The position numbers and the translations under genes were made by a program. Source: Planctomycetota bacterium (lineage in GTDB: Bacteria; Planctomycetota; MHYJ01; WSZJ01). Taken from it: a DNA stretch of 56,320 nucleotides. Position 1 is the first letter of the stretch; the number at the start of each line of letters is the position of its first letter. The DNA lies in NCBI GenBank assembly GCA_038060895.1, contig JBBTCT010000032.1, forward strand, positions 1 through 56,320, read 5' to 3'. A model generated the notes under the pieces. That model was not told where the DNA came from and did no database searches. It was given only the letters and a program-made list of their open reading frames with translations. Positions 1-56,320 of this stretch are shown one piece after another.

Positions 1-125
1 GGGGGCTCTTCCGATCTCAAAAGGACGCGCGCCCCCCGACCCGCGACTTTTTTCAAGCCACCACTCGAAATGCGCGACGGCCAACAGCCTTACTGGAAGC
101 TGGACCGGGGCGCCCACTCGCGCGA

Positions 126-207
126 TGCGGGGGGAGGGACTCGAACCCTCACGTCTTGCGACACTGGCTCCTAAGACCAGCGCGTCTGCCAATTCCGCCA
201 CCCCCGC
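126..207 (-). tRNA. tRNA-Leu (anticodon TAG)
   Basis: Reverse complement GCGGGGGTGGCGGAATTGGCAGACGCGCTGGTCT-TAG-GAGCCAGTGTCGCAAGACGTGAGGGTTCGAGTCCCTCCCCCCGCA gives a cloverleaf with a long variable arm and a GTTCGAG T-loop. CCA is not encoded. Confidence 0.95.
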
Positions 208-322
208 GCCCGGAGAGGGGCGGAACGGCCAGGAGTTTACGACAGGCCGGCGGTGGCAGACAGCCGGAGTTCCACGGCATCAGGCTTTGGACCCCGGGCC
301 GCTTCTGCAATAGAATGTCTCC

Positions 323-748
323 ATGCAGCTCAGCCGCGCCGTTGAATATGGGGTCAGGGCCATGCAATACCTCGCTTCGCGCGACTCCATGTGCCACGTC
401 GATGAGATCTCCGAAAAAATGGGAATCCCGCAATCCTTCCTCCGCAAGATCCTCCAGCGCCTCGTCACCGCCCGGATCGTCCTCTCGCATCGCGGCTTCG
501 CGGGCGGCTTTTCCCTGGCCCGTTCCGCCGACGACATCAACCTGCTGGAGATCATGGAAGCGGTGGACGGCCAGCTCTTCTTTAACCCCTGCCTCAAGCC
601 CGAACCTTCGGAAAGCGCCTGCATGCTCGACCACAATTGTTCCCTCCAGCGTGCGTGGTCCATCGCGCAGATCGCGTTCAAACAGGCCCTCTCCTCCCGC
701 ACGCTCCGCTCGCTGACGACGGTCGAAGTCCCGACCGCGATCCGGTAG
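323..748 (+). CDS. Rrf2-family (IscR/NsrR-like) transcriptional regulator
   Basis: wHTH N-terminus, S-x-RG-xx-GGFSLAR motif, LLEIMEAVDG and three C-terminal Cys (C-x9-C-x5-C) typical of Fe-S-binding Rrf2 proteins. Confidence 0.9.
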   Translation: MQLSRAVEYGVRAMQYLASRDSMCHVDEISEKMGIPQSFLRKILQRLVTARIVLSHRGFAGGFSLARSADDINLLEIMEAVDGQLFFNPCLKPEPSESACMLDHNCSLQRAWSIAQIAFKQALSSRTLRSLTTVEVPTAIR

Positions 749-755
749 CCGGGGA

Positions 756-2102
756 ATGGACGCGTTCGAGCGCGCTGTGCTTGCAGAAGTGAAGCGACTC
801 GGACTCACGCGCGGCGAAGAGATTCTCGTCGCGTTTTCCGGCGGGCCGGACTCGACCGCGCTGCTCGCTGCCCTCGCCGCCTGCGGGAGATTCCGCGTCG
901 CGGCGCTTCATGTGAACCACGGCCTCCGGGGCAAAGAAGCGGATCGCGACGAAGCCATGGCCGCCTCAACGGCCATGAAGCTAGGTGTCCGCTACTCTTC
1001 TGCGCCTGCGACCGTGACGCGCCGGGCGGGAGAATCGATCGAGGAGGCGGCGCGGCGGACTCGCGAGGAGGCGTTTGCCGCTGCGGGAGTGGCGGTCGTC
1101 GCGACAGGGCACACGCTCGATGACCAGGCCGAAACCGTGCTCTACCGCGCTGCGCGCGGGGCCGGCCCTCGCGGCCTGCGGGGCATTCTGCCGTCACGCC
1201 ACCTCGCGCCGGGCGTCCGCCTCCTGCGCCCCCTCCTCGGGCGGCGCCGCGCGGAAGTCCTGGCTTACCTCCGACGCCGGGGCCTGGAATTCGCCACCGA
1301 CTCAACCAATGCTGACCCGCGCTTCGCACGAAACCGAATCCGGCGCGACGTGCTCCCCTCCCTGGAGATGTCGCGCCCCGGGGCGGCGCGTCATCTTGCG
1401 GCGCTCGCCCGCGAATCCGCGGACCTCGACGCGTGGATCACGCGCGAGGCGGAGGCCGCGTTCCGCCGCCTCAACCTTCCTGAGGGCCTCGACGCCGCCG
1501 GGCTCGCCGCACTGCCGGCAGCGCTTCGCCACGCCGTGGTCGCCCTGGCGGCACCCGGGGCCGGCCCGCTTCGCGCCGCGCACCGCGCGTCGCTCGACCG
1601 GCTCTTCGTTTCCCCTCCCCGCCGCCTCGCCCTGCTGGGCCGGGGCTGGTTCGCGAATCTGAGGTCCGGCGTCCTGCGCCTCGTCCCGCCGGCGCGCGCC
1701 GCCGACGCCGACACGGTGCTCCCGGTGCCCGGCGAGTGCGAGCTGGCGAGCTCGGGAAAGCGCCTGTCGGCCCGGGTTGAGGCCGCGGGCACCGGGTTTC
1801 TCGACCGGTTCCTGGCCATGAAGACGCGCGGTGAAGAGGCGCTGGACGCATCGGCGGTCCGCGGTCCGCTGGTCGCCGGCCCTCCGCGCCGCGGCGAGCG
1901 CATGCACCCGCTCGGTGCGCCCGGGTCGCGCAAGATTGCTGACATCCTGACAGACCTGGGCGTGCCGCGGTCACGGCGCGCGGAGGAACTGGTTGTGCGC
2001 GATGCGCGCGGGGCGGTCGTCTGGCTCGTCGGCCGGCGCGTTGCGGAGCACGCGCGCGTCACGGGCAAGACGCGGCGCGTCCTCCTCGTTTCGGCACGCT
2101 GA
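756..2102 (+). CDS. tilS: tRNA(Ile)-lysidine synthetase
   Basis: PP-loop SGGPDS, HVNHGLR, TGHTLDDQAET, RPLL, D-x-TN...RNRIR and a TilS C-terminal domain. Confidence 0.93.
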   Translation: MDAFERAVLAEVKRLGLTRGEEILVAFSGGPDSTALLAALAACGRFRVAALHVNHGLRGKEADRDEAMAASTAMKLGVRYSSAPATVTRRAGESIEEAARRTREEAFAAAGVAVVATGHTLDDQAETVLYRAARGAGPRGLRGILPSRHLAPGVRLLRPLLGRRRAEVLAYLRRRGLEFATDSTNADPRFARNRIRRDVLPSLEMSRPGAARHLAALARESADLDAWITREAEAAFRRLNLPEGLDAAGLAALPAALRHAVVALAAPGAGPLRAAHRASLDRLFVSPPRRLALLGRGWFANLRSGVLRLVPPARAADADTVLPVPGECELASSGKRLSARVEAAGTGFLDRFLAMKTRGEEALDASAVRGPLVAGPPRRGERMHPLGAPGSRKIADILTDLGVPRSRRAEELVVRDARGAVVWLVGRRVAEHARVTGKTRRVLLVSAR

Positions 2103-2867
2103 CTACTTGTAGGGCTCCAGCTTCGCCCGCCTCGCCCGCGCCCACTCCACGTTCTTCGCGTTCGCGTCATGCGCGATGACGTCCGTGTAACGCTCGTACG
2201 CCTCCTTGTACCGCCCCAGCTTGTCCACGATCTGCGCTGCGAAAATCCGCGAATCCCCGCTGTTGTCCGGGTCCAGTTCCTTCACCTTGTCGTAGGCCTT
2301 CACCGCGTCCTCGTAACGCCTCACGTACCCGTCGTTGTAGCACCGGCCGATGTTGTACCAGGCATCAACCACCCGGTCTGAGTCCGGGTACTTCTCCACA
2401 ATCTCCCGTAGCTTCTCCACCGCCACCCCCAGGTTGGCCCCCCGCTTGATCGGGTTCACCGTGGACATGTACAGCTTCGCCTGCTCGAACAGCTCGTTCG
2501 CCTCCTTGATGCTCTTCCCCCCCGCCCTCGGTCCTCCCACCACCGCGCCGCCCGTCATCCCGCCCCCCTCGTCCGCACGCAGCCCCGCTTCTTCAATGCC
2601 GCGAATCAGCGTCGCTATCTCCGTCGCGCGCTGCTCCTGCCCTGCGTCCAGGTAGGCCCTTCTCAGCGATTCGAGCGAAGCGAGAAACTCGCGCCGTTTG
2701 TCTTCGGCTGCCTTGACGGCGTCGTCGAGTTTCCTGTTTGAAGCGGCCCTGGCGGCGCCGCACTTCGGGCAGAAATTCGCATCGGCGGTGACGTCCGTGC
2801 CGCACGAGGCGCAAGGGTCGGCAAAGGCGAATGCGGACGCGAGGAGAAGAGCGGCGAGAGTGCGCAT
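2103..2867 (-). CDS. Exported zinc-ribbon + coiled-coil + TPR protein
   Basis: Start chosen at ATG 2867 (MRTLAALLLASAFAFA, a signal peptide). CASC...FCPKCG ribbon and C-terminal TPRs (KYPDS..AWYNIG). Confidence 0.75.
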   Translation of the reverse strand: MRTLAALLLASAFAFADPCASCGTDVTADANFCPKCGAARAASNRKLDDAVKAAEDKRREFLASLESLRRAYLDAGQEQRATEIATLIRGIEEAGLRADEGGGMTGGAVVGGPRAGGKSIKEANELFEQAKLYMSTVNPIKRGANLGVAVEKLREIVEKYPDSDRVVDAWYNIGRCYNDGYVRRYEDAVKAYDKVKELDPDNSGDSRIFAAQIVDKLGRYKEAYERYTDVIAHDANAKNVEWARARRAKLEPYK

Positions 2868-2911
2868 GGGGGATCCCTGGCGATGTGGGTAAAGGCCGAT
2901 TGTAACCTCTG

Positions 2912-4999
2912 CTACCAGCGCGCCCGCGGCGCGGAGACCCTCGGCTCCCGATGCTGCCACGCATTCCCCTGGGCGCCGATGAGAAGAATGGTGCCGACGA
3001 GGCAGAACGCTCCCCAGAAGCCGATGGAGCGCCCCCGTTCGGCGGCCCGCTCGACGAGGACGGGTTCCGTGCCGACCGCCTTCGAAGTCTGGCTCATCTT
3101 GTAGAGGAGACGGAAGAGGCCGAAGAGGTAGACGGCCTGGAACACGAGGTTGTCGGCGAGTCCCAGGGCAAAGAGGACGCCGGCGAACGCGGCCCCGAGG
3201 ACCAGCTGGAAGACCGGGAAGCCATCGGACACCTGGAGCCTCACGGGAACCACCGCCGTTCCGCCATTGCCCGAGACGGTGATGGGCACTTCGACGTGAT
3301 CCCCACCCCCGGTCGAAGCACGCAGTTTTGCGACATCGACGGTGAAGGCGAGGCGATAGCGGCGATTCACGGCGAGCGGGAATGTCTCGTGGAAACGGAC
3401 GCAACCGAACGGGGCGATCGCCTCCACCGAAAGCGGCGCGTCTCCGTCGTTGGCCACGTGCAGGTGCCCTTCCGCGGTGCGCGCGGTCGCGGCAACGTAG
3501 AGCCGCTTCTCCTCAACTCGCATTTTCGCCGGCTGCGGAACGACGCGCATCGTGACGGGAACCTGGACTTCGCCGCCGTTGGAGCGGAACGAGAGCTTGG
3601 CGCCGTGGGTCTCGCCCGGTTTGAGCTTGTCGGAGTCGGCGAGGAGGTCGACGGGGACGTCGTCGCCCTGGAAGTGCGGGCTGAGGACCTTCAACCACGG
3701 CTGGTCGGAGGACGCCGTGCCGCTGAGCCAGCCGCGGCCCAGGTTGTTGACGAAAACGCGTGTCCGGCGCGAGAGGCCGCGGGGAACGTCGTCGAATTCG
3801 AGGCGCTCGACGTCGAGTTCGATTCTCGGGCGCGAGACGCGTCCCGTCGTCTGGAGGAAGCCCTCGAGGCCGACGTTCCGGTCGGGGATCGACTCGCGAA
3901 TTTCCATCGCCTTGCGCGACAGGTCCTTTTCCCCGACGCGCCGGAGCCACGACTCGATGTCGCCCGAGTAGAGATGATGTTTCGCGTCCTCCCAGTTCGC
4001 GTCCGCGGCGTTCGCCAGTTCCTGGATCGTTGCGGCCTCGGCTCCGCCCCGGAACGTGAAGATTCCCATGGGGGCCAGCTGGGCGAGGGGCACGGGTTCG
4101 AATCCCGATCGTTCGGCGGGCAGGAGCCGGGCGACGTGGGACATCGGACGGCCTTCGACGGCGGCGACGAGGTCCTCGAGGACTTCGCGGGCGGAAGCGA
4201 ACCGTTCGCGCGGGTCCGGGAGGAGGCACCCGCGGACGATGAGGTCGATTTCGGCGGGAACGTCGTTGCGCAGCTGCGCCGGGTACCTGAAGGCGCCGAC
4301 GGGGATGTCGCCGGCGAGCATCTCGTAGAGGACGATGCCGAGGGAATAGACATCCGCGCGCGGGTCTGCCACGGCACCGCCTCGGCGCTGCTCCGGCGCC
4401 ATGTACTCGATCGTCCCGGTGATCGCCTGCCCGGCCTGGGTCTTGGCGATTCCGGAGAGGTACATCGTGTGCGTGACCGCGCGCGCAACGGAGCCGAGTC
4501 CGAAGTCCGAAATTTTCACGCGATAGACGCCACCGAGAGTCTGATGAAGAGCAGCCCGGTCGCAGGCGGCCGGGCCCGCGAGGGAGAGCAGGATGTTCTC
4601 GGGCTTGAGATCGCGGTGCGTCACTCCCCTGTCGTGCGCGTACGCCAGCGCTTCGAGAATCTGGATCGCAATGTCCGCCGCTTCCCGGAACGCCAGGCGG
4701 CCCTTTTCGCGAAGAAGTGCGCGAAGCGCCTTGCCCTCGACGTACTCCATGACGAAGTAGGGAGGCTGGGCGTTGGGGTCGAGCCCGAGGGTCCGGACGA
4801 TGTGGGGGTGCTGGAGGTCGTGCTGGATGACTCCCTCGTTGCGGAGGAAGTCGACGTAGGTGGTGTCGGTCGGGATTTTCACGGCGACGGCATCCGCGGC
4901 GAAGATGTGATGGTTCGCCTTCCAGACTTCGCCAAAGCCGCCCTCGCCGCACTTTTCGGTGAGGATGTATTCGCTGATCCGATCGCCAATTCTGGGCAT
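2912..4999 (-). CDS. Hanks-type Ser/Thr protein kinase with BACON/Ig-like domain(s) and C-terminal TM helices
   Basis: GEGGFG, VAVK, HRDLKPEN, DFG, GT..YMAPE, DVYSLG. SDQPWLKV and SNGG beta motifs, with hydrophobic C-terminal segments. Start at ATG 4999 (MPRIGD). Confidence 0.9.
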   Translation of the reverse strand: MPRIGDRISEYILTEKCGEGGFGEVWKANHHIFAADAVAVKIPTDTTYVDFLRNEGVIQHDLQHPHIVRTLGLDPNAQPPYFVMEYVEGKALRALLREKGRLAFREAADIAIQILEALAYAHDRGVTHRDLKPENILLSLAGPAACDRAALHQTLGGVYRVKISDFGLGSVARAVTHTMYLSGIAKTQAGQAITGTIEYMAPEQRRGGAVADPRADVYSLGIVLYEMLAGDIPVGAFRYPAQLRNDVPAEIDLIVRGCLLPDPRERFASAREVLEDLVAAVEGRPMSHVARLLPAERSGFEPVPLAQLAPMGIFTFRGGAEAATIQELANAADANWEDAKHHLYSGDIESWLRRVGEKDLSRKAMEIRESIPDRNVGLEGFLQTTGRVSRPRIELDVERLEFDDVPRGLSRRTRVFVNNLGRGWLSGTASSDQPWLKVLSPHFQGDDVPVDLLADSDKLKPGETHGAKLSFRSNGGEVQVPVTMRVVPQPAKMRVEEKRLYVAATARTAEGHLHVANDGDAPLSVEAIAPFGCVRFHETFPLAVNRRYRLAFTVDVAKLRASTGGGDHVEVPITVSGNGGTAVVPVRLQVSDGFPVFQLVLGAAFAGVLFALGLADNLVFQAVYLFGLFRLLYKMSQTSKAVGTEPVLVERAAERGRSIGFWGAFCLVGTILLIGAQGNAWQHREPRVSAPRARW

Positions 5000-5488
5000 G
5001 AGTAGCCCCCCCAAGGTTGGGCCGCATTCCTGCACGCGGCCTGCACAACTGTCCGGAAATTCCGGCCCTCGACCGTGACGCCTGATTGAATAAGCGCGTT
5101 CAGGGGCAAAAGGTTAGGGAAAATCCGGCGTAAATCGGAAGTGAAGCTGGTCCTGTTCCAGAGCAAACGTCAGGCCCGAAGCCAAGCCTACTGCAAATGC
5201 ATAAAAATTATAAACCACAGCGCCGAAAAGTCAATTGTATCGACGCGAATGGACGCCGAACTTGAGGATTTCGGGTGGCGACTCGTTGGCCATTCGGGGC
5301 GGAATGCCCCGAAGACCGTACCGACATGCAACTCAAGTACTGCTCGTGAGTTGCGTCAACCGCCGTTTTCGGTGAGGCAGGCTGCCCCATTTGAGCCCGA
5401 AAATCTCCCCTTCCCGACGCTCGCCCCTGCGAGCCACAACCCACGATGCGCCTTGATCTTGCATACATTCCGAACATTTCACTTCCAT

Positions 5489-5504
5489 CGGCACTCCCCT
5501 TGCG
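5489..5504 (+). promoter_or_regulatory. Putative sigma-54 (-24/-12) promoter
   Basis: CGGCACT-CCCC-TTGC has the GG-N10-GC spacing of TGGCACG-N4-TTGC and ends about 58 bp upstream of the exbB start codon. Confidence 0.5.
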
Positions 5505-5561
5505 ATTGCAAGCCTCGACCACCATTCCCGCCCTACACCCATTTCCCGGAGGAGGCTTACA

Positions 5562-6284
5562 GTGAACTGGAGGAAAGTTATCACGGTCGTCGCTCTCGTC
5601 GGCTTCATGACCATCCTCGGAGCAACGGCATTCGCGTCGGAAGAAGAAGGTGAAGTCCAGAAGAAGTCCTGGTTCGACCTCTTCAAGACCACCGGACTTG
5701 TCGGCATCATGCTCGTCGGCGTCTCGATCACCGGCACGGCCCTGACCATCCAGTACGCCGTCAACCTCCGCCAGGAAAAACTCGGCCCTCCGCACCTGAT
5801 CTCGGAGCTTGAAACCCTGCTCGCCGAAAAGAACTTCGAGCAGGCCCTCTCCGTCTGCGACGCCGACCGTTCCTACCTCGCCCGCATCGTCGCCGGCGCC
5901 GTCGTACGCGGCGAAGCCGGATACGAAGAAATGAAGAAGGGCATGGAGGAGTCGATCGCCGAAGAAGCCTTCCGCCTCAACGCGAAGATCTCCTATCTGG
6001 CGCTGATCGGAAACATCGCGCCGCTGCTCGGCCTGCTCGGCACCGTGACGGGCATGGTGACCTCCTTCCAGAAGATCGAGCAGATGAAGTCGCCCACGCC
6101 CGCCGACCTCGCGACCGGCGTGTATGAGTCGCTGGTGAACACCACGATGGGCCTCTTCGCCGCCATCGTCTTCCTCACCATCGCGTTCTTCTTCAAGAAC
6201 AAGATCTCCGGCACGACGCTGTCTCTCAACACGATCGCCGGCGAACTGCTGTCGCGCTCGGTGATGGAGACCCCGCCGCAGTAG
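5562..6284 (+). CDS. exbB: MotA/TolQ/ExbB proton-channel protein
   Basis: IGNIAPLLGLLGTVTGM..SF, LATGVYESLVNTTMGL. GGAGG RBS before the GTG start. Confidence 0.93.
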   Translation: MNWRKVITVVALVGFMTILGATAFASEEEGEVQKKSWFDLFKTTGLVGIMLVGVSITGTALTIQYAVNLRQEKLGPPHLISELETLLAEKNFEQALSVCDADRSYLARIVAGAVVRGEAGYEEMKKGMEESIAEEAFRLNAKISYLALIGNIAPLLGLLGTVTGMVTSFQKIEQMKSPTPADLATGVYESLVNTTMGLFAAIVFLTIAFFFKNKISGTTLSLNTIAGELLSRSVMETPPQ

Positions 6285-6306
6285 GCCGCGGCTCTCGGAG
6301 AAAACC

Positions 6307-6873
6307 ATGGCCAAACACAGCCTCGCAAAGCCGGTCGATGTCGACGAAGCGACCGCCATCAACCTGGTGCCGATGGTCGACATCATGTTCCTGATGCTGC
6401 TCTTCTTCATGCTCGGCTCCGACATGGGCCAGCGCGAACTGGAAGAGGTCACTCTTCCGCTCGCCTCGTCCATCAAGGAGGACAAGGGTGACGCGCCGAA
6501 GGAAGGGCGGACGACGATCAACGTCTACCACGACCTGAAGCGCGGCCAGTCGTGCGCGGACTACGACAACAAGGACGCCAACGTCGTGTGCCGCAACGAT
6601 GATCACTGGAAGGTCGGTGTCAGGGGCCATGACTACAACGTCAAGGACCAGGAGCAGCGGAACAAGCTGCGCGGCCTTCTGAAGCGTGACTCCGACGAAG
6701 GCAAGGCGTCGATCGGGGACCGCGTGTCAGAACGGCTGGTGATGATCCGGGCGGACGGCAAGTCTCCCTACGGCGCCGTCCAGCACGTCATGAATCTGGC
6801 CGCGGAGTGCGGGATCTACAAGATCGAGACGGGCGCCGCCCAGCCGCAGCCGGACAACACAAAACTCAGATAA
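6307..6873 (+). CDS. exbD: ExbD/TolR family protein (type A, copy 1)
   Basis: INLVPMVDIMFLMLLFFM TM with the conserved Asp, plus IRAD...YG.V. Confidence 0.9.
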   Translation: MAKHSLAKPVDVDEATAINLVPMVDIMFLMLLFFMLGSDMGQRELEEVTLPLASSIKEDKGDAPKEGRTTINVYHDLKRGQSCADYDNKDANVVCRNDDHWKVGVRGHDYNVKDQEQRNKLRGLLKRDSDEGKASIGDRVSERLVMIRADGKSPYGAVQHVMNLAAECGIYKIETGAAQPQPDNTKLR

Positions 6874-6905
6874 CGACTTCAGATTACGTCTAAGGGAGGC
6901 CAAAC

Positions 6906-7373
6906 ATGGCAGCGCATGGCGGCTCAAGCGAAGACAACCCCGTCGCCCTCAACGTGGCGCCGATGGTCGACATCATCTTCTGCTTGTGCATCTTCTTCAT
7001 GTGCTCGTTCCACTTCAAACAGCTCGAAGGAAAGATGGAGTCGTGGCTTCCGAAGGACAAGGGCGTCTTCGGCGATCCCGTGCCGAACCCGATCCTGGAA
7101 GAAGTCCGCGTCTTCATGAAGTGGGATGCAGCGACGGGGGCGACGACGCGCAAGGTGAACGCGCAGCTCGTCAACTCGGATGAAGAGCTGGGCTCGATCC
7201 TTGTGGAGCGGATCGAGAAGTTCAAGTCGCTGAACCGTCCCGACACACCGGTGATCATCGACGCGTGGCCGGAGGTGCCGTGGAAGGACGTCATCAACGT
7301 GATGGACATCTGCAAGAAGAACAAGCTGGAAAAGGTCGAGCTGGCCGCGCCGATGCCCGGCCAGTGGAAGTAG
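6906..7373 (+). CDS. exbD: ExbD/TolR family protein (type B, copy 1)
   Basis: LNVAPMVDIIFCLCIFFM TM with Asp, plus IIDA..VPW..VI.VMD. GGAGG RBS. Confidence 0.9.
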   Translation: MAAHGGSSEDNPVALNVAPMVDIIFCLCIFFMCSFHFKQLEGKMESWLPKDKGVFGDPVPNPILEEVRVFMKWDAATGATTRKVNAQLVNSDEELGSILVERIEKFKSLNRPDTPVIIDAWPEVPWKDVINVMDICKKNKLEKVELAAPMPGQWK

Positions 7374-7437
7374 GAAACAACTGAAGCGGTCGTCCTCCGG
7401 CGCGAGCCGGGGGACGGCCCTCCCCCGGAGCGAACCC

Positions 7438-7968
7438 ATGCGGAACACAAAGATCCAGCCCGTGAGCGTCGAGGAGGCCACCGCGGTCAACCTCGTCCCC
7501 ATGGTCGACATCATGTTCCTCATGCTGCTCTTCTTCATGCTCGGCGCCGACATGGGCCAGCGCGAACTGGAAGCCGTCGAACTGCCCCAGGCCGTGAGCA
7601 TCAAGAAGGACGATGGCGACGCCCCGAAGGAAGGCCGTACCACGATCAACGTGTACCACTCGACGCGCGGCTGCCCGGACTTCAAGGACGGCGGAGTCTG
7701 CCGGAACGATGCGCACTGGCTGGTCGGGGTGCGCGGAAGCGACTTCGACGTGCGCAACGAGAAGGACCTCGGCCGGCTCCGGGCGCTTCTCGTCAGCGAC
7801 GGCGACCTCGGTCGTTCCCAGCCCGGCGGGACCTCCGAACGAGCCGTGATGATCCGCGGTGACAAGTCCGCCCCGTACGGCGTCGTGCAGTGCGTGATGC
7901 TGACCTGCGCGGAAGCCCGGATCTACAAGATCGAAAGCGGCGCGGCCGCTCCCCTCGGGACCCGGTAA
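7438..7968 (+). CDS. exbD: ExbD/TolR family protein (type A, copy 2)
   Basis: Close paralog of 6307..6873 (NLVPMVDIMFLMLLFFM, GDAPKEGRTTINVYH). Confidence 0.9.
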   Translation: MRNTKIQPVSVEEATAVNLVPMVDIMFLMLLFFMLGADMGQRELEAVELPQAVSIKKDDGDAPKEGRTTINVYHSTRGCPDFKDGGVCRNDAHWLVGVRGSDFDVRNEKDLGRLRALLVSDGDLGRSQPGGTSERAVMIRGDKSAPYGVVQCVMLTCAEARIYKIESGAAAPLGTR

Positions 7969-7983
7969 CAAGGAGAAACGGTC

Positions 7984-8433
7984 ATGGCCCACGGCTCTGC
8001 CGGCGAGGACAACCCGGTCGCCTTGAACGTCGCCCCGATGGTGGACATCATCTTCTGCCTCTGCATCTTCTTCATGTGCTCGTTCCACTTCAAGCAGCTC
8101 GAAGGCAAGCTCGAGAGCTGGCTGCCGAAGAAGGGACGCGAGGGGCGGCCCGACGTTTTTGTCCTGGAGGAAGTGCGGATCACCATGACCTGGGACGCTT
8201 CGACGCAGACTGTGATTCGCCGCATCGGCGGGCAGACGTACCCCGGCGACGCCGAGCTGGTGGGGACGATTCAGTCCAGGCTCGAGACGAAGCGCAAGTT
8301 TGAGCCCGGTGCGGCCGCCATAATCGACGCGATGCCGGACGTTCCGTGGAAGGACGTGATCAAGGTCCTCGACCTGTGCAAGTCGAGCAAAATTGAAAGC
8401 GTCGAGCTCGCCGCCCCGATGCCGGTGAAGTAA
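7984..8433 (+). CDS. exbD: ExbD/TolR family protein (type B, copy 2)
   Basis: Close paralog of 6906..7373 (EDNPVALNVAPMVDIIFCLCIFFMCSFHFKQLEGK). AGGAG RBS. Confidence 0.9.
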   Translation: MAHGSAGEDNPVALNVAPMVDIIFCLCIFFMCSFHFKQLEGKLESWLPKKGREGRPDVFVLEEVRITMTWDASTQTVIRRIGGQTYPGDAELVGTIQSRLETKRKFEPGAAAIIDAMPDVPWKDVIKVLDLCKSSKIESVELAAPMPVK

Positions 8434-8445
8434 CCGCAACCGCCC

Positions 8446-9363
8446 ATGCCCGAAACCTCCCCTGAAACCACGATGACCGAACCGAAACCGACGCCGCCGC
8501 CGGCCGCCGCGCCCCAGAAGGCTGCGCTGGAGCAGATCAAGGCGCGGTATCTGGCGGGGAGCGCGTTCTCGACGGCGTCTGAGATGAAGCGACTGTTCCT
8601 CTTCATTCTTCTGGCGCTCTGCGGGATTACGGCCGTGCTTCAGTTCCAGTGGAACAAGCTGAAGAACCAGAAGGCGATTGCGGAAGACAACGAGCGCTGG
8701 AAGAAGCGTGCGGAGGCGATGAAGGCGGGTCCGCAGCCGGGAGTTCCGGGGGGCGAGGTGAAGTGGGACAACATGTTGGCGGAGCAGAAGGACGATGCTC
8801 CGCTGGACGACATGGTTTCGGACAAGGGGTTCAAGTACCTGGTGAGGCACATTGCCAACCTCAAGCCGGGTGAGGGATTGAAGCCGGAAGAGCAGATGGA
8901 CTACGTCGATCTGCTTCAAAATCCGGCGGCGCACCGCGGAAACGTCGTAAGTCTTTCTGGGCTCTTGAATAAGGCTTTCTGGAATATTCGGCTCGAATCG
9001 AACCAGGGCCCCTACGATTCCGTTTACAGGCTCTACCTGGTAGGTCTTGGGGGGCAGGAGTCGTGCATTGTGGACGTACTGGAAAGGCCGGATGGGATCG
9101 ATGAAAGGAACGCGGTGGAAGCAGACGGAATCTTCATCCGAACGCACAAATATGAGACAATCAAGGGTCAGTCAGTGAGAGTTCCTTACTTCCTTGCACA
9201 GAGAGTAGTGAAAGTTGAGAGAACGAAAAGTCAGTCGATCTGGACTCCGGCCGTAACGATTGGTGTGGTCGCCGCCTGTGTCGTGCTGGTCGCCGTGATC
9301 CTCCTGATGGGGAGAACCGGCGGTCCGAAAACGAAAAACACCGAGGTTTCCTCTAACGCCTAG
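8446..9363 (+). CDS. Two-TM membrane protein with a probable periplasmic OB-like domain
   Basis: TM near each end. DLLQNPAAHRGNVVSLSG resembles the start of bacterial OB-folds. Co-operonic spacing. Confidence 0.65.
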   Translation: MPETSPETTMTEPKPTPPPAAAPQKAALEQIKARYLAGSAFSTASEMKRLFLFILLALCGITAVLQFQWNKLKNQKAIAEDNERWKKRAEAMKAGPQPGVPGGEVKWDNMLAEQKDDAPLDDMVSDKGFKYLVRHIANLKPGEGLKPEEQMDYVDLLQNPAAHRGNVVSLSGLLNKAFWNIRLESNQGPYDSVYRLYLVGLGGQESCIVDVLERPDGIDERNAVEADGIFIRTHKYETIKGQSVRVPYFLAQRVVKVERTKSQSIWTPAVTIGVVAACVVLVAVILLMGRTGGPKTKNTEVSSNA

Positions 9364-9376
9364 TAGGGAGCGGAAC

Positions 9377-11086
9377 ATGCCGAGGGGACAGCAGCCGATG
9401 GAGCAGGAGCCCGAGTACGGCGACGAGTACCAGCAGGGTGCTCCGATGCCGCAGGACGGGGGTCAGTTCTCCTTCTCTTCGTGGGTCGAAGAGCAGGTTC
9501 GCAACACGCCGTGGTGGCTCATCTCGATCGCCTTCCACCTGATCGTGCTGGCCGGCATGACGGTCATCACGTTCGACGAGAAGGTGACGTTGAAGGAGGA
9601 GCCGACCATCATCCCGCTCGCCGCGAAAGTCGAGAAGAAGCTGGACCTCGACCGGCCTCGCGACGTTTTCGAGCGGAAAGGCATCCCGAAGGTGGGCCAG
9701 GAGAATGCGCCGCCGACGGAGGAGCCCGCGATCTTTTTCCCGGACGCGGAAGAATCGGACCACAACGAGTCGGCGGACAACGAGGACTACGGCAAAATGA
9801 AGGGCGACTCCGAGGAATTCCTCTCGGCGATGCCCGGTGAAGGCGGCGGCATCCGTGGCCGGCAGCCCGGCAAGGCAGCGGGCGTCTACGACGCGATGGG
9901 CGTCGGCGGCGGCGGTGGCGGCGGTGGCCGGTACGGCGGACGCCTCGGCGGCCGTCGTAACCTCGTGGCGCGCGGCGGCGGCTCGCAGGGCCCCGGCGGC
10001 ACGGAATCGGCAGTGACGGCCGGACTTCGCTGGCTCGCCCGCCATCAGTCCCCGGGCGGCAACTGGGCGACGGCCGGATTTGACGCACAGTGCGCCGGCG
10101 CAAAGTGCGCGGGCCCTGGCTACAACGAGTACGACGCAGGCAACACGGGCCTCTCTCTCCTCGCGTTCCTGGGCGCCGGTTACACCCACCTCACGAAGGA
10201 AACCTATGTCGATCCCCACACGCAGAAGACGGTCTGCTGGGGCGAAGTCATCAAGAACGGGATCAAGTGGCTCATCAGCAACCAGGACGCGGAAGGCTGC
10301 TTCGGCGGCCGTCACGGCTCCAAGTACATGTACAACCACTCGGTCGCCGCTCTCGCGATGGCCGAAGCGTACGGCCTGACGAACAGCGCCCTCTTCAAGG
10401 ACAGCGCCCAGAAGGGCATCGACTTCCTCCTCCAGGCCCAGAACCCGTACAAGGCGTGGCGTTACAGCAAGCAGTGCGGCGACAACGACACTTCCGTCAC
10501 CGGCTGGTGCGTGATGGCGCTCAAGTCCGCCGACATCTCCGGGCTGACCGTGGGCCGGACCGGCTTCGAAGGCGCCAAGGCGTGGATCATGGAAGTGACC
10601 GACGAGGCGTACTACAAGGTCGGTTACACGGCCAAGGGCACGGGCAAAGTCGTCGTCCAGGGCAAGAACGAAGACTGGGACGGCCACGAAGCCCTGACCG
10701 CGGTCGGCATGCTCTGCCGCTGCTTCATCGATCACAACAAGACCGACCCGGCTCTCGAAGGCGGCGCCAAGCTGCTCGTCGCCGACCTGCCCCAGTACAA
10801 CGGCAAGAAGATCGACTACTACTACTGGTACTACGGCTCGCTGGCCCTGTTCCAGTACGACGGCCCGGACGGCAAGTACTGGAAGGGCTGGAACGAGGCG
10901 ATGAAGAACTCGCTCGTGCCGACCCAGAAGGTCAAGAAGGACGGCTGCTCGGACGGCTCGTGGGACGTGGACGTCGACCGGTGGGGCTTCGAAGGCGGCC
11001 GGGTCTACACGACGGCCATCAACGTCCTCACGCTCGAGGTGTACTACCGCTACGAGAACGCGTTCGGCGGCGGGAAGCGCAAGTAG
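9377..11086 (+). CDS. Membrane-anchored prenyltransferase/squalene-cyclase-repeat (alpha/alpha-barrel) protein, paralog 1
   Basis: TM WWLISIAFHLIVL, acidic and Gly-rich linker, repeats GLRWLARHQ..GNW, GIKWLISNQ, GIDFLLQAQ..WRY, DTSVTGW, YYWYY, GGRVYTTA. Confidence 0.85.
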   Translation: MPRGQQPMEQEPEYGDEYQQGAPMPQDGGQFSFSSWVEEQVRNTPWWLISIAFHLIVLAGMTVITFDEKVTLKEEPTIIPLAAKVEKKLDLDRPRDVFERKGIPKVGQENAPPTEEPAIFFPDAEESDHNESADNEDYGKMKGDSEEFLSAMPGEGGGIRGRQPGKAAGVYDAMGVGGGGGGGGRYGGRLGGRRNLVARGGGSQGPGGTESAVTAGLRWLARHQSPGGNWATAGFDAQCAGAKCAGPGYNEYDAGNTGLSLLAFLGAGYTHLTKETYVDPHTQKTVCWGEVIKNGIKWLISNQDAEGCFGGRHGSKYMYNHSVAALAMAEAYGLTNSALFKDSAQKGIDFLLQAQNPYKAWRYSKQCGDNDTSVTGWCVMALKSADISGLTVGRTGFEGAKAWIMEVTDEAYYKVGYTAKGTGKVVVQGKNEDWDGHEALTAVGMLCRCFIDHNKTDPALEGGAKLLVADLPQYNGKKIDYYYWYYGSLALFQYDGPDGKYWKGWNEAMKNSLVPTQKVKKDGCSDGSWDVDVDRWGFEGGRVYTTAINVLTLEVYYRYENAFGGGKRK

Positions 11087-11106
11087 GATGTGACGACTGA
11101 ACTGAA

Positions 11107-11144
11107 ACAGGGGGCTCCGGCAACGGAGCCCCCTGTCTGTTTTT
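11107..11144 (+). terminator. Intrinsic terminator
   Basis: ACAGGGGGCTCCG-GCAA-CGGAGCCCCCTGT (13-bp stem, GNRA loop) followed by CTGTTTTT. Confidence 0.8.
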
Positions 11145-11154
11145 CCGGTTCTCT

Positions 11155-11220
11155 GCCCTGAGCCTTTCGACTCGCTTTGCTCGCTCAGGGCGGTCGAGCC
11201 GGAACGGCGAGTCGAAGGCT
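11155..11220. repeat. REP-like element with two interleaved inverted repeats
   Basis: GCCCTGAGC (11155-63) pairs with GCTCAGGGC (11183-91), and TTCGACTCGC (11166-75) pairs with GCGAGTCGAA (11207-16). Confidence 0.55.
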
Positions 11221-11295
11221 GGCGAAGCCCGATGCCTTCTGGTAAGACATCCGGCCTCACCTGTCCCGCGTATATCCAGGAAACGGAGCCCCTTC

Positions 11296-14232
11296 ATGAA
11301 ATTCCTGCGACCTCTGCTTTCCGGCGCCCTCGCCGCCTCCACGCTCTTCTGCTCCACGGCCTGGGCCAAAGGCGACGACGTCGATTTTGCCCGCGCTCTC
11401 GTCCAGTGGGGTTACGTGGACCTCGCCAACGAGTACTGCAAACGCATCGAGAACGACCCCAAGACCTCCGCCGAAGACAAGGCGGGAGTCCAGCTCATCC
11501 TCGCCGAAATCTTCGCGAAGACGGCCACCCAGAAGGAAGACTCGACCGCGGCCGCCGAGGACCTGGACAAGGCCATCAAGGTCCTCGAAGACTTCATCCG
11601 GATGAATGGCACCCACTCGCGTGCCCCCGAAGCGAAGTTCACGATCGGCGTGCTGCTTCGGCAAAAGGGGGACATGATCGTCGCGCAGCTCAGGAAGACG
11701 CAGGACGCCACGGCGAAGTCCGCGCTCATCTCCTCGGGCGACACGGCTTTCAAAACGGCTGAAACTTACTTCGAAGCCCTTCAGAAAGAATACAAGGCGA
11801 TGCGGGACACCTGGCGGCAGAAGACGGACGGCCGCCAGCCGACGGTGGAAGAAGCAAAGGAGGAAGAGGACATCAGCTACAACCTGATGGACTCGATTTA
11901 CAACGTGCCGCGCACCCTGTACTCGCACTGCCTGCTCTACGAGTCGGGAAGCAAGGAGAAGAAGGAACTCGCCGATAAGGCCGTCCTTGCATTCATGGAC
12001 TTCGAGCTCGACTACCAGGACCGCATGAAGGCGTTCGAGTCGTCCGTGTTCTGGGCGCTCACCTACAAGGAACTGGGCGATTTCGATAAGGTCTACCAGC
12101 GCTTCGACTTCACGATCTCGCTAAAAGACCTGATCCCTCCCCCGCTTCCCGACGACGCCCGCGAGGTGATCCTGACGGGGTTCTACTACAAGGCGACCAC
12201 CTACAACGAGCAGCGCAAGTTCCAGGATGCGATCAAGACGATTGACGACATGCTGAAGCTGATCAAGGACGCCTCGAAGGACCGGATCGGCGTCTCGGCG
12301 GTCCTTGTGAAAGGAGATGCTCTCGTCGGAAAGGGCAGCAAGGACGAGGCGATCAAGATGGGGTCGGACCTGATGAAGCAGATCACGGCCCCGGGGCTTC
12401 AGGCGGTGGTGCGCAAGAAAATCTCCGACTGGTCAAACCAGGCTGGAGGCGGCGCCAACGTCGGCCTGTACCTGATCCGGTATGAATCCGCGATGGACGA
12501 GGACAACTACATTGCCGCCATTTCGGCTCTCCAGGGAGCGATTGCGGCCGCTGAGTCCGCGGACTCCCCCGAAGCCGTGCCGGACCTGCTGTGGAAGATG
12601 GGCTCCGTCTTCGAGCGCCTGGAGCGGCCTTACGACGCGGTGATCTGCTACGAGACGATCGCCAACGACCACCAGGCGAACGCGAAGGCAAAGTCGGCGG
12701 AAGCGGCGTTCCGGGCGGCGCAGGTGTGGAACGTGATTGCGGCCGCCATCGGCGAGGAGAAGTCGTGGGAGAAGGACCAGATCACGAAGAACCTGACGCT
12801 GCTGACGACAAAGTGGCCGAACGACCCGAACTCCAAGAACGCGCAGTACCTCGTCGCCGACGCCCTGGCGATCAAGGGAAAGTTCGAGGATGCCGCGAGG
12901 GAATACGCGAAGGTGCCGGAGGAAGCGAAATACTACGAGCAGGCGATCGTGATGGCGGGCAAGTGCTACTACGACCTGGCGAAGAAGCAGTGGGCAGCCG
13001 GTCAGAAGGACAAGAAGACGACGGACATGCTCGACCAGGCCGAAGCGTCCTTCACCAAGTACCTCGCATACGTGAAGAAGGGCCCTTCGAAGAATGAGGA
13101 CATCCAGAAGAACCGGCCGATGGTCGAGGTCTTCTGCAAGCAGGCGCTTGCAAACGTGCTGATGCACGAGGCGAAGAAGAAGTACACGGAGGCGATCAAG
13201 GTTCTCGACGACATTGAGAACCCGGTCGAGGGGACGGACGGCAAGAAGGCCGAAGTGCCGGACGAAGTGCGCAAGAAAGTCTGGCGGCAGAAGATCACGG
13301 CCTACCTCGCCACCAACGACACGCCGAAGGCGGTTGAATACACCGAAAAGCTCCTCGAGAAGTTCCGGGCTGCCGCCGTGACGGTCGAAGCCTGCCAGCT
13401 CGTCGGCGCGAAGTGCGACGAAGAGGCCGAGAAGATCGCGGGCGAGAATCCGACGGCGGAGACGATCACCGCCGATGCGATGAAACTGTGGGAGCTCGCG
13501 GCCAAGTACTACGCGAACTGGATTCACAGCGGCATTGAGGCGAAGCAGAAAATCAAGATCGAGGACGCGCTTCAGGTCGCCGACCGCATCTACAACCTCG
13601 GCCTTCTCATCAATCAGATCGACGACAAGAAGTCATTCACCAGCTACGAGCTCGACAAGCTCAAGAAGCCGGGGATTTTCATCGACGCCGCCCGCATTTA
13701 CGACCCGATCGCGAACGAACAACTCGGGCGCCCCCAGGGCGTCGACACCAGCAAACTCCTCCTGAAACTCGCCTGGTGCCATGACTTCGCCCAGAACTGG
13801 GTCGGCGCGCGCGACTCGTACGAAGCCCTGATCGAATCCGAGCGGCTCCGCAACAAGGGAGCCCAGACGCTGAACGACGCTGTGCTGAAGGCAAAGAAGT
13901 GGCTTTTCGTCGCCTACGAAGAGCTCGGGCACGTCTACCTCAAGCTGGCGGCCAAGGGCGACAACAAGGCCAACTCGCTGCAGGAGGCGTACACGATCTT
14001 CGCCAACGTCGTGAGCAAGTCAGAGAAGGACACGGAGGCCTGGTGGCGCGCGAAGTACCTGGTCATCAAGATCCTGTTCGAAAAGGGCGGCCAGAACGAC
14101 TACGAGATGGCGCTGATGGGGATCAAGGACATGCGCGCCAACTACCCGAACTGGGACGAGGACAAGTTCAAGATGCGGGACCGGTGGATTGATATTGAGA
14201 AGGCGATCCTGGACCGCGCGCCGAAGAAGTAG
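11296..14232 (+). CDS. Large exported TPR/helical-repeat protein, paralog 1 (978 aa)
   Basis: Signal peptide ending AWA, all-helical TPR-like repeats, strong coding-type codon bias. Confidence 0.85.
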   Translation: MKFLRPLLSGALAASTLFCSTAWAKGDDVDFARALVQWGYVDLANEYCKRIENDPKTSAEDKAGVQLILAEIFAKTATQKEDSTAAAEDLDKAIKVLEDFIRMNGTHSRAPEAKFTIGVLLRQKGDMIVAQLRKTQDATAKSALISSGDTAFKTAETYFEALQKEYKAMRDTWRQKTDGRQPTVEEAKEEEDISYNLMDSIYNVPRTLYSHCLLYESGSKEKKELADKAVLAFMDFELDYQDRMKAFESSVFWALTYKELGDFDKVYQRFDFTISLKDLIPPPLPDDAREVILTGFYYKATTYNEQRKFQDAIKTIDDMLKLIKDASKDRIGVSAVLVKGDALVGKGSKDEAIKMGSDLMKQITAPGLQAVVRKKISDWSNQAGGGANVGLYLIRYESAMDEDNYIAAISALQGAIAAAESADSPEAVPDLLWKMGSVFERLERPYDAVICYETIANDHQANAKAKSAEAAFRAAQVWNVIAAAIGEEKSWEKDQITKNLTLLTTKWPNDPNSKNAQYLVADALAIKGKFEDAAREYAKVPEEAKYYEQAIVMAGKCYYDLAKKQWAAGQKDKKTTDMLDQAEASFTKYLAYVKKGPSKNEDIQKNRPMVEVFCKQALANVLMHEAKKKYTEAIKVLDDIENPVEGTDGKKAEVPDEVRKKVWRQKITAYLATNDTPKAVEYTEKLLEKFRAAAVTVEACQLVGAKCDEEAEKIAGENPTAETITADAMKLWELAAKYYANWIHSGIEAKQKIKIEDALQVADRIYNLGLLINQIDDKKSFTSYELDKLKKPGIFIDAARIYDPIANEQLGRPQGVDTSKLLLKLAWCHDFAQNWVGARDSYEALIESERLRNKGAQTLNDAVLKAKKWLFVAYEELGHVYLKLAAKGDNKANSLQEAYTIFANVVSKSEKDTEAWWRAKYLVIKILFEKGGQNDYEMALMGIKDMRANYPNWDEDKFKMRDRWIDIEKAILDRAPKK

Positions 14233-14246
14233 GCTGAAGAACGACC

Positions 14247-14279
14247 ATCCCCCGCCTCGCGAGGCGGGGGATTTTTTTT
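14247..14279 (+). terminator. Intrinsic terminator
   Basis: ATCCCCCGCCT-CGCG-AGGCGGGGGAT followed by a T run. Confidence 0.88.
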
Positions 14280-14300
14280 GGCCCTGCTCACACAGGCAGG

Positions 14301-14454
14301 GCGGGCCAGCGGGCCGGCGGGCCAGCGGGCCAGCGGGCCAGCGGGCCAGCGGGCAACGACAAAACGGCCAACGAATATGGGAGGCCGCTCTTTTCGCCCG
14401 ATCGCCCGCTCGCCCGCTCGCCCGCTCGCCCGCTCGCCCGCTCGCCCGCTCGCC
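14301..14454. repeat. Two opposed octamer tandem arrays
   Basis: (GCGGGCCA)x7 at 14301-14356 and (TCGCCCGC)x~7.5 at 14394-14454. The units are 7/8 reverse-complementary. Confidence 0.9.
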
Positions 14455-14517
14455 TTCCGCCCGCCGCCTTCCGGCCTTTCCCCGCCTCACGTAATTTGAT
14501 TGAATAACGTCACAACG

Positions 14518-16692
14518 ATGGAAACGGCGGCCCCCAACGCCAGCCCCCCGCGGACGCGATCGCTCAAGCTCACGATCTCGTTCATCGCGTTCCTCGCGGT
14601 ACTCCCGCTTCTCGTCGGCGTCGCGTACCGAAATTTCAAGGAATCTGGAGAAAAAGAACAGGAACGACTCTGGCTCGTCGGGCGATCAAACGCAAGAGAC
14701 ACGGTCGCAGCGTGGTTTGACATGGAGTACCGAAGCGCACTCCTCGCTTCGCACGCCGCTCGCCGGGGAAACGACGCTTCCCTGCAGACTCCCGCCCTTG
14801 CTGGAGCACTCGCAGAGGCGTTTCCAGCGAACGCTGCCAAGCTCGGACTCGCAGATGCGGTTCTCTACTGGCATCCTCCCTCCGCCAAGGACGCCGTGGT
14901 TGTGATGCTTGCCCGCGTCGGAAATCTGGATGTTGACCCGGACGCTGACGTGCTTGGCGTTCTCGAGAGCGGGATCCAACGCGAGGTTCGCCGCAGCGGC
15001 TTCGGGACCTCGGAAATCCATGCTTTCGCCGTCGTGGCAACCCTTCCACTCACGTCCGGCGGCAAGGTCCTTGGGGTTGTTCGGCTGATGCTTCCCGAGA
15101 AAACCTGGACTTCCCAAGGCCAGGCTTGTGCCAATTCACTCGCCGCGTGGTTCGAAGAAACGCGGACGCGCCTCATTGCCGAGAATTTCGACCATGCGGT
15201 CCGCAAGGCCCTCCAGGAGCCGCTTCCCGATCCAGAACGACTCAAGGCATCCCTCGACATCTCAGTGGAGAAATTGCGCGAGAGCCTCCACGTGAACGGC
15301 CTCGCAATCTTTTGGGCCGTTCCGTCACAGGACGACAAGGGGCGAGTCCTGGGGCAGTGGCCTTGGCTGCGAAGCGGGACGGCGTTGCAGGCGCCCACGG
15401 ATCAAGACCGGGAAGCGCTGAGGACCGGTGAACCGCCGCGGCCGGGTGCGAAGGACGATCCTTCGGTTGTCATCGTGCCGCTGACCGGGAATGTTCCTTT
15501 CACCGACCCGGACGGAAAGGTCGTTACGAAACAAGGGATCGTCGCTGTCGCGCACTTCTCCCTTCCCTCTCCGCCACACCGCGGGGATGAGAGCCGCTTC
15601 CTCCTCATCCTCATGATCGCAATCATGGCGCTGGTCCTAGGGTTTCTCTTCTTTTATATGAACCAGGCAATCTCCCAGCCGATCCAGCGGCTGATCGGCG
15701 CGATGACGCGGGGGACGAAGGGCGAGCTACAGCCGATTGCGCAGGGCGGGGCGTCGGGCGAAGTAGCGCAGCTGGCGCTGATCTACAACAGCATGGTGCA
15801 GGAGAACCGGAAGTTGATGGACCAGATCCGCGGGTTCAACGAGCAGCTGAAGAACAAGGTGCGGATGGCGACGGGCGAACTCGAGCGCAGGAACGACGAA
15901 CTCCGGCGCGCGAACGAGAAGCTCTTCGGCCTCCAGCGCGAGCTGTCCGAGCAGCAGCGGCTGGCATCGATGGGCCAGCTGGCAGGAACGATGGCGCACG
16001 AACTGGGGACGCCGCTGAACGCGATGAGCGGGCACATCGAGCTGCTTCTGGCGGAGCCGGGGGCGCCTCCGGAGGAGGTTTCCAAGAGGCTGAACCTGAT
16101 CGGGTCTCAGATTGAGCGGCTGAGCGGGATCATCCAGTCGAATCTCCAGGAGCTGCGGGCGCCTGCGCCGCGCTTCGTCACTGTGGACCTCAATACGCTG
16201 GCGCAGGGAATCGTGTCGCTGGTCACGCCGTCGGTGGCGGCGCGGAAAGTGTCGATCCGGACGTCTCTGGCGACCGACCTGCCGCGAGTCGCGGGCGACC
16301 CGGGGCAGCTCGAACAGGTTCTGATGAACCTCGTGAACAATGCGCTGGACGCGATGCCCGGCGGCGGCTCGCTGGACCTGCTCACTGCGAACAGGGATGG
16401 CATGGCGTGCCTCCAGGTCCGCGACAGCGGCAACGGGATTTCGCGCGAGGACATCCGCCGCGTGTTCGACCCGTTCTTCACGACGAAGGTCCCCGGCAAG
16501 GGCACGGGTCTCGGTCTCGCCATCTGCCGCGAAATCGTCAAGGCGCACGGCGGTTCCATCGACGTCCAGAGCGAGCCTGGCAAGGGCTCCTGGTTCACGG
16601 TCAAATTCCCCGCGGCTGAAAAACTCGACGGAAGCGGCTTCGGCAAGGCGGCGGAAACGCCCGCGCCACAGCCGGCGGCGAAGCTGCCCTAG
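14518..16692 (+). CDS. Membrane sensor histidine kinase (periplasmic sensor, HAMP, HisKA, HATPase)
   Basis: Two TMs, HAMP, H-box AHELGTPLN, N-box QVLMNLVNNA, DSGNGI, FDPFFTTK, GTGLGL. The start could alternatively be TTG 14500. Confidence 0.93.
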   Translation: METAAPNASPPRTRSLKLTISFIAFLAVLPLLVGVAYRNFKESGEKEQERLWLVGRSNARDTVAAWFDMEYRSALLASHAARRGNDASLQTPALAGALAEAFPANAAKLGLADAVLYWHPPSAKDAVVVMLARVGNLDVDPDADVLGVLESGIQREVRRSGFGTSEIHAFAVVATLPLTSGGKVLGVVRLMLPEKTWTSQGQACANSLAAWFEETRTRLIAENFDHAVRKALQEPLPDPERLKASLDISVEKLRESLHVNGLAIFWAVPSQDDKGRVLGQWPWLRSGTALQAPTDQDREALRTGEPPRPGAKDDPSVVIVPLTGNVPFTDPDGKVVTKQGIVAVAHFSLPSPPHRGDESRFLLILMIAIMALVLGFLFFYMNQAISQPIQRLIGAMTRGTKGELQPIAQGGASGEVAQLALIYNSMVQENRKLMDQIRGFNEQLKNKVRMATGELERRNDELRRANEKLFGLQRELSEQQRLASMGQLAGTMAHELGTPLNAMSGHIELLLAEPGAPPEEVSKRLNLIGSQIERLSGIIQSNLQELRAPAPRFVTVDLNTLAQGIVSLVTPSVAARKVSIRTSLATDLPRVAGDPGQLEQVLMNLVNNALDAMPGGGSLDLLTANRDGMACLQVRDSGNGISREDIRRVFDPFFTTKVPGKGTGLGLAICREIVKAHGGSIDVQSEPGKGSWFTVKFPAAEKLDGSGFGKAAETPAPQPAAKLP

Positions 16693-16737
16693 GCCCGGTT
16701 CCTCCCGCTTACCGTCCCTGTCCGCTATGATGCCCGC

Positions 16738-18105
16738 ATGGTCCGCGTGCTGGTCGTTGACGACGACAAGGACAATCGCGACATCGTCGCGGAGAACATC
16801 TCCCGCTGGGGACACTCCGTGGACACGGCGGGGTCGGGGGAAGAGGCTATCGCCAAGTACTCGGCGGCGCCGAGCGACGTGGTGATCAGCGACATCCGGA
16901 TGGGGGCGGCGTCGGGGCTGGACGTGCTGAAGCGGGTGCGCGCCCTGACCCCGGATGCGATCGTGATCCTGATGACGGGGTATGCGGGAAGCGACACGGC
17001 GATCGACGCGATCAAGGCGGGGGCGTTCGACTACGTGACGAAACCGTTCAAGTACGACGAGATGCGGCGCTCGATCGAGAAGGCGCTGGAGCTGCGGAAG
17101 CTGACGCGGCAAGTAAAGCCCGGGAAGCAGCAGGAAGCGCAGGCGAGCCTGCAGGCGCTGATCGGGCGGTCGAAGCCGATGCTCGATATCTACAAGATGA
17201 TCGCGCGCGCCGCGGAAACGCCCTCGACGGTGCTGCTGCAGGGCGAGAGCGGGACGGGAAAATCGCTGATCGCGAAGGCGATCCACTCGAATTCGCCGCG
17301 CGCCGGGAAGCCGTTCATGATGGTCAACTGCAGCGCGATCGCGGAGACCCTTCTCGAAAGCGAACTCTTCGGCCACAAGCGCGGCTCGTTCACGGGCGCC
17401 AACGCGGACCGCGACGGGATGTTCCAGGCCGCGAACGGCGGCACGCTCTTCCTCGACGAGATCGGCGACACGTCGCCGGCGCTTCAGTCGAAACTCCTGC
17501 GCGCCATCGAGGACGGCGAAGTCAAAGCCGTGGGCTCGAACGACACCGCGCGCGTGGACGTCCGCATCATCAGCGCTTCCAACCGGGACCTGAAGGACAT
17601 GGTGGCGAAGCGGACGATGCGGGAGGACCTGTACTACCGGCTGAACGTGGTGACGATCGTGGTGCCGCCGCTCCGGGACCGCAAGGAGGACATCCCGCTT
17701 CTCGTGGAGCACTTCGTGAAGTCCTGCGGGGACCGGTTGGGGAAGCGTGTGACGGTGCACCCGGAGGCGATGGAGAAGCTGCAGTCGCACTCGTGGCCGG
17801 GGAACATCCGGGAGCTGGGGCACGTGATTGAGAGCGCGGTGGCGCTGACGGGGAAGCCGATCCTGGTGGCGGACGACCTGCGAACGGCGCCTGGAGAAAA
17901 GAAAACATCGGTCGTGGACGACGCGGGTCCGCTCGTCACGCTGGAAGAGCGCGAGAAGGAGTACATCCGGCAGGTGCTGGTGGCGACGAAGGGAAACCGG
18001 CAGGCTGCGGCGCAGATCCTGGGGATCGACCGGAAGACGCTGTACCGAAAGTGCCTGAAGTACGGGCTCGACGCGGGGGGCGAAACCGAGGACGCGGGTT
18101 CGTAA
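16738..18105 (+). CDS. Sigma-54-dependent response regulator (NtrC/AtoC family)
   Basis: REC domain (VVDDD, SDIRM, KP), Walker A GESGTGKS, ESELFGH..GSFTGA, FLDEIGD, WPGNIREL and a Fis-type HTH. Confidence 0.95.
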   Translation: MVRVLVVDDDKDNRDIVAENISRWGHSVDTAGSGEEAIAKYSAAPSDVVISDIRMGAASGLDVLKRVRALTPDAIVILMTGYAGSDTAIDAIKAGAFDYVTKPFKYDEMRRSIEKALELRKLTRQVKPGKQQEAQASLQALIGRSKPMLDIYKMIARAAETPSTVLLQGESGTGKSLIAKAIHSNSPRAGKPFMMVNCSAIAETLLESELFGHKRGSFTGANADRDGMFQAANGGTLFLDEIGDTSPALQSKLLRAIEDGEVKAVGSNDTARVDVRIISASNRDLKDMVAKRTMREDLYYRLNVVTIVVPPLRDRKEDIPLLVEHFVKSCGDRLGKRVTVHPEAMEKLQSHSWPGNIRELGHVIESAVALTGKPILVADDLRTAPGEKKTSVVDDAGPLVTLEEREKEYIRQVLVATKGNRQAAAQILGIDRKTLYRKCLKYGLDAGGETEDAGS

Positions 18106-18188
18106 AGCTCCGATTCCCGGCTTTGCTGAACCAGGGACGCCCCGCTCCGTTTGCATCACAAGCCGATACTCCATTCCCGGGGGACCCC

Positions 18189-19703
18189 ATGCGCCGCGCC
18201 GCCCTCGCACTTCTTCTTCTTGCCGGCCTCGCCGTCGCCGACAACTGTCCCACCTGCCGCAAGGAAGTGGACAAAGCCTGGCGCTTCTGCCCCGGCTGCG
18301 GAAAGACGCTTCCGGATCTCAAGAAGGCTGTGGATGACGCCGCGGAGGTGGCGGAGCGGAAGAAGAGCGAGCTGATGGAGGCCCTGAGGGCGCTGAGCGA
18401 CGCCTGCAGGAGGTCGGGAGACACGGAGCGTGCGAAGCGGGTACAGGAACAGATCGAGAAGCTGGAGGGAACGTCTCTGACGGCGGGCGTCGGTGCGCCG
18501 GCGGCGGGAGCGGAGGCGTACGCGGGTGCGGCGGCGACCGGCTACAAGGCCCGGCTGGAGCACCGGGCGGAGCTGGCGAAACGGGCGGGATCAACGGCGG
18601 AGTCTGAAGCTGCCGTGGAAGCGGGGTTGAAGTGGCTGGCGCGGCACCAGGGACCGGCAGGCGGATGGGCTTCCGCCCATTTCGATGCCCGGTGCCCGGG
18701 TGAAAGTTGCAGCGGCGCCGGGTACGAGGAGTATGACGCGGGGGTGACCGGGCTGGCGGTGCTCGCATTCCTCGGGGCAGGGATCACGCCGCGGTCGGAG
18801 AAGACCTGGAAGGACGAAGTCACCGGAAAACAGTTGGTCGCCGGCGAGGTCGTGCGGCGCGGCGTGGAGTGGCTCGCGGCCTCGCTGGACGCGCAAGGCT
18901 GCGCCGGAGGCCGGCACGGCAGCAAGTACCTGTACAACCACGCGATCGCGACGCTCGCGCTCGCCGAGGCGTTTGGGACGACGGGCGCGGATGGGCTCAG
19001 GAAGCCTGCGCAGAGCGCCGTCACCTTTCTGGTCCAGGCACAGAACCCCGGCAAGGGATGGCGCTACTCGAAGAGTTGCGGCGACAACGACACGAGCGTG
19101 ACGAGCTGGGCCGTCGCGGCGCTTCATGCGGCCGAGCTCGCCGGGCTCGATTTTCCGATCCGGAAGAGCTTTGACGGAGCGAAGGCATGGTTCGTGGAAG
19201 TCACGGACGAGGCGTACTACAAGGTCGGGTACACGGCCAAGGGAACGGGAAAGGTGCTCGTGCAGGGGAAGAACGAGGACTGGGACGGCCACGAGTCCCT
19301 GGCGGCCGCAGCGATGTCGGGGCGCTACCGGATCGACGGCAACCGTCAAGACCCGGCACTGGAGGGCGGCGCAAAACTCCTCGTCGCCGATCTGCCGAGC
19401 TGGGCGGACAAGAAGATCGATCTCTACTACTGGTATCACGGCACGGAAGCGCTCTTCCTCTACGACGGCGCCGACGGCAAATACTGGAAGTACTGGTTCA
19501 CCGCCCTGGGCCAGGCGCTCGTCCCGCACCAGGCCACGGCCTCCGACGCCTGCGAGTCGGGCTCCTGGGATCCCTCCGTTGATCGCTGGGGATTCGAGGG
19601 AGGCCGTGTGTTCACCACGGCGATGGGCGTGATGGCGCTGGAAACGGGGTACCGCGACGCGAGAATGTTCGCGGAACCTAAGGTGGAGAAGCGGAAGAAG
19701 TAA
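18189..19703 (+). CDS. Exported zinc-ribbon + prenyltransferase/squalene-cyclase-repeat protein, paralog 2
   Basis: Start ATG 18189 (MRRAALALLLLAGLAVA). CPTC..FCPGCG. Barrel closely similar to 9377..11086 (GGRHGSKY, EVTDEAYYKVGYTAKGTGKV). Confidence 0.85.
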   Translation: MRRAALALLLLAGLAVADNCPTCRKEVDKAWRFCPGCGKTLPDLKKAVDDAAEVAERKKSELMEALRALSDACRRSGDTERAKRVQEQIEKLEGTSLTAGVGAPAAGAEAYAGAAATGYKARLEHRAELAKRAGSTAESEAAVEAGLKWLARHQGPAGGWASAHFDARCPGESCSGAGYEEYDAGVTGLAVLAFLGAGITPRSEKTWKDEVTGKQLVAGEVVRRGVEWLAASLDAQGCAGGRHGSKYLYNHAIATLALAEAFGTTGADGLRKPAQSAVTFLVQAQNPGKGWRYSKSCGDNDTSVTSWAVAALHAAELAGLDFPIRKSFDGAKAWFVEVTDEAYYKVGYTAKGTGKVLVQGKNEDWDGHESLAAAAMSGRYRIDGNRQDPALEGGAKLLVADLPSWADKKIDLYYWYHGTEALFLYDGADGKYWKYWFTALGQALVPHQATASDACESGSWDPSVDRWGFEGGRVFTTAMGVMALETGYRDARMFAEPKVEKRKK

Positions 19704-19757
19704 CCTGCGCGGCGCGTCGAACCGGGCACACCGGGAATCGCAGCGTAGAATCCGTTC

Positions 19758-21005
19758 GTGCGAATCGCCCTCACGATATCCGCCGTCTTCGTCCTGGCCT
19801 CCCTGTCCAGCGCCCAGGAGGTCCGCCCGTACGACGGCAAATACGCGGCGCACCCGCATTTCCCGTCCTTCGCTGAAGTCCTTCCCGCGAAAATCCGCAA
19901 GGCTGCGCTCGACATGGCCGGGCGCCTCGGGCTTCCACCGGGCGATGCTTCCAACGTCGTCCTCGAACTCGTGGACAGGCCGCTCGGGCCCAACAAGCAG
20001 GTGCAGCTCGGCGGGACGGCCACAAAAACCGTCAATGGCAAGACCATGCAGTGGATCACCCTTAATCCCGAATCGCATTTCGCACCCGGCGGGGACTTCG
20101 ACATCGAACTCGATCACGAGATGACGCACGCTCTTCTGCGAACCGCGCTCGGAAACGCAAACCACCTGCTGCTGCCGAAGTGGGCGAGAGAGGGACTGGC
20201 GGTTTGGGCCGCCGGGCAGGGGCCAGGACGACTGGCATTCTGGCTGACGATCCACTGGGAGAAGCCCGACCCGGTGGCGGCGCTGCTGAACGGCCTGGAA
20301 GCCGACAAGCACTCGCTCGAGGATTACCCGGAGGACTACTTCGCGATCGCAGCGATCGAGTCGGTGAAGGGGCTCGCGGGGGTGCGTGCCTTCGTGAAGG
20401 ATCTCGCCTCCGGAAGATCCTGCCACGATTCGGCGGCGGCGGCGTCCGGAATGTCGTGGGAGGAATTCGAGCCATTTGCGCGCGCGTATTCGGAAGTCCG
20501 CATTCTCGAGGCCCTCGGGAAAACGGAGCCGGCGCTCTTGAAGCGAGCGATCAAGCTCTACCGCGGCGGGAGGGACTGGGAGGCGGCGCAGCGCGCGCTG
20601 TTTGCGATCTCGGTGCGATTCCCCGACTCATGGGCCGGGGCGCTCGCCACCTACTACTTCGGGCGCGCGCTTCAGCAGGCGGGATTGGCAACGGAAGCGC
20701 GGGAGGCGCTCGGGGAGTTCCTCGCGATGGCGGGGCCCCGGACGGGGCTGATGGACGATGCGATCTGGAACATCGGGCTCTGCTGCGAGACGACGGGGGA
20801 TGCGGAAGGCGCGATTGCGGCGTTTGACCGGCTCGCGCGGGACTACTCGTATTCCCCACAGGCGCCTGCGGGGTTGCTGAAGGCGGCGGGGATCTGCGAG
20901 GCGGTCGGGCGGAAGGATGAGGCGCGGACGCGGTGGAGCAGAATCGTGAAGGACCTGGCGGGGACGAAGGAAGCGGAGGAGGCGAACAAGAAACTTGGGA
21001 AGTGA
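19758..21005 (+). CDS. Exported gluzincin-like (peptidase MA) + TPR protein
   Basis: Signal peptide, HEMTH...LPKWAREGLA and C-terminal TPRs. Confidence 0.8.
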   Translation: MRIALTISAVFVLASLSSAQEVRPYDGKYAAHPHFPSFAEVLPAKIRKAALDMAGRLGLPPGDASNVVLELVDRPLGPNKQVQLGGTATKTVNGKTMQWITLNPESHFAPGGDFDIELDHEMTHALLRTALGNANHLLLPKWAREGLAVWAAGQGPGRLAFWLTIHWEKPDPVAALLNGLEADKHSLEDYPEDYFAIAAIESVKGLAGVRAFVKDLASGRSCHDSAAAASGMSWEEFEPFARAYSEVRILEALGKTEPALLKRAIKLYRGGRDWEAAQRALFAISVRFPDSWAGALATYYFGRALQQAGLATEAREALGEFLAMAGPRTGLMDDAIWNIGLCCETTGDAEGAIAAFDRLARDYSYSPQAPAGLLKAAGICEAVGRKDEARTRWSRIVKDLAGTKEAEEANKKLGK

Positions 21006-21135
21006 CAGGCCGTAGCCGCGGCCGTTTTCGCGAGATCTGCATTTATCCGCGTATTCTTCTTTTCGAAAATATATGACTCAATACAAAAACAGAATTCGCG
21101 GAAACAGCCGCGGATACAGCCCCCTTTGAATCCTT

Positions 21136-22878
21136 CTACTTCTTCTTCGGCGGCGTCACTCCGGGCGGATTCTCCAGGCCCAGCGTGTACCGTTTCCATT
21201 CGTCCTCGAACGTCCTCATGTCCAGCCGCCCGAACGTGTTGTCGTAGGCGCGCTTGATGCCGCTTCCCTTCTGCATCTCGAAGAAATAATTGCGAAGGGT
21301 CGTGGAGTACTTGCCGCCGCTGTAGGTCCACATGAAGTACACGATGGACCAGGCCTCGGCGTAGTTGATGCCTACGTTGGCGCCGTACATTTCCTGCTGC
21401 GTCATCTGCAGCAGTTCTTTCACGGGTGTGTATCGGTCGCTTCGGATCGCGCCCTGGATGCCGCTGAGGCGCCACCAGTTGGTGCGGCACTGCATGCGCT
21501 GGCCGGCCTCGTCCCACTTCCAGGCGCCGAAATAGTCGCCATGTCCCTCGTTGAACCACTGCGTCGCGTCCTCGAGATAATAGTCGAGGAAGGCGTGAAA
21601 CGTCTCGTGGTAGAGAACCATCAGGGTGTCCTGCACTTTCTGGTCGCCCATCCAGTAAAAGACGAGCTTCTTCACGAAGGGCGAGAAGTACCCGCCCGTG
21701 CCGGGGGGCGAACCCGCGGCCATGTATTCGCCGTTGTCCTTGTAGACGATCACCGGGAACACCAGGTCGTCCTTCTCGATCTTCGGGAAGACCTTTTCGT
21801 AGACCGCGTACACGTGCTCCAGCGCTTCGGACATCGTGTCGGCGACTTTCTGGCTGCCGTCGGTGAACACTTCGAAGTGTTTCGACTTCTTGCGGATCTC
21901 GGTCCCGGTGAATTTCGGGCCGGCAATTTCCTGGTCGATCATCGGGGACATCGCCTTGGCCATCTGGTCGTTGGAGTCGATCGCGAGGGCCTTGTCGCAG
22001 GAAGTTCGCGCGTCCGCGAGGTGCCGGCGTTTCAGCTCGACGATCGCCATGTTGCTCCAGCCGTGCGCGTAGAGCGGGTTGATCTCGAGCGCTTTCTTGT
22101 AGTGCTCGACCGCCTTGTCTTCGTTGCGGAGCCAGGCGTACGCGTCGCCAAGTTCGACGTACGCCTCGAAAAACAGCGGGTTGAACTTGATCGCTGCTTC
22201 GAGCGCCGTCACGGCCTCGCGGTAGTCCTTCGTAAACTGGAACGCAATTCCGAGGTGGTAGTGCGCCAGCGCGAAGTCGCGCGCGATCTTGATCGCCTTG
22301 CGGTACTCGGCGACCGCAAGTTCTGAAGAATCGACGACGTTTTTCGGGTTCTGCTTCGCCTGCTCGACGATCTCGTTTCCCTTCGTCAGGTGAGCCACCG
22401 CCGTTTTCGCGATGTTCGCGGGGACTTTCAGGTTGTCCGTCGGTGCAGTGCCATTTCCGGGAAGCGGCGCGACGGGATCGACGACTTTCTTCGCGGCGGC
22501 CAGCACCCACTCGCCGCCCTCCTTCACGTACCCCAGCGCTGCCCGCGCGTCGATGTGGTCCGACGCCGCCTTCAGCACTTTCTCCCAGGCGCGCTTCGCC
22601 TCGACCGGCATCCCCTTGTCCTCGCACCAGTTCGCGAGGTCCGCGAGGCCCTGCACGTCGTCCCACGCCAGCTTCGCTTCCCAGAGCTGCACGGCCTTGT
22701 CGGGTTCGAGGAATTCCCAGGGGACGTCGACGCGGATGCCGCCGACGTCCATTGAAGCGCCGTCTTTGGTCGCTTTTTTGACTTCGCCGTTGAGGGTCTC
22801 GCCCGACTTGAGCGTGACCGACTCGGCGAGGGCCCAGCCGGCGAGTCCGAGCAGTGCGAGCGCGAGGAACTTCTTCAT
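21136..22878 (-). CDS. Exported TPR + DUF1570-like HExxH metallopeptidase
   Basis: Signal peptide, HIDARAALGY motif, canonical TPRs, HETFH...WFNEG..YF, YAEAWSIVYF. Confidence 0.85.
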   Translation of the reverse strand: MKKFLALALLGLAGWALAESVTLKSGETLNGEVKKATKDGASMDVGGIRVDVPWEFLEPDKAVQLWEAKLAWDDVQGLADLANWCEDKGMPVEAKRAWEKVLKAASDHIDARAALGYVKEGGEWVLAAAKKVVDPVAPLPGNGTAPTDNLKVPANIAKTAVAHLTKGNEIVEQAKQNPKNVVDSSELAVAEYRKAIKIARDFALAHYHLGIAFQFTKDYREAVTALEAAIKFNPLFFEAYVELGDAYAWLRNEDKAVEHYKKALEINPLYAHGWSNMAIVELKRRHLADARTSCDKALAIDSNDQMAKAMSPMIDQEIAGPKFTGTEIRKKSKHFEVFTDGSQKVADTMSEALEHVYAVYEKVFPKIEKDDLVFPVIVYKDNGEYMAAGSPPGTGGYFSPFVKKLVFYWMGDQKVQDTLMVLYHETFHAFLDYYLEDATQWFNEGHGDYFGAWKWDEAGQRMQCRTNWWRLSGIQGAIRSDRYTPVKELLQMTQQEMYGANVGINYAEAWSIVYFMWTYSGGKYSTTLRNYFFEMQKGSGIKRAYDNTFGRLDMRTFEDEWKRYTLGLENPPGVTPPKKK

Positions 22879-24579
22879 CTACTTGTCCTCAATTTTCCCG
22901 ACGGGCCGCGTGGCGCGGCGCAGGAACAGGATCGCCCAAGCCGTGTCGCGCGCGTCGTTGTTCCAGTCCCCACCCGCGGTCTGGGCGGAGAGGAGGTACT
23001 TCGCGCCTTCCTGGTACCACTCCCGTTTTCCGAAGAACTCGGTGTCGGCGAGGACGCCGACCCGCTCCATGCCGTACAGATAATAGTAAACCCAGGCTTT
23101 CGGGTCGTTGTGTTTCGGGTTCTGGTTGACGGCGAAATTCTCGGCGAGCCAGTCGAGACCCTTGTCGATCACGGTGTCCCGCCGGTTGCCGTGCCCCGAG
23201 TAGTAGCGGCAGACGATGTAGGCGCCCAGAGCGCTCGTGTGGATGGAGCCGTAATTGGCGCCCGGCCACCCCGGGCCGTAAGTGAAACTCCCCTCGTTCG
23301 TGTTGTTCCCCTTCAGGAACGACATGCAGTCCACCCACACAGCCTTGGGGATGTCGATCCCGGCCTCGACGCACGCGCGCAGGCCCAGCACCGCGTACTG
23401 CGTGTTCGAATTGTCCCCTGTCTTTGCGCCCTTGCGCTTCGGGTTCTGCCGGACCGTGATCCGCTTCTGCGCCTTGGTCCCGCCGCCGAATTCCGGCGAG
23501 GCGCCCGGCGTGATCTCGGGCGGCGCGAGGGAGGGCGTGTCGCCCGGCGTCGGCTCGCCGTACGTGAACTGCCCGTTGTCGGCCTGCCAGTTGATGATGA
23601 AGGTCGCGGCGTCGGCGAGCCATTTCTGGTGAAGGGTCGGCGAAATGTCGGCGAGCGCCATCGCGCCGATCGCGACGTTGTAGACGCGCGACATCGGCTT
23701 CTTGTAGAGCTGCGTGATTGCCGACTTCATGTTCTTGTGGTCGAGAGGAATGCCGCAGTGGATGAGCGCGTACAGCTCGAGTTCCAGGGTCTCTTCGGTT
23801 CCCGCGTAGCCGTCCGGGTGCAATTTCAGGATCCACTGAGACGCCCGGTCGAGCGCGCGGTCCACGTCCACCTGCGTCACGCGCAGCCCCTTGCGCCCCT
23901 CCAGCCACGTCTTCCACGGCTCCGCTTCCGGCCCGAACTTCTGACCGGTGATCTCCCCGAGCGCGTCCGCGACCGCCGTCTTCACGTCCGATTCTTCCTT
24001 CGCATCCTCCAGCAACCTGATCAGCGCCGGCACCGATTCCTCGCTCCGGAATGCGCCGACCGCTTTCGCCGCAGCTCCGCGCACCGCGGGTTCCTGGTCC
24101 GTCAGCGCGGCGCGCACCACCCCTTCCATGCTGTGAAACTTTCCGGAAGCGATAGATTCGACCGCGGCGCGGCGAACGGAGGGTTCGGCGTCGTGGGTGA
24201 GGTCCTTGAGCAACTCCATCAGGTCGCGGTACCCGCCGCGGCCGAGGATGCGGATGATCCTCACCCGGACGTCCGCCTTGCCGGAGCGACAGTATTCATA
24301 CAGCCGCTTGCGCCCTTCTCCCTCAACAGGCCCGCCGATCATGTCCTCCCAGGCCTTCTGCACATCGGCGTCGGGCTCCTGCAGGTAGAGCGGAACCATG
24401 AAGTCCATCCCGGCCTTCGTGTTGTAGTCCTTCAGCGCGCGGACGGCTTCGGTGCGGACCTTGGCATCGGTCGATTTGTATTTCGGGAGGAAGATCTTGC
24501 GCGCGTCTTCGAAAGGATCGGCCGCGGCGAGAAGCGCGCCGGTGGCGAGAAGGCAGAAGATCGGAAGGCGGCGCGACAT
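22879..24579 (-). CDS. Exported HEAT-repeat + prenyltransferase-like barrel protein
   Basis: Start ATG 24579. HEAT repeats (EPSVRRAA, EPAVRGAA), then GDNSNTQYAVLGL, YYYLYGMERVG, WY..GA.YLL.AQ..GDW. Confidence 0.8.
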   Translation of the reverse strand: MSRRLPIFCLLATGALLAAADPFEDARKIFLPKYKSTDAKVRTEAVRALKDYNTKAGMDFMVPLYLQEPDADVQKAWEDMIGGPVEGEGRKRLYEYCRSGKADVRVRIIRILGRGGYRDLMELLKDLTHDAEPSVRRAAVESIASGKFHSMEGVVRAALTDQEPAVRGAAAKAVGAFRSEESVPALIRLLEDAKEESDVKTAVADALGEITGQKFGPEAEPWKTWLEGRKGLRVTQVDVDRALDRASQWILKLHPDGYAGTEETLELELYALIHCGIPLDHKNMKSAITQLYKKPMSRVYNVAIGAMALADISPTLHQKWLADAATFIINWQADNGQFTYGEPTPGDTPSLAPPEITPGASPEFGGGTKAQKRITVRQNPKRKGAKTGDNSNTQYAVLGLRACVEAGIDIPKAVWVDCMSFLKGNNTNEGSFTYGPGWPGANYGSIHTSALGAYIVCRYYSGHGNRRDTVIDKGLDWLAENFAVNQNPKHNDPKAWVYYYLYGMERVGVLADTEFFGKREWYQEGAKYLLSAQTAGGDWNNDARDTAWAILFLRRATRPVGKIEDK

Positions 24580-24691
24580 GCAGACCCTCGGGAAGGGACT
24601 TGGTGCGGAAGTGTAGCAGGGGGCTGGAGTTGCGTTCAACGGACGAATTTTCGATATTGAATTCCCCGTTTTCAAATTTCAATGGCGGAAC

Positions 24692-25843
24692 GTGAGCCGC
24701 TGGAACTCTTCCCGTGCCCGGTCGTTTGCCGCGCTGCTGGCGCGGCCGCGGGGCTGCGGCACGGATGAAGAGCGATGGGCCGCGGGGCAGATGCGGGGCG
24801 CGTTCCGTGAAGCGGGGCTCGAAACGACGGAGGAGTATTTCCAATTCCGGCCGTCGGGAGATCTGTGCGTGCGCGCGGTGCTGGGGCTTGCGCTTGCTTC
24901 ACTCGCGCTCGTCTGGGCCGGAGTCTGGCTCCCCTGGCTCGCCGTTGCAGGACTCGCATGGCTCGGGTTGCTCGCCCTCGGCGGGTCGCCGCTCGCGACC
25001 GCGATCCTCATGCGCCGCGCCCGCGCGGCCCGCGAATCCGACACCCCACCGCCCGGCTGGATCCGCGCCTCCAATGTCGTCGCCCGCGCCCCCGGCCCCG
25101 CAGGGTCGCCGCTCCTCGTCTTCGTCGCACATTTCGATTCTAAGTCGCAGAACATGCCCATCACCGTCCGCGTCGCACTGTTCGCGATTCTCGGTCTCTC
25201 CGGCGTTGCCGCATGCCAGCTCGTATTTCTCCAACTCTGGCTCGCCTGGCCGCTCGCGCCCGCGATCCATGCCTTGTTCAGCGCCGCTTTCGCTTCCTCC
25301 ATCCCGCTTCTCGCCCTCCGCACCGGCAACGTCTCTCCCGGCGCCCTCGACAATGCCTGCGGCGCCGCGACGCTCGTCGAACTCGCCCGCATCTGGCGCG
25401 ACAGCCCCCTGTCCTGGAAGGCGCGCGCCATTTTCCTCGCCCCGTCCGCCGAAGAGCACGGCCTCATCGGCTCCCGCCTCTGGGTCGCCCGCCACGCCGC
25501 CGAGCTGCTCGCCGAGCCGAAGTGCCGCGTGCTCAATCTCGACGGTTGCGCCGCGAAGGGCGAATTGCTGGTTCTGCCAGGAACGGGCGTCGTAGCCGAA
25601 GCGATTGTTTCCGCTGCGAAAGCCGCTTCCCTGCCCGTCCGCCGGATCCCGCTCGCGATCGGGCTCCTGGCCGACCACGTCCCCTTCGTGGAAGCGGGGA
25701 TTGCGTGCGCTTCCCTGCTCGCGCGCGGGCGGGGGACGTCGCGAATCCACACGACGGGGGACTCGGCGGACCTGTTGGCAGACGCGGGATTTGAGGCGGC
25801 CGGAGCGACCCTGCTAGGGGCCGTCGAACGACTGATCGGCTGA
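24692..25843 (+). CDS. M28-family membrane peptidase
   Basis: AHFDS, GALDNACG, AEEHGLIGS, NLD, DH.PF, IHT..D, with TM insertions. Confidence 0.85.
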   Translation: MSRWNSSRARSFAALLARPRGCGTDEERWAAGQMRGAFREAGLETTEEYFQFRPSGDLCVRAVLGLALASLALVWAGVWLPWLAVAGLAWLGLLALGGSPLATAILMRRARAARESDTPPPGWIRASNVVARAPGPAGSPLLVFVAHFDSKSQNMPITVRVALFAILGLSGVAACQLVFLQLWLAWPLAPAIHALFSAAFASSIPLLALRTGNVSPGALDNACGAATLVELARIWRDSPLSWKARAIFLAPSAEEHGLIGSRLWVARHAAELLAEPKCRVLNLDGCAAKGELLVLPGTGVVAEAIVSAAKAASLPVRRIPLAIGLLADHVPFVEAGIACASLLARGRGTSRIHTTGDSADLLADAGFEAAGATLLGAVERLIG

Positions 25844-26110
25844 GTCTTGCGAGGCGTCTGAACTCGCCTTGGGGCAATATGCCCGGGCATGCCCCAGCAA
25901 ATTCCCCGCCACCTCGATGAAATTCCGTCGAAAAAACGAACGGACTGAACTCCGCTTCAGAACTCTCCGTTGGCATGTCAGTCCGGCGGGGACCTCCCGC
26001 GAGCGACGAAGAGGGTGAGCAAGACGCTTGCGGGAAGCCTCCGACCGGTAAAAAGTTATTGATTCTGTTGGCCCGGATGAAACCGGGCCCTTCTCGAGAA
26101 GGGGGTCGCC

Positions 26111-27781
26111 ATGACGCACGAAACGCCGCAGGAAGCCGAGTACGCCGTCGCGCCGGACGGAGGAGGGGTGACGCGCTGGGTCGAGGACCAGGTTCGCAAC
26201 ACGCCCTGGTGGCTGATCTCGATCGCGTTCCACCTCATCGTGCTGGCGGGGATGACGGTGATCACGTTCAAGGAAACGATCAAAGAGAACATTCCGGCGG
26301 TGATGAACCCGATCGCGCGCCTCGAGCAGAGAACTGAGATGGAGCGCCCGAACGACGTTGCAGGCAGCAAGTCCGCGCGCCCGGATGTCACTTCGAACAT
26401 GCCTTCCGAAAACGACCAGCCGGTTCTCGACGACTGCATGAATCACCCGGAAGCGGCGGTCAACATCTCGGACAACGGGATCGACGGCGACACCTTCAAC
26501 GGGCAGACCCCGGACGGCCTCAGCGCCGACTGGGGCGAGGGCAAAGGCATCGGCCGCGGCATGGGCGGTCCCGGCTCCAACAAGTCCCTCGGCGTCGGCG
26601 ACGGCGGCGGAGGCAGCTCGCGCTTCGGCAACGGTCCCGGCGGCCGCGGCGAGTTCCGCAAGCGCGACCGGAACGGCACGAACGAGGGTTCGCGGGCGGA
26701 GAACGCGGTGACGTATGGCCTCTGGTGGCTCGCACGGCACCAGGCTGCGAACGGCTCCTGGTCCGCTTCGGCCTTCGACCACCAGTGCGCCGCCGGGAAG
26801 TGCGACGGGCTGGGGTACAACGAGTACGACGCGGGCGTGACGGGGCTTTCGGTTCTCGCGTTCCTCGGCGTCGGCTACACGCACCTCTCCAAAGAGAAGT
26901 ACGTCGACCCGGTCACGAAGAAAACGATGGTCTACGGCGAAGTCATCAAGGCCGGGATCAAGTGGCTCATGCTGAACCAGGACGCGGAAGGATGCTTCGG
27001 CGGGCGTCACGGGTCGAAGTACATGTACAACCACGCGATCGCGGCGCTGGCGATGGCCGAAGCGTACGGCCTGACCGACAGCCAGATCTTCAAAGGCTCG
27101 GCGCAGCGCGGGATCGACTTCCTCTGCGAAGCGCAGAGCCCGTACAAGGCCTGGCGCTACAGCAAGCGTTGCCCTGACAACGACACTTCCGTCACCGGCT
27201 GGGCCGTGATGGCGCTGAAGTCGGCGGAGCTGGCAAAGCTGGCCGTGCCGCGGGCGGCTTTCGAAGGCGCGAAGGCCTGGATCATGGAGTGCACGGACGA
27301 GGCCTACTACAAGACGGGGTACACGGCGAAGGGCACGGGCAAGGTCGTGGTGCAGGGAAAGAACGATGACTGGGAAGACCATCCGGCCATGAGCGCCGTC
27401 GGCATGCTCTGCAGGATCTTCATCGCTCACGATGCGAAGGACCCGGCCCTCGAAGGCGGCGCGAAGCTGATGATGGCCGACACCCCGGTGTACGGCGGCA
27501 AGAAGACGGACTACTACTACTGGTACTACGGCTCGCTCGCTCTCTTCCAGTGGGACGGCCCGGACGGGAAGTACTTCAAGGCCTGGAACGAAGGAATGAC
27601 GGGCGCCCTTCTCCCGTCGCAGCACGAAGCCAAGGACGGATGCGAGTTCGGCTCCTGGGACGTGAACGTGGACCGCTGGGGATTCGAAGGCGGCCGGGTC
27701 TACACGACCGCCATCAACACGCTGAACCTCGAGGTGTACTACCGGTACGCGAGCGTGATCGGCGGGAAGCGCGGGAAGTAA
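26111..27781 (+). CDS. Membrane-anchored prenyltransferase/squalene-cyclase-repeat protein, paralog 3
   Basis: Full-length paralog of 9377..11086 with an identical QVRNTPWWLISIAFHLIVLAGMTVITF segment and a near-identical barrel. Confidence 0.88.
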   Translation: MTHETPQEAEYAVAPDGGGVTRWVEDQVRNTPWWLISIAFHLIVLAGMTVITFKETIKENIPAVMNPIARLEQRTEMERPNDVAGSKSARPDVTSNMPSENDQPVLDDCMNHPEAAVNISDNGIDGDTFNGQTPDGLSADWGEGKGIGRGMGGPGSNKSLGVGDGGGGSSRFGNGPGGRGEFRKRDRNGTNEGSRAENAVTYGLWWLARHQAANGSWSASAFDHQCAAGKCDGLGYNEYDAGVTGLSVLAFLGVGYTHLSKEKYVDPVTKKTMVYGEVIKAGIKWLMLNQDAEGCFGGRHGSKYMYNHAIAALAMAEAYGLTDSQIFKGSAQRGIDFLCEAQSPYKAWRYSKRCPDNDTSVTGWAVMALKSAELAKLAVPRAAFEGAKAWIMECTDEAYYKTGYTAKGTGKVVVQGKNDDWEDHPAMSAVGMLCRIFIAHDAKDPALEGGAKLMMADTPVYGGKKTDYYYWYYGSLALFQWDGPDGKYFKAWNEGMTGALLPSQHEAKDGCEFGSWDVNVDRWGFEGGRVYTTAINTLNLEVYYRYASVIGGKRGK

Positions 27782-27801
27782 GTCAACGCCGACGGTGAGA
27801 T

Positions 27802-27843
27802 CAAGAGACGCGGGCTCCCTTCACGGGGGGCCCGCTCTTGTTT
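27802..27843 (+). terminator. Probable intrinsic terminator
   Basis: GCGGGCTCCC-loop-GGGGGCCCGC followed by TCTTGTTT, directly after the stop codon. Confidence 0.65.
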
Positions 27844-27850
27844 ACGGCGG

Positions 27851-27963
27851 AGAGTTGGGGGTTGGGAGTTCCGGAAGTTGAGTTCCGGGATCCGTGTTCC
27901 GGGTTCAGGGTGGGGTTGGGAGTGAGGAGTTTGGAGTTTGGGCGGAGATGGTTGGGAATCAGT
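27851..27963. repeat. Degenerate G/T-rich short tandem repeats (about 7-nt period)
   Basis: Recurrent GAGTT, GGGTT, GGGAGT and GTTCCGG units in intergenic DNA. Confidence 0.55.
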
Positions 27964-28039
27964 CGAACTTCCTCGGGGCCATCCCGTTCTGAAGTGAGGC
28001 TCGCGCTTTCCGCGCGATCCCCGGTTTGGAGTTCCATCC

Positions 28040-28339
28040 ATGCGCGTTCCCGTTTTCTTCTCCGCGGTCTTCCTTGTTCTGGGTCTGGCCGAGTCCGCGG
28101 CGGCGTTGATCCTCGTACTTTCGCCGGAAGCGGTCGCGGCGCGCCGGCCTGCGCCGGTCGTCGTGGAGGCGCCCGCTGAAACCGTGGCGCTCACGGAGCC
28201 CGCGAAACGGGAGCGGAACGAGATTCGCTGTATGGCAACGCCACCGGCCGAAGAGGACGATGGATGCCTCCGCTGCCCGGACGACGAGTTCCTGAGCAAC
28301 TGGCCCGCACCGCCCGCCGACAAGGGAGCCCCGAAATGA
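28040..28339 (+). CDS. Small membrane-anchored hypothetical protein
   Basis: Hydrophobic N-terminus, Pro-rich, CLRC. The stop overlaps the next start (ATGA). Confidence 0.5.
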   Translation: MRVPVFFSAVFLVLGLAESAAALILVLSPEAVAARRPAPVVVEAPAETVALTEPAKRERNEIRCMATPPAEEDDGCLRCPDDEFLSNWPAPPADKGAPK

Positions 28340-31125
28340 ACTTCTTCAGCCGCATCATCACCATCCCGTTTGCGATTGCCGCTTCCCTTTGCTTCGCCGG
28401 CGACGACATTGAGTTTGCGCGCGGGCTGGCCCGCGACGGGTTCGTCCAGCAGGCGGAGGAAATCTGCAGGAAGATCGAAGCCGGGGCGGACGTGCAGGAG
28501 AGGGCCGCGGTGCCCCTGGTGCGCGCGGAGATCGCTACGAAGCGGGCGGCAGCGGCGGGGTCGCTGGCCGAGGCGCGAGAAGAGCTGGCGCGGGGGGCAG
28601 AGGCGCTGGACGCGTTTGTGTCGGCGAACCCGGCGCACCCGCGGCTGGGTGAAGCGCGGATGCAGGCGGGAATGATGAGACGGCAGTGCGGCGAAGTGAC
28701 GGAGCAGGAAGTGGCGGAAAACGGAGCGGGCGCGGCGAAGGCGGGCGAGCGCGGGCGGGAGGAACTGGAGAAGGCGCTGAAGAACCTGGAAGCGGCGGGA
28801 GCTTCGGCAAAGGAAAGAAAACAAAACATCGAGGCTCGTCTCGCCGGCAGGCCGGCCCACGGGAAGGACGAGCTCGAACTTGAGGAAGCCGAAGGACAGG
28901 CCGCGGAAGCCCCCTACCAGGCCGCCCGGTGCCTGCACCTGCGCGGGCGGCTGGAAGCGAACGCCACGGATCGGAAGAAGTGGCTGGAGCGCGCTCACGG
29001 CGCCTTCATGGACCTCGAGTTCGACTTCGGTGAGACGCCGCTGGTGCAGGAGGCGTCGCTGACGTGGGCGCTGGTGCTGCGTGATCTCGGAAGGCCCGCG
29101 GAGGCGCTGAGCCGGTTCGACGTCGCGTGGAAAGTCTCGCTCCCGTGGCGCGACCGGATCGTCACGGGCCCTCTCCCCTCCTGGGAACGCGAAGTCTCCG
29201 AACGGGCGATCGGCGGACGCGCGGAGACGCTGACGTCGATGGGCAACCCCGCGGCCGCCCTCGAGGCCGTGGAAGCGCTTCTCCGCATCGTCCCCAACGC
29301 GGCCCAGGACCGGTCTGGATTCCTCGCCGTCCTCGAAAAGGGCGCCGCGCTGGCTGCTCTCGGGCGGAACAACGACGCGGCCAACCTCGCCCTCGCAATG
29401 GTGCAGGCCGCACCCAGCGCGGCGCTTCGCGATATTGCGGTGAAGCGCCTGATGCAGTGGGGCGGGGCCGGAGCACCGGCGGCGCGCAGGCTGGTCGCGG
29501 ACGCGTCGTTCGCGGCGATGAACTGGCTGGAGGCCTGGAACGGATACCGTTCGCTCCTGGCGATCCTCGAGAAGCCCGATGGCGATGTTCTGTGGCGACT
29601 CGCCGTCTGCACAGACCGGCTGGATCGCCCCTGGGAAGCGGTGGTGCTCTACGAAGCGGTCGCGACGGAGTTTCAGCAGCACCCGAGCGCTCCCGTAGCG
29701 GCCTTCCGCGCCGCGCAGATCTGGAACGTCTTCGCTTCACGCGCCGGCGACGCCGGCCGCTGGGAACGCGAAAACCTCGACCGGATGCTGCGCCTCCTTG
29801 TGGACCGCTGGCCCGGGGACCCGAACGCGAAAAACGCTGTCTATCTCGTTGCCGACGCGGAATTCGAACGCGGCGAATACGAGAAGGCCGCGCTGAGCTT
29901 CGGACGTGTGCCGCGGGATGCCAACCTTCGCGTGCAGGCTCTCTTCATGGCAGGCCGATCCTGGCACAAGCTCGGCGAGGCACTCTGGGCGAATCCCGAT
30001 ACACGAGCGAACGCCGCGGACGCGTTCACGCAGGCTGAAAACAAGATGCGCGAAGCGATCGAAGCGGGCCCCTCGTCCGGCGAGCTCCGCGCGAGCGTCG
30101 TCGCCTGGGCGAGAATGTCGCTCGCTTCCGTCCTGCTTCACCCGCAGAACCCGCGGCCCGCCCTCGCGATCCAGGAACTGGATGCCGTGGGCCCGCAGTC
30201 GGCGCCGGACCAGGAGCGCCGCTTCGGCGAACTGATGATCCGGGCGCGGATCGCCAACGGCCAGCCGGCGAAGGCGTCGGAACTGGCGGCCGTGATGGTG
30301 AAGCGATTCAAGTCGGACGCATCGACGGGCAGGATGTGCCGTGAAGCGGCGGAAGCCTGCGATGCGTCGGCGGAAGCCGGCGGCCCGGACGCCGCGGCGC
30401 TTCGGCTCGCGGCGATCGCCCGGTACGCCGATTCCGTGGAAGTTGCGATTGCGGCAAAGTCGCCGCCGACGGGCGCCGATGTCGCGGCCGTGACGGATCA
30501 CGCCCTGCAGCTCGCGCTGACCCTCAACGGCATCGCGGATGACGCTTCGCTCGACGACGCCCCCGCGACGATCCCCCACCCCGAAGCACTCTCCGGCGCT
30601 GCGAGGATCGCGCGCGCTTCCGGCTCCTGCGGCGCCCTGCCGCCGGGCTGGTCCGCCGACTTCCGTCTCGGCCGCGCGCTGGCGTTCTCGGGAAACCTCG
30701 AGGGCGCGCGCGACTCGTTCGAAAGCGTCGTGGAGGACGAAGGACTGGTCAGAAACGGGAAGTTCAACGCGACGGCGGTCCAAGGGCGCGCGTGGGTGCT
30801 GGCAGCCTACGAGGAATCGGGCTTTGCCCACCTGAGGCTCGGCGAAAAGGCCGGCCGGGGACCGGAGTTCGATTTCGCGCTCACCGTATTCTCCAACATC
30901 GTCAACCAGTGCCAATCCGGAAGCGGCCCGTGGTGGCGATCGAAGGTGGGCGCCCTGCGCGTCTATGCAGGGCGCGGGAAACCGGGGGACTTCGAGCTTG
31001 CGCGACTCGGACTTCAGGACCTTCTCGCCAACCACCCTGACCTCGACGGCGGCAAGTTTGGCATCGCGCCGAAAGTGAACAACTTGAAGACGCGCCTCGA
31101 CAAGCAGGCTCCGGCCAGAAAATGA
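28336..31125 (+). CDS. Large exported TPR/helical-repeat protein, paralog 2
   Basis: Start ATG 28336. Aligns with 11296..14232 (GDDIEFARGL/GDDVDFARAL, AAFRAAQIWNV/AAFRAAQVWNV, WPGDPNAKNA/WPNDPNSKNA). Confidence 0.85.
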   Translation: MNFFSRIITIPFAIAASLCFAGDDIEFARGLARDGFVQQAEEICRKIEAGADVQERAAVPLVRAEIATKRAAAAGSLAEAREELARGAEALDAFVSANPAHPRLGEARMQAGMMRRQCGEVTEQEVAENGAGAAKAGERGREELEKALKNLEAAGASAKERKQNIEARLAGRPAHGKDELELEEAEGQAAEAPYQAARCLHLRGRLEANATDRKKWLERAHGAFMDLEFDFGETPLVQEASLTWALVLRDLGRPAEALSRFDVAWKVSLPWRDRIVTGPLPSWEREVSERAIGGRAETLTSMGNPAAALEAVEALLRIVPNAAQDRSGFLAVLEKGAALAALGRNNDAANLALAMVQAAPSAALRDIAVKRLMQWGGAGAPAARRLVADASFAAMNWLEAWNGYRSLLAILEKPDGDVLWRLAVCTDRLDRPWEAVVLYEAVATEFQQHPSAPVAAFRAAQIWNVFASRAGDAGRWERENLDRMLRLLVDRWPGDPNAKNAVYLVADAEFERGEYEKAALSFGRVPRDANLRVQALFMAGRSWHKLGEALWANPDTRANAADAFTQAENKMREAIEAGPSSGELRASVVAWARMSLASVLLHPQNPRPALAIQELDAVGPQSAPDQERRFGELMIRARIANGQPAKASELAAVMVKRFKSDASTGRMCREAAEACDASAEAGGPDAAALRLAAIARYADSVEVAIAAKSPPTGADVAAVTDHALQLALTLNGIADDASLDDAPATIPHPEALSGAARIARASGSCGALPPGWSADFRLGRALAFSGNLEGARDSFESVVEDEGLVRNGKFNATAVQGRAWVLAAYEESGFAHLRLGEKAGRGPEFDFALTVFSNIVNQCQSGSGPWWRSKVGALRVYAGRGKPGDFELARLGLQDLLANHPDLDGGKFGIAPKVNNLKTRLDKQAPARK

Positions 31126-32387
31126 AGCGGAGCTGCGAGCGGTGGGTCCAGCTGGTCCTGGCTTTCTGCGCCGCGGTGACACTTCATGCGATTTTCCTGA
31201 CCCTCATGGAGCTTTCGCCCGTGTGGCCATGGAGCGCAGTTTCCCCCGCCAGGCCGCCGGACGGGCGCGGCGTTGACCTGCGGATCGCGCCCCCGCAAAA
31301 AGGACGTCCCGGCCGCGGGCCGTTTGTGCCGGCCCCGCCGCCGCCGGAAGCGCAACTGAACGATCCCAAGACGCACAGGCCCGGGCTGCTCGGTCTGCGC
31401 GGCGTGAAGACGTCCGAGGACCTTGGAGATGACGGAATGGCCCTCGAAGCCGCGCTGGCGTGGCTGGACCGGCATCAGCTTCCGGATGGAGGCTGGTCGG
31501 CGAGCCAGGACTGCGGTTTCGCGGCCTGCACGGCCGCCCGGTCGGCGACCTCGCACGCCGGCGCAACGTCGATCGCGCTTCTGGCTTACCTCGCGGACGG
31601 AATCACGCACCTCGACCGGCGCACGTACACCGAGCACGTGACAGGGCGGATGTTCTCCCGGGGCCAATCGGTCAAGGGTGCGGTCAAGTGGCTCATCAAC
31701 AATTCAAAGGACTCGAAGGTCTGGGCGCCCCACGACCAGGCCCTCGCCGCGCTCGCCCTCACCGAGATCTATGGACTGACCCGATCGGGATTGTTCCGCC
31801 CGCACGCACAAGCGTACATAGATTCGCTGCTCGCAAGGTACGCCTGGGGAATCCGCTGGCGCACCGTCGAGGGACATGCGGTTCGCGACGCTGAAGCGGC
31901 GGCGTGGATGCTCATGGCGATCAGCATCGGCCGTGAAGCCGGGCTCAAGCTGCCCGAGGATGCGATGCCGGATGCCGTGGAAACCCTTCTGGCCGACGAA
32001 TCCAATTCCCGTCTCCTGCGCGTCTCGATGGCCTCCTCCTGTCACCTGCGCCTGCTGAGTTCCGTGAGTTCAACGGACTGGATGAGAGCATTTCGTTCCG
32101 AACAACTCGAGCCCGGAGCCCCGGATTCACCGGACCTGCACGCGCTTCACTGGGCCCTGCTCGCAGCGCGCAAGGAGTCTTCCTTCAGGCCCGCCGCGTG
32201 GAAGTCCTGGCGCGACCCGGCGGTGACCCTGGTCGTGGAATCGCAGCGGCGGGAATCCTCGGCGTGTCTCGCTGGCTCCTGGGATCCGCCGGAGGACGCC
32301 AGGCTCGGTCGCACGGGATCGACGGCCCAGAACGCGCTGACGCTTCTCACCTGGAAACGCTACGCACCGGCCAAGCCGCCGAAGTAA
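31122..32387 (+). CDS. Divergent prenyltransferase/squalene-cyclase-repeat protein
   Basis: N-terminal TM with His, ALAWLDRHQ..GGW, AVKWLI, LALTEIYGLT, GSWDP..GR..STA. ATGA overlap with the upstream gene. Confidence 0.75.
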   Translation: MKRSCERWVQLVLAFCAAVTLHAIFLTLMELSPVWPWSAVSPARPPDGRGVDLRIAPPQKGRPGRGPFVPAPPPPEAQLNDPKTHRPGLLGLRGVKTSEDLGDDGMALEAALAWLDRHQLPDGGWSASQDCGFAACTAARSATSHAGATSIALLAYLADGITHLDRRTYTEHVTGRMFSRGQSVKGAVKWLINNSKDSKVWAPHDQALAALALTEIYGLTRSGLFRPHAQAYIDSLLARYAWGIRWRTVEGHAVRDAEAAAWMLMAISIGREAGLKLPEDAMPDAVETLLADESNSRLLRVSMASSCHLRLLSSVSSTDWMRAFRSEQLEPGAPDSPDLHALHWALLAARKESSFRPAAWKSWRDPAVTLVVESQRRESSACLAGSWDPPEDARLGRTGSTAQNALTLLTWKRYAPAKPPK

Positions 32388-32418
32388 ATCGAACCCGCGG
32401 ACGCTTCGCCCGTTCTCA

Positions 32419-32817
32419 TTGTGCGTGAGGACTCCCCGGCCCTGCAGTCACCGCACGTCGCGCCCATGGCTCGCGGCGGGTGCCTCCGCCCTCCTCTCCT
32501 GCGCAGCCGCATGGCTGGCGCAGAATGGGCCGGCCCACCGGCCGGCGACCGCCGCGCCGGCGCCGGCGATGGTCGTGAGGGCGGAAGCGCCTGCCGCGGT
32601 GATCCGGCTGAGACCGCGCGTGGCGCCCGGGCCGAGGTGCCTGCGCCTGCTTCCCGCGCGCGAATACGCGGCGGGGCGCGGCGGTTCAGCGGCCAATGAC
32701 GCGGTGCGTCAAGATGCACCGGGGAGCCTCGTCGACGGCGTCGACGACGTCGTCTTCAGCAGCGCGGGGGAGGAAGCCTGGCCCGGGATGCAGGGCGGCA
32801 ATGCCAGGAAACCTTAA
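32419..32817 (+). CDS. Possible small hypothetical protein
   Basis: Fills the gap between convergent genes and has a short hydrophobic segment. Start and frame uncertain. Confidence 0.25.
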   Translation: MCVRTPRPCSHRTSRPWLAAGASALLSCAAAWLAQNGPAHRPATAAPAPAMVVRAEAPAAVIRLRPRVAPGPRCLRLLPAREYAAGRGGSAANDAVRQDAPGSLVDGVDDVVFSSAGEEAWPGMQGGNARKP

Positions 32818-33977
32818 GTCGTCTGCATCACCATCGCGCACGTGTACGTCATCCACGCCAGGAACGCGGTCAGAAGCAGAAAAGCCATCCCCATCGCCAG
32901 CCGGTAACTCCCGGGAACGTCGTAGTACCCGCCCGGCCCAAGCCGCTTCGGGTTCTTCCACGCTTCCCACGCCCGCCCCATGCCGAACGTCGCGATGAAC
33001 AGGAGCAGGATCGTCCCTGGGACCGCTTCGGGTCGCGGATGGACCCACGTCAGGCCCGTGATCAGCGTGAGCAGCCCGATGCCGACAAGCCAGAGGCGCG
33101 GCGAGATGGCCGCGACGATGCGGCCTCCGTCGAGCGGAAGAACGGGGACCATCTGGAAAAGGTTCAGGAGGTAGCCAAGGAGCGCCACCAGGAGCCATTC
33201 CCGGGACTGCGTGAAGTAAAAGAGCACGAAAGCAACCGTCGACGCGAACGCACCGGCGAGCGGGCCGCCGTATCCGATTTCCGCTTCCACTCGGGCGTCG
33301 CGAGGCTGGTCGCGCATGGCGATGAGGGCGCCGACGAAAGGAATGAAGATCGGGGCGCCGGCCCGCAGGCCGTGCCCGCGCATGACCCAGGCGTGCCCGA
33401 GCTCGTGGATGAGGATGACTCCGAGGAGGCCTGAAGCGAACGTCCACGACCCGAGCAGCCCGTAGGCGCCGACAGAGGCCGCAAGCGATACGACGGTCGC
33501 GAGCCATTTGGCCTTGGACGCCCAAAGCAATGCCGCCGCGACCCCGGCGGCAATCATGGAGGGTCTGGAGGGCCGCGGCAGCGACTGGAGAAGCGACATC
33601 GGCAACCGGGCGGTGTCCCCATGGCGCATGAACGTCTCCACGCGCGGCGACCCCGGGGCCGCAGGCTCCCGCTCCAGCCTTCCCTTCTCGATGATCAAGT
33701 GCTTCAGCTTCAACGGGTCGTCCAGCGTCGCTTCGTAGTGCGCGAACGCGTACCTCGACGCCCCGAGGTGCACGACGTACCGCGCCACGCCTCGTTCGAT
33801 CCAGAAATCCAGGCGCTTGATGTCGCGGAATCCGAACGCGAACGTCCGGTCGATCACCAGCCCGTCGTCCTTCACCTCGACGCGCCTTTTCCGGAAGATC
33901 CTGCGAAGCGACAGGACCGCGAGAAGCAGGGCCGCGAAAGCCGCGCCGACGAAGGCGAGGTGAGTGTGAAGGTTCAC
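32814..33977 (-). CDS. Site-2 protease (M50) family membrane metalloprotease with an N-terminal extra domain
   Basis: HELGH, IFIPFVGA, GGPLAG, NL...PVLPLDGG. GTG start at 33977 overlaps the upstream stop. Confidence 0.9.
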   Translation of the reverse strand: MNLHTHLAFVGAAFAALLLAVLSLRRIFRKRRVEVKDDGLVIDRTFAFGFRDIKRLDFWIERGVARYVVHLGASRYAFAHYEATLDDPLKLKHLIIEKGRLEREPAAPGSPRVETFMRHGDTARLPMSLLQSLPRPSRPSMIAAGVAAALLWASKAKWLATVVSLAASVGAYGLLGSWTFASGLLGVILIHELGHAWVMRGHGLRAGAPIFIPFVGALIAMRDQPRDARVEAEIGYGGPLAGAFASTVAFVLFYFTQSREWLLVALLGYLLNLFQMVPVLPLDGGRIVAAISPRLWLVGIGLLTLITGLTWVHPRPEAVPGTILLLFIATFGMGRAWEAWKNPKRLGPGGYYDVPGSYRLAMGMAFLLLTAFLAWMTYTCAMVMQTT

Positions 33978-34690
33978 GCGACCGGCCGCAGGTCGGCGAC
34001 GAACTCCCCTTCCGCAATCGCCATATCCCCGATCGCAGGCGCGCCGGCGTCGCGTGCGCGCACGATTGCATCGACGCTCCCGGTCGGCGCGGCGATGCGG
34101 AAGCGGCGGCAGAGTTCGCCGGTCGCGGGGTTTGTGAAGTCCGAGACGGCCTCGACGCGCCCGGCGACCGTGAACAGGTCGGGGGGGAGTTCCGGGTCCT
34201 GCGAGGCCCATTGCGACGCCAGGATGAGAGGCCTCGTTCCTTCCGGCGCGGTCTCGACGCGCCCCGAAAGCAGCGCGAGCGACGCGGCAACCCGGGTACC
34301 GGCGGCGATCATCGCCGAGAACGGGTTTCCGATGCGGAAGCGGAGGCGGTCCGGGAAAGCGGAGATGCCGAACGGTTCGAGCGGGCAGTCCGCGGTCACG
34401 ACGTCGTCGAGTTGCAACTCCCGCTCCGCGCCGCCGCCGAACGCCGGGAAGAAACAGACGATTTCCTCCCCGGGCAGAAAGAACCGCTTCTTCAGTTCCA
34501 CCACGGTCACCAGCCGCGCGCCGCCGCCGCATTCGAGAGTATGAATCCGCAGTTTGCGTCCGCCGCGCTCGATTTCCATGGCCGTCCCCCGGTCCATCGG
34601 CCAGCGCACCCACTCGGCCAATCGCGCGGCGACCATCCCGGGGGCAAGCCCGCGGGTGGGAAAGCCGATGGCGTCAAGCGGGGTTGACAC
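33974..34690 (-). CDS. Hypothetical protein
   Basis: 238-aa ORF coupled to the M50 gene. No motif recognised. Confidence 0.6.
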   Translation of the reverse strand: MSTPLDAIGFPTRGLAPGMVAARLAEWVRWPMDRGTAMEIERGGRKLRIHTLECGGGARLVTVVELKKRFFLPGEEIVCFFPAFGGGAERELQLDDVVTADCPLEPFGISAFPDRLRFRIGNPFSAMIAAGTRVAASLALLSGRVETAPEGTRPLILASQWASQDPELPPDLFTVAGRVEAVSDFTNPATGELCRRFRIAAPTGSVDAIVRARDAGAPAIGDMAIAEGEFVADLRPVA

Positions 34691-34758
34691 GTTGTTCCCT
34701 TGCCCTGGTCCGCGGCGCCCGGACGAAACGAGAACAAGGGCGCGTTCGCGGGAACGCC

Positions 34759-35154
34759 TTACTTGAAGTAGTCCTGCCGCCGGGCCTTTTCATCCGGCGA
34801 CATCTCCTTCCACTCCTTGTCGATTTCGTCGATGTCATATCGTTTCCTGGCCACTCCAAAATCCCCGTCGGCATCCTCGAACAGTTTCGTCGCCGAGCCC
34901 TGCCCGCGGCCGTAGGTGTCCCGCCGGTAGGTCACCTCGTCAACCGCGTAGTCCCCGTCATTGTCGACGAGCACCCGTTGTTCGAACCCCTCCCCCATCG
35001 TGAGGGTCGCGGTTCTCCTGTAATCGTTCCAGACCCACGTCCCGTGAATCCCCCTGACCTCGTACCCGTCCTTGCGGTAGTGGTGGTTGATGAGCAGGTG
35101 CTGGTCGGCGCATGCCGAAATAAAAACAACGAGAATGGGGATGAAGCGCTTCAT
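34759..35154 (-). CDS. Hypothetical lipoprotein
   Basis: MKRFIPILVVFISAC lipobox-like start and a DNDGD loop. ATGA overlap with the nifS stop. Confidence 0.7.
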   Translation of the reverse strand: MKRFIPILVVFISACADQHLLINHHYRKDGYEVRGIHGTWVWNDYRRTATLTMGEGFEQRVLVDNDGDYAVDEVTYRRDTYGRGQGSATKLFEDADGDFGVARKRYDIDEIDKEWKEMSPDEKARRQDYFK

Positions 35155-36314
35155 CGTCTCGCCGGCTCCTTTCCTGCGACTTTGCGCAGTTTCTCCACCG
35201 CCTCGGCCGTCTTCGCGGCGGCGTAATCCACGTCGTCCGGAGTCGTGTCCAGCCCGAGCGAGAATCGCATCGACCCGTAGATGTGCGTCTGGGGCACGCG
35301 CATCGCTTTCAGCACGTGCGAAGGCTCCGTCGAACCGCTCGAGCAGGCGCTTCCGATCGACACGCAAACGCCGAATTGCGACAGGATCAGCAGCACGGCC
35401 TCGCCCTCGACATACGGGAATCCGAGGTTGGCCGTGTTCGGGACACGAAGGTCCCTGTGACCGTTGCGGGCCGCCCCCGGAATTCGCTCGAGGACCAGGG
35501 CCTCCAGGCGGTCGCGAAGGACCTTCACCTGGCTGGCCTCGAGCGGCAGGTCCCGCTGCGCGAGTTCCGCGGCAGCTCCCATTCCGACGATCCCCGCGAC
35601 GTTCTCGGTGCCGGCACGCCGGCCCTTCTCCTGGTGGCCGCCGAGAATGAGGGGCTTCATCCGCGCGTTGCGCTGCACGTAGAGGGCGCCCACTCCCTTC
35701 GGCCCGCCAAACTTGTGCGCGGCAACCGTCATCGAACTCACTGCCGTGTCCTTCAGGCTCACGGAAACCTTGCCAGCCGCCTGCACGCCGTCGCAGTGAA
35801 ACGCAATCCCCTTCTCGGCGCACGCCGCGGCAAGCTCCGCATAGGGGAAAATCACCCCCGTCTCGTTGTTCGCCGCCATCGCCGTCGCGACGGCGGTGTC
35901 CGGACGAAGCGCCGACTTCCACGCTTCGACGTCCATCGTTCCGTCGCCGCGCACCGGGACTTCCGTCACCGTGTAGCCGCGCCCCTTGAGCCACTCGCAG
36001 ACTTCTCCCACGCAGGGGTGCTCCACCGGGCTCGTCACGACGTGCTTCTTCTCCGGCGCCGCTTCGCAGTAACCGCGAAGCGCCATGTTGTTCCCCTCGG
36101 TCCCGCTGCCCGTGAACACGATGTCCTGGGAGCGGGCGCCTAGAAGCGCCGCGACCTGCTCACGGGCGGTGTCGAGGGCGCGGCCGACCTGGCTGCCGAA
36201 GACGTGGAGGCTCGACGGGTTTCCGTACAGCTCCGTCAGGTACGGAGTTATCGCGGCCAGCGCTTCAGGCCGCAGGCGCGTCGTCGCATTGTTGTCGAGG
36301 TAGACCGTTCTCAT
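35151..36314 (-). CDS. nifS: Cysteine desulfurase (NifS/IscS group I)
   Basis: YLDNNATT, GNPSSLH, ANNETG, D.VQA.GK, PLP lysine AHKFGGPKG, catalytic GSACSS. Start ATG 36314. Confidence 0.93.
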   Translation of the reverse strand: MRTVYLDNNATTRLRPEALAAITPYLTELYGNPSSLHVFGSQVGRALDTAREQVAALLGARSQDIVFTGSGTEGNNMALRGYCEAAPEKKHVVTSPVEHPCVGEVCEWLKGRGYTVTEVPVRGDGTMDVEAWKSALRPDTAVATAMAANNETGVIFPYAELAAACAEKGIAFHCDGVQAAGKVSVSLKDTAVSSMTVAAHKFGGPKGVGALYVQRNARMKPLILGGHQEKGRRAGTENVAGIVGMGAAAELAQRDLPLEASQVKVLRDRLEALVLERIPGAARNGHRDLRVPNTANLGFPYVEGEAVLLILSQFGVCVSIGSACSSGSTEPSHVLKAMRVPQTHIYGSMRFSLGLDTTPDDVDYAAAKTAEAVEKLRKVAGKEPARR

Positions 36315-36733
36315 ACGAAGACCACCACGGCGTCGGGGCGGTACATCTCTTTTAGCCGATTTTCGACGAACTGGCGAAGGGTGTCTTCGCCGGTCCTGCA
36401 GGCTTCGCCGCGCGGGACGGCGCGGATGCGGACGGTCGCATCGGCCACGTCCATGAGCTGGAGATCCCAGGGAGCTTTGAGGAGGAAGGGGCGGATGGCG
36501 TCGCGCACGATGGTCGCCGGCGTGGCGGGCTTGAGGGCCGGCTTGGGGTGGAGTTTCCAGAGGGTCTCCAGGAGCTTCTCCAGGTCCGGAACGCAGGTGC
36601 GGCATCCTGTGCCGGCGCCCGTGGCGTCCGCCAGCTCATCGACCCCGGTCAGCCCGCGTTCCAGCGCCAGCCGCTTCAGGTCCTCGGCCGAGAGACCGAA
36701 ACAGGTGCACAGCCCGGGGACGGGGTCGGGCAC
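36311..36733 (-). CDS. BFD-like [2Fe-2S] protein with an Nfu-like C-terminal domain
   Basis: CTC...TGAGTGCRTC BFD motif. IRPFL...DLQLMDV...VENRLKE resembles the NifU C-domain. Confidence 0.8.
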   Translation of the reverse strand: MPDPVPGLCTCFGLSAEDLKRLALERGLTGVDELADATGAGTGCRTCVPDLEKLLETLWKLHPKPALKPATPATIVRDAIRPFLLKAPWDLQLMDVADATVRIRAVPRGEACRTGEDTLRQFVENRLKEMYRPDAVVVFV

Positions 36734-36736
36734 GGG

Positions 36737-37540
36737 TTACTTTTTCCGGACCATGCAGGCTCCCATCAGGAGCGAGATCCCGAAGAAGTAGGCGAAGAGC
36801 AGGACCATGAGCAGGCTCGCAACGGCGCCGTAAAGGACCTGGTACTGAGCCAGCTGTTTCGCTCCGTACCAGGTGAATGCCAGTCGCGCGGCCGTGAACA
36901 TCAGCGAAGCGGTGATCGCAGCGAACAGGGCGTCACGCTTCTCCAGGCTCCGCGCGGGCGCCAGCTTGTAGATTGCAAAGAAAATGCCGACCCAGGCGGC
37001 GCCCCCCACGGCGATCTTCGCGAGCATCGCAAGGATCGACGACGCCTCCGTCCCCACGAGCGAGAAATCGATCCCCGATGCAAAGTCGATGGCGAGCAGG
37101 ACTAGCATGGCCGCGAGGAACATGAGCGCCGCGACGAATATGAACGCGACCGAAGCAATCGTCGTCAGGACGCCGGACTTGGGCTTCTCCACGTCAAGCA
37201 TCGCGTTCAGGCCGATCTCGATCGCGCCCACGAGTTTTCGCGCCGACAGAAAGAGCCAGATCCCGCCGACGATTCCGATCTGGTGGCGATTCGCGAAAAC
37301 GCTGGCCAGCGATTCCTTGAGCGGCTGGGCGACGGGCGGCACGTTCGCCTTGATCCACGCGTTCAGGATTTCGAGAAACGAGGAGGCGTCGGAAGCGACG
37401 TAGGCGGCGATCGTCAGGGAGAGCATCAGGAAAGGGGTGGCCGCGAACAGCAGGTAAAACGCGATCGCCGCCGCGTAGTACGACCCGTTCTTCGCGTGGA
37501 ATTGGAAAAAGCCCTTCATCACCTGGCTGCCGTGGAGCAT
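36737..37540 (-). CDS. YihY/BrkB family inner-membrane protein
   Basis: YAAAIAFY.LF..PF, GLN, YKLAP, YQVLYGAVAS, several TMs. Confidence 0.9.
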   Translation of the reverse strand: MLHGSQVMKGFFQFHAKNGSYYAAAIAFYLLFAATPFLMLSLTIAAYVASDASSFLEILNAWIKANVPPVAQPLKESLASVFANRHQIGIVGGIWLFLSARKLVGAIEIGLNAMLDVEKPKSGVLTTIASVAFIFVAALMFLAAMLVLLAIDFASGIDFSLVGTEASSILAMLAKIAVGGAAWVGIFFAIYKLAPARSLEKRDALFAAITASLMFTAARLAFTWYGAKQLAQYQVLYGAVASLLMVLLFAYFFGISLLMGACMVRKK

Positions 37541-37580
37541 GAACCCGCGATTATCCGCGAAGGGCGAGGAGCGTCCCCCG

Positions 37581-38735
37581 TTATTTCGGTTTGACGTCCT
37601 TGCCGTTGATGCCGATGCGGGACCCCGACTTGATCTGAAGCGGCACCATCTCGCCGTCGCGGTTCAGCATCACTTCCACGATCGTCCCGGCGGGAATTGT
37701 GTCCATCTGCTCCTGTAGCGCTTCGAGGTCCTTCACGGGACTGCCGTTGTAGGACGTGATGATGTCTCCCCTCTTGATTCCGACGTTGTCGGCCTGCGAG
37801 TTGGGGACCGCGAGTGAAACGAAGATTCCCTCGACCGGAGGCTTGAGGGCGATCATGGCAATCGCCGCTTCCTTGCGGAGGATCTCGTTGTCCCCGCGAG
37901 CGAGAGCTTCGAGCGAAGCCAGGGAGTCCGCCGAGCCAATCTTCACGAGCGCGTCGAGCATCGAGGTCAGCATCCGCGGGTTTTCCGCATATTGCGGCAG
38001 CAGCGAGGCGATGTCCTTTTCCATTCCTGCCTTCGAGACGCCTTCCATGTTCTCGGCGATCGCGCGCAGCACCTCGGAACTCTTTTCGGTCTTGAGGAGT
38101 TCCATGAAGAGCTTCCCTGGCTCCATTTCTGGGTGATAGGAGAGCCCGTAAGCCGAGCCTGCCCGGAAACCCGCGGCGATGTCGTCGCCCTGCATGAGGC
38201 CCCAGGCCATGACCGGAAGCATCGGCCCGTCAAAGGCCATCCAGAACTCGTTCCGCGAGAGGCCGAGCTCGTTTTTTCCGCCTTCCACGTCCTGCGCGAT
38301 GATTCCGCTGATCTCGATGGCGGTCTTGTAGCCGATCGGGCCGAGCGCGGCGATTTCCTGCATCAGCTTGATCAGGGCCTTGCCGTCCTTCTTCGCGACG
38401 ATGTCGGGGATCTGTGCGCGCAGTTCCTCCAGCCTCGCCTTCGCTTCTTCCGGCGTGAGCTCCTTCTTCCCGTCCACAACCGAAGACTTGCCGCTTCCCG
38501 CCTTTTCGAGCTTTGCGATCTTCTCTTTCAGCTTCGTGACCTCCGCCGTCCTTTCCGCGGCACGCTTCTCCGCTTCCGCAGTGCGCCGGTCTGACTCGGC
38601 GAGTGCGTCAGCGGAAGGAAGGGAGGCCGGAGCGGGCGCCACGGCAGGCGGTTCGTGCCTGCGGCGCTCGAAAAGCACCCCGGCGAGTGAGCCGAGCACG
38701 AAGGCGATCAGGGCTGCCGGAAGGGCGACTTTCAT
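37581..38735 (-). CDS. Membrane-anchored coiled-coil/HEAT/PDZ protein, copy 1
   Basis: N-terminal TM, KKDG..LI.LM.E.A.LG..GY motif, C-terminal PDZ (SQA..VGIKRGDII.SYNG). Confidence 0.82.
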   Translation of the reverse strand: MKVALPAALIAFVLGSLAGVLFERRRHEPPAVAPAPASLPSADALAESDRRTAEAEKRAAERTAEVTKLKEKIAKLEKAGSGKSSVVDGKKELTPEEAKARLEELRAQIPDIVAKKDGKALIKLMQEIAALGPIGYKTAIEISGIIAQDVEGGKNELGLSRNEFWMAFDGPMLPVMAWGLMQGDDIAAGFRAGSAYGLSYHPEMEPGKLFMELLKTEKSSEVLRAIAENMEGVSKAGMEKDIASLLPQYAENPRMLTSMLDALVKIGSADSLASLEALARGDNEILRKEAAIAMIALKPPVEGIFVSLAVPNSQADNVGIKRGDIITSYNGSPVKDLEALQEQMDTIPAGTIVEVMLNRDGEMVPLQIKSGSRIGINGKDVKPK

Positions 38736-38814
38736 GGTTCAGCCTCGCGAAGCGGTTGTGAGAAGAATGGTACGCCGGGCGGCAATCCTTTGCGACTCAG
38801 GACGCGCGTCGCTT

Positions 38815-39939
38815 CTACGGCTTCACAGGTTTGCCGTCGATCCCGATCCAGTCACCGGTGATCTGCACGGGGACCAGGGTGCCGCCACGGTTCACCATGA
38901 CTGGCACGAGTTCCTTGTCGGGCTTCGCCTGCACCGCTTTCCGAAGCTGGTCCAGTGTCTTCATCTCGACGCCGTCGTAGGACATCAGGATGTCGCCCTT
39001 CTGAAGTCCGACCTTTTGCGCCTGCGACTTCGGCTGGGTGCTCGTGATCATGATCCCCGGCGCCGGCGGCGCGTGCTCGATGATGGCGATTTCCAGCGCC
39101 GCCGCCAGCGCCGGCGAGGCGTCGAGCTGCAGATTGCGAAGCGCCGAGCCGCTTTCGGGGGTGTGCAGGTCGACCAGCGCCTGCAGCATCGGCTGAAACG
39201 TCTGGGGACGCTTCTCGTTCCCGCGGATCGCCGCCTCCAGATCCCCGACCATCTCCGGCTTCGCCATGCGCGCCAGGTAGCCCGCCAGTGCCTGGGCCAG
39301 CCCCGGGTCCTTTTCCTTCGCCATCGCTTCCAGGAAAATCGGAGCGGCATCGACATCGCTCACCCAGTAGAGCATGTGCACGGATTTGGCGCGGAACCAG
39401 GGTGAAGCATCCGCCGCGTTGGCAAGCGCCCAGGTCATGAGCGGGACCATCGTGCCGCTCCAGGCCTTGTTGAACTGCACCTTGTCGATCCCGAAGGCTT
39501 CGTTCCCGTTTCCGAATTCCTTCCGGAAAATCTCGGCCACATCCATCGCGTCGCGGTACCCCTCGGGACCGAGAGCTGCGAGTTCTTTCATGATCGCGAT
39601 CAGTCCCGCGCCGTCCTTTTTCTCGACCAGCTCGGGAATCTTCGCGCGCAGGTCCCGCACCCTCGCCTCCACGCTCGCAGGATCCAGCGGCGCGGACTGC
39701 CCTCCCTTCAGCGAAGCCACCTGTGAATTCAGCGCCCGCACCTGGTCCTTCGCAGTCTGCAACTCGGCTTCGACATCGCGCGGCGGTCCTTCGGGCTCGA
39801 GCACATCCTCGCCGTTCGCGGAGGCGCGCCCGGCAGAAGAGGCGCCCGTCGCAGTCCCGGCACGATGGCGCTCCAACCACACGCCGGCGGCGAGGCCGGC
39901 ACCAAGGCAAAGCAGGCAGACGAGGGCTGCGGACTTCAT
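38815..39939 (-). CDS. Membrane-anchored coiled-coil/HEAT/PDZ protein, copy 2
   Basis: Same architecture (KKDGAGLIAIMKELAALGPEGY, SQAQKVGLQKGDIL). Confidence 0.82.
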   Translation of the reverse strand: MKSAALVCLLCLGAGLAAGVWLERHRAGTATGASSAGRASANGEDVLEPEGPPRDVEAELQTAKDQVRALNSQVASLKGGQSAPLDPASVEARVRDLRAKIPELVEKKDGAGLIAIMKELAALGPEGYRDAMDVAEIFRKEFGNGNEAFGIDKVQFNKAWSGTMVPLMTWALANAADASPWFRAKSVHMLYWVSDVDAAPIFLEAMAKEKDPGLAQALAGYLARMAKPEMVGDLEAAIRGNEKRPQTFQPMLQALVDLHTPESGSALRNLQLDASPALAAALEIAIIEHAPPAPGIMITSTQPKSQAQKVGLQKGDILMSYDGVEMKTLDQLRKAVQAKPDKELVPVMVNRGGTLVPVQITGDWIGIDGKPVKP

Positions 39940-39983
39940 GGGTGAGAAGTGTACGTGATTCGGTATCGAAGTGTGGGGCCCCG

Positions 39984-41099
39984 CTACCGGCTCGGTTTGA
40001 CCTCGTCCCCGTAAATTCCGATCTGCTGGCCGCGGATCTGGAGCGTCACCGTTTCGTTCCCGCGCTGGACCACGATCGGGACGAGCTGGTCGACGCTCGT
40101 CTTCTGGACTTCTTCGCGCAGCTTGTCGAAGGCCGTCACCGGCGCCCCGTTGTAGCTGAGGACGAGGTCGCCGCGATGCAGCCCGGCCGATTCCGCCTGC
40201 CCCTTCGGCACCAGCCCCGAGATCAGGACGCCCGGCGCGGGCGGGTCCAGACGGATCAACTGATACGCTCCTTCATCCCGCAGGTCGGGATTCTGCGAAG
40301 CGGCCAGTTCGCGCAGCCCGGCGAGAGCCTCGGGAGTTCCGAGGTTCGCCAGCGCTTCGACCAGGGTTCGCGCGGCCTGCCCAGTCTGCCCGCGCGCGGC
40401 GTCGAGCAACGATGCTTCGGATCCAGCACGGGTCATCGAGTAGAGGCCGCCGGCGAGGGAAGCGGCGACGTTCGGGTCCTTCTCCGAACGCAGCAGTTCG
40501 CCGAACAGCACTGCGGGGTCGGGCTCGAGCTGAGCCATCATGGGCCCGATCGCGCGAAGGCGCATCCAGGCCGAAGCGAGTTCCGGGTGGCGGAGAGCCC
40601 ATTCGAGCATCCCCGGGGACGATTGGAGGATATTGTGGAGGGCCGAAGCGCTGGCGCCGAATTCGCCGCCGCCGGATTCCACATCGCGCCCCAGGACTTC
40701 GGCGATTTTGAGCGCCGCGACGTATCCGGCCTCTCCCAGGAGCGCAAGCTCCCGCATCAGTTTCAGGAGGCCGTGACCGTCTTTCCGGGCGAGCAGCCCC
40801 GGGATCTCCTTAATGAGCGCCTTGGCCCGTCTTTCGGCATCCTCGGCGGACGGCGCACCGCCCTTTTCAAGCAGAGCGATCTTCTCGCGAAGGACGCGAT
40901 TCTCCTCCTCGAGTCGCCGGCGGGGATCGTCCGTGGAAGTCAGAGTACCGGTCGGTTCAGCGGAGGGAGAAGCGGCCGTCGGACCTGCGGCGGGCGTCTC
41001 GGGAACCGGCGAAGGGGACTTGCGCTTCCCCGAAGCGGCGACGCCAAATACGGCGCCCAGAATGAACGAAACGAGAACGGCCGGCAGAAGGGTCTTCAT
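39984..41099 (-). CDS. Membrane-anchored coiled-coil/HEAT/PDZ protein, copy 3
   Basis: Same architecture (RKDGHGLLKLMRELALLGEAGY, GQAESAGLHRGDLV). Start ATG 41099. Confidence 0.82.
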   Translation of the reverse strand: MKTLLPAVLVSFILGAVFGVAASGKRKSPSPVPETPAAGPTAASPSAEPTGTLTSTDDPRRRLEEENRVLREKIALLEKGGAPSAEDAERRAKALIKEIPGLLARKDGHGLLKLMRELALLGEAGYVAALKIAEVLGRDVESGGGEFGASASALHNILQSSPGMLEWALRHPELASAWMRLRAIGPMMAQLEPDPAVLFGELLRSEKDPNVAASLAGGLYSMTRAGSEASLLDAARGQTGQAARTLVEALANLGTPEALAGLRELAASQNPDLRDEGAYQLIRLDPPAPGVLISGLVPKGQAESAGLHRGDLVLSYNGAPVTAFDKLREEVQKTSVDQLVPIVVQRGNETVTLQIRGQQIGIYGDEVKPSR

Positions 41100-41198
41100 C
41101 GGCGCTGGATCCTCCGGGTGCAACGGGGGCCTGAGGGTTCATCGCCTGAGGACGCAAAGGGTTCGCCGAATCCCATCCCGCACGGCTACGATTCCGCC

Positions 41199-41579
41199 GT
41201 GATCATCGGCACAGGCGTCGACATATGCGAAATCTCCCGCATGGAAGCCCTCCTCTCGCGTCGAGGGGACCGGGCGCACGATCGCCTGTTCACACAGGAG
41301 GAAGTCCGCTACTGCTCCGGCAAGGCCCGCCCCGCGCAATCCTTCGCCGCCCGCTTCGCCGCCAAGGAGGCCGTGATGAAGCTTCTCGGCACCGGCTGGT
41401 CGCAGGGGATCCGCTGGCGCGATATAGAGGTGAAGCGGGGGAAAGGCGGGCCGCCGTCGATTGCGCTTCATGGGGAAGCAGCAAAACGCGCGGAGCGGAT
41501 GGGGATCCGGCGGATTCACTTGAGCATCACGCACAGCGGCGACATCGCCCTGGTGAACGTGATCGGGGAGACGGCGTGA
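41199..41579 (+). CDS. acpS: Holo-[acyl-carrier-protein] synthase
   Basis: IIGTGVDICEISR, ARFAAKEAVMK.LGTG, HLSITH. GTG start at 41199. Confidence 0.95.
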   Translation: MIIGTGVDICEISRMEALLSRRGDRAHDRLFTQEEVRYCSGKARPAQSFAARFAAKEAVMKLLGTGWSQGIRWRDIEVKRGKGGPPSIALHGEAAKRAERMGIRRIHLSITHSGDIALVNVIGETA

Positions 41580-42403
41580 AGTACGCGACGCTTCGGCTGG
41601 GAGACGGAACGACGGCGATGTGCCGGGCGCAGGGCGACCGGTGGCAATTCGTACAGTCGAAGTCCGGCGCGCCCTTCACGAGCATCGGTGAATTCCTGCT
41701 TTCGGGAGACGGTGTGTTTGTCGCCGGGACGAACGTGGAGGGGCCGTTCACGTTTGCCGCACCTGTCCCGCGCCCGCCGAAAATCATCGCGGTCGGGCTG
41801 AACTATCGCGATCACGCCGCAGAGCAGAACAAGCCTGCGCCGGACAAGCCGATGCTGTTCTCGAAGGCCTCGAACACGGTCATTGGTCCGGACGAGCCCG
41901 TCCGGATTCCCCCGACCGCCGGGCAGATCGATTTCGAGTGCGAGCTCGGCGTCGTCATCGGGAAAGGCGGCCTCGACATCACGGAGGGGCGCTGGCAGGA
42001 CCATGTTTTCGGATTCACGATCGTGAACGACGTGACCTCGCGAGAAGCTCAGTCCGGGGACAAGCAGTTCTACCGCGGCAAGAGTTTTGACACGTTTTGC
42101 CCGACCGGGCCGGTCGTCGTGACCCCCGACGAGCTCGACTGGCGCAACCTCAGGCTCGGCATGAAGCTGAACGGCGCCACGATGCAGAACGGGAACACTT
42201 CGGACATGTGCTTCGGCCCGCCCGCTCTGGTCGCGTATGTTTCGGCGGTCCACGCCCTCGAACCTGGCGACCTCATCGCCACTGGCACGCCCGCCGGCGT
42301 CCTCATGTACCGCCCCGAAAAGCGCTTCCTCCAGCCGGGCGACATTACCGAAGCGTGGATTGACGGAATTGGAGTGCTCAAAAACCGCTTCGAGAAGCGA
42401 TAA
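41576..42403 (+). CDS. Fumarylacetoacetate hydrolase family protein
   Basis: KIIAVGLNYRDH, DFECELGVVIG, NDVTSR, GKSFDTFCPTGP, PGDLIATGTP. GTGA overlap with acpS. Confidence 0.93.
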   Translation: MKYATLRLGDGTTAMCRAQGDRWQFVQSKSGAPFTSIGEFLLSGDGVFVAGTNVEGPFTFAAPVPRPPKIIAVGLNYRDHAAEQNKPAPDKPMLFSKASNTVIGPDEPVRIPPTAGQIDFECELGVVIGKGGLDITEGRWQDHVFGFTIVNDVTSREAQSGDKQFYRGKSFDTFCPTGPVVVTPDELDWRNLRLGMKLNGATMQNGNTSDMCFGPPALVAYVSAVHALEPGDLIATGTPAGVLMYRPEKRFLQPGDITEAWIDGIGVLKNRFEKR

Positions 42404-42458
42404 TCCCCCGGTCCGCAATCGTGGGGGGCGCGGTGCGCGGGCTTCGTGGGAGGTGGGC

Positions 42459-44291
42459 ATGAGGCGCGTGGTGATGGTGCTGGGGCTGACCGCCCTGGCG
42501 GTTGTGCTGGCGTCCGGCTGTCGCAAACATCACAGGCGGAGCGGCCCCCAGGGCAACGACCGCGGTGCGGCCGAGGCGTACTGGCCGGCAGCGCAGATGA
42601 CGGTGAACGAGGGATCTTCGTTCACGGTCGTGTTGACCCTGGACCAGGTGTGGTTCGAGCCGGTTGTGATCACGCTGAGCTCGAGCGATACGTCGCGCGT
42701 GACGCTTCCGGCGACCGCGACGTTTCCGACAGGCGTGACCACGCAACTCGTGACGATCACGACGATGGCCGACTCCGACTCAGCCAATTCGTCCGTAACC
42801 GTGAGCTCAACCTCGATACTCGACGTGAACTCGATGGTGATCGTGCTCCGCGAAACCAGCGTCCCGATCGGCGGCTCGCTCGGGCCTGTCGTCGTGGGAG
42901 CGAACCGGGCGATGCTCGTCACGGATGGTCCCGACGGATTCTGGGGGACGGCGGACGACACGCTCGCAATTGCCAGCGGCATCGGCGGCGGCGTACCGAC
43001 AATCACGTACGTCACGATCGGCGCGATCACTCCGGGGCCGCAGGCCCTTCCGGTCCTCACCGGCATCTCGGACACCGCGCTCGTGCAGACGAACGGCCCG
43101 GACCTGACGCTCGGGACGGGCGACGACACGCTCGTGCAGGTCGCGGGGATTTCGGGCGCCACTCCCTCGATCACGTCCTCGGTTGTCGTGGGGAGGATGG
43201 AAGCGAGCGAGGGGCGCCGTCCGGTGATGGTAGGAACGGCAGCCGTGTTCACGACGCGCGGGGCAGACCTGTTGACGAACGGAGACGACACGCTTGCGAT
43301 GATCGCTGGAGTTGGAACTCCGACGCTGACGATGACGACGATCGGGACGCCAGGAGTGACCTTTGAAGCGCCTTCCTTCGCCGTCCCGGTCGACTCCTCA
43401 TCCGTTGTGCTTCATCTCGCGGGAGCCGACCTTCTGGCAGGAACGGTTGACGACGTCCTCGAAATCGTCACGGGGATCGGTGCGGTGCCGTCGGTGATAC
43501 CCGGCGGAGTCCTGCCCCTGTTCGCAGGACGCATGGGCCTGCCCGTCACGATCAATCCTACGACCGTCATGTTCGCGTTTGCCGGGGGGGACACCATCCC
43601 GGGAACCGCGGACGACACGATCCTGGTCTCTCGAGACATCTTTACGTTGCCGGTCACCGTCGGTGTGATGGCCGGCGCGATGATGACCGACCCCGACTCC
43701 CAGTGCATCGCAACGGGGGGTGACGCGATCCTCGTTCCTCTTAAGGGCCCCGACCTCCTCAACTTCACGGCCGACGATCAGGTTGCGCTGGAGATTTCAC
43801 TTTCAGTCGGCGTGCTCGGCGTGCCGTCGATTCTCCCTGCGGGCAATCCGGTTCCCGGTGCCCACGGCCGGCTTCTCAGCATCAGTTCCACGGCCGCCGT
43901 GCGACTCAATTCCGGCGTGGATGCCATGCTCGGCACTTCCGACGATGGCCTCACGATCCTGACCGCCCTGACGGGAGCCGGAGCTTCGGCCAGTTTTGCG
44001 ACCGGGCCAGTCCAACCGGCCACTCCCCTCGCCAGTTCCTCAACGAGCGTCGCGCTCGCCGGCGAGGGCGCGGACGGAATCTCAGGCAACTCGGATGACG
44101 CCGTTCTGGGCGTCTCAGGCATTGGCACCTCGTCCGTTCTCAATTCAACATTCCCCGGTCCTTTCCGGCTTTCCGGCCCCGGCGCCCTCGTCCCGGATGG
44201 CGCGGCCTTCGTTCTGTTCGCCCGCACCGCCGGCGCAGATGGCGCACCCGGAACGACCGACGATCTCCTCTCGACCGGCTCTCTCCCGTAG
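42459..44291 (+). CDS. Lipoprotein with an Ig/Calx-like N-domain and 9 G-x-D-x3-G-T-x-D-D repeats, copy 1
   Basis: Lipobox LASGC, GGAGG RBS, repeats from GPDGFWGTADD to GADGAPGTTDD at about 55-aa spacing. Confidence 0.8.
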   Translation: MRRVVMVLGLTALAVVLASGCRKHHRRSGPQGNDRGAAEAYWPAAQMTVNEGSSFTVVLTLDQVWFEPVVITLSSSDTSRVTLPATATFPTGVTTQLVTITTMADSDSANSSVTVSSTSILDVNSMVIVLRETSVPIGGSLGPVVVGANRAMLVTDGPDGFWGTADDTLAIASGIGGGVPTITYVTIGAITPGPQALPVLTGISDTALVQTNGPDLTLGTGDDTLVQVAGISGATPSITSSVVVGRMEASEGRRPVMVGTAAVFTTRGADLLTNGDDTLAMIAGVGTPTLTMTTIGTPGVTFEAPSFAVPVDSSSVVLHLAGADLLAGTVDDVLEIVTGIGAVPSVIPGGVLPLFAGRMGLPVTINPTTVMFAFAGGDTIPGTADDTILVSRDIFTLPVTVGVMAGAMMTDPDSQCIATGGDAILVPLKGPDLLNFTADDQVALEISLSVGVLGVPSILPAGNPVPGAHGRLLSISSTAAVRLNSGVDAMLGTSDDGLTILTALTGAGASASFATGPVQPATPLASSSTSVALAGEGADGISGNSDDAVLGVSGIGTSSVLNSTFPGPFRLSGPGALVPDGAAFVLFARTAGADGAPGTTDDLLSTGSLP

Positions 44292-44309
44292 GAATCCCGG
44301 AAATCGCCG

Positions 44310-44347
44310 CGGCGCGTGCATCCCTCCTGCACGCGCCGTTTTTTTTT
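44310..44347 (+). terminator. Intrinsic terminator
   Basis: CGGCGCGTGCA-7nt-TGCACGCGCCG followed by T9. Confidence 0.88.
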
Positions 44348-44382
44348 ATTCGCTCACAACGGACATCAGGTCCCGTAGTTAA

Positions 44383-46185
44383 ATGACGCATATGAAAATC
44401 CACTTCGCCCTCCTGGCAGTCGCCGTCCTCGTTTCATCAGGTTGCCATCGTAAGCCTCCCGCCGATCCCGATACCCTGACGGGCGCCCCGCGACCGGTCT
44501 GGAGCGAATCGGAGGTCACGTCGGTTGAAGGGAGGCGCCTGTCCATGACCCTCACCCTTGTGAAGGCGTCCACTGAGATTGCGGAAGTCCGGCTTACGAC
44601 GGGTGGTGAAGGAGAAGTGCTCTTTCCGGAGCTCGTGACGTTTCCCGCGGGGTCGGTTTCGCAGAGCGTGACGGTGACGGTGCTGGCGGCAGAGCCGGGA
44701 CCGGACCGCGAACCGGTGATCACGGCGACAACCGCCAACGGCTCTTCGGATTTGACGATTCATGTGCTCGACGACGATACCGACCTGGGCCTCGCCGTCG
44801 GTCCCGTGGTTTACGGGCCGGGGATCGTCGTCATGGCCGGTGCCGGAGCGGATGGGGTGTTCGCAACGCTGGACGACGAAATCGTGGCGGCGAAAAACAT
44901 CGGCGCGGGAACCCCGATTCTCGCGCGCGCCGTGACCGGCGCCCTCTCCGGCGGAGCGGATTGCAGTCCGGTTGTATCGTCGACCGGAAGCGTCCTCATG
45001 CTCGCGGTAGGACCGGCCCCGACGCTGATCCAGGTGGATTCCGTGCCGGATGCTCCCGCGATCACGGCAACCGCAATCCTGGCCGCGAAGAATGGTGGCG
45101 TGTCGCGGCCGGTGATGATCGGAACACGCGCGGTCATCACGTCGCGCGGCAACGACCTCCTGACCAGCCTCGACGACGCCCTGCTTGTGGTCGAAGGCAT
45201 CGGCACAACGACGCTGACGGTGAAAACGGTGCCTGTCCCGGGCCTGTCCGCAGGCGACCCCTCCATTCCCGTCCAGCTCACTCCCACCTCGCTTCTCATC
45301 ACGACGGCAGGAGCTGACTTCCTGTTCGGAACCGGCGACGAGGTCCTCACCCTGGTCTCGGCGCTCGACACCGCGGCCCCCAGCGTCACGCCTCTCTTTT
45401 CCGGCCGTATTCGCGGCGATGCCTCCGGTCGCGCTCTCGCTTCGGGCGGCACCATCGCCGCCGTCACCACCGCCGGCGCCGACGCGACCTTCGCGACCGC
45501 CGACGACACGCTTCAGGTCGTTCGCGACGTTCTAGTGTTTCCGACCCCCGCCATTCCCCTGGTTGTCGGCCCGCTCGCGTCAGGCGATCAAGGCCTCCCG
45601 CTGTCCACCGGCGGCGACGCCGCGGCCATCCCGGTGCTTGGCCTGGACCTGCTCCAGGGAACAGCCGATGACCAGGTGGCCGCCGTTTTCCCGCTCTCCG
45701 CCGACCCGATGACAGCGACCGCCCTGTCGGCGCCGCGCGGCGTGCCGGGCCTCCAGGGTGCCCTCGTTCTCGTGTCCATTTCGGCCGCCTGCCGTCTCGA
45801 AACTGGTCCCGACGGCGTCATGGGATCCTCCGACGACGGCGTCCGCCTCTTCACCTTTCTCAATTCCGCCACTCCGGCAACCTCGAGCGTCGCCACAAGC
45901 TCGCTCCAGAGTTTCGCCCCCATGCCGGTTGACGCGACTTCGGTGACCCTGTGCGGCCTCGGGCCCGACCAGGCTGCAGGAACCGATGATGACCTGACCC
46001 TCCGCGTCGCGGGAATCGGCGGCTCCGCATTCTTCACGAGCAATCCTTCCGGCGCCTTTGCGGCCCTGTCGATTCCCGTGCTGGTGCCGGGTACTTCCGG
46101 CAGCTCCGTCGCTACCCGCACCGCCGGCCCTGACGCAGCACCGGGCACCGTGGACGACCGGCTTATGGTCGCCGCGTCGCCATAG
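44383..46185 (+). CDS. Lipoprotein with G-x-D-x3-G-T-x-D-D repeats, copy 2
   Basis: Lipobox VSSGC, collinear paralog of 42459..44291 with 8 recognisable motifs. Confidence 0.8.
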   Translation: MTHMKIHFALLAVAVLVSSGCHRKPPADPDTLTGAPRPVWSESEVTSVEGRRLSMTLTLVKASTEIAEVRLTTGGEGEVLFPELVTFPAGSVSQSVTVTVLAAEPGPDREPVITATTANGSSDLTIHVLDDDTDLGLAVGPVVYGPGIVVMAGAGADGVFATLDDEIVAAKNIGAGTPILARAVTGALSGGADCSPVVSSTGSVLMLAVGPAPTLIQVDSVPDAPAITATAILAAKNGGVSRPVMIGTRAVITSRGNDLLTSLDDALLVVEGIGTTTLTVKTVPVPGLSAGDPSIPVQLTPTSLLITTAGADFLFGTGDEVLTLVSALDTAAPSVTPLFSGRIRGDASGRALASGGTIAAVTTAGADATFATADDTLQVVRDVLVFPTPAIPLVVGPLASGDQGLPLSTGGDAAAIPVLGLDLLQGTADDQVAAVFPLSADPMTATALSAPRGVPGLQGALVLVSISAACRLETGPDGVMGSSDDGVRLFTFLNSATPATSSVATSSLQSFAPMPVDATSVTLCGLGPDQAAGTDDDLTLRVAGIGGSAFFTSNPSGAFAALSIPVLVPGTSGSSVATRTAGPDAAPGTVDDRLMVAASP

Positions 46186-46267
46186 GCGCGGTCGCGCCGT
46201 TGTCTTCTGCGAACCCTTGACGCTCCCCACGCGTTGATTCTGCATTCCCGAATCGGAGGGTGAAACA

Positions 46268-46492
46268 ATGACGGCGAAGAACACGGATGTCCGCTTCCAC
46301 GTCCGCTTCGACGGCCGCTCCTACGACCTCGAGCCGTCGCAGCTCGGCGTCGCCGTCGATGCCGCGGACGTGGACATCCACGAAGCGCTGGCCCGGCACT
46401 TCGACGTAGCGCGGCAGACGTTCCGGGCCTACGTCGTCGAGCGGCACCGGAACGGGTCGGTGACCGTTCGTCCGGAAGCCGTTTTCGGGTAG
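46268..46492 (+). CDS. Small protein, putative ubiquitin-like (beta-grasp) modifier
   Basis: 74 aa with a GGAGG RBS. Beta-beta-alpha-beta-beta pattern (FHVRF/SYDL/IHEALARHF/YVVE/VTVR), C-terminal ..EAVFG, linked to E1 and JAB genes. The fold is inferred. Confidence 0.65.
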   Translation: MTAKNTDVRFHVRFDGRSYDLEPSQLGVAVDAADVDIHEALARHFDVARQTFRAYVVERHRNGSVTVRPEAVFG

Positions 46493-46581
46493 CGGCGTCG
46501 TGCCTGCCCTGGGGCAGACGCCGCTGGCCTGAAAACCCTGAAAACCGCGAACTTTCCGCAGGCTGGCCCGATGAAAGTTCG

Positions 46582-46695
46582 AAGGGACGGGACGACGCCG
46601 CACCCCCGCCCGGGGCTTACAAACCTCTCCAAAAGGAAAGCATCACAAGCCCCCGGCACTTGCGCGGCGACGTCCCGGCCCCTCGACCGTCCCTT
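46582..46695 (+). ncRNA. Y-RNA-like structured RNA, unit 1
   Basis: GGGACG-A-CGCCG (46589-600) pairs with CGGCG-A-CGTCCC (46665-76). C-rich loop, inner stem GGGGCTT/AAGCCCC, TACAAAC at 46618-24, 3' ACTTG. Confidence 0.65.
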
Positions 46696-46752
46696 TGACA
46701 ACCTGGCGACGTTTTGACGCAGCGCGTCAATCTACCCGGCAGCCGGAACGCC

Positions 46753-46911
46753 CGGGCAACGACTTCGCGGCTCCCCACCTCCGGAGCCTACAAACTGGTA
46801 AACATTCACCGTCAGGTGAAGATGGGGTTCGAATCCCCCCCACGCCTGGGGAGACAGGCACCACAACTGACCGTCAAGCTCCTGTAACTCGAGCCGCGAA
46901 GCCGTTCCCCG
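46753..46911 (+). ncRNA. Y-RNA-like structured RNA, unit 2 (contains a T-arm)
   Basis: CTTCGCGGCTC (46763-73) and GAGCCGCGAAG (46891-901) form a perfect 11-bp stem. Inner GGAGC/GCTCC, TACAAAC at 46789-95, GGGG-TTCGAAT-CCCC at 46824-38, 3' ACTCG. Confidence 0.75.
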
Positions 46912-46915
46912 AAGC

Positions 46916-47040
46916 GCTTCTCTCTGCTCCGCACCCCACCCCGCGAAGCCTACAAACCTCGTTCTCCCCCAGGGGGGAACACCAGTCACTGAAACTGACC
47001 CGTTTTCGAAGCTTCTCAAACTTGTGCGGAGCAGAAAGGC
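46916..47040 (+). ncRNA. Y-RNA-like structured RNA, unit 3
   Basis: TCTGCTCCGCAC (46923-34) and GTGCGGAGCAGA (47024-35) form a perfect 12-bp stem. Inner GAAGC/GCTTC, TACAAAC at 46951-57, 3' ACTTG. Confidence 0.72.
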
Positions 47041-47041
47041 G

Positions 47042-48796
<1,755 letters not shown>

Positions 48797-48802
48797 GTCG
48801 GA

Positions 48803-49627
48803 ATGAAACACCGCGACCTCATCCAGAGGCTGGCTTCCTCCGACCGGGCTTCCCTCGCACGTGAATTTCTGTCCCCGGTCTTCGCCTCGGGACGCGTGAG
48901 GCTGCGTCTCTCCGGCGTCGTCGTCGAGATGCAAATCACGCGCCGTCCAGCCGGCTTCTCCTCGGGCTGGGCCATTCTCCGCCCGACCTCCCCGCGAACA
49001 GCCGAAGTTCTCCGCCCGGCGCCCCTCGCCGAGGTGAAGCGATTCCTCGATCTATTTCCGCGCGCCCGCCTGGTTGCCGCCGCGCTTCACGGCTCCACCT
49101 GGCTCGCGCTTCCGACCGCCGCACCCCAGAAGGGCGTGCGCGTGAAGGGCCTCGCGCCGGTCGCCCTCGCGCCGCGACTCGCGCTGTTCGACACCGCCGT
49201 CACTCGATTCGACGGCTCGCTCTTCCTGTTCGAGTCCGCCGAGCGCGCTTCAACGGCAGGCTGGCTGCGCGCCCAGCTGGAGGCGGGAACGGCGCCGGAC
49301 GGCCTGCGGCGCGCCGGCCTGGTGCCGGCGGAGCGGGAGGCCTATGCGATGCAGTGGAAGCTGCGGGAGGAATTGCGCAAGCCGCCGGACCAGCGTCGGC
49401 TGGAAGAGGCGCTCGGGGCGGCGGACGCGGCGCTGGTGAAGTACTCCGCCCGGTCGGACCAGTTGACGGTGACGTACATCGTGGACGGCCGGGAATTCAC
49501 TTCGATCGTCGAACGCGGCGATCTCACCGTGGTGAGCGCGGGAATCTGCCTTGACGGGACCGACCGCACATTCGACCTGACCTCGCTCGTGTCCGTCATG
49601 CGGGAGGCGCGGCGCCGTGATGAATGA
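48803..49627 (+). CDS. Hypothetical protein with a candidate E2/UBC-like C-terminal domain
   Basis: Co-operonic. Its only Cys lies in SAGICLDG..FDLTSLVSVM, recalling the UBC G-x-ICLD active-site segment. The E2 call is an inference. Confidence 0.55.
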   Translation: MKHRDLIQRLASSDRASLAREFLSPVFASGRVRLRLSGVVVEMQITRRPAGFSSGWAILRPTSPRTAEVLRPAPLAEVKRFLDLFPRARLVAAALHGSTWLALPTAAPQKGVRVKGLAPVALAPRLALFDTAVTRFDGSLFLFESAERASTAGWLRAQLEAGTAPDGLRRAGLVPAEREAYAMQWKLREELRKPPDQRRLEEALGAADAALVKYSARSDQLTVTYIVDGREFTSIVERGDLTVVSAGICLDGTDRTFDLTSLVSVMREARRRDE

Positions 49628-49961
49628 ACGAAGCGCGGTGGTGCTCGCGAGCGGCCGGCTTGTGCAATGGCGCGAAGGAGGACCGGCTCACGTTGAATTC
49701 GACGCGCGCCGGGTCCTGCGCAGGGAGGAATCGAAGGGCGACATCGCCGGGTTTTTCCACACGCATCCGCCCGGCGTCCCCGGGATGAGCGCACGCGACG
49801 GCCGCACGATGCAGGCCTGGGCGCAGTGCTTCGGCCGCCCGCTTCTCTGCGCGATCCGCTGCGGCCGCCGGACCCGCGCGTGGCTGTGCGGCAAGGATGG
49901 CAGCGCGCGGGAGGTCGCCTCCGTTATCCTCAAGGGCGCTTCCATTCAATGGACTCCCTGA
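49620..49961 (+). CDS. JAB/MPN+ (JAMM) metalloprotease
   Basis: N-terminal Glu (NER) and H-T-H-x7-S-x2-D (HTHPPGVPGMSARD). Overlaps both neighbours. Confidence 0.85.
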   Translation: MNERSAVVLASGRLVQWREGGPAHVEFDARRVLRREESKGDIAGFFHTHPPGVPGMSARDGRTMQAWAQCFGRPLLCAIRCGRRTRAWLCGKDGSAREVASVILKGASIQWTP

Positions 49962-50587
49962 ACCACGAGAAAGCCTTCCGCGGTCAGCCGGCGCTCGACC
50001 GGCTGGCGTCCGCGTCGATCGTGGTCTGCGGCGCGGGCGCGGTCGGCTCGAACCTGGTGGACACGCTCGCGCGGCAGGGGGCGAAAAAGCTGCGTGTCAT
50101 CGACCGGGACCGCGTCGAACCGCACAACGTCGCGACGCAGGTCTATCTCGCCGAGCAGGCAGGGCAATGGAAAGTGGAAGCGCTTCGCGACCTGGTCTTC
50201 CGCGCCACGGGCATCGAGATTGACGCGATGCGTCAAGAACTCACGCCGAAGAACGTCGCGAAGCTCCTCGCCAGCGCCGACCTCGTCGTGGACGGCTTCG
50301 ACAATTCCGCTTCACGCCGCGCCGTCACCGAGGCCTGCGCCGCCACCGGCCTTCCCTGCCTGCACGTGGGCCTGAACGCCGGTTACGCCGAGATCCGCTG
50401 GAATGAGCGCTACCGGGTTCCTTCAGACGCGGAGGGCGACGTGTGCGACTACCCGCTCGCCCGCAACCTGGTGCTGATCGTCGCTGGCGCCGCCGCCGAG
50501 ACAGCGCTGAAGTGGCTCTGCGAGAAGCGCAAGGAGGACCGGTCCGTAACGCTGCTGGACCTGCGCATCAATGAAGAAAACGAGTAA
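49949..50587 (+). CDS. ThiF/MoeB/E1-family adenylyltransferase
   Basis: GAGAVG, IDRDRVEPHN..TQ, K, DLVVDGFDN..SR, and a candidate catalytic Cys in DVCDYP. Start ATG 49949. Confidence 0.92.
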   Translation: MDSLNHEKAFRGQPALDRLASASIVVCGAGAVGSNLVDTLARQGAKKLRVIDRDRVEPHNVATQVYLAEQAGQWKVEALRDLVFRATGIEIDAMRQELTPKNVAKLLASADLVVDGFDNSASRRAVTEACAATGLPCLHVGLNAGYAEIRWNERYRVPSDAEGDVCDYPLARNLVLIVAGAAAETALKWLCEKRKEDRSVTLLDLRINEENE

Positions 50588-50646
50588 CCCGGCGAGTTAA
50601 CTCTGCCCGGCCTGCTCCCTACTCCTGACTCAATACTCCCGACTCC

Positions 50647-51108
50647 CTACTTCCCTCCGCCGTCCTTCGGCCGATCCACATCCCCGCTCTTGTTCTGCTC
50701 CTTGTTCCCTTCCTTGCGCCGCTTCGCAGCATCCGTCTCCGATCCCATCATGCTCGGGTCCTTCCAGGGATCGTACTCCTCTTTCTTGGGCGCCTCGACC
50801 TTCGGCGCCGCCTTGGGTTCCTCTTTCTTCTTCGGCTTGTCGCCGCCGCCCATCATCGCGAAACCGACGCCGACCAGGAGAAGCAGGCCGCCTGCAACGC
50901 CGCCCACGATCATCGGCGTGTTGTCCTTCTTGGCCGGAGGTCCGCCGCGACCCTGGGGCTGCGGAGCGGGCGCGCCGCGCTGAAGCGACCGGCTGCTGGC
51001 GGCCTGCGGCGGCGCGGCCATGCGGCGGGAGGAAGCAGGGGCGGCGGGGGCGCCGAGGCGGCGCGTCGAAGGAGAGCCCTGGGGAGTGCGGCGGGAGGCG
51101 GGCTGCAT
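50647..51108 (-). CDS. Single-TM hypothetical protein
   Basis: Pro/Arg-rich N-terminus, TM IVGGVAGGLLLLVGVGFAMM, Lys/Glu-rich tail. Confidence 0.7.
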   Translation of the reverse strand: MQPASRRTPQGSPSTRRLGAPAAPASSRRMAAPPQAASSRSLQRGAPAPQPQGRGGPPAKKDNTPMIVGGVAGGLLLLVGVGFAMMGGGDKPKKKEEPKAAPKVEAPKKEEYDPWKDPSMMGSETDAAKRRKEGNKEQNKSGDVDRPKDGGGK

Positions 51109-51183
51109 GGTGTGGCCTCGATCTGGAGTTGGAGGATTATGGCCCGCGCGAGGCGTTCAATCAAGCCGGAGTGATACGGCGCC

Positions 51184-52551
51184 TCAAATTCTCTCGACTC
51201 TCCTCTCCGTGTCGGCGGGCGCTTCGCGCTCAATCTCCTTCGCGAGCGACTCGTAACCGGTGCGCCCCATGAGCGCAAACGTCGCATGCTTCGCCGCTTC
51301 GACTCCCGGCTGGTCGAATGCGTTCACGTTCAGGATGCGGCCGGCGTACGCGGTCATCAGCTCGAAAAAGTGAAGCATCCCGCCGGCTGTTTCCGGGGTG
51401 ACGCCTTCGATGCGGAACGTGATGTTGGGACGCTTGTTCGCCGTCAGCGCGCGCTCCGTGCCTTTCTTTTCGGCGTGAAGGAGCTCGCCGAGGTCCTTCC
51501 CTCCGAGGAACTTGCAAGTGTCGTCTTCGAACACCGCAGGAATCGGGCACGGGCGGCGGAAGCGCGACACTTCGAGGAACGCGATCAGCTTGTCGTTCGG
51601 CCCCTCGTTGTACAGCTGCGCCTGCGAGTGCTGGTCCGTGGCGCCCAGCGCCTTCACCGGCGTCTGCCCCTCGTAGACGTCCTTCCCATCCAGCGATTTC
51701 CGTTTTCCAAGCGACTCCGCCCAGAGCTGCCGGAACCAGTCGGCGACGTCGCGAAGCGCGCGCGAGTACGGCATCATGACGGCGATCTTCTTCCCCTTGC
51801 GATACAACGCCGTATAGAGCACCGCCGCCTTGAACGCCGCATCACGCCCCCTCTCCTCGACCGTCGCGGCCCCGGCGAGCAGTCGCTGGGGCTCGACGCC
51901 GCAGACGGCGAGAGGAAGAAGAGACACCGCCGTGAGCGCAGAAAACCGCCCGCCGACGTCCGGGGGCACCGGGAGGCTGGGCAGCTTTTCGCGAAGAGCG
52001 AGATGGTGCAGGAACCCTTTCTCCGGATCCGTCGTGACGATCACGTGCTCGCGCCAGCGGTCGCCAAGGCGCCGCTTCAGCGCATTCACGAAAATCAGCA
52101 ACTGCGCGGCGGTTTCGGCGGTCTCGCCGGACTTCGAGATCACGTTGTAGACCGTACGTTCCGGCAGCGCGATCTCGAGGAAGCCGGCGATTTCCTCGGG
52201 GTCCACGTTGTCGAGCACGAAAAGGCGCGGGGCACGGCGCGCTTCCGGCGCCGCGAAATTCCACCACGGGTGAAGGAGGGCGGAAGCGAGGGCGGTCGTG
52301 CCGAGGGCGGAGCCGCCGATTCCGAGCACGGCGAGGTTTTCGAACCCCGCGGCGGACTTTGCAACGCGCGCAATCCCGGTCGAGTCCTGTTTCGGGAGCT
52401 TCCGGAAACCGGTCTTCCCGGCGGCGGCGTCTTTTTCAACCGCGTCGAACGCCGGCCGCCCGGCAGCCAGCGCGGCCGCCCACTCGGCGTCCGTCAGGCC
52501 GTGCTCGCCGACGCGCGAGGCCATGGCATTCGTGTAGTCGAATTCGAACAT
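51184..52551 (-). CDS. pgi: Glucose-6-phosphate isomerase
   Basis: GIGGSALG, SKSGETAET, VGGRFS, QLWAESLGK, GATDQHS..Q, FDQPGVE..K. Start ATG 52551. Confidence 0.95.
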   Translation of the reverse strand: MFEFDYTNAMASRVGEHGLTDAEWAAALAAGRPAFDAVEKDAAAGKTGFRKLPKQDSTGIARVAKSAAGFENLAVLGIGGSALGTTALASALLHPWWNFAAPEARRAPRLFVLDNVDPEEIAGFLEIALPERTVYNVISKSGETAETAAQLLIFVNALKRRLGDRWREHVIVTTDPEKGFLHHLALREKLPSLPVPPDVGGRFSALTAVSLLPLAVCGVEPQRLLAGAATVEERGRDAAFKAAVLYTALYRKGKKIAVMMPYSRALRDVADWFRQLWAESLGKRKSLDGKDVYEGQTPVKALGATDQHSQAQLYNEGPNDKLIAFLEVSRFRRPCPIPAVFEDDTCKFLGGKDLGELLHAEKKGTERALTANKRPNITFRIEGVTPETAGGMLHFFELMTAYAGRILNVNAFDQPGVEAAKHATFALMGRTGYESLAKEIEREAPADTERRVERI

Positions 52552-52564
52552 GCGGGCGTCTACG

Positions 52565-54910
52565 TTACCGATTTCTCCGGAGCCATACCTCAATCATGAT
52601 CGAGGCCACCGCGCAAAGGATCGCCCAGCCGTACAGCTCCTCGCGCTCCATCCGCTTCACGGGCGCCCTCGCAGCCACGGCGGCCTCCGACCAGGGGGGA
52701 AACGGGAGAACCGCGGGCACGCGCGGCCGAAGCGCCTCGGGCCAGTTCCAGGCGACCGCCGAGGAGGAATGCCCGGACGCCGTTGCCGCGTCGATGCGGC
52801 GCACGTCGGGAAACGACCGCGGGTCCAGCGTCACCGCCCACGCGTTTGCGGCCAGCGGTTCCAGCGAAACGGGCTCCCCGTCGAGCGCGACCCGGGGCGC
52901 TTCCCCTGAAGTGCGGACGATGACGCGCCGGCGATCGCCGTCCGCCGACACTTCGATCGCTGGCCCGCCCGTTTCGCGGCGCATCAGCGTGCGCACGAGT
53001 TGGGCGACGCACTGGGGGAAACGTTCCCAGCCGGTCCACTTCGCGGCCTCAGGTCCGTCGAGCGGGGCGGCGAAGGCGGCGGTCCGGCCGAGCGAAGTCC
53101 GGCGCACCGCCAGGAGGGGCCGCGGGCCGGCCTTGAGGAGAAGCAGGGCCCCGGGGCGCGATTCGTCACCGGCAGCGCCGGCAATCGGGGGCCACTCGGT
53201 AAAATCCTCCGTCGCGGGATCCGCGTCGCCGGCGAGAACCGGCAGAAAATCGAGCGCCTTGGGCGGCTCGGGCGGTGGAATCGGCGACGGCTTTGCCCGC
53301 GGCGCCGGCGCGCCGGCCGCGATGCGCCGGGTTTCCAGCGTGAAGATGCGCGGGATTTCGTCGGAGCGCGCCGTGAAATAAAAACGCCCGCGCCCCCACT
53401 GAGCCATGTTGGCAAGCAGTCCGCTGTCCAGTTCATCCCCGATCCCGACCGTCGAGACCGTCACTCCATCCGCGGCCAGCCCTTCGACCAGTTTCCGGAA
53501 ATCTGCAGGCCGCGTCTGGCCGTCGGTCATCACGATGATGTGCCGGACCGGGAACTTCAGCGCGCGCGCGCGCTCCCCCGCCATTTCCAGCCCCGCGTAA
53601 ATGTGCGTCTCGCCGCCTGCCGCCAGCCGCGATATCGCATCCACCACGCTGCCGCGCGCCGTCGCGGCCGTCGGCTCCAGCACCCAGTGCGCTTCATTGT
53701 CAAATGCGACCACCCCGACCTTGTCGCCCTCCTGAAGCGTCTCGGCGCTCGCGATGGCCGCTTCCTTGGCGGCGGTCATTTTCGGCCCGGTCATCGAGCC
53801 CGAGCGGTCAATGACGAGGAGGAGCAGGATACGCGGTGTTTCATCGGACGGCGCGGGCGGCCCGGAGTCGTTGCCGGGATCGGGCGGCGGCGGCACGGCG
53901 TCGGGGGCCCGGAAAGTCAGGGGAAGCAGATCTCCAAGGCGGTGCGAGGTCCACGCCGCGGCTTCCAGGGGCGAGACGACGCTGAGCAGTCCGGTCCCGG
54001 AGGAGACGCACTCCGCAAGCGCTTCCGTCGCCGTAAGCCGCGCCGGATCGCAGCGCGCCAGCACGACCGTCGCGTAGTCACCCCAGGCGGGGGCCTCCCC
54101 GGCGCGCGCCCGGGTCACGGCGATGCCCTGCGCTTCCAGCCCGGCCGCGATCGCGGCGCCCGCCCCCGCCGAGCCTTCGAGGATCAGCACGCGCGGAGCC
54201 CCCCGCACTTCGACTCCCGCCAGGGCGAGGTTGTTGCGCGCGTCGCCATCGACGGCGGGGTTCAGTTGAAGAGCCAGGCGGTGGTATCCCGAGGAAAGCG
54301 TGACGACGAATTTCATCGTCGAGCGCGGCGATTCGTAAGGCGCGCGCCCGACGACCGCGTCGTCCGCGTAGAGCACGGCCTCTCCCCTGGCGCCGGGCAG
54401 GCCCTCGACGGCTGCGAGAATCTCGAACGGCTCGTTCTCTCGCGGCGTGGCGGGGGTCCAGAGCGAGGAAGCGGCCGCGTCCGGCGTCGCCGCGGGGGGC
54501 GACCATCGGAAGACCGGGACGCCTGCGCGTTCCGCTTCGAACGCTGCGGCCGCCGCCTGTTCTGCGCTCCAACGCGCCGGGGTCGCCAGCACGACCGCGC
54601 CGCCCGGACCCGCGAGCGCCGCGGCCCGAGCCACCCCGGCCGCCGGGTCGCCGAATTCGACGAACGTCGCCGCACCGGGCGCCCCGTTCAGCTCGCCGGA
54701 GCGGACCGCGAGGCCTGTGTCCACCGCCGACACCACCCCTCCGCGGGCTTCCGTTTCGCGCGTCCGCACCGGCCGGGCCGCCGCGGCAAGAAGCGCGGCC
54801 GCGATGGCGACACGCGCCAGGGCCCGTGCCACTCCCCTGGCCCGCCACGCGCACAGCGGCGCGATCGGGACCAGCGCGAGAAGGATCGCCGGGTGCTGAA
54901 AAGAAAACAT
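52565..54910 (-). CDS. Membrane vWA-domain protein (BatA-like N-terminus, Ig-like and GATase-like domains)
   Basis: MFSFQHP..L start, MIDAS VIDRSGSM, GETHI, IIVMTDG, STVGIG, GRGRFY and a C-terminal TM. Confidence 0.85.
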   Translation of the reverse strand: MFSFQHPAILLALVPIAPLCAWRARGVARALARVAIAAALLAAAARPVRTRETEARGGVVSAVDTGLAVRSGELNGAPGAATFVEFGDPAAGVARAAALAGPGGAVVLATPARWSAEQAAAAAFEAERAGVPVFRWSPPAATPDAAASSLWTPATPRENEPFEILAAVEGLPGARGEAVLYADDAVVGRAPYESPRSTMKFVVTLSSGYHRLALQLNPAVDGDARNNLALAGVEVRGAPRVLILEGSAGAGAAIAAGLEAQGIAVTRARAGEAPAWGDYATVVLARCDPARLTATEALAECVSSGTGLLSVVSPLEAAAWTSHRLGDLLPLTFRAPDAVPPPPDPGNDSGPPAPSDETPRILLLLVIDRSGSMTGPKMTAAKEAAIASAETLQEGDKVGVVAFDNEAHWVLEPTAATARGSVVDAISRLAAGGETHIYAGLEMAGERARALKFPVRHIIVMTDGQTRPADFRKLVEGLAADGVTVSTVGIGDELDSGLLANMAQWGRGRFYFTARSDEIPRIFTLETRRIAAGAPAPRAKPSPIPPPEPPKALDFLPVLAGDADPATEDFTEWPPIAGAAGDESRPGALLLLKAGPRPLLAVRRTSLGRTAAFAAPLDGPEAAKWTGWERFPQCVAQLVRTLMRRETGGPAIEVSADGDRRRVIVRTSGEAPRVALDGEPVSLEPLAANAWAVTLDPRSFPDVRRIDAATASGHSSSAVAWNWPEALRPRVPAVLPFPPWSEAAVAARAPVKRMEREELYGWAILCAVASIMIEVWLRRNR

Positions 54911-54923
54911 CGGTCCGGGCCCG

Positions 54924-56156
54924 TTACTTCACGACCCGGGCATCCCCCCACCCCGCGTACTCCAGCATGTCCAGCGGATCCTCCGTCTCCACGCACAGCA
55001 CCAGCGACTTCACGCCTCTCACATCCAGCGACACCGGCTGCGCAGCCGAATCGCACGTCAGAACCTCGCTCCGCCACAGTTCCTTGCCGTCAGCCTTCAC
55101 CACGAAGCGAAGCCTCGGGTCCACCAGGCTCGTGGCCTTGACCTCGTCCAGGACGCCGACGGTGGCGGTGAAGCGCGAATAGGCCCCGCCCAGGTCCACC
55201 GCCAGCTCCACGTGCTTCTTCGTCGCGATCCCCTTCCGGTAGGCCTTCCCGCGGATCGTGATCGGCGCGTTCTTCGTGACCATACGGTCGAGGAACATCC
55301 AGCCCTCCGCGGAAACCTTGCTGTCCACGTTCTCGATGTTCTCGCGCCAGGTCTCGAGCAGCTTCGGGTTCATGTCGGACAGATACGAAAGGTTGCCGTT
55401 CATGACCTGGATCGAGGCGACCTTCTCCGCCTGGACCGACAGTTCCCAGGGCTTCCCCTTGATACGGTGCGTCGTCTCCACGCGACAGACCTTGGCGGTC
55501 ATCTCCAGCACCTTCCCCGTCACCCGCAGGCCGCGCCTCGTCGTAACCACCACGAGCACGCCCTCGGGGACGACCGCCTTGTTCAGCGGCGCCAGATGCA
55601 CCCCTTCCACATCCTGCAGCTTGTACGTCCGGATGCTCTTGAACAATTCCGAGTCCAGTTCCAGCGTGTCCTTCCCGAGACGCTTCAGCATCCCCTTGTC
55701 CCGGTCCTGCTTGTTGTCGCGCGACCATGCCACGGTGTCCACGGGAGGGGCAACTTCGGGAACCGCCAGTTGAGAAGCGCATTTACGAAGCGCGAACGCG
55801 AAATCGATCGGGAACTCGATGTCGCCAGCGTCGGTCTGGACCACGCGGATTTTCGAATCGTCGGTTGGGTCTTCGATGGTCCCGGGAAGGATGTCCCGGC
55901 ACCGCGGGTTCGAAGTTGCCAGGTGGACTTCCCACGTGCATCCACCCCCGATTGGCCGCGCTTCGTAGACGATCTCCGAGATCTCGTCGAGCTTCGCCGT
56001 GAACGGATCTCCGTCCGTAAGGATGGTGATTTCGCCGGAAGCGCTGATAAGGACATCGCGTCCCTTGCGGATTTTCCCGTCGTTATCGATCAGGGAGACT
56101 TGGGCGAGTGCGGGAAGGGCGAGGGCGGTGAAAATCAGGACGAAGAGGGAACGCAT
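54924..56156 (-). CDS. Exported NPCBM/NEW2-domain protein
   Basis: Signal peptide, YLSDM...YRKGI...FTATVG...F.V.ADGK...LDVRGVK.L.L...WGDAR. Start ATG 56156. Confidence 0.85.
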   Translation of the reverse strand: MRSLFVLIFTALALPALAQVSLIDNDGKIRKGRDVLISASGEITILTDGDPFTAKLDEISEIVYEARPIGGGCTWEVHLATSNPRCRDILPGTIEDPTDDSKIRVVQTDAGDIEFPIDFAFALRKCASQLAVPEVAPPVDTVAWSRDNKQDRDKGMLKRLGKDTLELDSELFKSIRTYKLQDVEGVHLAPLNKAVVPEGVLVVVTTRRGLRVTGKVLEMTAKVCRVETTHRIKGKPWELSVQAEKVASIQVMNGNLSYLSDMNPKLLETWRENIENVDSKVSAEGWMFLDRMVTKNAPITIRGKAYRKGIATKKHVELAVDLGGAYSRFTATVGVLDEVKATSLVDPRLRFVVKADGKELWRSEVLTCDSAAQPVSLDVRGVKSLVLCVETEDPLDMLEYAGWGDARVVK

Positions 56157-56320
56157 GGTGGGCCTCGATTGAGGGGGGGAAGGCGCAGTCAATATACGGA
56201 CGTCGCGCGGCGGGCGAAAGTTCAGAGTGGGAAGGGAATTCGCGGGGCTCGAGCTGCGGCGGCCCGGCGAGCGAGGTTTGAGCGGTTTTCCTTGAGGGGC
56301 CGCCTTCGCCCGAGCCCCGC

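Follow-up and report, generated by a model that had tools for sequence, protein, structure and literature searches.

An OB-fold protein with one conserved cysteine as a candidate E2-like partner in a putative Ro60-linked ubiquitin-like conjugation module of bacteria and huge phages

The window, by which the whole analysed stretch of 56,320 nt from a Planctomycetota bacterium (contig JBBTCT010000032.1) is meant, carries on its forward strand a module of five genes, which encode a putative ubiquitin-like protein (Ubl), a Ro60-like protein, the candidate protein considered here, a JAB peptidase and an E1. The candidate gene (48803..49627, + strand) is an unannotated open reading frame (ORF) of 274 aa, confirmed both in the ORF list and in its translation. 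It starts 6 nt past the stop codon of the 493-aa Ro60-like gene (47315..48796), the ATG of the JAB gene at 49620 falls within its last 8 nt, and the end of the JAB gene overlaps the start of the E1 gene by 13 nt. These four genes, separated by no more than 6 nt or overlapping, therefore form one tightly packed unit. Each of the five genes is matched in part, within 46200..50600 and at 99–100% identity, by metatranscriptome contigs from three runs on a single aquifer sample, matches for which carry-over of DNA is possible; no contig lies over 49287..49580, which belongs to the part encoding the Cys domain, and this gap proves nothing. Elsewhere in the window, three tandem paralogues of about 375–385 aa (37581..38735, 38815..39939 and 39984..41123, all on the − strand) share similar N-terminal signal or transmembrane segments and similar C-terminal ends (...GI.G..VKP).

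The E1 gene (49949..50587, + strand) encodes a minimal ThiF-type protein of 212 aa (Pfam ThiF, E = 6.6e-33), whose best family matches are the ThiF and MoeB models and which matches the PADLOC model for E1-E2 (Cap2) proteins, PDLC00844, over its E1 part only (E = 1.4e-23). In an alignment of 32 E1 sequences the Gly-rich loop, D115, D118, N119 and C166, the last in the context D-V-C-D-Y-P-L-A-R-N, are invariant, a set of residues that fits thioester chemistry. The JAB/JAMM metallopeptidase (113 aa; 49620..49961, + strand) matches Prok-JAB at E = 0.0015, which is below the cut-off, and the PADLOC JAB models down to E = 9e-4; its translation contains an intact H-x-H-x7-S-x-x-D motif. Of the module's products, PADLOC leaves the candidate and the Ro60-like protein without a match and assigns the E1 and the JAB protein to generic E1-E2 and JAB models only, so that no system model in that collection covers the module. 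A Prok-E2_B match was not found in the window's own genome.

The putative Ubl (74 aa; 46268..46492, + strand) was recognised as a cluster of conserved small ORFs, which, when all ORFs of the loci were clustered, was present in 51 of 81 loci, the window included. It ends in R-P-E-A-V-F-G directly at the stop codon. The family ends in R-P-E-A-V-[FY]-G, 32 of the 33 aligned proteins stopping right after the Gly, and H11, R13, G16, S18, R68, P69, A71 and G74 are invariant in the alignment. No match to it was obtained in Pfam or PHROG, and no significant one among PDB sequences. We take it to be the ubiquitin-like protein of the cascade, with a predicted beta-grasp fold. Since the protein ends at its Gly before the stop codon, it would need no processing.

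The neighbour upstream of the candidate (+ strand) has TROVE-like repeats and a vWA domain, and is, judging from its family profile, a divergent Ro60. When that profile was run against the PDB, it matched Ro60 (9nen_A, E = 1.1e-5, query 191–437), the TROVE-domain proteins 9l5y and 9kop (E = 4.2e-5), the entry 1yvp (E = 0.0033) and Rsr (2nvo, E = 0.085). Among 24 family members, Pfam vWA_Ro60 matches 10 and VWA_2 matches 14; the window's protein taken alone gives sub-threshold Pfam vWA matches only, and the Pfam TROVE model does not match it. It also matches PHROG 850, 'RNA-binding protein' (E = 1.7e-6).

Two weak RNA matches, both on the + strand, lie between the Ubl and Ro60-like genes (46493..47314). 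A tRNA-like element at 46792..46863 is matched by Rfam Tymo_tRNA-like (25.8 bits, E = 0.038) together with a tmRNA 3' end at 46824..46838, both below their gathering scores, and ARAGORN reports no tRNA at this place. A YrlA-like or tRNA-like element at 47101..47188, upstream of the Ro60-like gene, scores 34.9 bits against Rfam YrlA (E = 9.1e-5), for which the gathering score is 69, and a tmRNA 3' end match at 47107..47124 (E = 5.5e-4) is likewise below its gathering score. Related loci have, beside the Ubl gene, tRNA arrays or interrupted tRNA-like matches of about 162 nt that exceed the Rfam gathering score; RNA-bearing regions of this kind are L035 953..1675 (nine tRNAs), L006 3068..3229, L023 3452..3614, L051 2559..3087 and L077 1007..2700. 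It is probable that these tRNA-like and YrlA-like RNAs serve the Ro60-like protein as Y RNA-like partners. In the Nostoc locus L051 there is also a CRISPR array (11451..12804, − strand; Rfam CRISPR-DR5, 19 repeats) about 4 kb downstream of the module.

The first-pass annotation had described the candidate as an unannotated gene with a single Cys in AGICLDG and without an HPN motif. All of this is seen in the translation: Cys249 is the only Cys in the 274 aa, in the context S-A-G-I-C-L-D-G, its codon is TGC (49547..49549, + strand), which is the proposed thioester site, and HPN does not occur. The gene is, moreover, a real and conserved one. A word-indexed search gave 42 homologues at E ≤ 0.001, all unnamed or 'hypothetical' and the majority from Planctomycetota MAGs. 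A genome scan with one genome per species, seeded with a 10-sequence alignment, gave 319 species genomes encoding a relative, of which the best 80 loci were retained. The taxa include Planctomycetota, Chloroflexota, Cyanobacteria (Nostoc, Anabaena, Microseira), Melainabacteria/Obscuribacterales, Abditibacteriota, Myxococcota and Desulfobacterota. When a profile built from the C-terminal 105 aa was applied to 1.84 billion representatives of 50%-identity clusters, it matched 997 representatives at E ≤ 0.001 and 539 at E ≤ 1e-10. The conservation of the family is thus far beyond chance.

Invariance of the Cys among homologues had been named as a check on the earlier annotation, and it is borne out in each set of sequences. 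C249 is kept in 40 of 40 aligned homologues (the short fragments P0006 and P0042 having been omitted from the 42), in 80 of 80 bacterial loci (79 as G-[IV]-C-L and L033 as G-L-C-L), in 26 of 26 viral loci, and in 145 of 146 further representatives, namely the best 150 of the 997 minus those already aligned. The exception, P0082, has Phe at this position; it is an N-terminally truncated metagenomic fragment with a low-complexity Arg/Glu/Lys tail, and is possibly a pseudogene or an assembly error. The counts from the loci are not fully independent of the motif, because the bacterial and viral loci were fetched with the peptide pattern FDL..SLV..V, and the viral loci also with AGICL.., and these patterns sit in or beside it. 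The counts from the 42-homologue search, the 40-sequence alignment and the 997-representative profile search involve no selection by motif and are less biased. In the 40-sequence alignment the invariant positions are F129, G138, G247, C249, L250, D254, F257, D258, L259, V263 and V265; nine of these eleven fall in the Cys loop and the helix that follows it, and no His or Asn is invariant. The pattern G-[IVL]-C-L-[SDA] around Cys249 presumably resembles the surroundings of the active-site Cys in canonical E2s.

The linkage of the candidate to the other genes was assessed by tblastn of the window's proteins on 80 bacterial and 26 viral loci. Among bacterial loci having 2.5 kb of flank or more, 61 of 64 have an E1 gene downstream of the candidate and on its strand, at a median gap of 185 nt; so do all 23 viral loci with enough flank. 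Of the bacterial loci that extend 5 kb or more upstream, 47 of 59 contain the Ro60-like gene, as do 23 of 24 viral loci. Over all 80 bacterial loci, within the flanking sequence available for each, the candidate co-occurs with E1 in 74, with the Ro60-like gene in 61, with the Ubl in 50 and with JAB in 33; among the 26 viral loci the Ubl and JAB genes are each present in 20. The candidate had been placed within a conjugation cascade, and the counts agree with this, the candidate being the tightest partner of E1 in a module that also includes the Ubl, JAB and Ro60-like genes. In three loci (L028, L057 and L066) a candidate homologue occurs with no E1, JAB or Ro60-like gene within 6 kb; the ORFs flanking the homologue in L028 are on the opposite strand.

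The 26 viral loci (L083–L108) are IMG/VR contigs, many of them 200–470 kb, and the complete five-gene module is present in predicted viral contigs of this size. The module is also present in the 595-kb uncultured phage record LR756511.1 (283917..284741). It is therefore common to bacteria and huge phages. The JAB gene is absent from the Nostoc-type loci. A 241-aa conserved protein with no Pfam family is encoded upstream of the Ro60-like gene in L053 (2066..2791) and in 10 other Nostoc-type loci without JAB. Some Chloroflexota and Planctomycetota loci have an extra protein of about 262 aa encoded between the Ro60-like gene and the candidate (L005 5231..6019, L007 4012..4800, L006 4876..5862), which contains a vWA domain (Pfam VWA, E = 2e-10); the L005 protein also has a weak wHTH at its C-terminus. 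A gene of this kind is absent from the window. The Cys domain, or the whole candidate protein, also occurs fused to JAB, in P0150 (396 aa; Prok-JAB, E = 1.9e-7), in P0049 (a weak match) and in a 429-aa ORF of L032 (6001..7287). Longer fused forms (481–2000 aa) were not found in the search, which is weak evidence.

An AlphaFold2 model of the candidate, built on the 40-sequence alignment, has a mean pLDDT of 91.2 and a pTM of 0.79. From N- to C-terminus the protein (48803..49627) comprises a helix, a pair of OB folds, a helical hairpin and a Cys domain. Helix 3–18 is followed by the strands of a first barrel (22–72), helix 75–82, the strands of a second barrel (87–147), helix 152–161 and the hairpin (175–192 and 195–206). 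After these come strands 210–217, 220–227, 230–237 and 242–245, the loop with C249, and helix 259–273. The tandem OB folds correspond to 48866..49243 and the candidate E2-like core (aa 195–273) to 49385..49621, both on the + strand. The strands LVKYS, LTVTYIVDG, FTSIV and LTVV and the helix LTSLVSVMRE, which the first-pass annotation had read from the letters, coincide with elements of the model, and the C-terminal ~80 aa show the order of a UBC core, that is, a helix, a four-strand meander, a Cys loop and a helix. C249 is placed between strand 242–245 and helix 259–273, a position corresponding to that of the reactive Cys of E2s, which follows strand 4 and precedes helix 2. Compared with UBC, the Cys comes just three residues after strand 4, and helices 3 and 4 are missing.

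The N-terminal part, formerly an unknown domain proposed to bind the Ro RNP or the substrate, can now be described as a helix with two OB folds, which fits binding of RNA or of a partner without proving it. The OB folds resemble the RNA-binding S1, CSD and IF1 domains and the ring-forming N-domains of Mpa and PAN, the best match over the full span of both being the inter-domain of Mpa. Like the N-domains of the proteasomal ATPases Mpa, ARC and PAN (a coiled coil with OB folds), the candidate has a helix and then tandem OB folds; unlike Mpa and PAN, it has no fused AAA+ ATPase or P-loop domain and ends at aa 274 after the Cys domain.

The resemblance of the C-terminal domain to E2 was examined with several searches. 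The isolated domain (aa 170–274), modelled on 66 sequences (the window and 65 loci), has a pLDDT of 74.3. Foldseek against the PDB gave it no match at E ≤ 0.001, the best E being 0.26; the canonical E2 HsUbc2b stands at rank 41 (E = 0.98), and four more rows are kinetochore chains, which have RWD folds. The recurrence of UBC/RWD-type rows is suggestive in view of their small share of the PDB, but the scores fall in the range of a common arrangement, where folds that are unrelated score equally well. In sequence, Pfam has no family for the candidate, and none of the 66 C-terminal domains matches an E2, UEV or RWD model even at E ≤ 10; nor does NCBIfam, PADLOC or PHROGs have a family that matches it. 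Comparison of the family with Cap2-type E2-E1 proteins by hhalign gave a probability of 0.15%, a weak negative, as the Cap2 alignment holds seven sequences; the other Prok-E2 families and eukaryote-type UBC were compared by Pfam hmmscan only. The full-family profile gave chance-level matches only among PDB sequences, the best being uL14 at E = 0.027. The ESM Atlas gave no usable feature match (pLDDT 0.50 for its own model, structure rows at TM ≤ 0.33), and among the BFVD viral models Foldseek matched OB or S1-like rows alone, all of low TM. Predicted complexes of the candidate with E1 and with the Ubl had an ipSAE of 0.00 in both runs, values that, with no folded controls beside them, speak neither for nor against binding.

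The candidate may be a non-canonical E2-like thioester carrier of a compact Ubl-conjugation module, a reading to which we give roughly even confidence. The gene context is the strongest argument for it. It is favoured because the linkage to E1 is tight in both bacterial and viral loci, because the rest of the cascade is present while no recognisable E2 is, because one Cys is kept in every set of homologues but for a single sequence, and because fusions to JAB exist. Confidence is held at this level because E1 systems without an E2 exist, E2 homology is undetectable and the fold evidence is weak. Against the reading also stand the absence of any E2, UEV or RWD similarity, the low Foldseek scores, the absence of HPN, the Phe of P0082 and the three loci without E1. 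HPN is also lacking in several accepted non-canonical E2s. The earlier proposal of a highly divergent E2 is thus upheld as to the kept Cys, the partnership with E1 and the order of strands, and is not upheld as to a link to known E2 families by sequence or profile.

What is observed is the domain architecture, the conservation of the Cys, the linkage of the genes and the features of those for E1, Ubl and JAB; the following mechanism is proposed to account for them. The minimal E1 would adenylate the C-terminal Gly of the 74-aa Ubl and take the Ubl onto its Cys166. By transthioesterification the Ubl would then pass from E1 to Cys249, in the loop that leads from strand 4 to the last helix. The N-terminal helix and the two OB folds would hold the enzyme on a partner or target, for which the Ro60-like RNP or RNA-bound proteins seem likeliest. 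The Ubl would finally be transferred to the target, and the JAB peptidase would reverse the mark.

An E2 is not logically required, because Ubl systems with an E1 only are known, such as archaeal SAMP/UbaA and Thermus TtuB/TtuC. The candidate may instead be a non-catalytic adaptor or substrate, the E1 conjugating the Ubl directly as in the SAMP and TtuB systems; its OB folds would bridge E1 to the Ro60-like RNP or to RNA, or it would itself be the main target, and the Cys would have a structural, a regulatory (such as redox) or a docking role. The existence of such systems, the undetectable E2 homology in Pfam, hhalign and Foldseek, the likeness of the tandem OB folds to RNA-binding domains and to the Mpa/PAN N-domains, and the position of the candidate 6 nt behind the Ro60-like gene all agree with this. 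It is less easily reconciled with the retention of the Cys in 145 of 146 representatives and in all loci, across identities from 25% to 100% while the rest of the domain varies, as is typical of a catalytic residue, with the clustering of the invariant positions around the Cys loop, or with a linkage that is tighter to E1 (61/64) than to the Ro60-like gene (47/59). We regard an adaptor or substrate as possible but doubtful.

The best family matches of the E1, ThiF and MoeB, and the small, Gly-ended Ubl would also suit a sulfur relay, in which the Ubl is a sulfur carrier like ThiS, MoaD or TtuB. A persulfide on Cys249 would convert the E1-bound Ubl acyl-adenylate into a thiocarboxylate, which would thiolate a tRNA-like RNA bound by the Ro60-like protein and the OB folds; the module does encode tRNA-like RNAs, and OB folds often bind RNA. 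Such a relay is improbable in our view. Among the conserved neighbour clusters there is no gene for a PP-loop ATPase, rhodanese, cysteine desulfurase or radical-SAM protein, the Cys loop looks unlike the rhodanese and TusA motifs, the Ubl ends in F-G or Y-G and not in G-G, and the presence of JAB (33/80 bacterial loci, 20/26 viral loci) speaks for conjugates with proteins. Least probable by far is a role as a cysteine peptidase in processing or removal of the Ubl. The invariant Cys has invariant D254 and D258 nearby, and many loci lack the JAB gene; however, there is no invariant His or Asn to form a catalytic dyad or triad, the Ubl, Gly-ended in 32 of 33, needs no processing, and no peptidase fold is among the fold-search matches. 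With one conserved Cys and no conserved His, the cysteine-peptidase reading was rejected, as was that of a metal cluster.

The module may be compared with known systems. CBASS (Cap2/Cap3), Bil (BilABCD) and Bub (types I and II) are like it in having a compact operon, an E1 of ThiF type, a small Ubl whose C-terminal Gly is exposed or becomes so by processing, a peptidase for deconjugation (in CBASS and Bil a JAB protein) and a small partner protein beside E1. To our knowledge, these recently described systems were all recognised through detectable E2 homology. In contrast, the partner in the window matches no Prok-E2 or UBC model and has two OB folds, which are not reported for the E2s of those systems, and the module is built on a Ro60-like protein and tRNA-like RNAs rather than on a CD-NTase or known defence genes. 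The Rsr operons known so far are associated with RNA repair by RtcB/RtcA or with PNPase. The accessible text on Bub (10.1101/2024.11.21.623953) shows that there are bacteria with diverged E1/E2 chemistry. In having a YrlA-like or tRNA-like element just upstream, the Ro60-like gene resembles the Ro60/Rsr–Y RNA (YrlA) RNPs; according to the accessible part of Chen et al. 2014 (PMC4201824), YrlA lies beside Ro60 genes in over 250 species of bacteria and phages.

A full-text search of the literature, in which coverage of RNA damage and repair is incomplete, found no operon joining Ro60/TROVE/Rsr with E1/ThiF/Ubl/JAB, and a search on TROVE domains in anti-phage defence found nothing relevant. In the portions available of Kaur et al. 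2020 (PMC7159879) and of Iyer et al. 2021 on jumbo phages (PMC7824862), Ubl systems or TROVE are mentioned separately. A preprint on Asgard viruses (10.1101/2021.07.29.454249) has Ro60 and E1-like genes in one viral genome, with no link drawn between them in its accessible text. What appears to be new here, being absent from the literature searched, is a bacterial and phage operon for putative Ubl conjugation with an unrecognised E2-like partner and a connection to an RNP.

This module brings together an E1, a Ubl ending in Gly and a JAB peptidase with a partner outside all family models and with a Ro60-like protein accompanied by tRNA-like RNAs. Because the module is widespread in bacteria and viral contigs, a role in phage–host conflict or in RNA repair is suggested. 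More tentatively, the candidate could represent a new class of E2-like enzyme, with a minimal Cys-loop domain and two OB folds, which together with the 212-aa E1 and the Ubl ending in Phe/Tyr-Gly would make up a fourth prokaryotic and phage Ubl pathway; wired to a Ro60–Y RNA particle, it might tag a protein or an RNA/RNP under the direction of RNA sensing, in RNA quality control, defence or phage counter-defence. The module is carried by cultured cyanobacteria, namely strains of Nostoc, Anabaena and Microseira. If Cys249 does carry the Ubl, E2 function would be served by a far smaller, or an independently derived, domain than has been thought, and protein tagging would for the first time be connected with the Ro60 RNPs, the bacterial roles of which are still little understood.
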